Shown piece after piece: positions 1-64,000 of a stretch of 64,000 nucleotides of DNA. Source of the DNA: Geosiphon pyriformis uo1. Its lineage: Eukaryota; Fungi; Glomeromycota. The DNA lies in contig JAAOMT010000684.1 in NCBI GenBank assembly GCA_016748015.1, forward strand, positions 1-64,000, given 5' to 3'. The translations under genes were made by a program, and so were the position numbers. The notes below the pieces were generated by a model, which saw nothing but the letters and a program-made list of their open reading frames with translations, was not told where the DNA came from and did no database searches. Position 1 is the first letter of the stretch. Each line of letters opens with the position of its first letter.

Positions 1-1005
1 TGTCATTTTTTTTCTTTTTCCCTTCTGTTTTCAAAAGAAATTTTTTTGATCTCACAAAGTCTTAAAAATTCCAGGATTCATAAAATTGTGTCTGAAAGTT
101 TTTTAATTATGAAAATGAAATTATGATCAAAAATTCAAATATTTGGGGTAATTGATACTAGCTAGAACAAAATTTATTATTATCAACTGTAAAATTTCAA
201 AGGTTCCTTATTCTGCTTGGTAAATTTATAGTAAACAAAAAAGATGTAACCAATTTTTAGCTGAAATTTAAAAAAAAATTTTTATCAAAAGGGAAGAAAC
301 GTGTTTTCGTCATTGACAGTATTAATTTTTTTTAGTTTTTTGAAACAATCAAAGCTTATAACCATGAATTTAATCTTATTAATTTTCTTCTTTTTTTTGC
401 TTTAAAATGGAGCTCGCTATTGTGTAGCAAAATAATAACTTTATTTTTTTTCAATAAAATGAGGGAACTGGTGACAAGTTTATGATTTCTCAATTAAACT
501 TCAGCCATCAGAACCGACTTTCAGTTCGATTTAAGACCTTCATTTATGTTTGACTACCAAAAAGGAAAAGCAAGATCATGAGGGCTTACCAATTTCTAAA
601 TGAAATCTACATAAAAAAAACTTTGTTCTAAATTTAATTCAATTTTATTTCGCGATAATAAATTCAGATTATGTCAAAATATTAATTTTTTCCAGTCATG
701 TGAGTCTCAAAACTTTTCCTCAAATGGAATTGAAAATCAAAATGCAAAAAAAAAACTAAGAGAAACGTGATGAGTTGCGAAATCCCCAAAAAAAATGCAT
801 GGGTAATTTACCGTGAAGGATTGGTCTCTTTTAAAAATAATTAAGAGATTCAAAGGTCCTTTTGTGTTACATCCTAGGTTTTAAAGAATCAAGCCATTTT
901 CTAGATGCTCACATGCCAATCATACGCTTTGTAATTTGGAGGTTATCCCAGTCTAAAAAAAGTTCCTGTGTAGTGTAAAAGAATAAATCTAAGATTTCGA
1001 TGGCA

Positions 1006-1015
1006 CCCACGTGGG
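1006..1015. promoter_or_regulatory. Palindromic E-box CCCACGTGGG upstream of bHLH gene 1
   Basis: Perfect 10-bp palindrome with a CACGTG core, about 460 bp upstream of the ATG at 1475, in a locally GC-richer patch. A TATA-like cttataag lies at ~1124. Confidence 0.45.
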
Positions 1016-1474
1016 GCAATAAATCACCTAAATTGCGTCTTTTCTCGCGCCATGCGGATCTTTGCAAAAAAGGATATCGTCTTTTTCTTAAGACTGCGCT
1101 ACACCCAAAATTCGATCAGCCGTCTTATAAGTAGTATAACTATTTTAGATGATTGTGAGGATTCCGTTGTTCTTTTTCGTTCCCCTTTGTTACTCTTACA
1201 TGCCCTACATTTTTCATCTTGTGAATTTTTCTAATTAAAATTATTTACACAACTTCAAAAATCCAAACATAACGGCTCAAGATTTCTTCTTAAATTCGTT
1301 CCCATTATCTCTCAGAGATAGTCAAAGAAAAAGAACCAATTATTTTTCTGGATAAAAAAAAAACCAACCAAAACCTTTTCTATCTTGTTTCTTTCAAGTT
1401 TTTTCATTTAAGCCTTTAGATGAATAATAGAGAAAAACGTTTAAAGAATAATATCGTATTAACTGTAATCGAAA

Positions 1475-2812
1475 ATGCGTCAACAAACAAGCATTCAATC
1501 TACTACTAAACAACATTCATCTGCTTTTCAGCCAACAAGTCTAAGGAGAAACACACACGAGGCAGAGGATATATCAACTTCAACTTTTCCTTCACATTTA
1601 AATTTGCCAGTTGCTATTAATCAATTTAATCAACAATCTCAAGAAGGTTCAAATTCAAAAGCAAACTTACCCCTTTTCGAAACTCCACCGGTGTCTCCAG
1701 GGGGACAATCAATCTTTAGGCTACCAACGTCACCTCCACCTTTACATCCTCAGGATTCATCATTTAATAATAAAGAACCACCAAAATCTAAGAATCAATT
1801 TTGGCTCCCCCCAACACCTCCTAATGGATTAAATCAAGAAACGCCAAATTTTTCAAGTACAAGTCATACATATTTTGAGAATAATAATGCTTTGAACAAA
1901 ATACAATCCGAACCCTCTACCAATGTCTTTTCACTTCCAATTGATCTTGGCACCACAAATTCAAATGAACAACATACATTTACTTCTTCAAGTAACTCTC
2001 GTCCAATTATGTATCATCATACTTCGGTTATCCATCCAGCAATACCTCGTCAACAGCAAAATTCTTCTATTCCCGCTGATCGACCTCTTTCGTTAGCTGA
2101 AAAACGGGAGTTGGCTCGTAAAGTGTCACATTCTGCTATCGAAAGACGTCGACGTGAGAGGATCAATGACAAGATTATACAGCTACAACAACTTGTTCCC
2201 AGTTGTGCAAATCAGCCACAAATTCATAAATTGACTATTCTTCAGGGAGCCATCGATTATATTGGATATTTACAAAGTTGTCTCGCTGAAAAACGAAAAC
2301 ATGAGATGAATAGCACAAACGATGCTATGATGCTGGAAGAATGGCGATTTGTGAGGCAAATCAAGTCTGATGGATTGAAGAATTATCAACCACCTGTATC
2401 ATCAAAAACTTTTGAAATATCAATGGAAAGCCAAAGTACGAAAAATTCCATGTCTTCATCAGATACAAACATCATTAGACATGATATAACTTCTGGTGGA
2501 CCAGAGGAAAATAACTTTAGCTTAATAAACCAAAACCTTTTACAAGTGCCATCTTTGAGCCATCGATCGAACTCTCTATTTCGGCGCATTAATACGAGTT
2601 CTGATATAACCCAAATCCCAAGCATTAATCAAGAAATATCATTAAGTCACCCTGAAAACTGCGAAATTAACGCCAATAAAGTAGCTTCCACCACCGAGTC
2701 TAATAACCGAGTAATAGCTTCTATAAAGACGATAACCAGTCCTGAAGAAGATCGTTATAAACCAGACTCAACAAATGGCGACTCGATGTCGATAAATAAT
2801 TTGTTATGTTGA
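1475..2812 (+). CDS. bHLH transcription factor (class B, CACGTG-type), 445 aa
   Basis: Basic-HLH RKVSHSAIERRRRERINDKIIQLQQLVPSC..HKLTILQGAIDYIGYLQ with the H-E-R DNA-contact residues, flanked by S/P/N/Q-rich low-complexity regions. Confidence 0.92.
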   Translation: MRQQTSIQSTTKQHSSAFQPTSLRRNTHEAEDISTSTFPSHLNLPVAINQFNQQSQEGSNSKANLPLFETPPVSPGGQSIFRLPTSPPPLHPQDSSFNNKEPPKSKNQFWLPPTPPNGLNQETPNFSSTSHTYFENNNALNKIQSEPSTNVFSLPIDLGTTNSNEQHTFTSSSNSRPIMYHHTSVIHPAIPRQQQNSSIPADRPLSLAEKRELARKVSHSAIERRRRERINDKIIQLQQLVPSCANQPQIHKLTILQGAIDYIGYLQSCLAEKRKHEMNSTNDAMMLEEWRFVRQIKSDGLKNYQPPVSSKTFEISMESQSTKNSMSSSDTNIIRHDITSGGPEENNFSLINQNLLQVPSLSHRSNSLFRRINTSSDITQIPSINQEISLSHPENCEINANKVASTTESNNRVIASIKTITSPEEDRYKPDSTNGDSMSINNLLC

Positions 2813-5722
2813 ATCGTTTAGGCTGATTTTCAATATCTTTTACGACCAAACAGCATCCACAACCTAATGAAATGTTGTAATAAAAAGACGATTTTCACTT
2901 TATTTTTCAAATCTTGACTACCTTAATAGCTTCAAACTCGATTACTTTAAATTCTTTGGTGTGTTTTTTTTTCTGAACTTTTTGATTAGGTCAATCATTC
3001 ATCACATGTACAAAGACTTGTAATATATTTTCTCGCTTTGCAATGCCGATAGTTTCCAAAAAATTATGGCTTTAAATTTCTTTAATTGGATAAATTGTAT
3101 ACGCGTCACATGCCTAAAGAGTATATTGCTTTTAGGAGGGGAAGAATCTAAAGTATTATTGAAAATGTTATATTTTTGTTTCTGATAAGTTTACTTAATC
3201 ACATGTTAGACTCTAAATTTTGTTTAAAAAAGCAACAAATCAAATCGACCTTTGCAGTGGCAAAATAAGGATCTAATGTATATGCTATTTTCTTAAATTT
3301 TAAAGGAAAAAAGGTTGTTTAATTTGGATTCCAAATCAAAAAGTAACACGTTAATGTGAAAATAATAAATTGATCTATCATGTTTTTAAGCAGATGTAAT
3401 TGTGGCAATGGTGAATGTGAAGTTTCTCCGCAAAGCAGGAAGTCAAGTAGATGTTTGAGAATCATTGCCTTTTTACAAGATGCCATACTATTTTGGCATT
3501 TACCAATTGAAAGCTGAAAGTCGTTAATTATCAGTATTATGTTGAACAATTAAAAATTTTTTTTTTCGATTTAGTATAAAATTTTCTATTTTAATAAGTA
3601 TATCAAAGAGAAAATCCTTTTTATTAATTTTCTTTTCTTTTTTCTCATGAAAAGACTTAAAGCTAAAAGGTTAGATTAAGTGTTATCTTCAAAAATTGTC
3701 AATTTTCCAATAATTTAATCAATTTAGATTTCATTAAAAAAACTTTATTGTCTTTGTTAAAAGTATAGAACCTTCTTTATTTTTAAATATTTCTTTAAGT
3801 AAAAAAAAAAACCTCTGATCTTTTATTCAAGTTCCAGGAAATAGTTGATTGAAGCATCTCCCATTAAAAGTTAAAGTCACCAGGAGAAATAGTCACGATT
3901 GAATGCTTTTTACACTTTAAGCTAATCGAGTTTAAACTATTCAAAAAATTAGGGGAGCTCTTGTCGATAAGAAAAAAAACTTGACGTATTTATTTTCCTA
4001 AAAACGGGAAGCTAAAATAGTGCGTATAGTATTGGATATATTTAAAAAGTAAAATTTTATTTTTTTGTATTCTTGGGGAAAGTAATTTTATAATCCAACC
4101 TTGTTCAAACGAAATTTCGTAAACTCAGTGATGCCTCTATTTTTCAATTTTTTTTTTCATTCAGACGGTAAAAATATTATGGTCACAATTTTTAGTTTTT
4201 TGTTTTTCGCAGCCGATCATTTAAGCTAGATTTGTGTATCTCAAAAAAATTGGACATTCAATGAGAGTGCATGTTGTCATGTGAAGGTTTTAATAAACAT
4301 TTAAATAATTCACGACAGGCTTCAACCCTTTTTAGAAGTGGATTCATATAATTTAAGATTCAAAGATCGAAGTTTCCCTTAAATTATAAGTGTTATGGAG
4401 CGGCATCCCAGGATTTCTTTCTGCCAAGAATATTCCTTTTTGAGGTAATTAAAAGAGTAATCATATAAAGCTTAAATATAAACAAAGTGGTTGAATTATA
4501 TTACTGTCAATGACCGATGAAATTAGATTACTTTTAATAACTGGTTGAATTATAGCTAATAGAATTATAGAAATTTTCAATTTTTTGGATATGACCTTCA
4601 AATCGTTCAACTGAAGAAGTTTTGACAACTATTTCGAAATTGTCTGTCATGTTTACACAAGAATTTGTGATCAATTTCAATCACAATAGCTAAAAAGGTG
4701 ATTAGTATAGGTAAAATTCATTAAGGATAATTAAACCAGGTATTTCCAGAACGAATTCACGGAAAAAACCATCCCATAATCATAAAAGCTACTAAAAAAT
4801 CATATGAGTTTATGTGTTTGCAATGTTTTTAAAGATTTACACCTTTGTACAGCAAAATACAATACCCATTAATATTTTTCGTGAGGTAGTCATGCCAAAG
4901 GTAATTCTTTTTTGTTATCTGATTGTGATCGTCACCGTTCCTAAAATAATGAAATGGTATCAGATTTTTTCTTTAAAAAACTCAAAAAACTATCATATCT
5001 ACTTGGAGGATAATGTAAATTTAAGGAAACATCATTTTGAAATTTTTTATTTTCTCGTGTTACCTTCAAAAGAAATGCTGAATAGTAAATAAAAGTGTTA
5101 AAAGGAAATATTCTCTTAACACGTGAGTTCAAATAATGTATTCTTGGCAAACCATTTTAAAAGGAAAATCCCACGATAGCATACAATTACCTAAAGATTG
5201 ATATTTAAACTTGATTAGAAATAATGGTGAGATCTTTGTGTATTTATTTGTGAAATACAATGCAGGCTTATTGTCAATCAAATTTTCCCAGGACTTTTTT
5301 CTCGCGAGAAAAAAAAATTATAAATTGATTAGTGCAATAAATAATTAAGAGTACCACAAATCAGGCATGGAATGATCCAGAATGGTTTTTACTCAGGGAA
5401 TTATTAAATGGGATATAAAGTAGATTTTCCTTTAGGAATTCTCAATTAAAACCCTTAATATTTAACATTTGAAAAAATCAAACGATTGGATTAGCATTAT
5501 ACTAGGTTATTGGTGCTCAGAGCTGCTAATAAACTCAAAACAGGTAATTCTCAAGCTCAAAAACCATGGCTAAATCGCATTATAGTTTTCTAGAATTTTA
5601 CAAAAGTCCCTTGGAGATTTAGGGTACGTTATTGAACCCACAATCACGAGTCCATGTCAAAGATCAGTTATATTTGAAGAAGCTTTACTTTTATAAAAGT
5701 ATTTTTTAAAAACTGTTGAAGA

Positions 5723-5773
5723 GGGATAGGATTGGATTGGATAGTATAGGATAGGATTGGGTTGGGTTGAGGG
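5723..5773 (+). repeat. Degenerate G-rich pentamer repeat (ATAGG/ATTGG/GTTGG)
   Basis: gggatagg attggattgg atagtatagg ataggattgg gttgggttga ggg, read directly. Confidence 0.6.
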
Positions 5774-6072
5774 TTAAAGAATAGGCTTACTGCTTGTAGT
5801 AGGGAATAGAGATTATGTTTGATTTACAATATTTTGAAATTAAGAGTTTCTTTGTTCTTGATATTTTTTTCTAGTAAAGATTTTGCTACAATTCTAACGA
5901 TTCGTGATTAAATTTAAGTTTAGGTTCATTGTACAAGCTGATGAAAGACATTTTTATGGATCACTCGAACTTTCTCAGCTAATTTCTCTCCTGTTTAAAT
6001 TTAATTTGATCGGCCTTTAAAACAGCCAAAAATAAAATAAAACCAAAAACGAAACCAATTCATAGAAATTAC

Positions 6073-6105
<33 letters not shown>
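6073..6105 (+). repeat. (AAT)11 microsatellite
   Basis: Read directly. Confidence 0.9.
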
Positions 6106-6193
6106 TTAGATAGCTTATTTTTTGGAAAATTAGTAAAATCTTCGCTAAATTGTCAAAATTTAATAATGATCCCTAATCTCATTAATATGGATG

Positions 6194-6730
6194 CAGTGGA
6201 ACCTCGATTCGGGAATAATTTTAATTTTGGTTTGAATGATGTCCCTTATAATTTTGTAGAATAAGAGTACTTTTAATTTAGGATTCCCTAAACCTTGTCC
6301 CGGACCGCAACCATTTCTCTCCGATAACCATTAAGGTACGCATATGTCGAAATTTTTAAAAATAAATAAGCGTTAAAATATTACCATACTCCCACTTAAC
6401 AGTTAAACAAAACAAAAATGATCTTTCTTGATTTTCCCGGGGGGATAAAAAGTTTGTTTGTAGAAATAGTATCAAGAATGTTTAACCCTTCTTTTTGATT
6501 TAAACCTATGAATATATGTGATCCGAAAAAGATCTTGATGATAACCATCAAGGTACTCATCGGTAGCCCACGATAAGCTTTTTTTCATGGGGACATGATC
6601 AACTTCATATGCTACATAGAAAATCATTACCTTCAATTTAGCTGTACCAATCAAATGATTTTCTTTACCCACAAAGGTACATATTTTAATTGTTGGGGAT
6701 ATTGGTAATTATGACATGTAGTTTCACCGA
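6194..6730. mobile_element. Possible decayed Tc1/mariner-type MITE
   Basis: CAGTGGAACCTCGATT at 6194 resembles Tc1/mariner/pogo TIR ends. The partner near 6718-6729 (gtagtttcaccg) is weak, so the right boundary is uncertain. Confidence 0.25.
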
Positions 6731-7175
6731 CGGCTACTAATCTAAAGCCAATTTTCAATTATATGAAAACTGGTCTTGTGTTTGATATCATTTTATGAGT
6801 GAAAAAGATCGTGGTTTTTAATTTGTTGGGGAAAAATAAAGGGATCATTGATAAATATTTTAATATATATATGTATATAAACAAAGAAAATGCTCTAAGC
6901 CTTTATTCATTATCTGACAGACAAATTCTATAAAAACAACCCAATTTCCCAATTTTGTTCCCGAATTTTCTTGCTTTTTAATAAAGTAGCCATTTCCGAA
7001 TAAAGTCTTCACTGGATTGCCTGGCGCCTCCTATGTTTTTGTAAAAGAAAGTAAAATTATGAAAAACCAAAACTTTCCTGCTAGCTATTTTTGAATGATC
7101 GACTTTGAACCTTTTGTGAATCAAATTTATTTGAAACCCACTAGATATCTGTTAAAATAGAAAGGAAAGTTCATA

Positions 7176-8428
7176 ATGGATCATATGAAAGGTATGTCAT
7201 TTGAAACCTAGTTGGTTTCTAATTATCAAAAGTCTTTCTAATTGAACCTTTTTTCGATATATAAAAAGATTTGGGCCAAAGAAATCTGTCAATGGAAACA
7301 GATTTATGCTCAAATATTCAAGTCTCATCCGTAAAAACCACTTCCATATTGACTACAACTGGGAGACTCGACCCAGCAGAATATTCCCAAAAAATTTTTA
7401 TGCCAATATTAACACATGAGTCATACTTAAATGAAGCAACAACTAGTCTATCAAGATTACCTTCCAAACAAGAAACCAGATCAATTTCAGATTTTTGCAT
7501 TGATGACTCATCACAAGAAAATGAATTTATGTCGAATTTTTCTATTAAAGCACATTTTGAGGATTCTTCACCGGAACGAAAGCAAGGTTCTTCATCCAAA
7601 GATTCTTTTTCTTTTTGCCGTCCCCCTATTGATATTTCCAAAATTTTGTTCCAATCATATGAATCAATCCCATTCTTACATCATCCAACTTCAATTCATC
7701 AACATTGCGACCATGTTACTTTTACAGAAGAGTCCTCACTTTCCTTGACTGAAAGACGAGAATTGGCGCGGAAAATTTCGCATTCTGCAATTGAACGTCG
7801 TCGACGAGAACGAATTAATGAAAAGATTTTACAACTGCAAAAGATGGTTCCATGTTGTGCCAACCAACAACATATTCATAAGTTGACAATTCTTCAAGGT
7901 GCAATCGACTATATTAATTATTTACAAGGTTTACTTGCCGAGAAACAAAATCAAAATACTCATGGTATTAACGAAGGAAGTCGAGCCTTGGACGACTGGA
8001 AATTTGTGAAACATATGAAACTTGTATCTTATGATAGTAAAAAACAGACTTCCTCTCCAATTCCATCATTTGAACGTGAAAATTCCGATTTTCCTTTTGA
8101 TTCAAGATTTCCAATAGCTTCAAAGACACCCATCAAAGATAAATCGCCTTTCCTATCTGATTATCTAAAGATTTCCAGCCTTTGTCAAGATAAAGAGACA
8201 TTTTGTCATCATTCACAAATGCCAACTTCTTGTACATTTTCCTGTCAGGATGAATTTTCCGGAGCTCAAATTGGAGTAAAATCTCTTCAATCACAAACTT
8301 CTCAAAATCAAGTCGATAATTTTAGTTCAAACACACAATGCAAAAGCACTGATTTAAATAAAAATCAGATTCAAACATTAAATTCGACTTCCAAAAGACT
8401 AATGTCGGTGAAAAACTTGTTATCTTGA
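7176..8428 (+). CDS. bHLH transcription factor, tandem paralog of 1475-2812 (2 exons)
   Basis: Exon 1 7176-7191 (MDHMK-G). Intron 7192-7268 (GTATGT..ctaat..AAG) joins it in frame to the 7271 ORF. bHLH RKISHSAIERRRRERINEKILQLQKMVP..HKLTILQGAIDYINYLQ. Confidence 0.9.
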
Positions 8429-10239
8429 GCTTTTCCGTTCTTTAGGTAGGCATCCTTTTGTTCACAATAGTCAAAAAATTAGTTCCCTCTTAATTCATAC
8501 ATGAGAAAGACTACTAAGATTTCAAAGACAATATAGATGTACACATTTGCAAGATTTAAAGTAATCTTTGAAAAGAAAAATAAAACTTGATTTTCAGAAA
8601 TTTTCTCCCATTTAGGTCTGTGGGACATGGATAATCTTGGCAGATAAATTTTGGCTTGGATTCCTACGTTAAACATTTTCACATGGTAAAGAAATGATGC
8701 TAACTTTTCGTAACTTCTTGGATTTAAATTTGGTCTTTCAGTAAGTGATAATGAATTCTCTCACTATCAACATTCTTCTTGTGAATTCTACTTAGCCGAA
8801 GCTAAATTAGTAGGAAGATATGAAAAAAAGAATCTGAATTTAGGATCTCTCGAAAATTTAAATTGGTTAAGAATTGTTATCTGTTAGTAAAAAAGAAAGA
8901 ATGTTGGAAATAAAACCTAAAACTTTGCTTTAATTTCAATAAGATATTATAATTCTTGAAATTAAGAATTAAAATTATTAAACTTTTTTGATTCCCATAA
9001 AAAGAAATAGTATCAATTTTTTTGAAAGGTTAAAATCTCGAGGACTCGATCTATTTTGATATCGAGCCTTTTATTTATCAATTTCAACTTCTGTCTAAAG
9101 ATTAAAATACACTGCAATTTTGAAAACTATTTTAATAAATGTATTAGTTTCTAATTAAAATCAATTATATAGCTTCAAACTTTTTGGTGACAACTTTTGT
9201 CCTTTCCAGGTCAAAGTTTTCACCATAAAGTTTGAAGCTTATGTTTGAGTTCAAGTTGCAAGGTGCATCCACTTTAAAATATTTGCAACATGATCATTGA
9301 AATTAAATTTATTTACTAATTATTCTTAAATACATTCTATACACAACATGAAAGTAAAGGTTTCGCGGTCCAGACATCAGCTTATGTGACCGCCGTCATC
9401 AAAAAGTAGCACGAGCTTAAATTAAGGCCTAATAGATATTCTACCGGAAACTCCTCGCGAAGGCGGGGTAGGCTGTATAAAATAAAATAATTTAAAAAAT
9501 AATATTGTTATTAATATTATTAGCAAAGAAAAATGAGTTACGACAGTAAAATTTGAAACGTTTGAAATTACAAAGTCCGCTTCAACGACAGCATAATAAG
9601 CTACGTTGGGTTGAAAAAGGCCACTCGGTACTAGATATTGGGTATATCCGTACCCAAATGGAACCTGTGAAAAAGGATTATTGTGGATCAAAAGTTAATA
9701 CGACTTTCTTCCAATGATCAAAAAAAAATTTCTGCACAAATAATTACCTTAGTAGCAACTGTAGTAACGAAAACAAGCCCGCGGCCACCATCTCGCAAGA
9801 TTGAAACTGAGACAGTAGTTGAAGGTCCTTTGATAAATATTTGTAAGTATGATTCAAGATTTGGTAAGATAATTCTTTAAGTTTGACTCAAAAAAAAAAG
9901 ATTTCCAAATCGCGAAAAACTTACCACCGACAGGCAACAGGGGAATTAATTCTTTGGACGATTGTGTAATCATGTTTTTTAAGGATTATATCTTTACTGA
10001 AGTCATTCTTCTGTTCAACTGTCACAAATGGACTGGGATTTACTACAATTCCTAAATGAATTTGCATTGGTAAGAATCACATACATGTACAATGAAACGT
10101 GAAACCAAGTATTGACGACTGCCTGTAATTTACATTTAGGGAACAGGTCAAATGGGGTGGTGAATCGGTTGTAAGCCAAATTTAGAAATTTATTTGTTAA
10201 TCTTTGACGACTTGTAATAAGGAACTATGTGTAAACAGG

Positions 10240-10240
<1 letters not shown>

Positions 10241-10279
<39 letters not shown>
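10241..10279 (+). repeat. Poly-T tract (39 nt)
   Basis: Read directly. Confidence 0.9.
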
Positions 10280-11024
10280 CCAATTGTATAATTCACAAGT
10301 AAGTAAATTATATTGATGAATGTAACACGAAAAAACACGGCCATGATCCCATAAGCGGATATAATTCTTTGTAAAAAAAAAGGTAGAAAGAAATTTAAGT
10401 GAACACCAAATAAATGTTTCTTTATGATGATAAAAATTGAGGCTAACGATACATTTAACCTCGTTACGAATAATAAACACTACACAGTTTAGGATGAATT
10501 TCATGATTTCAAAAAATGAACATTTTAAATTTAGCAATTAAAAGAAAAATTTTGCAAAACCAGAAATTTTTAACCCCAAATTTTTTGTTTTGAAAATTTG
10601 GGAAAATTTTCGATTTCCATATAAAAAAATTTTTCTAATCTAAAGTTTATTCACAAGATTAGTGAAATTAATTATATTAATGATTAAGTAAGCTTAGATA
10701 GATAAAGAGAAAAGTTAAGATACAGACTAAAATTAGTCCAAGTTATTATGTGTGAAACAATGCTATCAAAGTGCGATATGAAATCTTAACAGTTATTGAA
10801 TTTAAGTTTGAATTTTATATGAATAAATTAACTTTTGCAATAGAATCACAAACGAAATAATGTTACTTAGGTAAGTTCAGGGTCTATTATCTAAAAAAAA
10901 ACTATTTTTCTAATTTTTTACTGAAAACTTCTTTTTTAACTTGTAATAATTTGAAGCTGTGATAGATAACGATTTTATATTGATAACATTCTTCTGTTAT
11001 TATTGAGGAACAATCTAAAAAGAT

Positions 11025-11065
11025 ATCATTATCATTATCATCATCATCATCATCATCATCATCAT
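11025..11065 (+). repeat. (ATC/ATT)n microsatellite
   Basis: Read directly. Confidence 0.85.
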
Positions 11066-11286
11066 GGACAATATTTGCGAAAAACAGGAATTATTTTTCA
11101 AAAGTAATTTTCGATTGTACCCTGCAATATAGTTCCCCTTTTTTTTTGATTATTATCTAGCTGCAAGAATAAAAGATAGACAAACTTATTACCATCTATA
11201 CTCTTTCCTATTATACAAGTATCAGAAAATGCTTTTTGAGTCAATTAAAAAATGAAATTTTATTCATTGTAAATACGAAAAAAGCC

Positions 11287-11289
<3 letters not shown>

Positions 11290-11333
<44 letters not shown>
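11290..11333 (+). repeat. Poly-A tract (44 nt)
   Basis: Read directly. Confidence 0.9.
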
Positions 11334-11336
<3 letters not shown>

Positions 11337-12409
11337 ATTTTTAAAGCATGATTGTTTCTCATTTTAGGTTTTCAAATAAAATAAAAGAATAGTTTCAATC
11401 ATAAACTATTTTACATTGAGATTGTAGAATTAATGATTACAAAAAGGGAGAAATTTATTGTCATGAAAAGATAGGATATGGTTTTTCATTGAAAAAGAAA
11501 GTCATACAACACATGAAATATTAATAAACCAAAAATTCTTGATTTTTTAAAGGTTAACAAGTTTAAACAATAGTGAAAACCAAAGTCATTAGATTATACA
11601 ATTATTTAAAAGGATAACCTCACCCCCTTTACTAAAATTTTAGATATATTATGAATTTATAACAGAGCAACACAATGTCAAAGATTGTAGTAGTAAAATA
11701 GATATATATTAATATTTTCATTTATAATAGTTGAAGTGAAACAATGTTAATTTCTCCAAGGTCATGCCCGTGGGTAAATTCGGATTTTTTGATGATCATT
11801 TGTGAAGATTAGAAAAGACAATAAAATAACTTTTTTAAAGGATTGTCGTTTATTCAAAATTTAAAAAGTAGACCAGCAAAGAAAGTTCAGAAATTCAGAG
11901 ATGAAAAAGCTATGCTCAATTGAACATTCTATTGTTTAACAAAAAATAATTATTATCAAAAATCATTTGTTCCTAATCTGGTCTTGTAGATGGTTTAGTT
12001 TACCTGATTTAGATAAGTAAACTATTTAAAATTGTAAATTGCTTGGACCGTAAGATTTCAATTACAAAATTGGAAATTGGAAAGAAAAATAGTTGGGTCA
12101 ACTGTTAATAAATTATACTTTTTTTTTTTATTAAAAAAGCTACATTAAAAAGTTTAAGACTTAAAAACAAAAATGCTCAAAGAAAGAAATAAAATCTGAA
12201 TATTATATTTTGAAAAGGAAAATTTTCTTTATAAATTGAACGATTATCCCGAGTTTTCAAAATTCAAATCTTAATTGAAGGGGTTTATATTTGATTTTTT
12301 GGAATGTTAATTTAATTAAGAAATATGACAGCTCAACTCTTTACTTTTAAAAAATCGATTTGATTTTCATTTTAAAGTTCTTCAAGTGATTTTCTTTTGG
12401 TTTCTGATA

Positions 12410-13859
12410 TCATAAAAAGCGTCACAAGGAGTCCGAAAAACATAACCAATTGTCAATAAACATTACTGTACACCAATAACCTGGGAACAGTTCCAAACAT
12501 ATTTATAATAATATTCACAACTGACATATTCCACAAGGCTTTAAAAGTATCTTCTGAGTTGGTCAACCCAATTAAACCCAAGTATTATTGAGTTATTCAA
12601 ACCAATTCCATAAAATGCGACGTCAATGATAAACCTAATGTTTTAAATTATTCAATTCAAATTAAACATTTTAACCGTTGAAATTAATGTCCTCGTTTCC
12701 ACAAAATTTGTGAAATCATACCAAGAGATGCTAGTTCCCATTAGCACTTTAACTTCCTCCCATTTTCCGAAATAGTATTTGAAATCTTCAAAACTATGAC
12801 GAAGCACATTAATTAAAGCTTCGGATTCCTCAGTTAGATTTGATTCATATCTATTTTTCACCACACTATTTATGTCTTTTGTAGTGCGATAAATGTTTCG
12901 TTCAATATCCATGGTGAACCTTGGAGTTTCGGGTATCGTCAGACGAAATTATAATGCTATACATGCTGGAATTGCTCCAATCCCTGTTACAATGCCCAAA
13001 ACATAATTTACATGTAATATGTTGGAATTTTTTTGATCTTTCTAAATTGATAATGTAACCAAGGAACAAATTGCTATTGACAAAATTCCGAAGCCTTGCA
13101 TTCCAAATATTGTTTCAATTATTGTTCTTTAATTTTTTTTGTAGCAAATTTACTAGTAATTACTATAGTAGAGTTGAAGAATATCAAAACATTTAATGAG
13201 GATATTTCATTTTGAAATCTGATCACATTTACCACTAGCAATTTAGATAAAAATTTTCAAAACTACTACCAACTAACATAGAATAATTACCATCAATCCC
13301 AATTCCCAAAAATACTCTCCATAACATGATAGAGTCTTGAACATTTATATTGCCAGAAAGAATTTCCTCCAATGTTACCACAATCATTATCATCAACTCA
13401 ATACAACACATCTATAATTTTCTTAATTGATCACTTTAAATTTTATTTCAAGTAAAAATAATCTTTTCAATTTCTAAAAAAGTTTTTTACCTTTTTTCTG
13501 CCATATCTATCGGCCAAAATCCCAAACAACAATTGTTCTATCAAAGTACTAACTGCCGTCGATAGTTTTAAACATAGATCGATTGATGTGGCCATTTTTC
13601 CATTGCTAAAATAGTTAATCCCTATCATTGTTGAAACGAGGTTTATTACAAACAGGTCATAAGCGTCTGTGAAAAATTCAGTTCCAGCAATTATAAACGT
13701 TCGAACGTGAACTTTTTATTGTTTTTTAACATTAATCTTTGCTGATCGAACTCATGACACAAGAAATTTGACCCAATCCCGGGAATGACCATGAAATTCA
13801 ATTTATTTGGCAATCACAGTAAAATCATTTAATTTCCACTCTATAGCTTTTTCCGTCAT
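12410..13859 (-). pseudogene. PHO84: Pseudogene of a high-affinity phosphate:H+ symporter (PHO84/PHS family, MFS)
   Basis: Minus-strand translation gives, in order: HVRTFIIAGTEFFTDAYDLFVINLVS..LLFGILADRYGRKK | IELMIMIV..LWRVFLGIGIDGNY | FGMQGFGIL..GIGAIPACIAL*FRLTIPETPRFTMDIE..GTSISW | IDVAFYGIGLNNSII..GTVP. In-frame stops at 13042-44 and 12949-51, frameshifts near 12580 and 12480, and the C-terminal TMs are missing. Confidence 0.9.
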
Positions 13860-15336
13860 TGTGCTGATTGATGTATGTTTTATTACTAAAATTTTAATTT
13901 GAATATTCATGAAATCTTTATTTATGAAAAGAATTTCCGCATAAAAGTTTATTACGATTAATAAATTCAATTCTTGGAAACGAATGCTTCTATTGTGTTG
14001 CCAAAGAATTATAAATTAAAGCTCTTGATTAATCCACATCTTAATTGTTTTTAAAAAAAAATTGGTCAAATTTACTTTAAATCAAATTTTACTCCAAAAA
14101 ATGGGTGATAAAATTTCCCTCTTTTTGATTTGAAAAAAGTTATAAAAAAAATTTCAATTTACTTTTTCAAATTTCAAGAATTTATACCAAAATTTCTTAA
14201 CAAAGATTTTTGTTTTAGATTAGTGAATAGTTTATATAAAAGCTTGAAAAAGAAATTTTAAGGCAATTAAATTTATTGCACTTAAATCTGTTTTTGGAAT
14301 ATCTTTTTTCAAAAGTCACTGAAGCTTTGAAATTCACTTGATTTTAGTGCAAAAAAACTGTGCCTGAAACGAATTAGAAAAGGATCTAAAATTGGTTCAA
14401 AAATATTAATTTTGAATTTTTCTCTTGGAAATTTTTTTATTTTATTTTATTACGGTGGTATTTCGGAAACTTGGGCTCCAAGTATTCTCGAGTTTCAGAA
14501 ACTTTTGAATTGTTCTAACCGGGTAAGCTGGAGAATTTTTAAGTGTAGTTATTAGGGAAAAACTGGAATTTTAGGCTAACAGAATTATCTAACCAATAAA
14601 ATTAAAAATTAAACTGAATTTTCCTCATGAAAATTTATTTTTTGTTGATGGTTACATTAATTTATCCATCCTGAACAGTAATTAAAACTTTGATTGTTAT
14701 TAAGTGTCCACATTTGCACTTGTTTGAAAGAAATTTCTGTTTTTTTCTTTTTTTTTTTTGAAACAGTATTCAATAATAAAAATTTCATAATCATTTTCTC
14801 TTTCTGAACAAATGCTAAAACAAAATTATAGATAAAAATGTTGTAAAATTTGAATTTTTCAATAGCATGGCAAGATATTTTGAACTTTTGCAAAGCCTAT
14901 GAGAAAAGATTAATAATGAAAAATCCGTAAATATATCTAAAAGTAACAATGTAAGCAAAAACTTTACTTAAAAATAAAAGTGAGAGAAAACTTGAAAATT
15001 TTTTTAACTAACCTTTAAAATTCTATTGCAAATTTATTGTTTTCAAGTCTAAAAAATTGAATTCGAGAATTAATCTTTTCTTAATTTCCTAAACTCATTT
15101 AACGGATAAACTACAGCTTTTTAATATATGATTCATTCAATTTTTGAATTCTGGAAAAAATATTTCTCAAAGATAACAAGCTCTTAATGTTTGGTTTGAA
15201 TCCACTAGACTCAATAACAGAAATTATAGAGAGCTTTTTGCTTTACAATCGGTCCAAATATCAAAAATAAAATAGGGGCTTAACGCCCTTTATCAAATTA
15301 TATTGCCACCACCCATTGGCAAACATTTCGAAAAAG

Positions 15337-17786
15337 ACTATATTTCTTCTCTTATCCCAAGTAAACAATAATAATCTATGAACACAATTTGAATCTATCT
15401 TGTTGTCACACGAAAGATTAAAAAAAAAAAAAAGATTAAAGCATGTCAAAAAGATAAAAATTCTTATTTTGGTGTTGATTTTTCCCTCTTATGCATTTTT
15501 CAACGGCATGATCTCTCACGTTTAAAACGTTTTTCTATGAGTTTGAAATCTATAATGCTAGAATTGATCAAAAATATTATTGGGAAGCGAATTTTCTTTT
15601 TGTAAAGTGAAGCAAAAGATTGAACTCTAAAAAAAATTATTTGGTCTACATTTTTGGTAATAAAAAATTATTTTTTTTAACCCAATATCATATATATTTC
15701 AAGATATGAATATATAGATATAGATAAAGATCCTTTTTCGTTTCAAAAACCAAAATCATCTTATGCTTTTTAAATTTCAATTCGTCTTGAAGATTTTTTT
15801 GTTAAAATAGAAAAAAAGCGAAATTGCAGATTTCGATGTGACCTAATGTTAGAATTTGAGGTGCAAAAAATAAAGATTAACTATATGTGTGTATGGAACA
15901 GAATTCAATATCTTTCATAATTCATCGGAAGTTTAAAACCTTTGTTTTTGTTTCTTTGTATAGAGTTTTAATCTCAAATAATAAATTGAAACTATTCATT
16001 TGCCCCCTTTTTCATGCATAGATCAAACAGCATAAATATCTTTGTTTCCTATATGGAGAAAGTTTAGCAATATATCTTATGCGGAGAAAAAATTTTCCTT
16101 ACAAAGAGCATACAAAAGAACAAAACTAAATGATAGATTGGTAAAACAAGTCATTTTTAGGAATCTATCACCAAATTGTTTTATACGGTTTCCTTTGATG
16201 GCCGAATTATGGCTGTAAAAAGCAATGTATATTATTAATGTTATTTTCAAGGGTCAAGTTTTGAAACTAAAATAAATATTTCTCTTATAAAAATGATATC
16301 TAAAAAGTTAAAATAATTTATTTTTTTCAATATTTTTTTCAAAAATAACGGTGTGAAAGTAACAAGCAAGTTTAACTTATTTTTCATAAAGTTTTATTCA
16401 TTTCTAAAGAAGTTTCTTGAATTTCGCTAACTTTATTATTTTGGCTTTTTATTTTGTTATTCGTAAAAAAGTTACCATCAAGGTCTTGTTCCAAAAGTAT
16501 TTTTCGACATCTACTAGCTTTCGTTGATCGAAAGACAAAAAAAATCTACCANNNNNNNNNNNNNNNNNNNNACTATATTTCTTCTCTTATCCCAAGTAAA
16601 CAATAATAATCTATGAACACAATTTGAATCTATCTTGTTGTCACACGAAAGATTAAAAAAAAAAAAAAGATTAAAGCATGTCAAAAAGATAAAAATTCTT
16701 ATTTTGGTGTTGATTTTTCCCTCTTATGCATTTTTCAACGGCATGATCTCTCACGTTTAAAACGTTTTTCTATGAGTTTGAAATCTATAATGCTAGAATT
16801 GATCAAAAATATTATTGGGAAGCGAATTTTCTTTTTGTAAAGTGAAGCAAAAGATTGAACTCTAAAAAAAATTATTTGGTCTACATTTTTGGTAATAAAA
16901 AATTATTTTTTTTAACCCAATATCATATATATTTCAAGATATGAATATATAGATATAGATAAAGATCCTTTTTCGTTTCAAAAACCAAAATCATCTTATG
17001 CTTTTTAAATTTCAATTCGTCTTGAAGATTTTTTTGTTAAAATAGAAAAAAAGCGAAATTGCAGATTTCGATGTGACCTAATGTTAGAATTTGAGGTGCA
17101 AAAAATAAAGATTAACTATATGTGTGTATGGAACAGAATTCAATATCTTTCATAATTCATCGGAAGTTTAAAACCTTTGTTTTTGTTTCTTTGTATAGAG
17201 TTTTAATCTCAAATAATAAATTGAAACTATTCATTTGCCCCCTTTTTCATGCATAGATCAAACAGCATAAATATCTTTGTTTCCTATATGGAGAAAGTTT
17301 AGCAATATATCTTATGCGGAGAAAAAATTTTCCTTACAAAGAGCATACAAAAGAACAAAACTAAATGATAGATTGGTAAAACAAGTCATTTTTAGGAATC
17401 TATCACCAAATTGTTTTATACGGTTTCCTTTGATGGCCGAATTATGGCTGTAAAAAGCAATGTATATTATTAATGTTATTTTCAAGGGTCAAGTTTTGAA
17501 ACTAAAATAAATATTTCTCTTATAAAAATGATATCTAAAAAGTTAAAATAATTTATTTTTTTCAATATTTTTTTCAAAAATAACGGTGTGAAAGTAACAA
17601 GCAAGTTTAACTTATTTTTCATAAAGTTTTATTCATTTCTAAAGAAGTTTCTTGAATTTCGCTAACTTTATTATTTTGGCTTTTTATTTTGTTATTCGTA
17701 AAAAAGTTACCATCAAGGTCTTGTTCCAAAAGTATTTTTCGACATCTACTAGCTTTCGTTGATCGAAAGACAAAAAAAATCTACCA
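15337..17786. repeat. 1215-bp direct duplication (15337-16551 = 16572-17786) flanking a 20-N gap
   Basis: The copies look identical on inspection, including the A14 run, and both abut the N gap exactly. Confidence 0.9.
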
Positions 17787-17819
17787 TCAAAAAACCCCTT
17801 AATACATTTGAAATTTAAA

Positions 17820-18509
17820 ATGACTAATGACGCATCAATCGCAAATCCTGGCCCACTTGGTATAGTTTCATAATATAATCTATTCAGAAAAATACTTTCT
17901 GATTTGGCCGATCCAAAGTTAAAAAAACACCCATCTTTTCTCTATAAACCTACAGGTTTTAGTGCCTTTGCCTTGACTACCTTCGTGCTTTCGCTTTATA
18001 ACGTAAATGCCGGGAATGTTAAAAATCCACAAGTAGTTGTTGGTTTAGCACTTTTCTACGGTGGCCTTATACAGCTTTTAGCAGGAATGTGGGAATTTAA
18101 GAAAGGAAATACTTTTGGATCTACTGCATTCTCTTCTTATGGTGGTTTCTGGCTTTCATTCGCTACCATTCTCATTCCCAATTTTGGCGTTGCAGCATCA
18201 TTTGGCCTTGATAAAGATGAATTTGCACAGGCACTCGGTATATATCTTTTGGCCTGGACAATATTCACTTTCTTACTCTTCCTGGCAACCCTCAAGTCAA
18301 ATGGTGGATTGATAGCTTTATTCTTTTTTTTAACATTTACATTTCTTTTCCTTGCAATCGCCGAATTTACTCAAAATACTGGTATTAAAAAATTCGCTGG
18401 AGCTCTCGGTATTTTTACCGCTATTATAGCTTGGTATAATGCGTTATCAGGTCTTCTAACAAATGAGACTTCTTATTTCACTTTGCCATTGTACGAAATG
18501 AAAAAATAA
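17820..18509 (+). CDS. GPR1/FUN34/YaaH (AceTr, ADY2/ATO-like) acetate/ammonium transporter, 2 exons
   Basis: Exon 1 17820-17859, intron 17860-17955. Splicing restores the family signature ANPGPLGFSAFALTTF. Also FYGGLIQLLAGMWEF and SSYGGFW, with about six TM segments. Confidence 0.92.
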
Positions 18510-19011
18510 TAAATTTCAATTTATTTTTGCTTCACTTCCCACTCAAAAAATATTACCAGTTTATTTTAAAGAGATCTAAATTTTGTTTCGATCAGAAAGG
18601 TCATGAAATTAACTTTGCTAAACAAAAAATTGCTATCTTGTGAATCAAAAAATAATGTATTCCTATAATCTAAAATTTTAGCTCTTTCTACTTTCTCAAA
18701 TTCATGCATTTTGAAAGAGAACAGTCTTGAGTTTAACATCCAAGAACTTGCAAATAACCGAAATTGTAAATTGGCACCATGAAATTTTTTAGTTTACTGA
18801 ATACTTCAACAAAACAGATTTGAACACCTATTTCCTACGAAGCCACAGCCTGCTTGAAAAAAAAGTCTTTCTATTTAGAAACCGAATAAACCCAAATTTC
18901 ATAAAACTCCACAAATTTCATTGTCCTTCTTCCATGAATCTCAAGATACTGCTTTTTTCGATGCTTAGATTGCAATTTGAAGCGCGTAAATCCATAGGTG
19001 CATATCTTGAT

Positions 19012-20478
19012 TCATTGACGCTCTGGCGGCGATAAATGAATACCTTTTTCGTCACATTGGACGACATATCTCAGCAAAACTTCGTATGCTTCTTCATGGA
19101 GCTCGAGAAAAGCGACATTCTGACATATCTAGTAATTTTATTGTCATATTGAACTCTGAGGTAAAAAATTCCGCTCTCAAGACCATTTAAGGCAGAAAAA
19201 TCTCACCCCGAGAAAGTCCCTTGGAGTCATGGTATCCATCCATTTTCGATCGTCATGCCCATACAGCCAATTGATTATAGGTTCTATGGTTTCTACAGAT
19301 GGCATCGGAAGTGTGACTCTTGTCATGTAACGGCCATACGGGTGTGCCCGATAAATCACATTTTTACTCAAATAAAAAAACACTTTGCTTAATAAATCGC
19401 TTTGCGGTGACAAATGGTCTCCCTGTACCACAATCTCAAGTGTCTTAGACTGCACCGGAATATTTGATACAATTTCTGGTTCAATTGATGTCTTTCTTGA
19501 ATTGCATCTCCCTTTCCCGTCGTTTTTTGTCTCGGAACAACAATTAGGTGGAGAATTCGGTTTATTTAAAAATATTCTACTCTGATCATTGAAAATTTCT
19601 CGCGTTAATTCTCCGATCACTTCCTCTTTGCTGTAATCATATTCCCCATCTTCAATAAAATCACCATATGGCTCATTAAATTGCTCTTTGAGATGATCCT
19701 CAATATTCTGTGTACTGTCTCTTAATTTTGGATTCGAAGGTGGATGAGATTGGTGACATGGTATATCAATTTTTGGAAGACACTCTTTGAATGAAAACCT
19801 AGCATTCCATTCTCTGAAGCTCAACATCCTCAAGATTACACATTTTAGATAGATATTAGGACCAAGCAGGGGGAGATGGGCACGTAATTGGTAGAAAGTC
19901 GAAATGCGTAACTCCGTAGGAAAATCGATCTCACAAATGTCTGTGATTCGATCACTTGGAAGGTGCGGCATTGTGCTTCGGATTGACAAATACATTGAGT
20001 GATGCAAAGAGACACGTGACTCATCAGGAGCCAATGGAAAATTTTCGACGATGTAGGAGGTAGAGTCAATATGAAATGGGTCATAATTTCCCAAGTTGGG
20101 GCTATTACCATTTTCGTGATGATTTGTGATGGGCAAGAATGTGGTTTTAGGAAGTATAGGTACGAACCTTTGGGGAGAGAAATTATATAAGTGCGGATAG
20201 CTGCTCATCGAGATATTGGAATTATTCCCAGGTTGGGTAGTTTTATTGTCACGCTTGGTCTTTCTTCTTTTTAAGGACGGGGTTTTTTTTTGACAAGGTA
20301 ATGAGGATGATGTTTCGGTATCTAATGTCAAAATTTGATGTCGAAAGTTTGAATAAAAAACTAGCCCTTCCGAAAAAATTTAATTAAACTTACATTCAAT
20401 TTCACTATCCTTCTTAACAATATTTCTACTAATTTCAGCCATATTTACAAAGGCTGGCAGTGGTGTAAAATTTCTCAT
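19012..20478 (-). CDS. Hypothetical protein with C-terminal BTB/POZ-like region, 3 exons
   Basis: Exons 20478-20394, 20321-19207 and 19128-19012 join in frame through GT-AG introns. The C-terminus VTLPMPSVETIEPIINWLYGHD..DFLGICQNVAFLEL resembles BTB helices. Confidence 0.7.
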
Positions 20479-21883
20479 GGGACTGATTCCAACTATTCTT
20501 CTAGAAATATAACTGAAACTCTATCAAAAAATGTAAAAAAAACGTATTATTTTAATATAATAAATATTTTAGCTGGCAAAGACCACCTGAAGAGTTTTGA
20601 AAATCATCCCTCACATTTCATGGAAGGACTACTTTTGAAAAATATTAAGGCTTGAATTCCCATTGACTCCGAAATTATATAGCACCAAATGATAGAGATA
20701 TGAATAATTATTTGTCTATTTTCAGCATCAAAATTATTCTGATTAATTTCCAATGATTTATTGATCGATCTTAGGTTGTCCCATTTCAAATGAAATTTCA
20801 TAAGCTGTTCAACAATAACTTGAGTTTTTTAGGCAAGCACTTATGGTTTACACCAAAAAGAAAGCAGAATAGTTTTTCGCTCTAGCTACTTTTTTGTTGC
20901 TTGTAAATTCTACATTCTTTACTCCTGTTATTATTGAGGCTATAAATTAATTTTTTAAATGATCCAAACAATGTAACTCTTAAGAACTTGAATTCTTTTT
21001 CTTCAAAAATCTATTTATGTTATAAAAGGTATCTGCTTTGTACAGCTATGAATGCGAAAATGAAATATTCAGATTTTTTTCAATCTAGGTCTGTATCATG
21101 AGTGTTTTAAAAATTGTCAAAAGCTCAGCCTTTTTGAACCATTGAGGAAATTATGAAAACATTATTTAATTCATTCAATGTCTTAAAACTCGTTTCTTTG
21201 TCACAGCTGAAAATAAAAAGTAGACACACAATTCATGCTTGCAAAAAAAAAAATTTTTTTTGAAATTATTGCTATTGAAAGATATAATTAAGTTTTAGAG
21301 AGCTCCTGAATTTGTCAATACTCCTGCAGAAAACAACCTGCTCAATGTGTTGTTGCCTCCCCAATAGACCATGATTAGTAATCAATATTGGGGAGAAATT
21401 TATTCCTAATACATTTATATTCAACACTATCATTTAAAAATGGTTTTTAAACTGTGAAAGAATATGTAAAGAGGAATTCACACATGAGAAATCTTGTTTT
21501 CACAATGCTTGGTAACAATTATTATAAAAATTTTAGTTTATTGCTAAAAAAAACAAAATTTTCAAATACGGTATTTAGCAGTTAAAAAAAAACGAGAAAA
21601 TAATGTTATTTATTAACTTTTATTATTAAAATTTCAGTTGACAATGAATTTTTTTTTTGTTTATTGATTTATGAAAAAGGCATTAAAAATTACTAATTTG
21701 CTCAAGTTCAAATCAATTATAAAGCTTTGAATTAGAGCTGTCGGAAAAACCTCTTGGCAAACGAAAAAGGGTTTTGTCATTGGGAAAAGGGTTTTTATTA
21801 TTATTACTTTGCGTAACGGAAAACCCCTGGCAATATTGAGATATCTTTTTAAAACGTAAAACTATGTAAATACTAAAAAAAAC

Positions 21884-22434
21884 TCTGTCAAAATTTCAAA
21901 AGCATGTTAATAAAATGTTTGAGTAGTAAATTTTAATCCATATTTTTATTTTTGGTTTACTAATTTATCTATATTTTTATATTGAATTTTGCTTAGAAAA
22001 AATTTACTTATTTAACTAGTAATTATAAATATTTTAAGAATTTTATGCAGTAGAATGTATAAGAAATATATATTTTCCATTTGTTATTTGCTTATAATAT
22101 ATTAAAATTATAGATTACATTTGTAATAAATAGATATATATACAGAAAATTATAATATTTATTAAGAATATATTTGTAAAATATAAGAAAATTTTAAATT
22201 CTATATAATATTTTCATATGTATTTGTATAAAATATCACCAATTTTATATGATACTAAATCTTTCTTACATAAAATGTAAAATTTCTAATTTATTTTTGT
22301 ATAAAGTTTTTGTTAATTTAATAACTTTATAAATTTTTACTATTAATAATAATTGTAACTATTATTAATAGTTTTAACTATTGACAAGAGTTTTTATTTA
22401 TTAATATTTTGATAGGTTTTGACATTTTGGCAGA
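21884..22434. mobile_element. Decayed MITE-like element with degenerate terminal inverted repeats
   Basis: Left end tctgtcaaaatttcaaaagc matches the reverse complement of the right end (tctgccaaaatgtcaaaacc) at 17/20. Interior is ~15% GC in a sampled line. Confidence 0.4.
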
Positions 22435-24699
22435 TTTAATATTTGAAAAAGTTTTTTTTAAGATTCAGTTTAATTTAAAATACAAAATAAAATTAAAAAT
22501 TAACTGCACAAAATAAATATTAGGTTATTATAGTTTAGAGTTGATGAAAATCCTTAATAAAGAAATGATAAAATTTACAAAACGCTTATATTAACCTTTA
22601 TTAAACGTAAAAAAATCTTTAATATTAATTAATTAAACTTATTATTCATTTATTTATTGTTAACAATAGTTTTTTATATGCTGATAAGTTTATTTATTTA
22701 TTTCAACAAAAATTTTTATTAACTATAAGTTATATATATTCAAATACATTTATAATGGGATATTTTTTTTAACATTTTAATATTTCAAATAAGTATTTTA
22801 TTTAATCAACATTAACACAAAAAGTTTTAAATGTTAATATTGATATCTTACTTAGTTTTTATGTAATTATTCAAAGTTTCAGGAGGTTTTTTTAGTTTGA
22901 TTAAATAAAGCATAAAGAACATTAATTTTTAAAAAATATTGCCTTTAAAAAGTAGGAAATAAATGTAATAATTTTCAAAAACATTTTAAAAGAGTTATTA
23001 AATACAATATTATTTATTTAAAGGCAAAAATTGAATTGTTATTGGTTTTGATTTCAGAGTTTTTTTTAAAAGTTTAGCTTTGATTAATTTAATATAATTC
23101 AATAATTATAGTGAAGTCACCATTTCATCCAGAAATTTTCCTCCCTATAAAGGATACAAATAGTTTAAGCATTAATGTATAATCTGGCAGTATTTGAATG
23201 AGCTTTTATGATTTCATTAATGCAGAGTTTTGCTCCCAACTTTTATTAAAATTGCAAGGATATTGATTATCCGCAAAAAATCATTAAAGTTGAATCGAAA
23301 AAAGAAATATATGTACTAAAAAGGCAATAAAATTTTGACGAAGGATGCGGATTTTTCGAAACCAGACAATTATTTTGAAATTGTGATAGAATCTGAGAAT
23401 AACATATATTTGACATGGCACAAAAAGACCGTTATCAATATGAAATTGTAATTTTGCAAAAAAAATTTCATCAATTATGAAGTTAAAACATTCTGAACAT
23501 TCACCCAATTCGGATTCCAATTTCACACGCTTCAAAGCCCATTCCTGCGTCACTTTTTCAAGGACATTCTGTCGTTTCGCTAACTGTTGAGCTGTCTCCT
23601 CCTTTTCAAAATAGACATTCAATTAACTCGAAATGAAAAAATTTTTTGTAGTCAAAAATTATCGCACACTTGCAATTTCTCGTTCTATTTCAGCGATTTT
23701 CTTATCTAATTCTTCCTCCTCTGATTTTGACCAATTATTTTTTTGCGCCACAATTTTTGGCTCTTTTAATGATGTGGGAGATCATTTATTTTTTTCTTTT
23801 AGTTAGTCCCTTATAAATTGAAGACCACTTAAGAAAGTGATTAAATTTTCTACCTTTCGAAATTTCATTTGCAGATCTTGAAGTGTTCATTGAAGGATAT
23901 AGGATATAAATTTTATTATTATGGAGAAAAGGATTTTCAATCAACTGTTATCTACATGTTTTTATTTTAGATGATCGTGATAAAACATGACATGATCCAT
24001 CTACGATCTTTGTTTACTTGACCATACGTCATCTTACCTCTTTTTTTCGTAAAAAACTCACGATTATCGCGACATATTATGAATTTTTTCAATTAAACAT
24101 TTTTAATACTTCCCATTTGGCAGAATTATAAACTTTGTTTTTTTTTTAAATAGAATATTGATAAATAGTGTACTTTTCAAATAAACAAGTTGGGAATATC
24201 GCAAGACCAAAAAGTTTATTCCAATCCTAGTTAAATCAAGAATCCTTTTGTGGGCTTGAAGAATGGTAATCTTTTCAATATAGATATATTTGGGGCAGAA
24301 AAGCTGTTGAACTTATTGTCATCTTGAAAAAAAGTTCTTGGGATTAAAAATTTATATATATATGTATATATATATTCTATTCTCACGATGAAGCTAACCT
24401 GAAATTTTATATCAAAGACTGCCTTCCAAATACCATAAACCGAAATCTATAATTTTAAGAGATAGAAATTAATAGAAACGTGGCGAGTTCTTTGTTATTT
24501 GAAATTAATGCAAATATTACCAGCTTATTCCGATCATAATGAGAATTTCTTTGGACGCGGAGCCTAGCGAGATTAGGATACTTATCGCTAACTTTGATTT
24601 GAATATAAATACTTTTGACCCAGAGTCACGAAAGAAATCTGCCAAATACGAATTATATTTTAATAATTAGCTGAAATGTTTTTAATTGCTTTTGATTTT

Positions 24700-25521
24700 C
24701 TTGGAAAGATTTATGAAATTCTCAAAGGCAAAAATGTCCGAAAACGCAAGAGGTTTACACAATCTTTAATTATTGAATCCTATGCATCACCTGTGAGTAT
24801 TTAAAAAGCTTTTCCAATTATAATAATGATGAATCTAGCATTCTGTTAATAAATTTCTTCACTTTGCATAAATTTTATCCAGTCCATAATATCATTCACA
24901 AAAGTTGAAAAACAAAAGAAAAAAACGATAGGTTCAGATAAAAAGGAAATTTTTGTTTCATATCCAAAATGTTATTTTGAAGAAAAGTTATCCATACTTG
25001 CTAAAAAACGTAAACAGGTGAAGACTATGGGAAAATTGATCTGAATTTTATAATTATTTTACAATCCGATCTTTCTCAAATTTAAAACACATGTTTTTCC
25101 ACAGCTGCTGGACCTCAAGAGCCAACTAATATCACTCAATTCACACATCTACAAACACGAATCCCTTTTATCGAAAAGTACCACGGCACAATTAATTTAC
25201 CAGACTCTAGTATCAGGTCGACTCTCACCGAACCAATTTCAAGTGAAATTAGAGTTGTACAAACAATATTGTTCAGAATTTAAATTGAATGGTCGCGATG
25301 TTGTACGCAAGCATGAGATCAAAAAGTTCGTTATAATGAAAGGAAAACAGGCTGTTATAATGACTTATCCTGTGATAAAGTACGAGTTCGATGTGAAGAA
25401 AGTATTTTTCGATAATGGAACCCAGAAACAGATTAACGGAAAAAATTGGGCCAGTGAAAAAAGTATGACAAAGTTTCTGAAGGGAAAAAAGCTTGAGAAA
25501 ATGTTAACAATTCAGGAGTGA
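24700..25521 (+). other. Possible multi-exon hypothetical gene or pseudogene
   Basis: Open blocks bounded by AG/GT (IYEILKGKNVRKRKRF..; SIISFTKVEKQKK..) and a terminal 92-aa ORF. No clean single frame and no recognisable domain. Confidence 0.25.
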
Positions 25522-27495
25522 GGGTATTTTTAGCTAGATTAAGTAAAAAGAAATATATATATATTCTATGTTTGTTTTAACCTTAGAATTCGCAAAGTGA
25601 TGTTTAAAAAAAATTTAACGAATATTTCAATGTTTAGAATTTTGTCTTTGAGGAATCCTGAAATTTTCATTTTTGGCTTTCAATAACAATTTTCTGAATA
25701 TAGATTGATGATCACAATAAAAATGCTTCAATAATCCGATCAACTTGCTGAACAAATGAAAGGATAGCAGGGTCTGAACTAAATCTTTCTTAATAATCTA
25801 TATTGGGTCAATTTGCCCGTTCACAATAAAGTTTTTAAATTACGAAAAAATCTAAGGATGCAAATTAATATCTGATGGGATTTGCATGATTCTAGAGCAT
25901 CTAAATCTTCATTTTAAATCAAGTACAAAAACGTTTCAATTGACAATTCAACCAGCGTAACGTGACCTCATACGTAAAAATTGATATTTAGGAAACTTAG
26001 AGGCTAAACCCCAAAATTTTTTTAAAAACGTTGAATAAATTTTACCTTAACTAGTGAGTCCCCAATTTTATTTTTGACCCATCATATATTATTATCATCT
26101 TTCTTTGCAGAGTTTCAAACCCAAAATGGCTAACTGAGAGAAATAAAAAATTCCATTATTGGATTTTAAAACCTCACATACTTTACCATTTTTGAAAACA
26201 ATTTTTTTAATTGAACTCATTCTGGAGAATCGTTACCAGTAAACTGTATTATTCGCATGCAAATATTATTAATTCACAATCAAAAAATAAGTAAACTTCA
26301 CCTCATCTCATGGCACATTACCTCAATGAGGTTAATGCGAAATAATTCATAATCTATAAAAAGGTAAGATCGTCAGTGCACAATGTAAATGTAAAATTCA
26401 TGTGTCCTCTTTCTCGTCAATGAATACGACGTCGTTGTTTGATTTTAAATTTCAAATATTCATGTTTTCGATTTTTAATACACGGCAAGAAAAACACAAA
26501 CCATGATGGCGAGTTCAAAAAAACTATCTCATCGAAATGAATGAGAAACTCCGGACGGAAATAATTTCTTTAACTCGAAATCTAATTCTTCTTTTAGTTT
26601 TATTCTTGTCTTTTCCTTTCAATCAGATGAGAGCAAGTATTTTAGTTAAATTAAGAAAAAAAAAAGGAAGTTGGAAAAGGACCTGAAACAACTGTTTTGA
26701 ATCCCAAAATCTAAGAATTTAAACCAAATGCTAATCAGTATACTTCGAACAGATGTGTTATTGTCATGAATTTGAAATATTTCAATGAAGCCCTTACATT
26801 TTCTCGTTCCCGTTAAATAGTTATCACTTGGCGAGAGCCTTTTGGTTGAGTTGAGGAATTTGATGATATCGCTCAAATTCAAACTTTTAAATCATGTATT
26901 TATATAATCTACGACTTTGAGGGAACAAATTCTCAGTTCGAATTTTTTCTCTTTGTTTGATTTTAATAATCTCTTACCACATGTACAAGATCGAATCTCA
27001 ATTAGAAATTCTTCAATAATGTTCAATTATATGCTCATTAATTAGGGACTTTTTGAACACATGAGATTTAAAACTTACAATTTGAAAATGTTTTCTTAAT
27101 TAGAAAGCCAATTATCCAACAAACCTCAGATCGTATTTCCAAATTTCAATACCTTTTAAGCCTTTTTGAAAAACCAAGGAGTGTCCATTGATAATTCGAA
27201 AAAAAAAGGTTTGAATTAAAAATTGCAAAAATGATCAAGATTCTTTTATGATAATATATCTTTATGACACAAAATGCACCTATCCAGGATAATAAATTAA
27301 CTAATTTACTAAATTTATGGCCAAGATTCAATAAGAGAATGTTGAAACTTTCTCTGTTGTAATTCTTTGGAAGTCCACCCAGCTGCCAATTCGGAGGTAA
27401 AGCTATACCGGGATTTTACTGTTATCAAAGGATTAGGGTTTTATTGATTGGGATTGGGAAAAAATATTTGTTCAAAAACTCAGAATTGAGAATTT

Positions 27496-28374
27496 TTACC
27501 TCGTTTGCTTTGATAAAAATGACCCTAATTGCTTCTTAGCAAATTTATTTCCATTCTTCACAGCGATATGAGCCCATCTGATGGCTTCATGCAAGTCTCG
27601 ATTTGTTCTTTCTCCCGTTTGAAAGCATTTACCAAATTTATAAGCAGCTGTAAAAGATCCCCCTAATGCAGATTTCTTATACCAAAAGAAGGCTGCGCCT
27701 GAGTCTTGTATGGTGCCTTTTCCATTTTGAAAGCAGTCCCCAAGAGCATTTTGAGCTGCTCTATATCCTCCTTTTGCTGATTTGCTAAACCAAAAAAAAG
27801 CTTTTTCAATATCCTCCACAGTCCCGATGCTGTCATAATAACATCGTCCTAAATTATATTGAACTGCAGCTGATGCATATCTACTTGTTTGATGATTTTT
27901 ATCACAATCCTTTTTGGTAAATGCGAGCTTCATGGTCTCTTTATTTGCATGAATATCCGATCCTTCGTCATTTTCACAAAATTGTTCTGTTTCAGCGGTT
28001 CTTTTATACCATTGAAATGCTTTCTCTTGATTAATGATCGTGCCAATGCCGTATAAATAAAGGAAGGCAAGTAGAGAAGCAAATTGAACCTGATTCCGCT
28101 TCTTGTGTACCGCATTGAACATATCTCCCGGGCAGACCTTGTTAGTTTCAAGCCATTTGTGAATATTTTCAGCGATAATTTTATCTGTCTCCAAGCGATC
28201 ACCATCTGCGTTGAAAATTTTTAAAAGTTCATTTATGGATGGTGGTTCGTCATCGTTGACATTTAAAATAACCCATTTTTTGGTAGCAGATATTCGTTCG
28301 AATTCATTAGGGTGAAAAGGAATCCTATGACAGGTATTAGAAGCTGACAATACCATCTCATGACATTTGAACAT
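27496..28374 (-). CDS. Sel1-like repeat protein, 292 aa
   Basis: AAVQYNLGRCYYDSIGTVEDIEKAFFWFSKSAKGG and AAQNALGDCFQNGKGTIQDSGAAFFWYKKSALGG are Sel1 repeats. Confidence 0.9.
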   Translation of the reverse strand: MFKCHEMVLSASNTCHRIPFHPNEFERISATKKWVILNVNDDEPPSINELLKIFNADGDRLETDKIIAENIHKWLETNKVCPGDMFNAVHKKRNQVQFASLLAFLYLYGIGTIINQEKAFQWYKRTAETEQFCENDEGSDIHANKETMKLAFTKKDCDKNHQTSRYASAAVQYNLGRCYYDSIGTVEDIEKAFFWFSKSAKGGYRAAQNALGDCFQNGKGTIQDSGAAFFWYKKSALGGSFTAAYKFGKCFQTGERTNRDLHEAIRWAHIAVKNGNKFAKKQLGSFLSKQTR

Positions 28375-29749
28375 AGTGGAGGAATTAGCAAACGAAGAAT
28401 ACTGATGTGTGTATTTTGGAAACCTGTGAAAAATGTAAAGCTGTTTTAATTCAAAGTCTTTTTGCTTTCATTTAAAAGATTGATCATAAAATCGTTCCCT
28501 GGTTTCCTATATTTATTCGGACTTGGCTAAAATTGTATCTGATAAGGAAAATCACAGCAGGTTTGTTTGATCTGGAAAAAAACTATTTACAAGAATTCAT
28601 CGAATCAAGGCTGGTTTGACTTTTTCTTTATTTATTTGAATATTTGCCTATGCCTTATTGATTCAGGCCTTGGAGAAAATCGGTACCTAATTGATAAAAT
28701 TTTTTCACTTGATAAAAAAATAAGATCAAGCCTTACCTCTGTATTGAATTGTTCATTGCGTTATTGGTTCTTGGCTTTTCTCGATAAAGAAAGGTTTTTT
28801 TCAAAAAGGTCAAAATTATAACAAGCTTTACAAAATGTTTTTACTCAGTTAGATAAAGTACTGATCTTGGGGACAGACAGAGTTTCTGTGGGAAAGCTTC
28901 GATGAGAAGACTGTGATAATTCCCCCTTAACCGGTAATAATCTCCTTGTTTTTTGCCACATGAAAGGCACGACATCAATATTTCATAATGTCACACTAGA
29001 ATTATCGACTTCTTGAAAAACCGGCTGAACTTGTTTATATTTGAAATCTTTTAACACCATTGTACAATGAGTAACCTTTTAATGACAGATTAACTTATAT
29101 GTGATTGATAAAAAATTGATAAACCATTGAAAGCAAGTGAATTAAACTCATTTTGAACGTTACGCATTTTTTTTTAAATTTAATAACTAAATAAAAAATT
29201 GATAAACACTTTAAAAGATAAACTTTCTCTATTTATATTAATATTATTTAGATACTTTAGTCGCAGCAATTCAAACTGTGATTATGGTACTTTTTGATCA
29301 TTTTTTGTTATCTTTTCCAAATTTTGTGAGCACAAAATTTTCAAAAAATTAAGTATCTGATATTGAAAATTAAAGTGATATTTGGTTAATTCTATCACAC
29401 TATATTCTTTATCACTAAATTGAGAATCGATTATTAAGGTTAGGACTTTAAAGTATGGAGCAAAATATTGCGAAATTTTCTATTTAAATTTGTTACCAAT
29501 AATGGTTACTACATTTCTCGGCTAAATTCAATCGCTATAAAAATAGGAGAAAGTTAGATATCGAACTGATTCAGCGGCATTAGCACATGTGTTTCAGACA
29601 TAGCTTGAATGCTGAAAAAGAAATCTAAATCCAATAGCATTCAAATAGGTCTCAAGTGAATCATATTAACATGCAAGTAACATGCAAAATCAAAAGCATG
29701 ACAATAAAGAATCCACCTACGTTTTGTTAGGCATGTGAATGTATCATGA

Positions 29750-31400
29750 CTATTAAATAGTTTTTGATTAATAAGAAACCTTTATTTAAATAATTAAATT
29801 AAGGTTTCTCTAAGGTTCAACAATTATTTAAGATAATTTTTTAAAGATGCCAAGAAAAACATTTTTTACATAATATAATATTTCTTTTTCCTTAAAAGTT
29901 TTACCAAAGTTTGAAGATTTAGGTTTGATTTTAATTTGTAATTATTTAATTGAAATAGAAATAAATTTTTAGTAATTTTCAATGAAATTAAATTTCAAGT
30001 AATTTTGCATTGTTAAAAAAATATTGATACTATTATTTAGTTGTTTTTTTTTAAAATTATATATCTAACATTAATTGTATTTTTTTAAATTATTAATTAA
30101 TTTAAAGCAACAACAACAACAACAATATTATTATTATTATTATTATCATTATTATTATTCCTATTTGTTTTTATTTTTAAGTTTATTTAATGTAATATTT
30201 TGAATTTTTAGAAATTATTTTTATTTGTATGTATTTTAAAAATCATCAATAAATATATTAATTAAATGCATATTGGTATTCCTTTGTAAATTTAAATATA
30301 ATATTCAATAAATTTTGCAATGAAATAAATGATAATTGAATAAATTGAATATTAAATATTCAAAATATAAAAAATTAAAAATTAAAAATAATTTTTACAT
30401 TGTTGGTTTTAAATTTAATTAATTAATAATTGTTTTTAAAAATTATTAATAATGAAAGTTATCAACAATTAATAATTCATTTAATAAAGTTTATCGGAAG
30501 TTTAGTGCCTTGAATAGCTTGTTTGGCTAGTTATATGTCTATCACAAATTTTTTTTTAGTTTATACTTGTAGATAATGGTTGGGCTCGCTTCATAAAGCA
30601 TAATAAAATTTTAATAAAATTGTTAAATTAAATATTTAATTATTACATATTCGCAATTCTAGATTGCATTGCAACTGTTATTTATTATATTTTTAAATAT
30701 AGCTAAAATAATAGAAAATAATAATAAAATAAAATATTTTGATAATCAATCTTAACAAAGATGGTTAAAAGTAATAATAAATGAGACATATATATTTTTT
30801 GTATGTGATTAACTATTTTTTTAAATTAATTAATCAGTATTGTAATATTGATACTTTTTATTTATGTTTTTATTATTTTTTGTTAAAAACTATTTTTAAA
30901 TAGCTGAAATAAAAATTTTCAAGCCTATTTATTTTTTTAAATAAAACTTAATCAAAAACATATAATTAAAAAATTTTGCCAAAATTTTTATATGTGTTAT
31001 AATAATGGTTTTTGTTTTGTACCTTTTATTTATCATAATAGTTTTTTTGGTATTTAGTTGTTTATTCTTAATGTTAATAGCAAGATATCTTGAATAAATT
31101 GTATTTATTGATGTTTTATTGTTTAAAAACTATTTATTTTATAAAATTAAAAAATAACAGTTATAACCATAGTAAATAAGTAATTTTTTAATTCTAATAA
31201 GATCTTAATTTTTAATCATTTGATTTTTTTAAAATCACAAGCATAATAATAGCTTTCTTAATGAAACATATCAATTCTGGTAAAATGATTTATTTTATTT
31301 AATAAGGCTAAAAATACAAATATTTAGATAAATTTGTTAACTATTATTTTAGACATTATTTCTTCAAATATTAAGCCAGACAGTTTTGTTTTGAGTAGGT
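29750..31400. mobile_element. Extremely AT-rich block, probably a hypermutated transposon relic; includes (CAA)n/(TTA)n at ~30108-30160
   Basis: About 12% GC in a sampled line, near absence of CpG, and stop-riddled in all frames. No TE domain is recognisable, and the boundaries are approximate. Confidence 0.35.
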
Positions 31401-33098
31401 GTATCAATTTTAGCTCTTAAACCATGTGCCAAGAACCTAAAAAATTTCAGGATTAAGATTCAAAAAAATGATCAATTCAGGGAATTTTTTTGAAGAACAG
31501 AGCCTATATTTTGAATTATTGAAGAAAACTGGTAAGTTTAATCTTCTGTAAATTTAGAGTTTTTTATATTTTGTTTCTTGAGGTAACAGATGAAAATAAA
31601 GTCGCATTAATCGATAAGGTGTTTCGGTTTTTGACCATTTTAAATTAGACAGGAATGTAAATCCTAAATATTATAGAAGAAGCGAAAAAAAATTAGATGT
31701 TTTGTAAGCAATAATTTAGAAAATAGAAGTAATAAATAAAATCTTTAAATTAAATTTTTATTTTTAATGAAAAGATAAGTTATGCACCAAAAGTTACTTT
31801 TTAAAAGAACCTATTTCAAAAAGACTCCAATTGTGTGGTATATAAGAAAATCCACATATCAGTCAACTTTGCAACTCTATTCGGCTGGCTCGTTATCCGA
31901 ATATACGGCTGAGAACCCAGATTATCAATCCTGATTGTCGGGAATTGAAGAAAATGCTAGAGTAAAATTAGAACCACTAATCCATTTGTGAAGCGTCGGG
32001 CAGTTATCGAATATTAGCACAAGAATTGGAAATGAGTTGCTATCCTTAATTATAAAAAAGATTGGGGAATTTGATAGAACATTCTTCAAACTACCGAAAG
32101 ATTTTATTTTCAAAATTTATATTACACTATATTTAAGATAATACTCTTAACAAAAGCACATCTAAATTTGGTACGTATTTGGTCAAAAATATTTGTGTGT
32201 TTTTTATTTTAATAAAAATCGTCACTTTTTCTTATATCATACAAATTCTTAAAACTAAAACAAGTATGTCTGTTTTAATTTGAATTTTGATATTTCGTCC
32301 TGAATAAATATTTGTTATAAATTTAGAAATGAATATTTCTCTTCCTTGGATTTGTTAAAACAATTTTAACATGATGAAAACCTTTTATGTAGTCAATCTA
32401 ATACAATCCAGAAAAGAAGCTATCAAATTTTTAAATAGAATAACTATCATTTGAAAAGAAGCATTAAAGCGTAATAAAAGACAAAATCAAATAATAAATA
32501 TCTGAAGCTTATTCATTTTATGTTAAAATTTTTTGTAAATTCTATTTGTACAATTTTATTTATTTATTCTGTGTAAATTAAAATATAAATAATCATTCTG
32601 CTAAATATATTTAACAACTAAAATATAATTTCTCTAATATTTATTATACAACAACATAATTAATTCAAAACACTAGCATTCAGTTCATTGTTTATTTTTT
32701 GCCATATTTGTTATATTTGATTAGAAAAATAAAAAAATATTATTGTAAATAAGCATGCATAAAAAAATGATGAAAAATTAAATTAATTACCACCTTGTAT
32801 TTGAAAGTCAGTAAAAAATATTTATTATATTTTAATAAAAAAAAATTTGAATTTATTTTAACTTGTAAATAATATTTAGATTTTATAATTTTTATATCAT
32901 ATGTAATTGTCACCATGATTCATTCGATAATTTAAGGAAAGGCTATACACCATTGATCGACATGCGGATTTATTTATCGACCTTGCTCCGGATACTTCTG
33001 TCCACCCTGTAAAAGATTTTCACACTGATTTGGGTTATAAAGGTTTACTCATTTTCTTTTAATGTATTAGGTCTTTAACAGTCCTTTGAAAGAAAAAG

Positions 33099-34066
33099 AT
33101 GGATTTTTCAACGTTTAATGATATGGAGAACAGAGCGATCCAAATATTTGAGAAGCAAATTCTTGACCAAACTTATGAAATTTTTAGTGTTGGAAACATT
33201 GATTGGGAATATTATTCTCAAATTGCCAGAAATATTTCACGACACATAAATAACAATAACTATCCATCTGAACGCTTATTCGACCTTGTTTTCCATGACC
33301 AAAATCACCCACAACGTCGTTGCCTTTTAGCCTTATTTTATGATTTTGGTATCGGCGTAGATGTTAATCGAGAAATGGCGTTCAAATTATATAAGGAAGC
33401 AGCTGAAGACGACGATCTATTGGCTCAAATTGAAGTAGGCCGGTCTTATGAAACTGGTCAAGATCTCATATTTCCTATAAGAATTGTAAATCTTAACATA
33501 GAGAAACTTTTGATCATTGATGTTCTTCAAAATCTGCAGGCATCGGTGTCGAGAAAAATCCAGAAAAGGCTTTTTGGTGGTACCAAAAAGCAAGTCTAAA
33601 AAATTTTTCCAGGGGATTCTTCTTTGTTGGCTCATCTTATGAATTAGGGGTAGGTACAACCAAAAATAGCCTCAAAGCCTTTGAATATTACCTATTGGCT
33701 GAAGCTGCCGGTTATACCCCAGCACGTCTTAAATTGGCGTATTGCTACAAAGTTGGGAGTTGTGCTCCTAAGAATGAACTTAAGGTAAATTAATCTTAAC
33801 CCCATTTAAATCGTTTGTGTTGTTAAATTATGTACAAATCTTCACACATATTTTTGCAGGAAATTTATTGGTATAAGAAGGCATCGGAATGTCGTAGCAA
33901 TCTAATCGCTCTTTCCTGTCTCGGTTGCAAATATGTCGAGGGCTCTGGTTTCAACAAAGATATACATGAGGCTTTTCGCTGCTTTACTAAAGGATTAAAA
34001 TATGGAGACCCAGATTTTCATGAATTTTTGAAACTTTTTTGTAAAAAATCCATCTATTCTAAATAA
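33099..34066 (+). CDS. Sel1-like repeat protein, 3 exons
   Basis: Introns 33457-33539 and 33785-33859 give continuous Sel1 repeats: AQIEVGRSYETGIGVEKNPEKAFWWYQKAS..ARLKLAYCYKVG..EIYWYKKASE..KDIHEAFRCF. Confidence 0.88.
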
Positions 34067-34289
34067 AAAAATTAAATCTTCAAAAATATTTCCATTTTGA
34101 GAATCAAAATTTTAAAAGAGCTTATTTTGTAACTCACTCAGAACATGCGATTATTGAAATTTTTGAGATGTAAAAGTTTCAGAAGCCTAAGCCTCAGGGT
34201 TATGTCGGAATTAAACCATTTCTATATTATCACATAATTGAAGAGGAGAATGCTTTATAGACTGACAGCAACAACACTGACATGAGAGG

Positions 34290-34900
34290 ATCCCAATTTT
34301 GTTAACCAGAGCTTTGTGAATGTCACTTTGAGTCCCAATATCTTTTCCAAAACAAAGACACAATATGTTCATACTTTTCTCGAGACCTTTTAGATTAGAT
34401 TGTAAATGCCAGCAGAATTCGATTCTTTGTTTCTATCCATAAAGAATTTTGCGAGAAATTAATTTGACCAGATCTGTAAACCATCAATCAAATTTATGGC
34501 GAACCTTTGAAATAAAATTCAGCAAGATCACATTGTGCCCTTGGATTCCCAGTTAGAACAGAAGCTTGAATCCAAAAAATGCTATTGAATGAACAATTTA
34601 AAGGTAATTCTTCGACATAGTGGCATCCAAGGCATCTTTGAGCAAAAGCATTTCCCATTTCAGCTCCTTTATGTAATTTTTTAGGGAGATGTCATTACCT
34701 TTTCTACATTAAAATAGCAATATCCCGTTTCTGCCATAGCTAAAGGCAAATCAGCTTCAGCAGCCATATTGTACCCTCTAAAATCTTGATGCGCTATCGA
34801 TAAAGAAATCCAAGCAGCAACGCGTATTTAAGGTTTCGACAGGTTTTTTGAGCCCAACTTAAAAGGAATTTGTGGCTCGCGTTTATTTTTGGTTAACTAT
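34290..34900 (-). pseudogene. Sel1-like repeat pseudogene (fourth family member)
   Basis: Minus-strand fragments in different frames, broken by stops: KYALLLGFLYR*, YNMAAEADLPLAMAETGYCY, KGAEMGNAFAQRCLGCHY, GNPRAQCDLAEFYFKG, IGTQSDIHKAL. Confidence 0.75.
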
Positions 34901-35612
34901 GAATTGACATGAATCACAATATGATCAACTAGCATCCATTTAACACAATTTTCTTTACTGATATTTAGAAGTTCCTGAACGAATTTTCGGACTGATTTGG
35001 CAATTCGGGATCTTTGAATTCTTAGTAAGTGCTCGGAATTTTATAAATCTCAAAGAGCAAACATTATCTCGACATTTCAGGAATTGAACCTATTTATGCC
35101 TTAGACCAACTATTTAGCAGTTTCCTATCTTGTTAACTCATTAATAAATATACTATTGTTAGCTTTCTGATGGATTGTAACACATCAAAAAGTTTAACAA
35201 AAACATTAGCCATTAAAAGGGTCATATCAGGAAATATTCAATCTTAAATCGGCTTGTAATTCTAAATTATCCCACGATAAATTGCTTAAGTAATTGGCTG
35301 CTTCAAAGATTTAATTGAATCTTATTAAAGAACTTTAATAAATTAAGGGCTTAGAATTTTTGGCTGGTGCATAGGCTCTGGAGCAATTTATTAATACAGA
35401 AAACGTCAACTTAAACAAGCAAATAGAAAGGTAAATGACGAAATTAAAACTCAATATTTAAATTCTAACCCATTCTTTAACTTTCATAGGGTATTTTTTA
35501 TTCCTATAGAACATTTTAAGATATTAATCATACCAAATTCCAATAGAATCAACTAGAAATTATTCAAATCAGATAAATTCTTTAGAGAGCAGAATCAAAA
35601 GATGAAGGGCTC

Positions 35613-36140
35613 ATGACAGCAAAATTAGCGATTCCTATTGAAATGATTGCAAGTTTGATAATGATGACGATTTATTTACTGATGCGACGATATTATCCTC
35701 GTTTGGCCGATCGTGTTTCTTTTCGAGCAACGGGTTGGGCAGACTTCCTTCTAACTTGCGGCCAGGATTCATCTGTGGGTTTTCGGTAGGTTTTAAGAAT
35801 TTAATAACTTTCAAATCTCAATCATTCTAATCCGTGTATATTTTAAAAAGGTTTGGGGAATCGTATTCTCGAGTTTGCTCTCGCTTTTCTTCTAGAACTC
35901 CATAGTAATTGAAAGTATTTCACTCTAATCTTTGAATCGAAATGCTTGGTTTTTCGTATGAATCTTCGCCTAATATATGTTTGGTTTTGTACAGAACCTT
36001 CAAATCGTGGCTCTAAATGAAACCAAGGTGTGAGAAATTTAGAAAAATTTTATGTACCCTGCTCGATTTTTTTAGCTTCTTTCATATCAATCTTGCCAAT
36101 CACTCAAAACATGTATGGCTGGAACAAGCCGGGACAGTAA
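35613..36140 (+). pseudogene. Truncated GPCR-like (cAMP-receptor/Git3-like) pseudogene
   Basis: TM1-ICL1 IASLIMMTIYLLMRRYYPRLADRVSFR..AD; TM3-like VWGIVFSSLLSLFF*..NLQIV; TM4-ECL2-like LEKFYVPCSIFLASFISILPITQNMYGW. Contains a stop and a frameshift, with introns between the blocks. Confidence 0.55.
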
Positions 36141-37685
36141 GTGACGATAAGATATAATTATTAGTATCATTATTATAAAATTGATGTCTCAGGCGACCGT
36201 TTGCGTTTATTAACATTTACCTCTGGCACAAATGTGTTCATGAGTACGAATTACGTTCTCCTTATACTCTCTTGGATATAATAATCTTAAAAGAGGAAAA
36301 AAATCATCAAATGCACAAAATTTCGAAAATAGTATTATCTTCAAAATGAAGATTCAAAAAATTATTAGGTAAAACACAATTCTTGCATTATAACATCAAT
36401 TTGGAACCGACCACAAAGGAATGGTTGCAATATAAAAAAGTTTTCAAGTTTTTAAAGCATCCCAAAGAAAAAGCTCCATACAAGCAAAAAGATGTCGTAA
36501 CTCCAATCAAAAAATCCCGGCACGACAATTATCAGAGGAACAAAGGCGAGCAAAAATCAGCAATTGATCAGAATATTGAATTAATAGACATTCCAACCAA
36601 AAATTCCATTAAAAACCTTGAAAAAACACTGAGATTTCAAAAAAGTCTTCCTTTGAAGCTCTCAAAACCATTCAATAATTGATTCTGACGAAAATACATT
36701 TCTTTTGTAGTTACAATTTCCAAAACATCATCAAACATAGTGATCAAATTACAAACCAACAAATGAAAATCAAATGCTATATGTGATAAACAACTTTAAT
36801 TCGCTTTCGTCAATCGATGAAGGGAGCTTGGAAACAACCTCGAATATCAAGTTTTTTTTTAAAAAGGGAGTCAAAAAGACTGCATGTGTTTTATAAAAAG
36901 AAGTGTCTGATTTCCTCAGCGATCAATAACTATGGACTAAATAAAAACTTAGAGGATCATACAAGATTCCTGTTCCAAATTTCAAATGGGAGTTGCAAGA
37001 TAAGTATAAAACTTAACTTTTCATGGCGAAATTTTGTAACCTTGTATACTTTCTAGGGCAAAAATTAGGTAAAATCAATATTTTTTATTATATGTCCAGC
37101 TACAAAACTTTTTCGAATTAATATAAGATTTCAAATCTTTCAAGTAAGCCTTTCTCAATAAGTGCATCAAAATAAAACAGGCAATTCCGAAAATATTTCA
37201 AGAATGAATAGGACACATTTAATTGCTTATTTAGGAAATAATCCATGTGGATGTTACCAAAGATCTTCGACCCTCAAAATGTTTTGAATTTAATTTTTGA
37301 ATTGCTAAAAACTCCTCAAATGGATCCTTTGCAGGTATCGGGTTTACATTTTTCTACGTTAAGTTCAAGATCTTGTTCTCACCTGCTAAATGTCGATTTC
37401 AGCTAAAATGAGAATGGCGAGAATTTGTTCCTGGAATAAAAAAAGATTTATAAACTTGACTGCATAATTAAAATAAGAACACTACAAACAGTTTTCCCAA
37501 TTTAGAATTCAACCAGATATTTGATTCTCAACGATAAATATATTTCTTTGCCATATTCGAAGCGTCATATTTTATTATGTTTAAGAGATTCATAAATAAG
37601 TGAAATAATTTCGCAAATAACTTTTTTTAAAATATATTTTTTCATCTTAATTGAAGTTCGAATTCTCAAAGAAATCATGAATGTA

Positions 37686-38118
37686 TTATATGGGGCGTGC
37701 TGCAAAAAAACCAGACAAAGTGAACATGTGGAATAAAACAGTCAGGGAAATTCAAAATCTCCCTCGCGGGTAACTAATTCTGGTGTCACGACTGAAAGGA
37801 ATTCGTCTGCAAAGGTTGTTCATCACTGCGTCTACATCTCTTCCTCTTGTGGTGTGGTTGATCCTCCTTGCTGGGCACCGGGGGATGAACGGATTCGACG
37901 GCCCCAACGTCATGACCAGCTCTAAGGTAAAAGTAATTCAAGGCGAATATCTTCTTTATAACTAATTCCAGCTATCTTGGTGACAGCCGGGATAACAGCA
38001 TTGGTATTCTGAGTGCTGAGGAGGAAGCCAGTGAAAAGATAAAAGTCTTTTCAATAACCAAAGCCACAATTGCTTGATGTTCACTTTGTCTGGTTTTGTT
38101 GCAGCACGCCCCATATAA
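37686..38118. mobile_element. 433-bp GC-rich element with 42-bp terminal inverted repeats (MITE-like / foldback)
   Basis: 37686-37727 matches the reverse complement of 38077-38118 at 41/42. TA-rich ends are compatible with a TA target-site duplication. The interior is ~47% GC (hand count of 37741-38040) against AT-rich flanks. Confidence 0.75.
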
Positions 38119-38183
38119 GGGAAATAAAAACCTTGATTTACGATTTATTCATGCTCAGCGAGGCAAGTGTTCTTTGTATTGTC

Positions 38184-38287
38184 ATTATAATTATGATTAT
38201 AATTATGATAATGATTTTATGATTATGATTATGATTATGATTATGATTATGATTATGATTACGATTATGATTATATTATGATTATTG
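38184..38287 (+). repeat. (ATTATG)n hexamer microsatellite
   Basis: Read directly; about 17 imperfect units. Confidence 0.9.
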
Positions 38288-38692
38288 CTTTTATCTGGGA
38301 ATATATGTCCAAGCATAACATTAAAGAGGCTGGAATACAAAACAAAGTCACAAGTGGTAGTTGATTTTCAGACAACAGTAAAAAATCTATTTATTTTTAT
38401 TTGACAACAGAAAAAAATGAATCGATCCTTAAATATTTGACAAATATTATGTATGATTATGATTAATTGTTCGTATTCTGTACATTGAATTCAATTTGTA
38501 TCGGAAAAAGCCAAAATGCTGTAAAGAAAATGCGTATAAGTTTAAAACACAAACTTCTAATTGAAATTTAAAAATCGGGAAATTTCCCTAAATGAAAGTT
38601 GTGGAATGACTGCTTAAGAAAGTTCTTATTCGGGAATTCTTATAAAGTGATAATGATGGGAATGATTTGAATTCATAAAGGTGAAAAGATAA

Positions 38693-39760
38693 TTAATTAG
38701 GTGCCTTTGAGAACATATGTAGTAAATTTTCATATGCGGCCTTATGACCATTTTTGTGAGCGGATCGATAACATCTTATTGCCTCATGTATATCTCGTGA
38801 AGACCCTTGAGCGTACCGATAACAATATGCCAGATTATGTATTGCACTGGCATTCTTCCCATATGCTGCCGATTTCCGATACCAATATATACTTTTGTTT
38901 TTGTCTTTCCCAACCCCTTCACCATGTTGATATAGATACCCCAACCAATTTTGTGCACGATCATCACCCTCCGCAGCAGCTTTCGAAAACCAATAAAATG
39001 CCTCCTTAGTATTCTTTTCTATCCCTATCCCACTAAATAAACACGTTCCTAGCCAAAATTGTCCAGCAGGCCACCCACTTTCTGCAGATTTTCGATGCCA
39101 GAAAGCGGCCTTAGTTTCATTGATTGTTGTCCCAATTCCTTCTTTATAACATTGTCCAAGATTACATTGACCACTCGCGTCCCCACCCTTGGCCGATTGT
39201 GAATACCAAGCAAATGCTTTCTCAGAATCAGGCTCTGTACCAATCCCTTCTTGATAAAACCCTCCCAACCAACCAGCGGCTGTTGCACATCCGTTCGTCG
39301 CTGCCTTCTTAAACCAATATAAGGATTTGTCGTAATCTTTCGGTATTCCCAATCCGTAGTAATAAAATGCTCCTACTTGACTTTGTGCCTGTGGATCCTC
39401 AGCTTCGGCTGCAATCATGTTGTATTGAAATGCTTTTTCAGGATCCATATCACACCCTATTCCCCATTGATAAAGGAAAGCCAAGAAAAATGTATAATTA
39501 GGATCATCTCGTTGTTCATATACGGCCATAAAAAGTGTTTCAGGCTTGATCTTGTGAGTATTTAACCATTCGTTGACTTTTATTACGACTACTCTGTCGA
39601 TTTCGTATCGATCGTTCATTTCTTTATAAATTTCTAACAGTGGACCTAGGAAAGAAGACGTTGTCATTGTTGTTGTCGTCGTTGTTGTCTTTGTAGTTTT
39701 TTCATTTTGATTGGTTGACTCGTTATTTTCTTTAGTTGATTTCTTGACTATTTCTGCCAT
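38693..39760 (-). CDS. Sel1-like repeat protein, 355 aa, intronless
   Basis: About 7 Sel1 repeats (e.g. AQSQVGAFYYYGLGIPKDYDKSLYWFKKAATNG) and an N-terminal poly-Thr tract. Confidence 0.93.
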   Translation of the reverse strand: MAEIVKKSTKENNESTNQNEKTTKTTTTTTTMTTSSFLGPLLEIYKEMNDRYEIDRVVVIKVNEWLNTHKIKPETLFMAVYEQRDDPNYTFFLAFLYQWGIGCDMDPEKAFQYNMIAAEAEDPQAQSQVGAFYYYGLGIPKDYDKSLYWFKKAATNGCATAAGWLGGFYQEGIGTEPDSEKAFAWYSQSAKGGDASGQCNLGQCYKEGIGTTINETKAAFWHRKSAESGWPAGQFWLGTCLFSGIGIEKNTKEAFYWFSKAAAEGDDRAQNWLGYLYQHGEGVGKDKNKSIYWYRKSAAYGKNASAIHNLAYCYRYAQGSSRDIHEAIRCYRSAHKNGHKAAYENLLHMFSKAPN

Positions 39761-42700
39761 TTATTATCCAATCCAAAAGCGTGAGTGAAATAAGATTGAC
39801 GCCAGGTTAAGTTAAAAGTCATCAAGATCAGGGAAGTGATAAATTTAAATTTTTCAATTTTCAAAGTAAGCTATTTGAAGAGATTGTTCCCTGGCTTTAT
39901 TAGAAAGAATTATATTCCATTTTGTGAAACCAATATGATAGGAAAGTTATGAGCAAACATGCGGCTGTGCAACTTGCTGAGCCAGCTTGCGCATTTGGCC
40001 ACGCCGAATATGGCCAGGATCTGGTTGGATTTTCAAAATGTTACACGCCGAACCTGCAGCTTTGATCCTACACGAGGGTAAATAAAATAAATCATGTATT
40101 TACCTGTTTGAAATGCGCATTTCCAAAGTGATGGCTTGACAAAAAACAAATTCAAGCCATGATCTTCATTTAAATTAAGCTCTTGAGGAAAAATCGGCAT
40201 TCAATGTCCAAAATTTGTTAGATAAAAAAAACTGAAAGCCATGTAAATCTTTTAGTTAACTCAGGGATAGATAGCATGAGAAATATTTGTCAGGTTTAAT
40301 TTCTATTTCATTTTAAATTGAAAGCGAAATTGCAAAGATTAGCTCAAAGTTTTGAAGCTGAAAGATGATTTCGAAATTTAGTTCATTTTCGAAAGTTTAT
40401 TGTTTTTTCGTGTTGGTTGTGATTAGCCATAATGAGCCACAAAGTTGCCGTCTGATAACAGATTGGAAATTTGGAACAATGGAAATATTTAGAGGTTTAG
40501 AAGCTTATTTTGCCTAAAATTGAAATCATCCAAAAACAATAACGTTCTTGTTTTTTATGGTTCCCAGGAATTTAAATGAACAGCCTGAAAAAAGATGCTC
40601 GGCTTTGATGTTAAAATTCATAATCAATTCTGAGTATATTTTAAAGATGGTTCAAAAGGCAATCTTTTTTCTAAAAGATATGAAAATGATCACGTGATAG
40701 CTAAAAAAAATGATTTTTTAAAATTCAAAAAATTATTTCTGAAATATCATTCTCTTGAATTATTATAATGTAAGCAAACTAATCCAATTTAGCTCAGCCT
40801 TCCAGAAATTCTTCATTAAAATAGTGGTTTCTGCAATAGGGTGAAAATAATTTTTGAGTCATTTTTTTTCTTATGGGTTTTAATATCTTTACACTGCCCA
40901 TGGGTATATATATATATATAAATGTCAAATGCCAAAAAGGAATAAAAAATAGTGAAATATGAAATGCAATAGGTTTTTTGAAATGTTAAGGTATTTCCCG
41001 AAAAGTCACATGCAGTCGAATAAGCCGTCTTCAGCATTGATTAAAAATTTGCAGCGCCGTACAAGCCCATTTGAAGTTTGCGGTGGCACATGTTAGATTC
41101 TGTATTTAGGAGAGTTTTATCAGCCCTAGTTTTCACATTCATTATAATACACAAATAATAAAACCGTTTTAAATGGCCGTGGCCCATCCAGTTCTTCCGA
41201 TAAGACAATGTACACCGCCTTAGAGAGTTATTCAAAAAAATTTTAAGCCGTTTTTGAGGGAGTGGTTGAGGGCTTATTTGGCTTTTTGAATGGCGTTATA
41301 AAGCAGTTTTCAGTAAAAAAAAATGTGTGGCAAGTTTAAAAAATTAAAATTATTTTTATGCTATTGCTCGGCCAATTTTTAATTTTTCTTGGTTTAGTAG
41401 AGAATTCTCAAGAGGGTTATTGCGCCTCTTTTATTAATTTGCTATTTTAATTATGATAGGTTTAAAGGGGCTTTTTCCCGCCATTCGACTTACAGTAGTA
41501 CATGAATATAAGAGTTAGTCATATGCGTTCAATTAACTTGTGACATAATGAACTGGAATTTTCTGTCTAACGACTTCAAAGTTTTTAGTGGCCTTTTATA
41601 ATGCCAATCGTTCCTCTTTTGAATATTTTTGGAATATCTATATTTAATCAAAAAACATCAACCTGTTATTTGCCAAAACCCTAGTATTTGGTTGGAAAAA
41701 ATTAATAATTTATAGTTGAAAATGGTTTTTACAAGTTTTTTTTCATACTTTACAGATTCGGCAAATAAGCCCGAGATTTCTTTAAGCACTTGGCTGGAGA
41801 ATAACTACTGATTACACAATGTAAATATCAACAATTTCATTTGCCAAATATATATTAGGTCAAATTCAGACCTTCAAAGAAGACTAACTACCAAATAATT
41901 TATTAAACTTGTAAGAAAAACTATATATATGCCGAGAAAAAAGGAAAGGATATATCATAATTCCTTTTTTTGCAAATGTGAGGATCTGTATATCAACTGA
42001 AGATCATACCAAATTGGGCTCTCGCCATCTTTTATTAATTGGTCTTCTTTTAATAAAATTTTATTGCCTTTTTGGGTGATTAATTTTTGCAGGAATAATC
42101 TCGAAATTTATTTTTCCAATTGAAATACTTAAATGATTTAAATCGTAAACATTTTTTGGTTAGTTGTGAAAGACAATAAAGTAAAAGGAGGGAAAAGATA
42201 AAAATCTTATATCAAGTTTCAAAAGTGATGCTCTTTACTTTTAAAACAAGAGGAAATTTCATATTTGTATACTTTTGAATTTTTTCTTACCATACAATCG
42301 AAACGAAGTCAGCTTTTTATTAAAACTTCCGAAATTAAAATATTCGCTTTATATCTGCAACTTTACTCGCAAGTCAAATTAAACAGGAAGTGGAATGGTA
42401 ATATAGGGCAAATGAATTTTAGACGATATCCTGAATGGAATTAATATAGGAGGTTTATAGCCAAAATATTATTTCCATTTTGTAAATCTATTTCTAGTAC
42501 TTAATTGAAATCTCTGTTTATATTTCAAGAAAACAAGGGAATTTTCCAAATATATATTTTCAATTGGTGGTTATCTTCCAGCAGCTATAAATTGCACATC
42601 AACACATATTGAAATTGAAGGAAAAAAAGAAAGGTTCCCATAGAATAAAAATTGGTCATGGAAATTTTATTGCCACTCGTTTATATTTATCATATTTTCT

Positions 42701-43018
42701 CAAACTCTCAAGGTTTAACCTTGCAATAAGGGATTTATTCTTCCATCGAACAAGAGATATGAAGAGCTGTTGTGACAAATTAAATTTCCTTTTTTAATCG
42801 AATTTTCTATTTGGTAATCGCTTGTGCTTAATTAAATTACATTAGGAATTTTGACATGCACCATCTTCAATCAAATATGTAGAACATGTTTGAAGCTGCC
42901 CATTATTTTAACATCTTAAAAGATTTTCCAGTCTGCTTCAAACCACCTTTGACCCAGTTTACTACAACTGGTTAAATTTCTCTTTCATTTTAATTCCTTC
43001 TCTTTTCTCCTTGATACC

Positions 43019-46000
43019 ATGAGGTTTCTATCCATCGAATCATGGCTAAGGCCAATAAAATCAACCAAAATTTTAGATTTGAAATTTTCTTTCTATTCTA
43101 TATTTTACATTTCCTTGGTAACTTTCATAATTTGGTCTCCAAAGCTCACTGACGCATTAATTAATCCCGCACCTGGAAATCGTATTGAACATTGCTCGGT
43201 TGCTTATGCGAATAGGTTCTATGTATATAGTGGTAATGGCGATGACCAAGTTCAAAGTTGGTTTAGCTATGTTGAAGCGCCATTCAATACCCAAAATCCA
43301 AAGTGGGTTGCAATGCCAGTTGAGGGTGCTCATAACGTTTCGCGAGCTGCTTGTGTGGTCACTTCGTCTGGTATTTTTTTAGTAATAGGAGGAGGATATT
43401 CTGAGGATCAAGATTATACTGGAGTATCTGCCTTTGACCTTGCGAAAGGAACGGATGGTACATGGTACGGAGGTTCCATTTTTTTTAGATAGAAACTTTG
43501 ATGCCAAAAGTAATTTTTTTTTTACTTATTGTTCTCAGGTATAAACCAAAAACTACGGGAATGGATACCACGAAATTTTTGAAATATAGAGATAGCCATA
43601 GAGCTATCAGTGGCATAACTTCCTTTAAAGAGGAGTTTGTCTTTGTATTTGGCGGGTACAAATCTAATGATACTTATATCCTTCGTGTTGCAAATATGAC
43701 ATGGGAAACTATTCCAATTATGGTATATTTCCAAAGACTTAACTAATTTTATCAGAGAAACAACAATATTCAAAATAACTGAAATTCTTACAATAAACTT
43801 TAGTCCAACAGTCCACCACAAAATGGATTATTTGGAATCGCCTATTCCAAAGATAATGTTTACATTGTTGGAGGCACTTCTGATTTCAATGGCGGTTTAT
43901 TTAATCAAATATGGGGATTTAATGTTCCAACTCGTAAATGGTTTGACCCACAATCCACCATGCCTACAGCCTGGTTCGATGCACATATTGGGAAGCTAAA
44001 CGATACATTTTTCATGGTATCAAGTGATGCTAGTTCTATGTCATCGATGAGAATTTGGGTAAGATGTTTAGAATCAATCTAACCAATTTAACTTTTCCAT
44101 TCTAACGCTGTAAAAAATTCTTTAATCAGACTCTTTCCAACAACTCATTTTGGACCGATAGAGGTTCTATGTCAACACGCGGTCATGAATATTATTCTCA
44201 TGCTCAACTACCTGGGAGTGATGCCCTGATTGTAAGTTGTTTTTTTTTGCGATATTTTTGACTGGTATTTTTTGGAAAATCTGATGGATTACTTTTAATA
44301 ATATTAGACTTATGGCGGCAATGGAAAAAAAAATTCCACTAATTCCACCGAGTCGGATGCTCCTACTTCTGATTTATTAGTTTTTAATATGACTAAAAGG
44401 CTATGGGTAACAGAATGTAATATCGTGACGAATGCACCAATGGATCAATACGTTGGTGGGCCTTTAGCCACTAATCAAGAAGATCCCTTCCTGAAAAAAA
44501 CTACAACTCCCAATGGTAATGATGTCCCAGGAAATGACTCAACTTCTTCGAATACATCATCATCATCGTCCAAAACCAGGAATATATTTATTGGAGGTGG
44601 CGTGGTAGCAGCAATTTCCTTTGCATTAGGTGTCTATCTTGCGATAAGAAATCGAATCAGAAAGAAAATAAAACACATAACTGTCGAACCCAAAGATTAC
44701 CAAGATCTTGAAATTTCTCACCCAGATTATATGACTGGAACGCCATATAAATCAGTAAAATTTAATGCTTTTCCTGAACAGCAAAAACCGGAATCGAGAC
44801 CAATTACGCCAAAGTTTCCTAACTACCCACAATCTGCAAATGCCTCTAGTTCAAGTATTAGAAAACCGGAATCGAAACCAATTACGCCAAAGCCTCCTAT
44901 CTACCCACAATCTGTAAATTCCTCTAGTTCAAGTGTTAGACTTCTAAATCCAACGACAGAAAATAACTCTCATGAAATGCGTGTTCGTCCGAACTTTGAC
45001 ACTAGTTGTAAATTCAAAGACGAGGTCTTTGGGCGTCATAAACTTACTGCAATGATCTACGATCAACCTGACGCTTCATCGATTGGTCCTTCAGCACCAA
45101 CCGGAACTGTAATATTGCATCGGTATCGGTTAGGCGGAAACTCTGTTAACGGTGGTAATAATACCGTGAGACAAGCTCATGACGAACAAACGGACGACCA
45201 AGTTGCGATGAAATTCTTTCAAAGTTATGAGTCATTTGAACGCGAAGTTGTTATGTTGAAATATCTTCGATCACGTCACGTTGGTGAATTACTGGCTTTG
45301 TACGAACTTCCATCAAAAGAAGATTGGCCTTATCTTGGTGTATTAAATTATTATCCCCAAAGCCTTGATAAACTTATCCTGACAAAACTCTCCACCATGG
45401 ACTCTTTATATATTAAACTTGTGATAAAATCTTTAACCCAAGCAATTCATTATCTTCATACACATAATGTGGTCCATTTGGATATCAAACCTGCGAATTT
45501 TGTACATGAATCAGGTGATATTACTTCTTGGTAAGTTTTTTTTTAATTGACTTATATTCTGAGTGGGAAGCAAATCTTGAAAAACTTTGCGCGTTTCATT
45601 TTCTTAAAAGGAGATTAATTGACTTCGAGGCAGCAAGAATAATCGGCGAAGAACCAGTAGACGATTGTTCGCCTTTATATTGTTCACGTAGGTTATAACC
45701 CTTTCTGTCTATTTTTGAGCTTTATCAAAGGATTATTAACAGTGAGAAAATTACATATTTGTATAGCCGAAGTTCTGAATGGAGCACAAACACAATCTTT
45801 AGTAATCGCATCATCGGAAATGGATATGTGGTCGCTGGGTTGCATTATCTTTGAACTTTATACCCACACGCCACTTTTCTATTCACAAGACGAAGCATTC
45901 GAAAAATTATCACAGATTTATCATGCGGGTCAGTTCGTGGATCCACCATTTAACAAAATTCCCGACTTACAAGCAAGAAATATGTTAGAGAAATTGTTGT

Positions 46001-47052
46001 CTGCAAAACCCTCTGAGCGAATTTCTTGTGAACAAGTACTTCGTTCAGCTTTTTTGAATTCCGGCTTAGACACAAGACAAGTAGGGATCATTTTTTTGAT
46101 AATTAATTCTTGAAGTATTTTTGAAGCTAGTGCTAACATTCTGGGTTGTCATGAAAGTTGTCAAGTTTGCAATCAGAGTCAACGAACCGCATCATAACAG
46201 CAGTGAATCAAAATACAACAACAATTCTATCAACCTTGCAAGAAACCACTAATCTCATCCTAAGCCAAATCGACGCTGTTATTAATAGTGTAACAGACAC
46301 GATGGATGCTGCCATTCCTAGATTGTATATTCTTCTTCCTGGAAACGAATCAAAGTCATTATTTAAACCTCAAAACTGGGGCAAAAACACTTTCATCCTG
46401 CACCTCTTATGCGAGGGTCTAGATCCTGAAAATCGAGAAGCTCATTTTACATCTCATAATGGTTATTCAATCCATGACCCGAAACCTTTATTGGCCAAAA
46501 CTGGACCTTATTTATCAATCTTGGCTAAGTTGATGGGTGCAGGGGTAATTTAAAGATATAATTTCAAGTTTTCAAGTAAACAAACAATATTCATTAATAA
46601 CATAATTTTCAAATTTTTTTCAGGTCGGACATTTTACTCATTTGAGACTGCCGGTTAACTTTGGGGAAATTCTGGGTCAAATGAGCATACGACCTACAGA
46701 ATACTTTAAACAATTAACAACTGTTCTTGACATTGCTACGAATGATCCACAACAACTAAAAGACATTGAAATTATTAAGAATGACCCCATTGGTCGTATG
46801 AAAGTCGTACAAGGTCCAGCATTACGAGAACTAGAAGCCTTTTTGGAAAAGAATGATCAAGCGCGCGAGTTGGGAGGCTTAGAACGAATTGTACTAAATA
46901 ATGGTCGGTGGCGATGGGTCTGCGAGGACTGTCAAAAGAAGGTGCATGAAAGGTTAAATAATGAAAATGCACATGATCATCAAATTAATCACCAAGTCGT
47001 TGAAACCTACTATATGAGTGACGAAGATTATTCATCGGGCATGGCAATGTGA
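43019..47052 (+). CDS. Single-pass receptor-like Ser/Thr kinase: signal peptide, Kelch beta-propeller, TM, non-RD kinase, C-terminal helical domain (~1138 aa, 9 exons)
   Basis: Exons 43019-43464, 43539-43722, 43804-44058, 44130-44231, 44308-45530, 45611-45687, 45767-46080, 46158-46544 and 46624-47052 total 3417 nt, with all introns GT-AG and in frame. Kelch GG/W motifs (FLVIGGG, VFVFGG, VYIVGG, LITYGG). TM IFIGGGVVAAISFALGVYLAI-RNRIRKK. Kinase motifs VAMK, HLDIKPAN, DFE, YCSPE, DMWSLG. Confidence 0.88.
44785..44940 (+). repeat. In-frame 78-bp tandem duplication in the kinase juxtamembrane region
   Basis: KPESRPITPKFPNYPQSANASSSSIR / KPESKPITPKPPIYPQSVNSSSSSVR. Confidence 0.9.
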
Positions 47053-50000
47053 TTTGGGACTTTTCAGCGGTTTAAATATTTGGATTTTAATTTCACATTG
47101 AACTTTCTATTCTGGGTTACCTAATTTGAAAAAAATTTAGAGCATTTTTTAGAATACATTTATTAACAAAAATTTATTCCTAATCTATTTTCTCGAATAT
47201 CCTTAAAATATTTGGAAATCAAAAGCAATATTATCATTGAATAAACCATCAAGCATATTTAACACTCTCTATCCTACTTGAATCACTGTAAACTCTCTAT
47301 CCTACTTGAAGCTGAATCGATCCCAGACATGTGTGGTATCCATTTTGGGGATTACATCTAAGAGTTTGGCAATTAGGGAGTTCACAAAGCTGTATATACT
47401 CAAGATTTCTGCAAATAATGAAATTCAGTTCGCTTAAAATAGTGGATATTAGATGAATTTGTTGAACAAATTCTAGAGCAGACTCGATATAAGCGTTCCC
47501 ATTTAATTTAAACATTGGACGAGGGCAGGGTTTACAAAAGTGTCAAAGTCTATCTCAAAATGATGAAAACGGATTTCGAACTTTACATTTTAAGACAAGA
47601 ATTTTTAAATCAAGTCTTTGTTAAAAGTTACTTTTAATCGTTTACTTTGCGAAAAAGATGTAATTTTGAAGATTTGATAAAACGAAAAACATGGAACGAT
47701 GACTATTTTTGACCTTAAGCATTTTATAGTTTTTTTTTGATATTCACATTTTATCTTGGACAATATATTAAATGTTTGCAATATGTAGTATTATTGAATC
47801 CTGACGAGATTTTCGAATCGATACTAAGTTGCAATATCCGAAAACTCAATATTTAAAGGACACTTTTTTGGAATTCCAAATTGATCATTTCTCAAAAACA
47901 AGAAAATCTTAGTGGATAAAGAATCATTTTTCAAGAATACCTTGCTCAATTAAACAGGCCCTCTGATTTCTTGGATCACCAAGTTTATTCTGATTGGTTT
48001 GAGAGGGGTAAAAAACCAAAAAATGTGAAGTAATGAAATCGATTTTTTCTTCATAAATTCATCTGTTCAACGAATTTGGCTCCCCATCAAATAAGAAAAT
48101 ATAAAAGTGGAATGAATATTTCAAAGGTTAAAAAGCAAAAGTTGAGGATCTGATTTATTTTATGAGACTCGATATACAAATGAATCTTCCATGGGCTACG
48201 AGGCTATCATAATTCGGTATGTTTGAATCAAACAAGGATCGATTTTATAAATTTACACTCATCTTTGATCCGACTTTTCCTCAGCATAGAATATTGTATA
48301 GCAACCTTGGTAAGGACAAACAAAATTTTTTGATGTTGAGAGCCTATTCATTTATTTATGTTGCTTCAACTCTTCAAAAAATATGAAATCGATCGATCCA
48401 AAAAGAACATTTAGTTTAAATACTAAGTTTGGTAAGGTAAGTTGAAAGATTTAAAAACCAATTAGCTTCTATGAAAAATGTATAGGCTTAATATGAATTT
48501 ACTATATAAAATTTAAAGAAGTTTTTTAACTTTATTTAGCACGAAAATTTCTCTTAGTCAGTTAATAATTGGAAATTTGAGGAAAAATAATACAAAATTG
48601 ATAGTGATTGGTGAAAAAAAAACAAATATTGGTAGTTTTTGAAAAGTCTGTGGCTTTCAAAATCAAAAAAATTAGACTAAATGCCTTATTGCCTTTATGA
48701 TTCTGAACTTTGTGACATCAATATACTAATAATTTTTATTATTAATAAAAAAGTCGTTTTCTAAAACCAAATTTTTTTTAAAAAATCTACAATAAAAATT
48801 TTATTTATTATTGTTTTTGGTTTGATCTATAAATAGGATCTAATTGATATTACTTTAAAAGTTCCAATACTATTTTTATATCCAATTAGCATATATTTCA
48901 CTAAAAAAGTTTCATCTTTCTTGACCAAGTCAATGGATTATTAATGTACTTGTAACATATTTTGTTCGCATATAATTAACTTGCAACCAGTATGTTTGTG
49001 ATTATTAAATCAATAATTAAAATAATTGTTTAGATTTATATTTGCCAAATAAAGTGACTCTTGAACGTGTCAACTGTTAAATTTTGAGATATCGTTTAAA
49101 AGGGAAAACCAAAAAATGGGTAAGACCCTAACGAAATTCACCATGACTCTGAGTGAAAAGCTAATAAAAATATTCTCTCATACAAACCCTTAAATTTTTT
49201 TAAAAGTCCAAAAACATTAACTAATAGAAATCGTTTTTAATCAGAGAATATAATTTAATATAATTTAATTATTTTGCTGCAATATTTCCAGTAACCAAGA
49301 AATTTGGAATACAATTCAATTATAAATAAAAGATTGAAGGGAAAACCCATTTTTTATGTATATATTTTGGAGAATGTGGTATTTTCTTAGTATAAGTCCT
49401 GAAGCATCGAAAGTAAAAAGTTGGAGATTTCAATTTTGATTGAAGTCCGTTAAAGAAATCGATGAAACCTTTTATAATAATAAATGTAAATTTTAGAAAA
49501 AACAAAAGGAACTAAAAATACTAAGATTATTGCAATAAATTAGACCATGGTATAAAATCTTCATAATTACAGAGTAAAAATTACTTTTAAAATAATTTTT
49601 ATTTATAAGCCAAAATTTTGAACTACCATCATTAGATAATTCTAAATGAAGGATATTTAGTAAAAATTATATTTAATGCAAATTTGAGCTTTGGAAAATG
49701 ACATAAATATAAATATTTTCAAACAGACTTAATGATCAAAATTTTCTTAAAATCTGAATGCTTTTAACTTTCATTTATCAAAACATCTTCTGATTCCTTT
49801 AATGACAGCATAGAGGAATTATTGGTGAAACTGCTCAAGTATTTCCCAAACGATGGATAGAAAATTTCATAATCTAATTATACAGCTAATCACTCTAAAA
49901 ATTTGAATCATAGTGTTAATTTCAAGCCTAAATACTAAACTCAAGAGAGTTATATTCATTCATTCATTCATTCAAAGAACTTGATATATAAAAATATTCA

Positions 50001-50383
50001 ACTGTCAAAAGTGTCCAAGTTTGGAAGTCAAGCTTCGTCCTGAGTTACAATAATATATTTCAGAGTCATGCTCGGGCGCATTGTTATAGTTGATAGCATT
50101 CAAACAATTTTTATGTTAAAAATTTATTTACAGCAAATGTGACTGCAGAACACGTTAATATTATCGGTCATACACTTCATAAAATTTATGGCACACAAAG
50201 AAACTTCAGAGCACATAAGTTGATGTGGCAATATATTTATACTTGTCTCTAAAATAATTCAAATAAAATCTTTCGACATTTATGTTTTTATGCTATCGCA
50301 CACACAAAACTTATATTCGCTTCATTTTCTATAAAAGAATTATTTTACTTCAAAACAGCGATAGCAGTAAAAGTTCTTTGAAA

Positions 50384-51727
50384 ATGACTTTTAACGAGAT
50401 TGACCTGTTCGATCAAGAATTTAATTTAAATTTCAGTATGTCGAAAGAAGATGAAGCAATTCAAAACGATACAATTGATGAAAGTAAAGGTTTGGGGGCT
50501 ATCAGTTAAAGTTTAAAGTTTTTTTTATATAAAATTGATAAGTCAAAATTGATAGATATAGCTTCGACTCCTCATTATGAATTCTTCCCGCAAATCACCA
50601 GTCACCAACCCTCACCTCCTAAATATTCAAGTCATGTCCCAACCTTTAAAAAATATCCTTATAAATGGCAGGAATTTATTGTGATTGATTTGGAATATAT
50701 AGAAATTTTTCGTCGAACTGATTATGGAAGACATGTTATAATGGCACGCCAATTTGCCGATATTGCGCTCTTGCATCGGCGTGGATCTCGTACTTTATCA
50801 ATCTGCCTGGATTGGATGACTCACGAGATGTGTATAGCGACCAATCTCGTTTCAATAATACATATCACCCTTGAAAAAGATATCATCGTCAACATGAAGT
50901 ATAATGAATTTGTTAAGAAGGTGAGATTTTAAATGGAATCAAGTAACTAACTTAAAGAACTCCTCATAAACCATGATTGGAAACTGATTTGCTTTATCAC
51001 ATTCTTTAGTTTTATTTTCATTATGAAGGATGGCCTTACAGATATACTAGCAAACATCTTTTGTTCGATGAAACCTTTCGTCTATTTTCCTCTGGACCAG
51101 TTCAATTTCATTTTAAGCCAATGAACAAAGTGCCGTTAGACCCCATTCTTGAATTTTGTTCTAGGGTCAATGGGAATGGGAAAATTTTAGCCAATTCATT
51201 TAATTTTGTTTTTGATATTTTAAGCGGCATAGTAAGACTTTCCTTGTACTTGTAAACACATCCAAACCCTCAGATGATTTATTTTTTCTATTTGTTTAAT
51301 ATAGTCTCCCACTGGAACTAGAAATCCTCAGAGGTTTAATCGCAATCTAAAAAAAGATGATGAACAAGGGTCACTTGTTGGTAAGACTAGTGAGGTAAAT
51401 CGTAAAATTTTTGCGACACTTGTTATTCAAAAGTGCTCTGATCGTTTATTAATCTTGATCTAAATTTGATAATCCTAGATGTATATAGCTTGTATGTTCC
51501 TGACTGAGATACGTGCCACCCTTTTCTCTTCAAATGGAACGTTTAAAGAATTGAAGGGACATCTGGAAAAAAGATTTGGAAAGATTCGCTGCATATTTCA
51601 CAAGAATTTGGGAGGTTTGTTTGAATTGCGTAGTGAAGATGAATGGAATCATATCAAAGCAGAGAAGGGCCAAACAAAAGGCCCTTTTCCTCGAGTTGAC
51701 TTATTTTTGGAGAAATCATTTTTGTAA
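50384..51727 (+). CDS. Hypothetical 5-exon protein with C-terminal PB1-like domain
   Basis: ORF-track fragments join through GT-AG introns. The last exon MYIACMFLTEIRATLFSSNGTFKELKGHLEKRFGKIRCIFHK..GGLFELRSEDEW..RVDLFLE has the PB1 / ubiquitin-like beta-grasp pattern. Confidence 0.6.
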
Positions 51728-52913
51728 TTTATTTTAATGTTTTTTAAAGATTGCTAGAAAGATCTTTTTCAAGAAATTACATGAACTAAATAGTATCAGT
51801 TGACAGAAGGGTGCTAGAATAAATTTTAGCGATTTTTAATTTTTATCTCTTAGAAGCTATTTTTTCTTTACTGCAATATGTAAAGATTTCAGTCAACCTG
51901 TTGAAATTCCGAGGGACTTTTTTCTTTAGAATACGGGTTCGTTTTTCTTTTTTTGAACTTTAGGCCTAAATATTTTTTATGACGTTTTTTACATAAGCGA
52001 AAGTTTAAAATATTGGCGTTTCTCTTCCTCGAATGGGGGAGAGTCGTACACAAGATCAAACCTTTGCATCATCAAAAATGGCTTTGATAAGATAACGTGC
52101 AATATTTGTATACTAACCTTAAAAAATCAAAGAGATAGTAAAAAACTTGCTATTTCGGGATAAAAGTTTAATTTTTTTAAAATGTATAAAGAAGCTCAAT
52201 TTATTGCCAAAATATGTAAACGCATGCTTGTGCTCTGTTTTTTTTTGAAATTTTAACTACTTTTGAGACCTGATAAATTTATTTAGTTTAAAATCTATAT
52301 CCTCGAAAGTTAAAGACGAAAAATTGTGGATGAATATAGATATATTATAAGCTTTGATTGCTCATTGGTTTTGACATTATTAATGTGTGCAAATGTTTTA
52401 TCCTATTTTAACTAGAGTGGAGGCAAATAACTAAATACCTGTTTACCATGCCTGTTATTCTTCAGAACGACAAAAGGAAGAATCAAAATGGTATTTTCCT
52501 TTATGAAAAAATACGTCATTTAAATTTAAATTGAGACTGCACACTTGTTATTTACTGCAAAAGGAATTGACAACTTTTAACACTGATTCATTACATCAAG
52601 AGCATTTTTTAACAAAGCATTCTAATAACTTGGGAGCAACTCTTTTAATCTTTTTAAAAAGTGATTTTGGTTTTCGTCTCGATTTCTGCAGCTTTAGTAT
52701 TTTTGATAGCTTGATGCTCACCAAGAAATTGTTATAAACTTGTTGGTTTGATTATAAGTGGATTTTGATATTTTTTATAATTCTAAAATTGAATTTAGCA
52801 CCATGAATCTCGTTTACCATTAGAAAAACTTAACATTAATTTTTAAGGATTATATCATCACGAATAGGAGTGTCCTTTGTGGACATGACTCTTGAACTAA
52901 GCAAATAAATGAA

Positions 52914-53198
52914 TTATTGTAGATTATGTCGTAAGAAGCTTTTATTTAATTTCTTCCAATGACATCTTTTATCTCTCAAATTTCTTCCCGTTCCCCATAA
53001 ATTGTAAAAATCTTGATCATTGTTCGTATTTTCTTGGTTGAATCCAACAATTTCATTAAAACCTGCTGCTTCGAATTGAAAATCATCAAATTCTGGCAAT
53101 GTTTGTGTGTTTAAACTGATCATGGATGGAGAAGTGATGGATGTTTTTAACAAATGGACAATGAAGAAAATTATGTTGATTAAATGAGATCTTTTCAT
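52914..53198 (-). CDS. Possible small secreted protein or 5' remnant of a pseudogene
   Basis: MKRSHLINIIFFIVHLLKTSITS looks like a signal peptide, followed by an acidic segment and a KR site. Confidence 0.3.
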   Translation of the reverse strand: MKRSHLINIIFFIVHLLKTSITSPSMISLNTQTLPEFDDFQFEAAGFNEIVGFNQENTNNDQDFYNLWGTGRNLRDKRCHWKKLNKSFLRHNLQ

Positions 53199-54598
53199 CG
53201 TTGAATTTAGCATATAACTTAAGAGTGATTTTTTAAAGCATTAAATACCTCACCAAAAATTTTATCGTGCAGCTTATATGTCATAAAAGGCTCCCAAGAA
53301 ATCTTGTAAATCAACTTGGCAAGATTAAATGAATGATATACTGATTGTACATGTAATTAGAGAAATTTAGTAAATACAATATTTAATTCATTAAATTTTT
53401 ACATATCAAACGAAACTAGTTTCTTTTAACCTAATCATGGCAAAAGACATAAATTGAAACGAATGAAAAAGCCCTCAAATATCATTAATATGATTAGGAC
53501 ATAATTCTTTATAATAAATCAACTCCAAATAAGACCAATTAGTCATTAAAAATCTCAATCTCGGATATGCAAAAGTTCTTTTTCTTTTTTGACTCACTTT
53601 AGGAAAAAGCTATTTAAGTTTCTTCCCGTCAGAGATTTCGGTCATTAACAATAATTGTCATCCATTAGAGAATCTCATCAGTATAAACTCAATATCAAAT
53701 TCAAACTTCTAGAAAATCAGGCACAAGAATAATTGAACAGAAAAATTTTTAAAAAAAACGAGTTTAATTTATTGAAAAAATTGAGCTTCGACCGCAAAAA
53801 TGTTTTGGAAATTCTATTTTAAAAAAAGAAAGAAAGTTGAAATTTAATTTCTCATTACTGCAAAAAAATTTCCGAATATAAATTTATTTGTTTAAATATT
53901 GATTTCAATTAATTCTCTTTATTCATGTTTGAATAATTTTACAATAAAAGTACTTTGCATTCAAAGGTACACAGCTTTTTTATCTCTGATTATTTTTTTC
54001 TTTTAAAATAATAGTAGCTTTTCAATCAATTATGCTGAATAATTTTATAAAGAACTGTTAATTATTAATCTAAGTAGCATTTTAATTTACTATATTAAAC
54101 TTTTTGATTATTAAATATTTATATTAAAGATAAATATTTTTTAAAAAATTTTGCACATGTGAATGTATAAATTTTTAATTATACATATATTTTTATTTAA
54201 ATTGGTATAAAAAAAATTTATTTGGTTTTTTGTCAAATAAAATTTTTTCACATTTAAGAAAAAATTTTCAAAGCATTTGATAAATAGTTTGAAAGAATTA
54301 AGTATAAGTAAATTTATTTATTTTGTGTAAATATTTTACAAAAATAAGTTTTGAAATTTTATTTGCTCATCTTTTTCCCACATGAGGCATATTACAACAA
54401 AAATCAGACTGCGAATACATGAATGCCAATTTTTATTGAAGTCATCAACCAAAAACAGGGAATTTTGCCCGCTACTACAAATGTTTCCAAGATAATTATT
54501 TTGTAATCGCATTTCAGAAAAATTCATAAAGACCTTGATTGTTCAATAGCGAAAGGATCAACTGAAGAAAAGATGTATGTTGAACACCTAACTCAACT

Positions 54599-54890
54599 TT
54601 ACAAGGCAAATTTAATTTCATTTGACTCCTGCGTGACAAGCACTTGAGGATCTGCGTGTTCGTTGGTCCTTTCAAATATTACAATACGATATCCAGCAAA
54701 AGCTGAATGATCTTTGACATTTGATGCAGTATGCGGGATTATGATGAACATGGCGGAGCTTTGGTAGGAACAACCAAAATAACACTTGAACTGACAATCA
54801 AGACATTTGAGAGTTTGCTTACATTTGTGAAATTCCCTATTTATGAAAAAGCATGTCCCAAAAGGAATCAGCACTTTTCACTGTAAAGGC
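54599..54890 (-). pseudogene. Exon remnant with a degenerate C1-like Cys-rich motif
   Basis: Acceptor ctttacag followed by HKCKQTLKCLDCQFKCYFGC, which resembles the C1 half-motif LKCxxCxFxCHxxC with H>Y. Flanked by AT-rich relic blocks. Confidence 0.25.
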
Positions 54891-55699
54891 AAAAAAAGGT
54901 TAGAAGATTTGTATTTATTTTTATACAACATAAATATTTATCCAATTTTTCTCTGCAATGAGCAAAAAAAAGCAACGCGCCCAGCCACGTTTAACAAACA
55001 AATTACCTTATTTTAACGAAGAATATAAGAAATATGAAGAAATATAATTAAAGAGAAACCATTTTGGCCCAAGTAGAAGAGCTGATATAATATATCATTA
55101 TTTTGCAATAAAAGTTTTTAATCAATTCAAACTATCATAAAATTTATAGCCAAGTTATAAAATTATATATTAATATTTATAATATTTACTATTTATCAAA
55201 ATTTAAATAAATCAAAAAGTAAACATGGTTTTCTTTTCTTTTTTTTAACAACTAAATCAAATGAATTTTTAATAGATTCGCTTATATATAGACTAAAAAT
55301 ATATATATTTCATAAGATATTTTATTTAAATAAGACACATATACACTTTGTTATTCAATTATAAAACTTAATGTAAAACAATGTTCGAATACTTTTTGAT
55401 ATTTTGTGAATTTGATATTTTGTTAAAATAGTTTTAATTTTATTAAATAAGTTTCTGGCTTCTTATGAACTTGATAATAAATATTATTGGCAAAAAATAT
55501 TGAAAAATATCATATAAGTTTATGATTTGCATTTGTGAAGTTAATTAATTTATAATTTATATGGAAAAGTATTTTTTTCAAATAACACAGTTTATTGAAG
55601 TAAGATATACATAAGATTATCACTATATATTTTAAAATAATCATGTGAAACTTATATGCATTCCCTGAATAACAAAATGCTGCTTATTTCTTCAAATTA

Positions 55700-56714
55700 G
55701 CAGATATTCGTGCTGTTTACAATTATTTAAACAAAGAAAAACTTATCTACGAAAAAAAACGACCATTATAAACTTTCCAAGAGTCGAAAAAGAGACGATC
55801 ATTAAAAAAATAAGTAAAAATAAGATTGGATTAGATTAAAAGACTAAATTAATATCCTGTCGTGAATACCTAAAACAAAATTACCAGAACAAAATGAATA
55901 ACCAATTAGTTATGGCATGCCTGGTCAATGATTATAGTATACATTAATAATTTAGATCAAACTGGGAACTTCACTCCTCATTTGCCTTTTTTAAGAAAAT
56001 GGATTTATTTCATAATCCTGAACTAACTTTTCTTTGCCTGAATAATAATAAGTTAAACCCAGAATCCTAAACTGAATGCTTCACTTGTTTATAATAATCA
56101 GCTAACTAGTTTAAATACTAATGCTAATCCAGAAATCTCTGTACATAAACCCTTCCTTTGGAGGAAACTTGTATGTTAGTCATCTTCCCAAATCAATCAA
56201 TCTTGATTATACTAAGCTAGAAGATTTAAGGCTGAATAACCACTTTGAGTCCCCAAGTCACTCCAATTAGGAATTGAGCTTTTCTACTAAACTGACTGCT
56301 GATATTTATGATAAAGACCTCGAAAAATATTTATCAAAGGAAAGAAAACCTTCGCTGGTCCAAAAAAAAGTAACGGACCTTGAACAGCCCGGAAAAGATG
56401 ATAAAAAAAGAATCAAAAAGACCAATCAAAGAAAAGAGATGTCGCTCAATAATTACTTAGCCAATGAGTATATAAAACTCCGAAAAAGAGAGCAAGAGTG
56501 GAAGCAAGGAATCCGGAAAGGGGAGAAAAGATGGAAGATCTCCGCTCTCACATTACAATTAAACTTAGTGCAAAAGAACCTAACATTCGCGATAATGACA
56601 TTACCAAATTTACTCAAATTAGATGTTACTTATAACTTCCAGGTTGAAACACTTTGTCTTGATTACACTGAATATGATTCATTTGAGTCTTGGCACCTAA
56701 AGTCTTTAATATAG
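55700..56714 (+). pseudogene. Decayed reading frame, possibly Myb/SANT-like plus coiled coil (transposon-derived?)
   Basis: The 56274 ORF extends upstream past a single stop. Broken fragments such as LDQTGNFTPHLPF / FKKMDLFHNPE and a charged helical tail. The family call is weak. Confidence 0.2.
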
Positions 56715-57374
56715 CTCTTTAAATTCATAGCAACTGGCAACTAATTTCAAAATCATTACTGAAATCTAGAGTTCAAGAAACAGTCAAAACATCCAATAAT
56801 GAACAGAGGTCAAATTTGAGAAGAGTTAATTTAAGAGATTGTAAACATTAGACAGGATCTTGAATTTTTGGGTTTAAAAAGGTTAAGACGAGAAAGGGAT
56901 GATCTTTAATTTAAAATACTTCAATTGCAAATTTTCCTAATATAGAAAAGAATGGACTAAAGGGATACGATTATTTAAAAATCAATATTTAATGCAAGGC
57001 TTAAGTGTTTATATTATTATAGTCTATTTTAAGCGTTGCAAGATCCTTTCCCAGTTGTCAATCCAATCATCGAGAGTCTCAAAAGTGTTATGCGTCCGGC
57101 AGATCAAAGCTTTAATGAAAGCGAGCCCCGAAAAAGGTCCAAAGATCAACACAAGATCACGGCTTGCGCTACATTGATAGATGGGTTCTTAAAACCATAT
57201 ATATATAAACTGGTAATTTCAAGTTTGTCAAACCACATGGTTTATCATATATATGCCTTGCCTCACCGCAATAACTTAGTTTCCAAATTATCTGGTTTTT
57301 TTTATGTCGCTTAAATTAAGGGTTCAAGTAAGATTAACAAGACCTCTAAAAATAATTTTTCGCCAACCTTTGAC

Positions 57375-58523
57375 ATGTCACACGATCGAACAAGTCCAAT
57401 AACTTCCGTACATAATGAAGAGAGAACTTTCACCTATAGCTGGACTATTCCTGGCTTTCAAGATTTAGTCCGACGAGTGCCAACTGGTTATTTTTTGTAT
57501 AGTGACCTTTTTTGGTCACCATATGATGATGAAGCATCAGATTTCTTGATATCAGCTAACAGAGATTTAAGGCATTCATGGAGATTGCGTATGTATCCAC
57601 GGGGCTATGACGAACGATATAAATCTTACCTCTCAGTGTACCTCGAAGGTTTTCAAACACAATATGAAAAAGAAAATAATTTGACTAGGCAAAAAGAATT
57701 TGAATTAGAACTCTATCGTATTCGAAATGATGGTGATAATATGGGTACAGCTCCAATCTTTCTTGCCTGTCTAAAGCGTTCCTCCCAGACTTTTAATTTC
57801 AATAACGTTATTAATTGCGGCCAGCACCAATTTTGTTCACTCGAAAATATATTTCCAAATCATGATCGAAATATTAACACCTCTTTAATAATCCGGGTTC
57901 GCATCTTTGAGAATACGGCAATTAAATTGCCGAGTTCACAATTTCGGCAGTCACCCCCGGTCGGAACTTCCCAGCAAATCGTTTTACCACCAGGATTTGA
58001 TGCATTTTTTGGTGATGAGCGTCTAGCTGACGTGGAATTTTTATTCGATTGTGGTACTAAAATCAAATCTCATCGGATTGTGCTTGCAGCCCAGTCTTCA
58101 TATTTCAATACCTTGTTGTTAGGTGGATGGAAAGAAGCCGAAATGGAAACGATTCCAATCAAGGACACCGATCACAAAGCGTTTCGATCTCTGCTGTATT
58201 ATTTCTACAATGGTAAAATCGAAAGAATCTCAAATGTAGAGTTACTGATTGGAGTTTATACTCTGGCAGATAGATTTGGGCTTCAGGCAGTTGCTTCTAT
58301 GGCTACCGATCAGATAATCGGGTTATTAAATGAAGAAAATTGGGATGAAATTTTATTGCTTGGCTGGCATACTTGTAACACGGGAATGAAGCAAACTGGA
58401 ATTGAATTTGCAGCAAACAATTGGACAAATGTGAAAGAAAGTGACAACACAAAGAGGATTCTCCAATCGCAGGATATAAATTTGGTGGAAGAATTAATGT
58501 CAGGCGTTTTCTTTCACCGGTAA
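57375..58523 (+). CDS. MATH-BTB (SPOP-like) cullin-3 adaptor, 382 aa
   Basis: MATH: FTYSWTIPGF..WRLRMYPRG..YLSVYL..LIIRVRI. BTB: ADVEFLFDCGTKIKSHRIVLAAQSSYFNTLL..AFRSLLYYFYNG..LADRFGL. BACK-like tail. Confidence 0.93.
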   Translation: MSHDRTSPITSVHNEERTFTYSWTIPGFQDLVRRVPTGYFLYSDLFWSPYDDEASDFLISANRDLRHSWRLRMYPRGYDERYKSYLSVYLEGFQTQYEKENNLTRQKEFELELYRIRNDGDNMGTAPIFLACLKRSSQTFNFNNVINCGQHQFCSLENIFPNHDRNINTSLIIRVRIFENTAIKLPSSQFRQSPPVGTSQQIVLPPGFDAFFGDERLADVEFLFDCGTKIKSHRIVLAAQSSYFNTLLLGGWKEAEMETIPIKDTDHKAFRSLLYYFYNGKIERISNVELLIGVYTLADRFGLQAVASMATDQIIGLLNEENWDEILLLGWHTCNTGMKQTGIEFAANNWTNVKESDNTKRILQSQDINLVEELMSGVFFHR

Positions 58524-60257
58524 AAATTCCTTCCGATATCACTCAAAAGTATTTAAGCATTCCATAAATCTACCTGATTATGGGCGATTAAATTAGTTCA
58601 CGACAATTGGCTCCCGAATTTTAAAAACAAAAGTTCGTTTTACAGATATAACTTTTTGAGTTCAGCCCTTTTTTTACATAGCTGAGCTGAATCTATGATA
58701 TCTTCTATAGTGAAGTGTTTTTTTGATGAATTCTCTTTGGGCTAAAGAGATTCCTATTTAATCCAATTGTAGCTCTCGAAACCTTCAAACTAAAATTTGG
58801 TCTGTATTATGAAAGGATTAATTATTTTTCTCTCTCAAAAAAATTAGTTTGTTAGCTTAAAAATTTTATTTTAGTATTCCTGCATACTTACATCAAGTCA
58901 ACACAAAGGAATCGTAAAAATAAAGTTTGGAATTCTACATGTTCGAGTATATTGGATTGATGTATATCAGTCGAAGTTCGAAAGTTCCTGCCCAAACAAG
59001 ATTATGCCAAATCGATCATTACTGAAAAAAGGTCGAATTTTGATTTTTACCATCGAAATTTTCTAAAACGTTTAATAATATTGTCCTTTTTTTTATTAGC
59101 GGGGTGAAAGGAAGGTTCGGTTTTAGCGAAATATTTGTGAAGAAATAACAATTCCTAGTTCAAACCATTTAATAAATTAATGTATTCGTCATGACTGGTC
59201 TTAAAATGATTGTAAAATTGTATTTATTGCAAGATCCATCCTGACATTGTATAGATATGGTAGTCTTTGACGAAAACACAGGAATCTATTTAAAAACTCA
59301 AACTTCCCGTGATAATATATAACTGTAAATAGATTGCCTCTGATATGTATTTAGATTTTTAGAGGCAAATGATTCATTTTTATTTTATAATTTAATGCTG
59401 GAAAGGTTTGAATTGCACGCTTTGATTCTCTCGGGATTTTTTAATCGGGAATAATATTTTCATCATTACCTAGCATTCTTCAATTTCAATAAATTTAAAT
59501 GTCTATCACAAAAAGATGCTTTTTTTAATGCTCTCGCCAAACGGGAAAAATTGATCATATCCTGGTTTTCAATATATCGGCAATTAGATTATCAGGTGAA
59601 TATTTCCTGAAGATCGTAAGAAGTCAATACTTGAAATTCTAGCAACACTCAAAAGATATCGAAAGAGCGAAACTATAAATATCAACTAGGATTTTTAAAA
59701 AGTATTTATGATTATTTCGATTTACACATATTTTAGAGAAAAATTTGGGAATCACCAATTTAAGCAAGTTAAATTCAAAGGGCTATTTTGAAGAGCCTTT
59801 TTAATGTGACAGCTGAAAATTTTTAAATTTTTTAGAGTTGAAAAAAAGGTTTTGTTTCCTATTAGCCATTCCGACTATTTAAACATCACGCCTAACTTCT
59901 TCGGCGACAGCTTTGAAAATTTAAAACTTGATTTTTTAATTTTGAAAGATTGTGGGATGTATATATTTCTGAATTCCCTTTTTTGGGCTAGAATTTTTGC
60001 TTTTGATTATTTATTCTGGATCATTCCGAAATTCGAGTTCGTTTTTCTCGAAAGTGATCTCATGTGACCTTTTGAATATTGGGTCATGACTTTTTTAGCC
60101 TAATAAAAGATGACCAAAACGATATTTAATTTTTATTCAAGTTTTTTAAATCCTAAAGAAACCCTATAATATATATATATATATATAATTTTACCATTTG
60201 CTTAACATATTTACAACTAAAAATCCAAGAATTTCCCTTGTCCTTCTACAAATCTTT

Positions 60258-63210
60258 CTAACCGTCATCATCAGATTCATCAGATTCATCATCTTCAACT
60301 ATGTGCTGCTGAGCTTGAGACCGCATTAACATTTTAATCTCTTCCATCGCTTGCTGGGCATGCTTATTCGATTTATCAAGCAACTGAATTTTTGCCAAGT
60401 CAACTAAAGCTTTTTTAAACTGCCCTTGCTGCCGAAGTATGATCGCATGTTCCATTAAACCAAAAATATTATTTGGTTCTTTCTTGAAACTCTCTTCCAA
60501 ATCCAATAAAGCCTCAGGATACCTGCCGAGAACCCTATAAACACTAGCCCTATTTAATAAGGCTTTCCTTTGATACGATTCATCAAAATCATCTTCAGGA
60601 TGGTAACTAATTACAAGGTCAAAATCTGATAATGCTTCTTTATATAATTCCATTGATCGGAATAGTGCACCACGTGATGCTAATGGGAACCAATGTCCAG
60701 GCTTAATGGATAAACTCTTGTCGAAATCTTTGATAGATTTGTCATAAAGACCTAAAGCATGATTCACTTCCCCGCGATAACAAAGGGACCATACGTTTCC
60801 CGGCTCAAGTTGCAAAGCTTTGTTGAGATCAACTAACGCTTCTTCGTATCTTCCTCTTAAGTAATAGATATTCCCACGACATCGTAAAGCAAATGCATTA
60901 TATCCATCCAAATCCAAAGCACGATCCAAGTCTGTTATAGCATCATCTAGTCGATGCAAAGATTGATAAACTTTACCACGTGTGCATAAAGCGAAGGTAT
61001 CATTTGGTTCTTTTTTCAAGGCATCTGAAAGATCGGCTAAAGCATCAGCGTAAAAGCCTTGCATACGATAAATGTTGCCGCGAATTCGAAGAGCAAATGC
61101 GTTATCTGAGTCCAGAGAGATGCATTTATTTAGATCGGCGAGGGCGAGATCATACTGACCAATCATGCGATACGAGGCCCCACGGATTCGAAGAGCAAAC
61201 TCATTATTCGGTTCAATCGCGATAACACGATTAAGGTCGGCGATTGATTGTTCGTATAGACCTACCATTCGATAAACTTCACCACGATTTGCCAAAGCAA
61301 ATGTGTTATGATTTTCATTTTCAATAACCTAAAAAATTATAAAAAGCTTTATTTCGACTAGAATTGGTAATTTAAAATCATTTACTTAAAACCTATATTC
61401 TTTCATTTAATTACCTTGTTCAAATCTTTTAATGCACTATCGTATTGGCCTATCATTCGATAAACTTCACCACGATTTTTTAGTGCGAGGTTGTTTTCGG
61501 GTTCCAAAGCCAATGCCTTAGCTGAAGAGAAAATATTAAATTTCATAACATTAATAATTGCATCCATGCCCGCCTTGTGTACAGTAACAAGTTAATAATA
61601 CCTAGATCAGACAAAGAATCATCAAATCTTCTCAATGACTGATATATTTCAGCTCTATTCAAGATAGCATTGATGTTAATAGGCTCTATGGTCAATGCCT
61701 TATCGATATCAATTAAAGCTTCCTCAGGCCGATTTGTCAATTGGTATATTCTACTTCGTGTTTTCAAAGCCAAAGAATTTTTTGGATTAGATTTTAAGAC
61801 CTCATTTAAATCAATCAAAGCCTCCTCATAACGATTCAAGGCGAAAAAGACTCGGCCACGTGTTCGTAATGCAAATCCATTATCGGGTTTCAATTCGAGT
61901 GCTTTGTTAAGATCAATTAAGGCTTCTTCATATCTTTCTAACATATAATAAAGCCTACCACGGATTCTAAGAGCGAAGGCATTATTTGGTTCTATCTCTA
62001 AGGCGATGTTAAAATCTTGCAAAGCCTCGCCACATCGACCTCGAATATAATAGATTTGTCCACGTGTACGAAGTGCGAATACGTCATTGGGCTTCAATTC
62101 GAGTCCCCTACTCAAATCTTTCTCTGCCTTTTCATAATTTTGTAAATATTCGTAGATTCTTCCACGTGTGATCAAAGCAAATGAGTCTTCAGGATTCAAT
62201 TCCAAAGCTCGATTTAAGTCTGTCAAAGCTTCTTCGTGTCTTTGAAGGCTGCGATAAATTTCACCCCTGTTGGCCAAGGTTGGCGCATCGTTAGGCTCCA
62301 ATTGTAAAGCTACCTCCAAATCAGCCAATGCTTCTTTATTTCGATTCAATAAACGCAAAACACCACTGCGATGACGTAAAGCTTCAATTTGAGTGGGAGA
62401 AATCTCTAGAGCATGATTGAAATCGACTAAGGCTTTCTCATTATCTTTTATGAGGCGATGAATGCTTCCGCGATTTATAAGTGAAATGGTATTGTCAGGA
62501 TCGATCTGAAGGGCGTTATTGTAACATGATAAAGCGTTGCCATATTGATGATTTGCATTGTAGGCGTCAGCTAAGTGGTTGTAAATTTCTGTATTTGTTT
62601 GATCATAGTGAGCTGCTCTCGTAAGGTCAGCTACGTTATCAAAAATTTTAAAAAAAATTAAAAATTAAAAAGTTTATAACGGATTGAATCCTTCCTAACA
62701 TTATTTCGTTTTAAAGGTAAATAAAATCAATGAATTTTTGAATGAAAAATTGATTATCATACCTATTGCCTTTTCATAATGTCCAAGTTTAAGATAAACC
62801 TCACCACGAGAATGCCAAGCAAATGAATCATCTTCAATTTCTAACGAGTCGTTCAAATCTTTTAAGGCCTCTTCATATTTTCCCAACACACTATACACGC
62901 TTCCACGACTTCCTAGAGCTTTCGCGTTCCTGGGCTCAATAGATAAGGTTTGATTGAAATCTTTCAAAGCATTTTCAAATTCATCCAAATTATGGTACAA
63001 ATCCCCCCGAGTCCTGAGTGCATGTACATTATAGGGGTCGATTGAAATCGCTCTGGATATCTTCGCTAACCCCTGATCATTGTTTCCTAGCATCGCATAA
63101 ACATAACCTATATCAGTGAGTACTTTTGGATTATTTGGCTCCTGCGTGAGAAGTGTGTATTTTTCAGCTAATGTTTTTTCAAGTGTAGATGGTTTTGGGC
63201 TTATTGACAT
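60258..63210 (-). CDS. Long tetratricopeptide-repeat protein (~884 aa, 4 exons)
   Basis: Exons 63210-62763, 62630-61602, 61521-61415 and 61328-60258 total 2655 nt in frame. About 24 consecutive TPRs (ALxxRGxxYxxLxxYEEALxDLNKALELxPxN) and an acidic tail. Confidence 0.92.
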
Positions 63211-64000
63211 ACGACGAGTTGAGGTATGTGAGGCAGTTGTGCATTTTGTTGTTGGCCTTGATTGATCTGACAGGCGAGAAAGGGAAGATAGCGACGCAGT
63301 GGTCGAACTTTCGGCTTCCTTTTGTTATCATTTTCAAAGAATAGAATAAAGTTTTAATTTATAACAAGTTATGGATGGGCAATTTATTGAGGTTTGGAAA
63401 ATGTTATAGATTTTCAAATAAATCCAAAAATTTGAGAGATGCAAAAAGGAATCAAGTTAGTAATTTTTTCAAGGTGAATATTATTCAAAAATCAACTTAC
63501 ATCTTCTGGTTGATGTTGGTAGATACTCATTTGCCGATTTAGTTCCATAATATCCTTTAATCAAATGTTTATTGCATAAATCTCTTTGAGGTAAAAATAA
63601 CAAACTCAAGGCTATATTTCGAAGATATTAATTGGAAAATTGTGCTTTATTAAGGTTCTCAAGAATCTTTTATAGAATCAAGGAATATATTTCTAACCTG
63701 TTTTCTTTAAGATATATGATTAATTCCTTTAAGTTGTCTTTGAACACATTAAAAAAATTCTCCTTTATGATTCAAAAAAGGCTGAAATTTACTATGGGCC
63801 AAATGAAATTTGATTTTGAAAATAACAGAAGGTAATTAAAGTTCACAGTCCAGGAGTCGGCCAAAATAATTAAAAATTTTCTTTGCTAAAACAAAATGAT
63901 CTCAAGACCAATTTTGGGGAAGCACACAAGTCTATGCCATATTTTAAGAATGATGGCTTAGTTCGGTAGTAGGCTGTGTTTTAGTTTAGATTGTCAGATG

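What the first reader, a model, noticed from the sequence alone, without database searches (positions are those of the whole stretch)
43019..47052. Fungal single-pass receptor-like kinase: Kelch ectodomain with an intracellular non-RD kinase
Seen: six ORF-track fragments plus three untracked exons splice into one uninterrupted ~1138-aa frame. It has a signal peptide, Kelch repeats, an S/T-rich stalk, one TM helix with a basic stop-transfer, and a kinase domain. The catalytic loop is HLD (non-RD), DFG is DFE, and the Gly loop is degenerate (GGNNTV), but the catalytic Lys, Asp and Asn are kept. Established: single-pass receptor Ser/Thr kinases are essentially absent from Dikarya apart from Ire1, non-RD kinases are associated with pattern-recognition receptors in plants and animals, and Kelch and kinase families are each expanded in AM fungi. 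Inference: a candidate surface receptor for microbe, host or carbohydrate signals.
Basis: partly seen in the sequence, partly recalled or inferred. Interest (0 to 1): 0.8.

Follow-up and report, generated by a model that had tools for sequence, protein, structure and literature searches.

The report
Fungal Kelch receptor-like kinase gene
One gene of the fungus Geosiphon pyriformis encodes a membrane protein with a Kelch propeller predicted outside the cell and a protein kinase inside, a receptor-kinase design that fungi were reported to lack, and it belongs to an old, undescribed family of early-diverging fungi.

Summary
Nine exons (43019-47052, +) joined by eight GT-AG introns of 71-81 nt give one 1138-codon frame without a stop. 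The window comes from Geosiphon pyriformis. The deposited protein G9A89_000991 (1111 aa) matches this model from residue 43 to the end and differs only at the 5' end.

- **Architecture:** signal-peptide-like N-terminus, six-bladed Kelch propeller (model pLDDT 83.6), Ser/Thr/Asn-rich stalk, one TM helix with a basic stop-transfer, a disordered juxtamembrane stretch, and a kinase with HLD, DFE and a degenerate Gly loop. The catalytic Lys, Glu, Asp, Asn and Asp are kept.
a conserved 271-aa C-terminal tail with no Pfam, NCBIfam or PDB match. It is homologous to the region after COR-B in a few bacterial LRR-Roc-COR proteins.
- **Phyletic range:** full-architecture orthologues occur in Archaeosporales, Paraglomerales and Gigasporaceae/Acaulospora. 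Chytrids carry TM-kinase-tail (one also Kelch), in one case within a single exon. Tail-less pseudokinase relatives occur in Endogonales, Calcarisporiella and Mortierellomycotina. None was found for Glomerales or, among named hits, for Dikarya.
- **Gaps:** no RNA evidence could be obtained, and ligand, localisation and activity are untested.

This is a new variant of a known kind, a receptor kinase of independent origin. The range argues against a role specific to mycorrhiza.

The parts
43019..47052 (+). Whole gene: 9 exons, 8 introns, 1138 codons plus stop
   Evidence: Frame and splice-site check. 100% identity of all exon translations to deposited protein P0155 from exon 1 residue 43 onward.
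43019..43156 (+). Signal-peptide-like N-terminus (residues 1-46). Hydrophobic core at residues 21-39. Small residues at -3/-1 (T-D-A) before L-I-N-P.
   Evidence: Hydrophobicity scan. The same kind of segment lies just before the conserved PAPGxR motif in the complete glomeromycotan orthologue models. The Ambispora leptoticha protein aligns from residue 4. The cleavage site is an inference.
42886..43144 (+). Alternative 5' end of the deposited model: ATG 42886, 15 codons, then a 214-nt GT-AG intron (42931-43144) that skips the hydrophobic N-terminus
   Evidence: Reconstructed from P0155's first 15 residues. The intron is about three times longer than the other eight. There is no orthologue support.
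43157..44466 (+). Six-bladed Kelch beta-propeller ectodomain (exons 1-4 and the start of exon 5), with 10 N-x-S/T sequons
   Evidence: Pfam Kelch hits. AlphaFold model pLDDT 83.6, pTM 0.84. Foldseek top hits are six-bladed Kelch domains KLHDC2, NS1-BP, KLHL and Keap1, E 1e-14 to 1e-11. Sequon counts.
44467..44583 (+). Ser/Thr/Asn-rich stalk, predicted disordered
   Evidence: Translation. pLDDT below 50 for the last 25 ectodomain residues. Comparable stalks in orthologues.
44584..44640 (+). Single transmembrane helix (exon 5 residues 93-111), followed by a basic stop-transfer cluster
   Evidence: Kyte-Doolittle 2.16 over 19 residues. A TM segment lies at the same place in most relatives with a complete model, including the chytrids.
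44641..45126 (+). Juxtamembrane region: low-complexity linker plus a conserved pre-kinase segment
   Evidence: 24% mean identity to orthologues in the linker, against 59% in the pre-kinase segment. Sequences.
44784..44940 (+). 78-bp tandem duplication (2 copies, 91% match) encoding two 26-aa P-I-T-P-K containing units in the juxtamembrane linker
   Evidence: Tandem Repeats Finder. A longer array of related PITP units occurs in a Paraglomus occultum paralogue.
45127..46080 (+). Protein kinase domain (end of exon 5, exon 6, exon 7). Lys codon 45211-45213 (VAMK), HLD 45475-45483, DFE 45621-45629.
   Evidence: Pfam Pkinase. Motif alignment with relatives. Nearest solved kinases are GSK3, CaMK1D, CDPK, ULK3 and TTK, all at about 62-69 bits.
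46158..47049 (+). Conserved C-terminal tail (exons 8-9, 271 aa): long helix, core A (PR..LLPG, LLCE, HFT.H.GY), variable linker, core B (RPTEYF, LRE.E.FL, WGGL, W.C..C). Unannotated domain shared with bacterial LRR-Roc-COR proteins.
   Evidence: 76% and 54% identity to Ambispora. Alignments A1 and A3. hhalign to P0166 residues 676-837, probability 95.5%, E 1.4e-8. No Pfam, NCBIfam or PADLOC hit. No PDB fold match.

Best explanation
The locus is one intact, single-copy gene of Geosiphon pyriformis. It encodes a type I single-pass membrane receptor-like Ser/Thr kinase.

Shown by sequence, models and comparison:
- an N-terminal signal-peptide-like segment;
- a six-bladed Kelch propeller rich in N-glycosylation sequons;
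- a Ser/Thr/Asn-rich stalk;
- one TM helix with basic residues on its C-terminal side;
- a disordered juxtamembrane linker;
- an orphan eukaryotic protein kinase domain that is non-RD (HLD), has DFE in place of DFG and lacks a canonical Gly loop, but keeps the catalytic Lys, the alpha-C Glu, the catalytic Asp, Lys and Asn, and the metal-binding Asp;
- a conserved C-terminal domain of about 230 residues that also ends a few bacterial LRR-Roc-COR proteins.

Inferred mechanism:
- The propeller faces the cell wall or outside and binds a still unknown ligand, either a glycan or a protein.
- Binding changes the oligomeric state or conformation of the cytoplasmic part.
- The kinase is non-RD, so it is probably not switched by activation-loop phosphorylation. 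It then phosphorylates substrates, or itself in the Ser/Thr/Pro-rich juxtamembrane region.
- The tail serves as a regulatory, oligomerisation or output module. It may be held together by a Cys/His/Cys/(Cys or His) metal site.

The family is ancient in fungi, so the role is more likely general environment or cell-wall sensing than sensing of a symbiotic partner.
For: - **One gene:** exon 5 alone is an uninterrupted 407-codon ORF that joins the last Kelch blade, stalk, TM, juxtamembrane region and kinase N-lobe. All nine exons are in frame and match the deposited protein P0155. In the chytrid Irineochytrium, residues 82-954 (Kelch, TM, kinase, tail) lie in one exon. In Zopfochytrium one exon spans the kinase end and the tail start.
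- **Topology:** an N-terminal hydrophobic segment plus one internal TM in nearly all relatives with a complete model. Sequons are 2.6 per 100 residues outside against 0.86 inside, and a basic cluster follows the TM.
- **Propeller:**
- **Kinase residues:** conserved across AM-fungal and chytrid members. Pfam Pkinase is above its cut-off.
- **Tail:** core A is the most conserved part, 72% mean identity against 67% for the kinase and 55% for Kelch. Homology to the bacterial post-COR-B region. The best Atlas fold matches are ROCO clusters, TM 0.47-0.51.
- **Single copy:**
- **Range:**
Against: - No transcript, protein, localisation or activity data.
- The deposited annotation splices out the signal-peptide-like segment.
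- No dedicated signal-peptide or topology predictor was available, only hydrophobicity, charge and sequon heuristics.
- The Gly loop is degenerate and DFG is DFE. Tail-less relatives in Endogonales, Calcarisporiella and Mortierellomycotina have lost catalytic residues, so signalling in this family may not need catalysis.
- The tail model is of low confidence (pLDDT 61.5). The proposed metal site rests on alignment columns only.
- Plasma-membrane localisation, as opposed to ER, is not shown.
Confidence: 0.6

Rival explanations
1. Same membrane architecture, but the kinase domain is a pseudokinase or weak kinase. It would signal by scaffolding or allostery, as many plant and animal receptor pseudokinases do, and the tail would be the real output module.
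For: The Gly-rich loop lacks GxGxxG and DFG is DFE in all tail-bearing members. The related tail-less proteins of Endogonales, Calcarisporiella and Mortierellomycotina have lost the VAIK Lys, the HxD Asp, the Asn and/or the DFG Asp. The tail core is more conserved than the kinase.
Against: In the AM-fungal and chytrid clade the Lys, alpha-C Glu, catalytic Asp, Lys and Asn, and the DFE Asp are kept (a single Paraglomus occultum paralogue has His for the loop Lys) across a very deep split. Such retention is not expected if catalysis were dispensable.
Confidence: 0.25
2. An endomembrane (ER or Golgi) luminal sensor kinase in the manner of Ire1 or PERK, not a cell-surface receptor. The Kelch propeller would monitor luminal glycoproteins or folding.
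For: The only widely accepted single-pass sensor kinase of fungi, Ire1, is an ER protein (general knowledge). Signal peptide plus TM fixes the orientation but not the compartment.
Against: There is no KEN/RNase or other Ire1/PERK-type domain in Pfam scans of the exons or orthologues. The long Ser/Thr/Asn-rich stalk next to the membrane is typical of fungal cell-surface sensors such as Wsc1 and Mid2 (general knowledge). I saw no KDEL/HDEL-like or di-lysine end; the conserved end is G-M-A-M/I.
Confidence: 0.12
3. Annotation artefact: two neighbouring genes (a Kelch membrane protein plus a kinase or tail gene), or an unexpressed pseudogene, read as one frame.
For: There is no RNA evidence. The link between kinase and tail in this window rests on one predicted intron (46081-46157).
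Against: Kelch, TM and kinase N-lobe share one ORF (exon 5). There are no stops or frameshifts in 3417 nt. Identity to distant orthologues is 55-72% domain by domain. Kinase and tail are contiguous within single exons in two chytrids. The same architecture was predicted independently in about 12 species.
Confidence: 0.03

Closest known systems
Plant receptor-like kinases of the RLK/Pelle group, especially non-RD pattern-recognition receptors such as EFR and FLS2
   Same: Type I layout: signal peptide, ligand-binding repeat ectodomain, one TM, cytoplasmic Ser/Thr kinase. The catalytic loop is non-RD (PMC8463890 describes the non-RD class).
   Different: The ectodomain is a Kelch propeller, not LRR, LysM or lectin. 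The kinase is not closest to IRAK/Pelle/TKL: its nearest solved kinases are GSK3, CaMK1D, CDPK, ULK3 and TTK, all at similar low scores. It has DFE instead of DFG. It carries an extra C-terminal domain that I do not know from plant RLKs. This points to independent origin.
Trypanosoma brucei Tb927.5.3150 and the Kelch-repeat RLKs of Chlorophyta
   Same: A predicted signal peptide, Kelch repeats, a TM and a protein kinase in one protein (PMC8519429). Kelch repeats are listed among ectodomains of green-algal RLKs (PMC12757656).
   Different: Homology to these proteins was not tested here. They did not appear among the 150 best hits whose names I looked up. No ROCO-type tail is described for them.
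Fungal cell-wall integrity sensors Wsc1-3 and Mid2 (general knowledge)
   Same: Signal peptide, extracellular head, heavily Ser/Thr-rich stalk, single TM, short basic stretch inside. This is a fungal cell-surface location and a plausible mechanosensing or cell-wall-contact role.
   Different: Those sensors have a cysteine-rich WSC head or none and only a short cytoplasmic tail without an enzyme. Here the head is a Kelch propeller, and the cytoplasmic part has about 700 residues with a kinase and a further domain.
Bacterial LRR-Roc-COR (ROCO) proteins with a C-terminal extension (P0166-P0169)
   Same: The last 165 or so residues after COR-B are homologous to the fungal tail (hhalign 95.5%, E 1.4e-8). 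Invariant P, C, H, G, Y, D, G, L, W and C columns are shared. In both cases the domain ends the protein, behind a signalling switch domain.
   Different: The window protein has no LRR, Roc or COR-A/B. The bacterial proteins have no kinase, Kelch or TM. The domain is rare in bacteria: 3 of 201 genomes of that phylum.
Ire1
   Same: A single-pass membrane protein of fungi with a luminal or extracellular sensor domain and a cytoplasmic Ser/Thr kinase followed by a further C-terminal domain.
   Different: No KEN/RNase domain and no Ire1 luminal domain in Pfam scans. The kinase is not specifically similar to Ire1 among PDB hits.

Membership tests
Eukaryotic protein kinase superfamily (Pfam PF00069) | Profile match above Pfam's gathering score | tested here: met
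   Exon 5 scores 51.0 bits and exon 7 scores 49.0 bits against a cut-off of 31.7. The orthologue P0001 scores 118.7 bits.
Eukaryotic protein kinase superfamily (catalytically competent members) | VAIK Lys, alpha-C Glu, HxD Asp, catalytic-loop Lys/Asn, DFG Asp | tested here: met
   VAMK, F-E-R-E, H-L-D-I-K-P-A-N and D-F-E are present and conserved in AM-fungal and chytrid members.
Eukaryotic protein kinase superfamily (catalytically competent members) | Canonical GxGxxG loop and the Gly of DFG | tested here: not met
   The loop reads G-G-N-S-V-N-G-G-N-N-T-V, and DFG is DFE in all tail-bearing members. Activity therefore needs a bench test.
Non-RD kinases | No Arg before the catalytic Asp | tested here: met
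   HLD in Glomeromycotina and HAD in chytrids.
Kelch beta-propeller | Kelch profile matches and a six-bladed propeller fold | tested here: met
   Kelch_6 at 25.6 bits (cut-off 25.3) in exon 2 and Kelch_4 at 22.3 bits (cut-off 21.6) in exon 3. PF24681 at 96 bits in P0001. Model pLDDT 83.6. Foldseek E 4e-14 to KLHDC2, with about 345 aligned columns.
Type I single-pass receptor topology | Cleavable signal peptide, one TM, ectodomain outside, kinase inside | tested here: inconclusive
   The heuristics agree: hydrophobic N-terminus, TM score 2.16, basic residues after the TM, sequon bias, and conservation in relatives. No SignalP or DeepTMHMM was available and there is no experiment. The deposited model lacks the signal peptide.
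Plant/animal RLK-Pelle-IRAK (TKL) kinases | Kinase domain groups with IRAK/Pelle/RLK kinases | tested here: not met
   The best solved relatives are GSK3, CaMK1D, CDPK, ULK3 and TTK at 62-69 bits. No IRAK or RLK chain is among the 60 best. No tree was built.
ROCO proteins | Roc GTPase followed by COR-A/COR-B | tested here: not met
   No Roc or COR match in any exon or in 18 tails, even at E up to 10. hhalign places the tail after COR-B of P0166, not on it.
Ire1/PERK-type ER stress sensor kinases | Ire1 luminal domain and KEN/RNase domain, or eIF2-alpha kinase features | tested here: not met
   No such Pfam family in the exons or orthologues.

The most novel reading that the evidence does not exclude
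Fungi ancestrally had a true receptor Ser/Thr kinase family of independent origin: signal peptide, Kelch propeller, TM, non-RD kinase, and a new, possibly metal-binding C-terminal signalling domain shared with bacterial ROCO GTPases. The family survives in chytrids and Mucoromycota and was lost in Dikarya and in Glomerales. This would overturn the view that fungi have no receptor-kinase architectures. It would also define a new output or oligomerisation domain common to kinase-based and GTPase-based switches.
Probability: 0.4. Interest if true: 0.8.

Novelty: new variant of a known kind. Interest (0 to 1): 0.66.

Why it matters
[quoted passage not shown] 2019, PMC6733946). Ire1 is the usual sole exception.

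This gene and its relatives are a conserved counter-example in early-diverging fungi. The catalytic residues are retained across the split between chytrids and Glomeromycotina.

The family offers three things:
- a concrete candidate for how non-Dikarya fungi sense their surface or surroundings;
- a test case for convergent evolution of receptor kinases, since the kinase is not of the RLK/Pelle type;
- a new conserved domain that links a eukaryotic receptor kinase to bacterial ROCO proteins.

The range also sets a limit. The family is present in chytrids and Mortierellomycotina and was not found in Glomerales, so it is unlikely to be a receptor specific to AM symbiosis or to the Nostoc symbiosis.

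Tried and rejected
- **Spliced model:** The only joined operation was a frame and stop count in a script. Searches went exon by exon by reference, or used the deposited protein P0155.
- **Tail as a COR domain:** suggested by the Atlas fold hits. Rejected because no COR profile matches and hhalign puts the tail behind COR-B.
- **Tail fold in the PDB:** Foldseek gave nothing below E = 1. VIA-align wide gave a best Z of 4.7 on single helices. The model is too weak (pLDDT 61.5) to call the fold new.
- **Atlas feature search:** it gave HECT fragments at score 0.86 with only 114-127 shared features, which is chance level. Exon 8 alone gave nothing.
- **Other libraries:** NCBIfam and PADLOC gave nothing for the tail.
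- **Paralogues in the same genome:** none for exons 5, 8 or 9 beyond one unrelated kinase at 28% identity.
- **Literature:** five searches for a described fungal Kelch receptor kinase, or for the accession numbers, found nothing.
- **Earlier notes of this scan:** nothing relevant.
Full report
**1. What is in the sequence**

The region is AT-rich eukaryotic DNA, with coding stretches at GC 0.35-0.43 and spacers at 0.17-0.31. I read the DNA and the ORF list and placed nine exons:
- 43019-43464
- 43539-43722
- 43804-44058
- 44130-44231
- 44308-45530
- 45611-45687
- 45767-46080
- 46158-46544
- 46624-47052

A script confirmed that all eight introns are GT...AG and 71-81 nt long. The phases match, and the 3417-nt CDS has no internal stop: 1138 codons plus TGA. 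That script only counted frame and stops and printed junction contexts. No joined sequence was given to any search or fold tool. Searches were made exon by exon by reference. Later I also used a deposited protein that turned out to be this gene's product.

**2. Identity of the locus**

The exhaustive protein search with exon 5 and the word search with an orthologue's tail returned P0155, "hypothetical protein G9A89_000991 [Geosiphon pyriformis]", 1111 aa. It is 100% identical to every exon translation from exon 1 residue 43 to the last residue. So the window is Geosiphon pyriformis (Glomeromycotina, Archaeosporales). The assembly has 128 Mb in 792 contigs.

The deposited model differs only at the 5' end. 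It starts at ATG 42886, encodes 15 residues, and removes 42931-43144 as a 214-nt intron.
- Every complete glomeromycotan orthologue model has a hydrophobic, signal-peptide-like segment ending in small residues directly before the conserved PAPGxR motif. This holds for Ambispora (two species), Dentiscutata (two species), Gigaspora, Acaulospora and Paraglomus.
- The Ambispora leptoticha protein aligns with the window's exon 1 from residue 4.
- The 214-nt intron is about three times longer than the other eight.

**3. Domains**

Pfam on single exons finds Kelch in exons 1-3 and Pkinase in exons 5 and 7.

The ectodomain (P0155 16-394, with 18 relatives as the alignment) folds with pLDDT 83.6 and pTM 0.84 into an all-beta structure. 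The last 25 residues are disordered. Foldseek matches six-bladed Kelch propellers (KLHDC2, NS1-BP, KLHL12/17, Keap1, LZTR1) at E 4e-14 to 1e-11 over about 345 columns.

The remaining parts run in this order:
- a Ser/Thr/Asn-rich stalk;
- a 19-residue hydrophobic helix with Kyte-Doolittle score 2.16;
- a basic cluster (A-I-R-N-R-I-R-K-K-I-K-H);
- a low-complexity juxtamembrane linker that contains a recent 78-bp tandem duplication;
- a conserved pre-kinase segment;
- the kinase.

N-x-S/T sequons are 2.6 per 100 residues in the ectodomain and 0.86 per 100 in the cytoplasmic part. Most relatives show the same bias (weak in Calcarisporiella). Together with the positive-inside rule, this supports an orientation with the N-terminus outside and the kinase inside. 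It is not an experimental result.

**4. The kinase**

In an alignment of 22 relatives, the Lys, Glu, Asp, Lys, Asn and Asp are conserved in nearly all AM-fungal and chytrid members that carry the tail (one Paraglomus occultum paralogue has His at the catalytic-loop Lys). DFE is a family trait, and the chytrids have HAD. The tail-less relatives from Endogonales, Calcarisporiella and Mortierellomycotina have lost several catalytic residues and look like pseudokinases.

Against solved structures the domain is about equally distant from GSK3, CaMK1D, CDPK, ULK3 and TTK, at 62-69 bits. It is not close to IRAK or plant RLK kinases. It is therefore an orphan Ser/Thr kinase, and the receptor layout arose independently of RLK/Pelle.

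**5.

Exons 8-9 encode 271 residues with no hit in Pfam, NCBIfam or PADLOC. Core A of the tail is nevertheless the most conserved part of the protein: 72% mean identity to nine orthologues, against 67% for the kinase and 55% for the propeller.

An 18-sequence alignment shows invariant P-R, H-x-T, G-Y, R-E, F and G positions, plus nearly invariant L-L-C-E and W columns.

The AlphaFold model is mediocre (pLDDT 61.5). It has no convincing PDB neighbour. Its three best ESM-Atlas neighbours are bacterial ROCO clusters, at TM 0.47-0.51.

At the sequence level the tail matches a bacterial LRR-Roc-COR-A-COR-B protein, P0166. That protein lies in a bacterial genome next to toxin-antitoxin pairs. hhalign places the match on residues 676-837, behind COR-B, with probability 95.5% and E 1.4e-8. 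So the tail is not COR. It is a separate, unnamed terminal domain.

Three more such ROCO proteins were found. A joint profile found the domain in 3 of 201 genomes of that bacterial phylum.

In the joint alignment the invariant columns include one Cys (L-L-C-E / L-Y-C-Q), one His, and the Cys of W-x-C followed three residues later by Cys or His. I infer a possible metal site. This is not tested.

**6. One gene or several**

Exon 5 by itself links propeller, TM and kinase N-lobe in one ORF. The kinase-tail link in this window depends on intron 7.

In Irineochytrium annulatum, residues 82-954 (Kelch, TM, kinase, tail) lie in one uninterrupted exon. In Zopfochytrium one exon spans the kinase end and the tail start. 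The same architecture was predicted independently in about a dozen species.

**7. Distribution**

- **Full architecture:** Geosiphon; Ambispora gerdemannii and A. leptoticha; Paraglomus brasilianum and P. occultum (several paralogues); Gigaspora margarita and G. rosea; Dentiscutata (two species); Racocetra; Cetraspora; Acaulospora morrowiae.
- **TM-kinase-tail, with Kelch also detected in Irineochytrium:** the chytrids Irineochytrium and Zopfochytrium.
- **Kelch-TM-pseudokinase without the tail, a signal peptide where the model is complete:** Endogone, Jimgerdemannia and Calcarisporiella.
- **Related pseudokinases without a detected Kelch domain:** Mortierella, Linnemannia and Modicella. A short relative occurs in Piptocephalis.
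- **Not found:** no protein named from Glomerales or Diversispora appeared in two word searches of a collection that includes NCBI nr. No Dikarya protein appeared among the named top hits. This means "not found", not "proven absent".
- **Copy number:** the gene is single copy in Geosiphon.

**8. Comparison with what is known**

Kiss et al. 2019 reported no receptor-kinase architectures in fungi (PMC6733946).

Kelch-bearing membrane kinases have been noted in Trypanosoma brucei (PMC8519429) and in green algae (PMC12757656).

I found no paper on a fungal family of this kind or on any of the accession numbers.

**9. Verdict**

The receptor-like-kinase reading is supported at the level of sequence, models and comparative genomics. 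The pattern-recognition or symbiosis flavour is not supported by the distribution. The conserved ROCO-type tail is an additional, undescribed feature. Function, ligand, localisation and activity remain inferences.

Noticed in passing
window 42886-43144: The deposited GenBank model (G9A89_000991) starts at ATG 42886 and removes a 214-nt intron. This deletes the signal-peptide-like segment that all complete orthologues have, so it is probably a mis-annotated first exon.
   Followed up: yes
window 44784-44940: A 78-bp tandem duplication (2.0 copies, 91% match) encodes two 26-aa units with P-I-T-P-K in the juxtamembrane linker. A Paraglomus occultum paralogue (P0005) has about ten related PITP units.
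   Followed up: partly
window 47029-47049 (last residues): The extreme C-terminus G-M-A-M (G-M-A-I or V-A-M in others) is conserved in many glomeromycotan orthologues after a variable acidic stretch. It may be a terminal sorting or binding motif.
   Followed up: no
P0008, P0010, P0015, P0042, P0016, P0021 (relatives): Tail-less relatives in Endogonales, Calcarisporiella and Mortierellomycotina have lost the VAIK Lys, the HxD Asp and/or the DFG Asp. The Endogonales and Calcarisporiella members still have Kelch and a TM (a signal peptide too where the model is complete). They form a family of membrane pseudokinases.
   Followed up: partly
L005 (bacterial contig JAABRD010000004.1, gene at 4001-6538): The bacterial LRR-Roc-COR protein that shares the tail domain lies directly downstream of two toxin-antitoxin pairs (VapB/YafQ and Phd/YoeB) and a WD40 gene.
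   Followed up: no
window 1475-2812 and 7271-8428 (+): Two ORFs with bHLH DNA-binding domains lie 4.5 kb apart (E 1e-15 and 3e-16).
   Followed up: no
window 27496-28374 (-), 33099-33599 (+), 38693-39760 (-): Three Sel1-repeat ORFs lie upstream of the gene. Sel1 proteins are a known expanded class in Glomeromycotina.
   Followed up: no
window 57375-58523 (+), 60258-62358 (-), 17904-18509 (+): A MATH-BTB ORF, two adjacent TPR-rich ORFs (possibly exons of one gene) and a Gpr1/Fun34/YaaH acetate-transporter-like ORF.
   Followed up: no
Paraglomus proteins P0159, P0163, P0004, P0164, P0165, P0005, P0003: Paraglomus species carry several paralogues of the family. Some gene models end right after the kinase. 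Geosiphon has one copy.
   Followed up: partly
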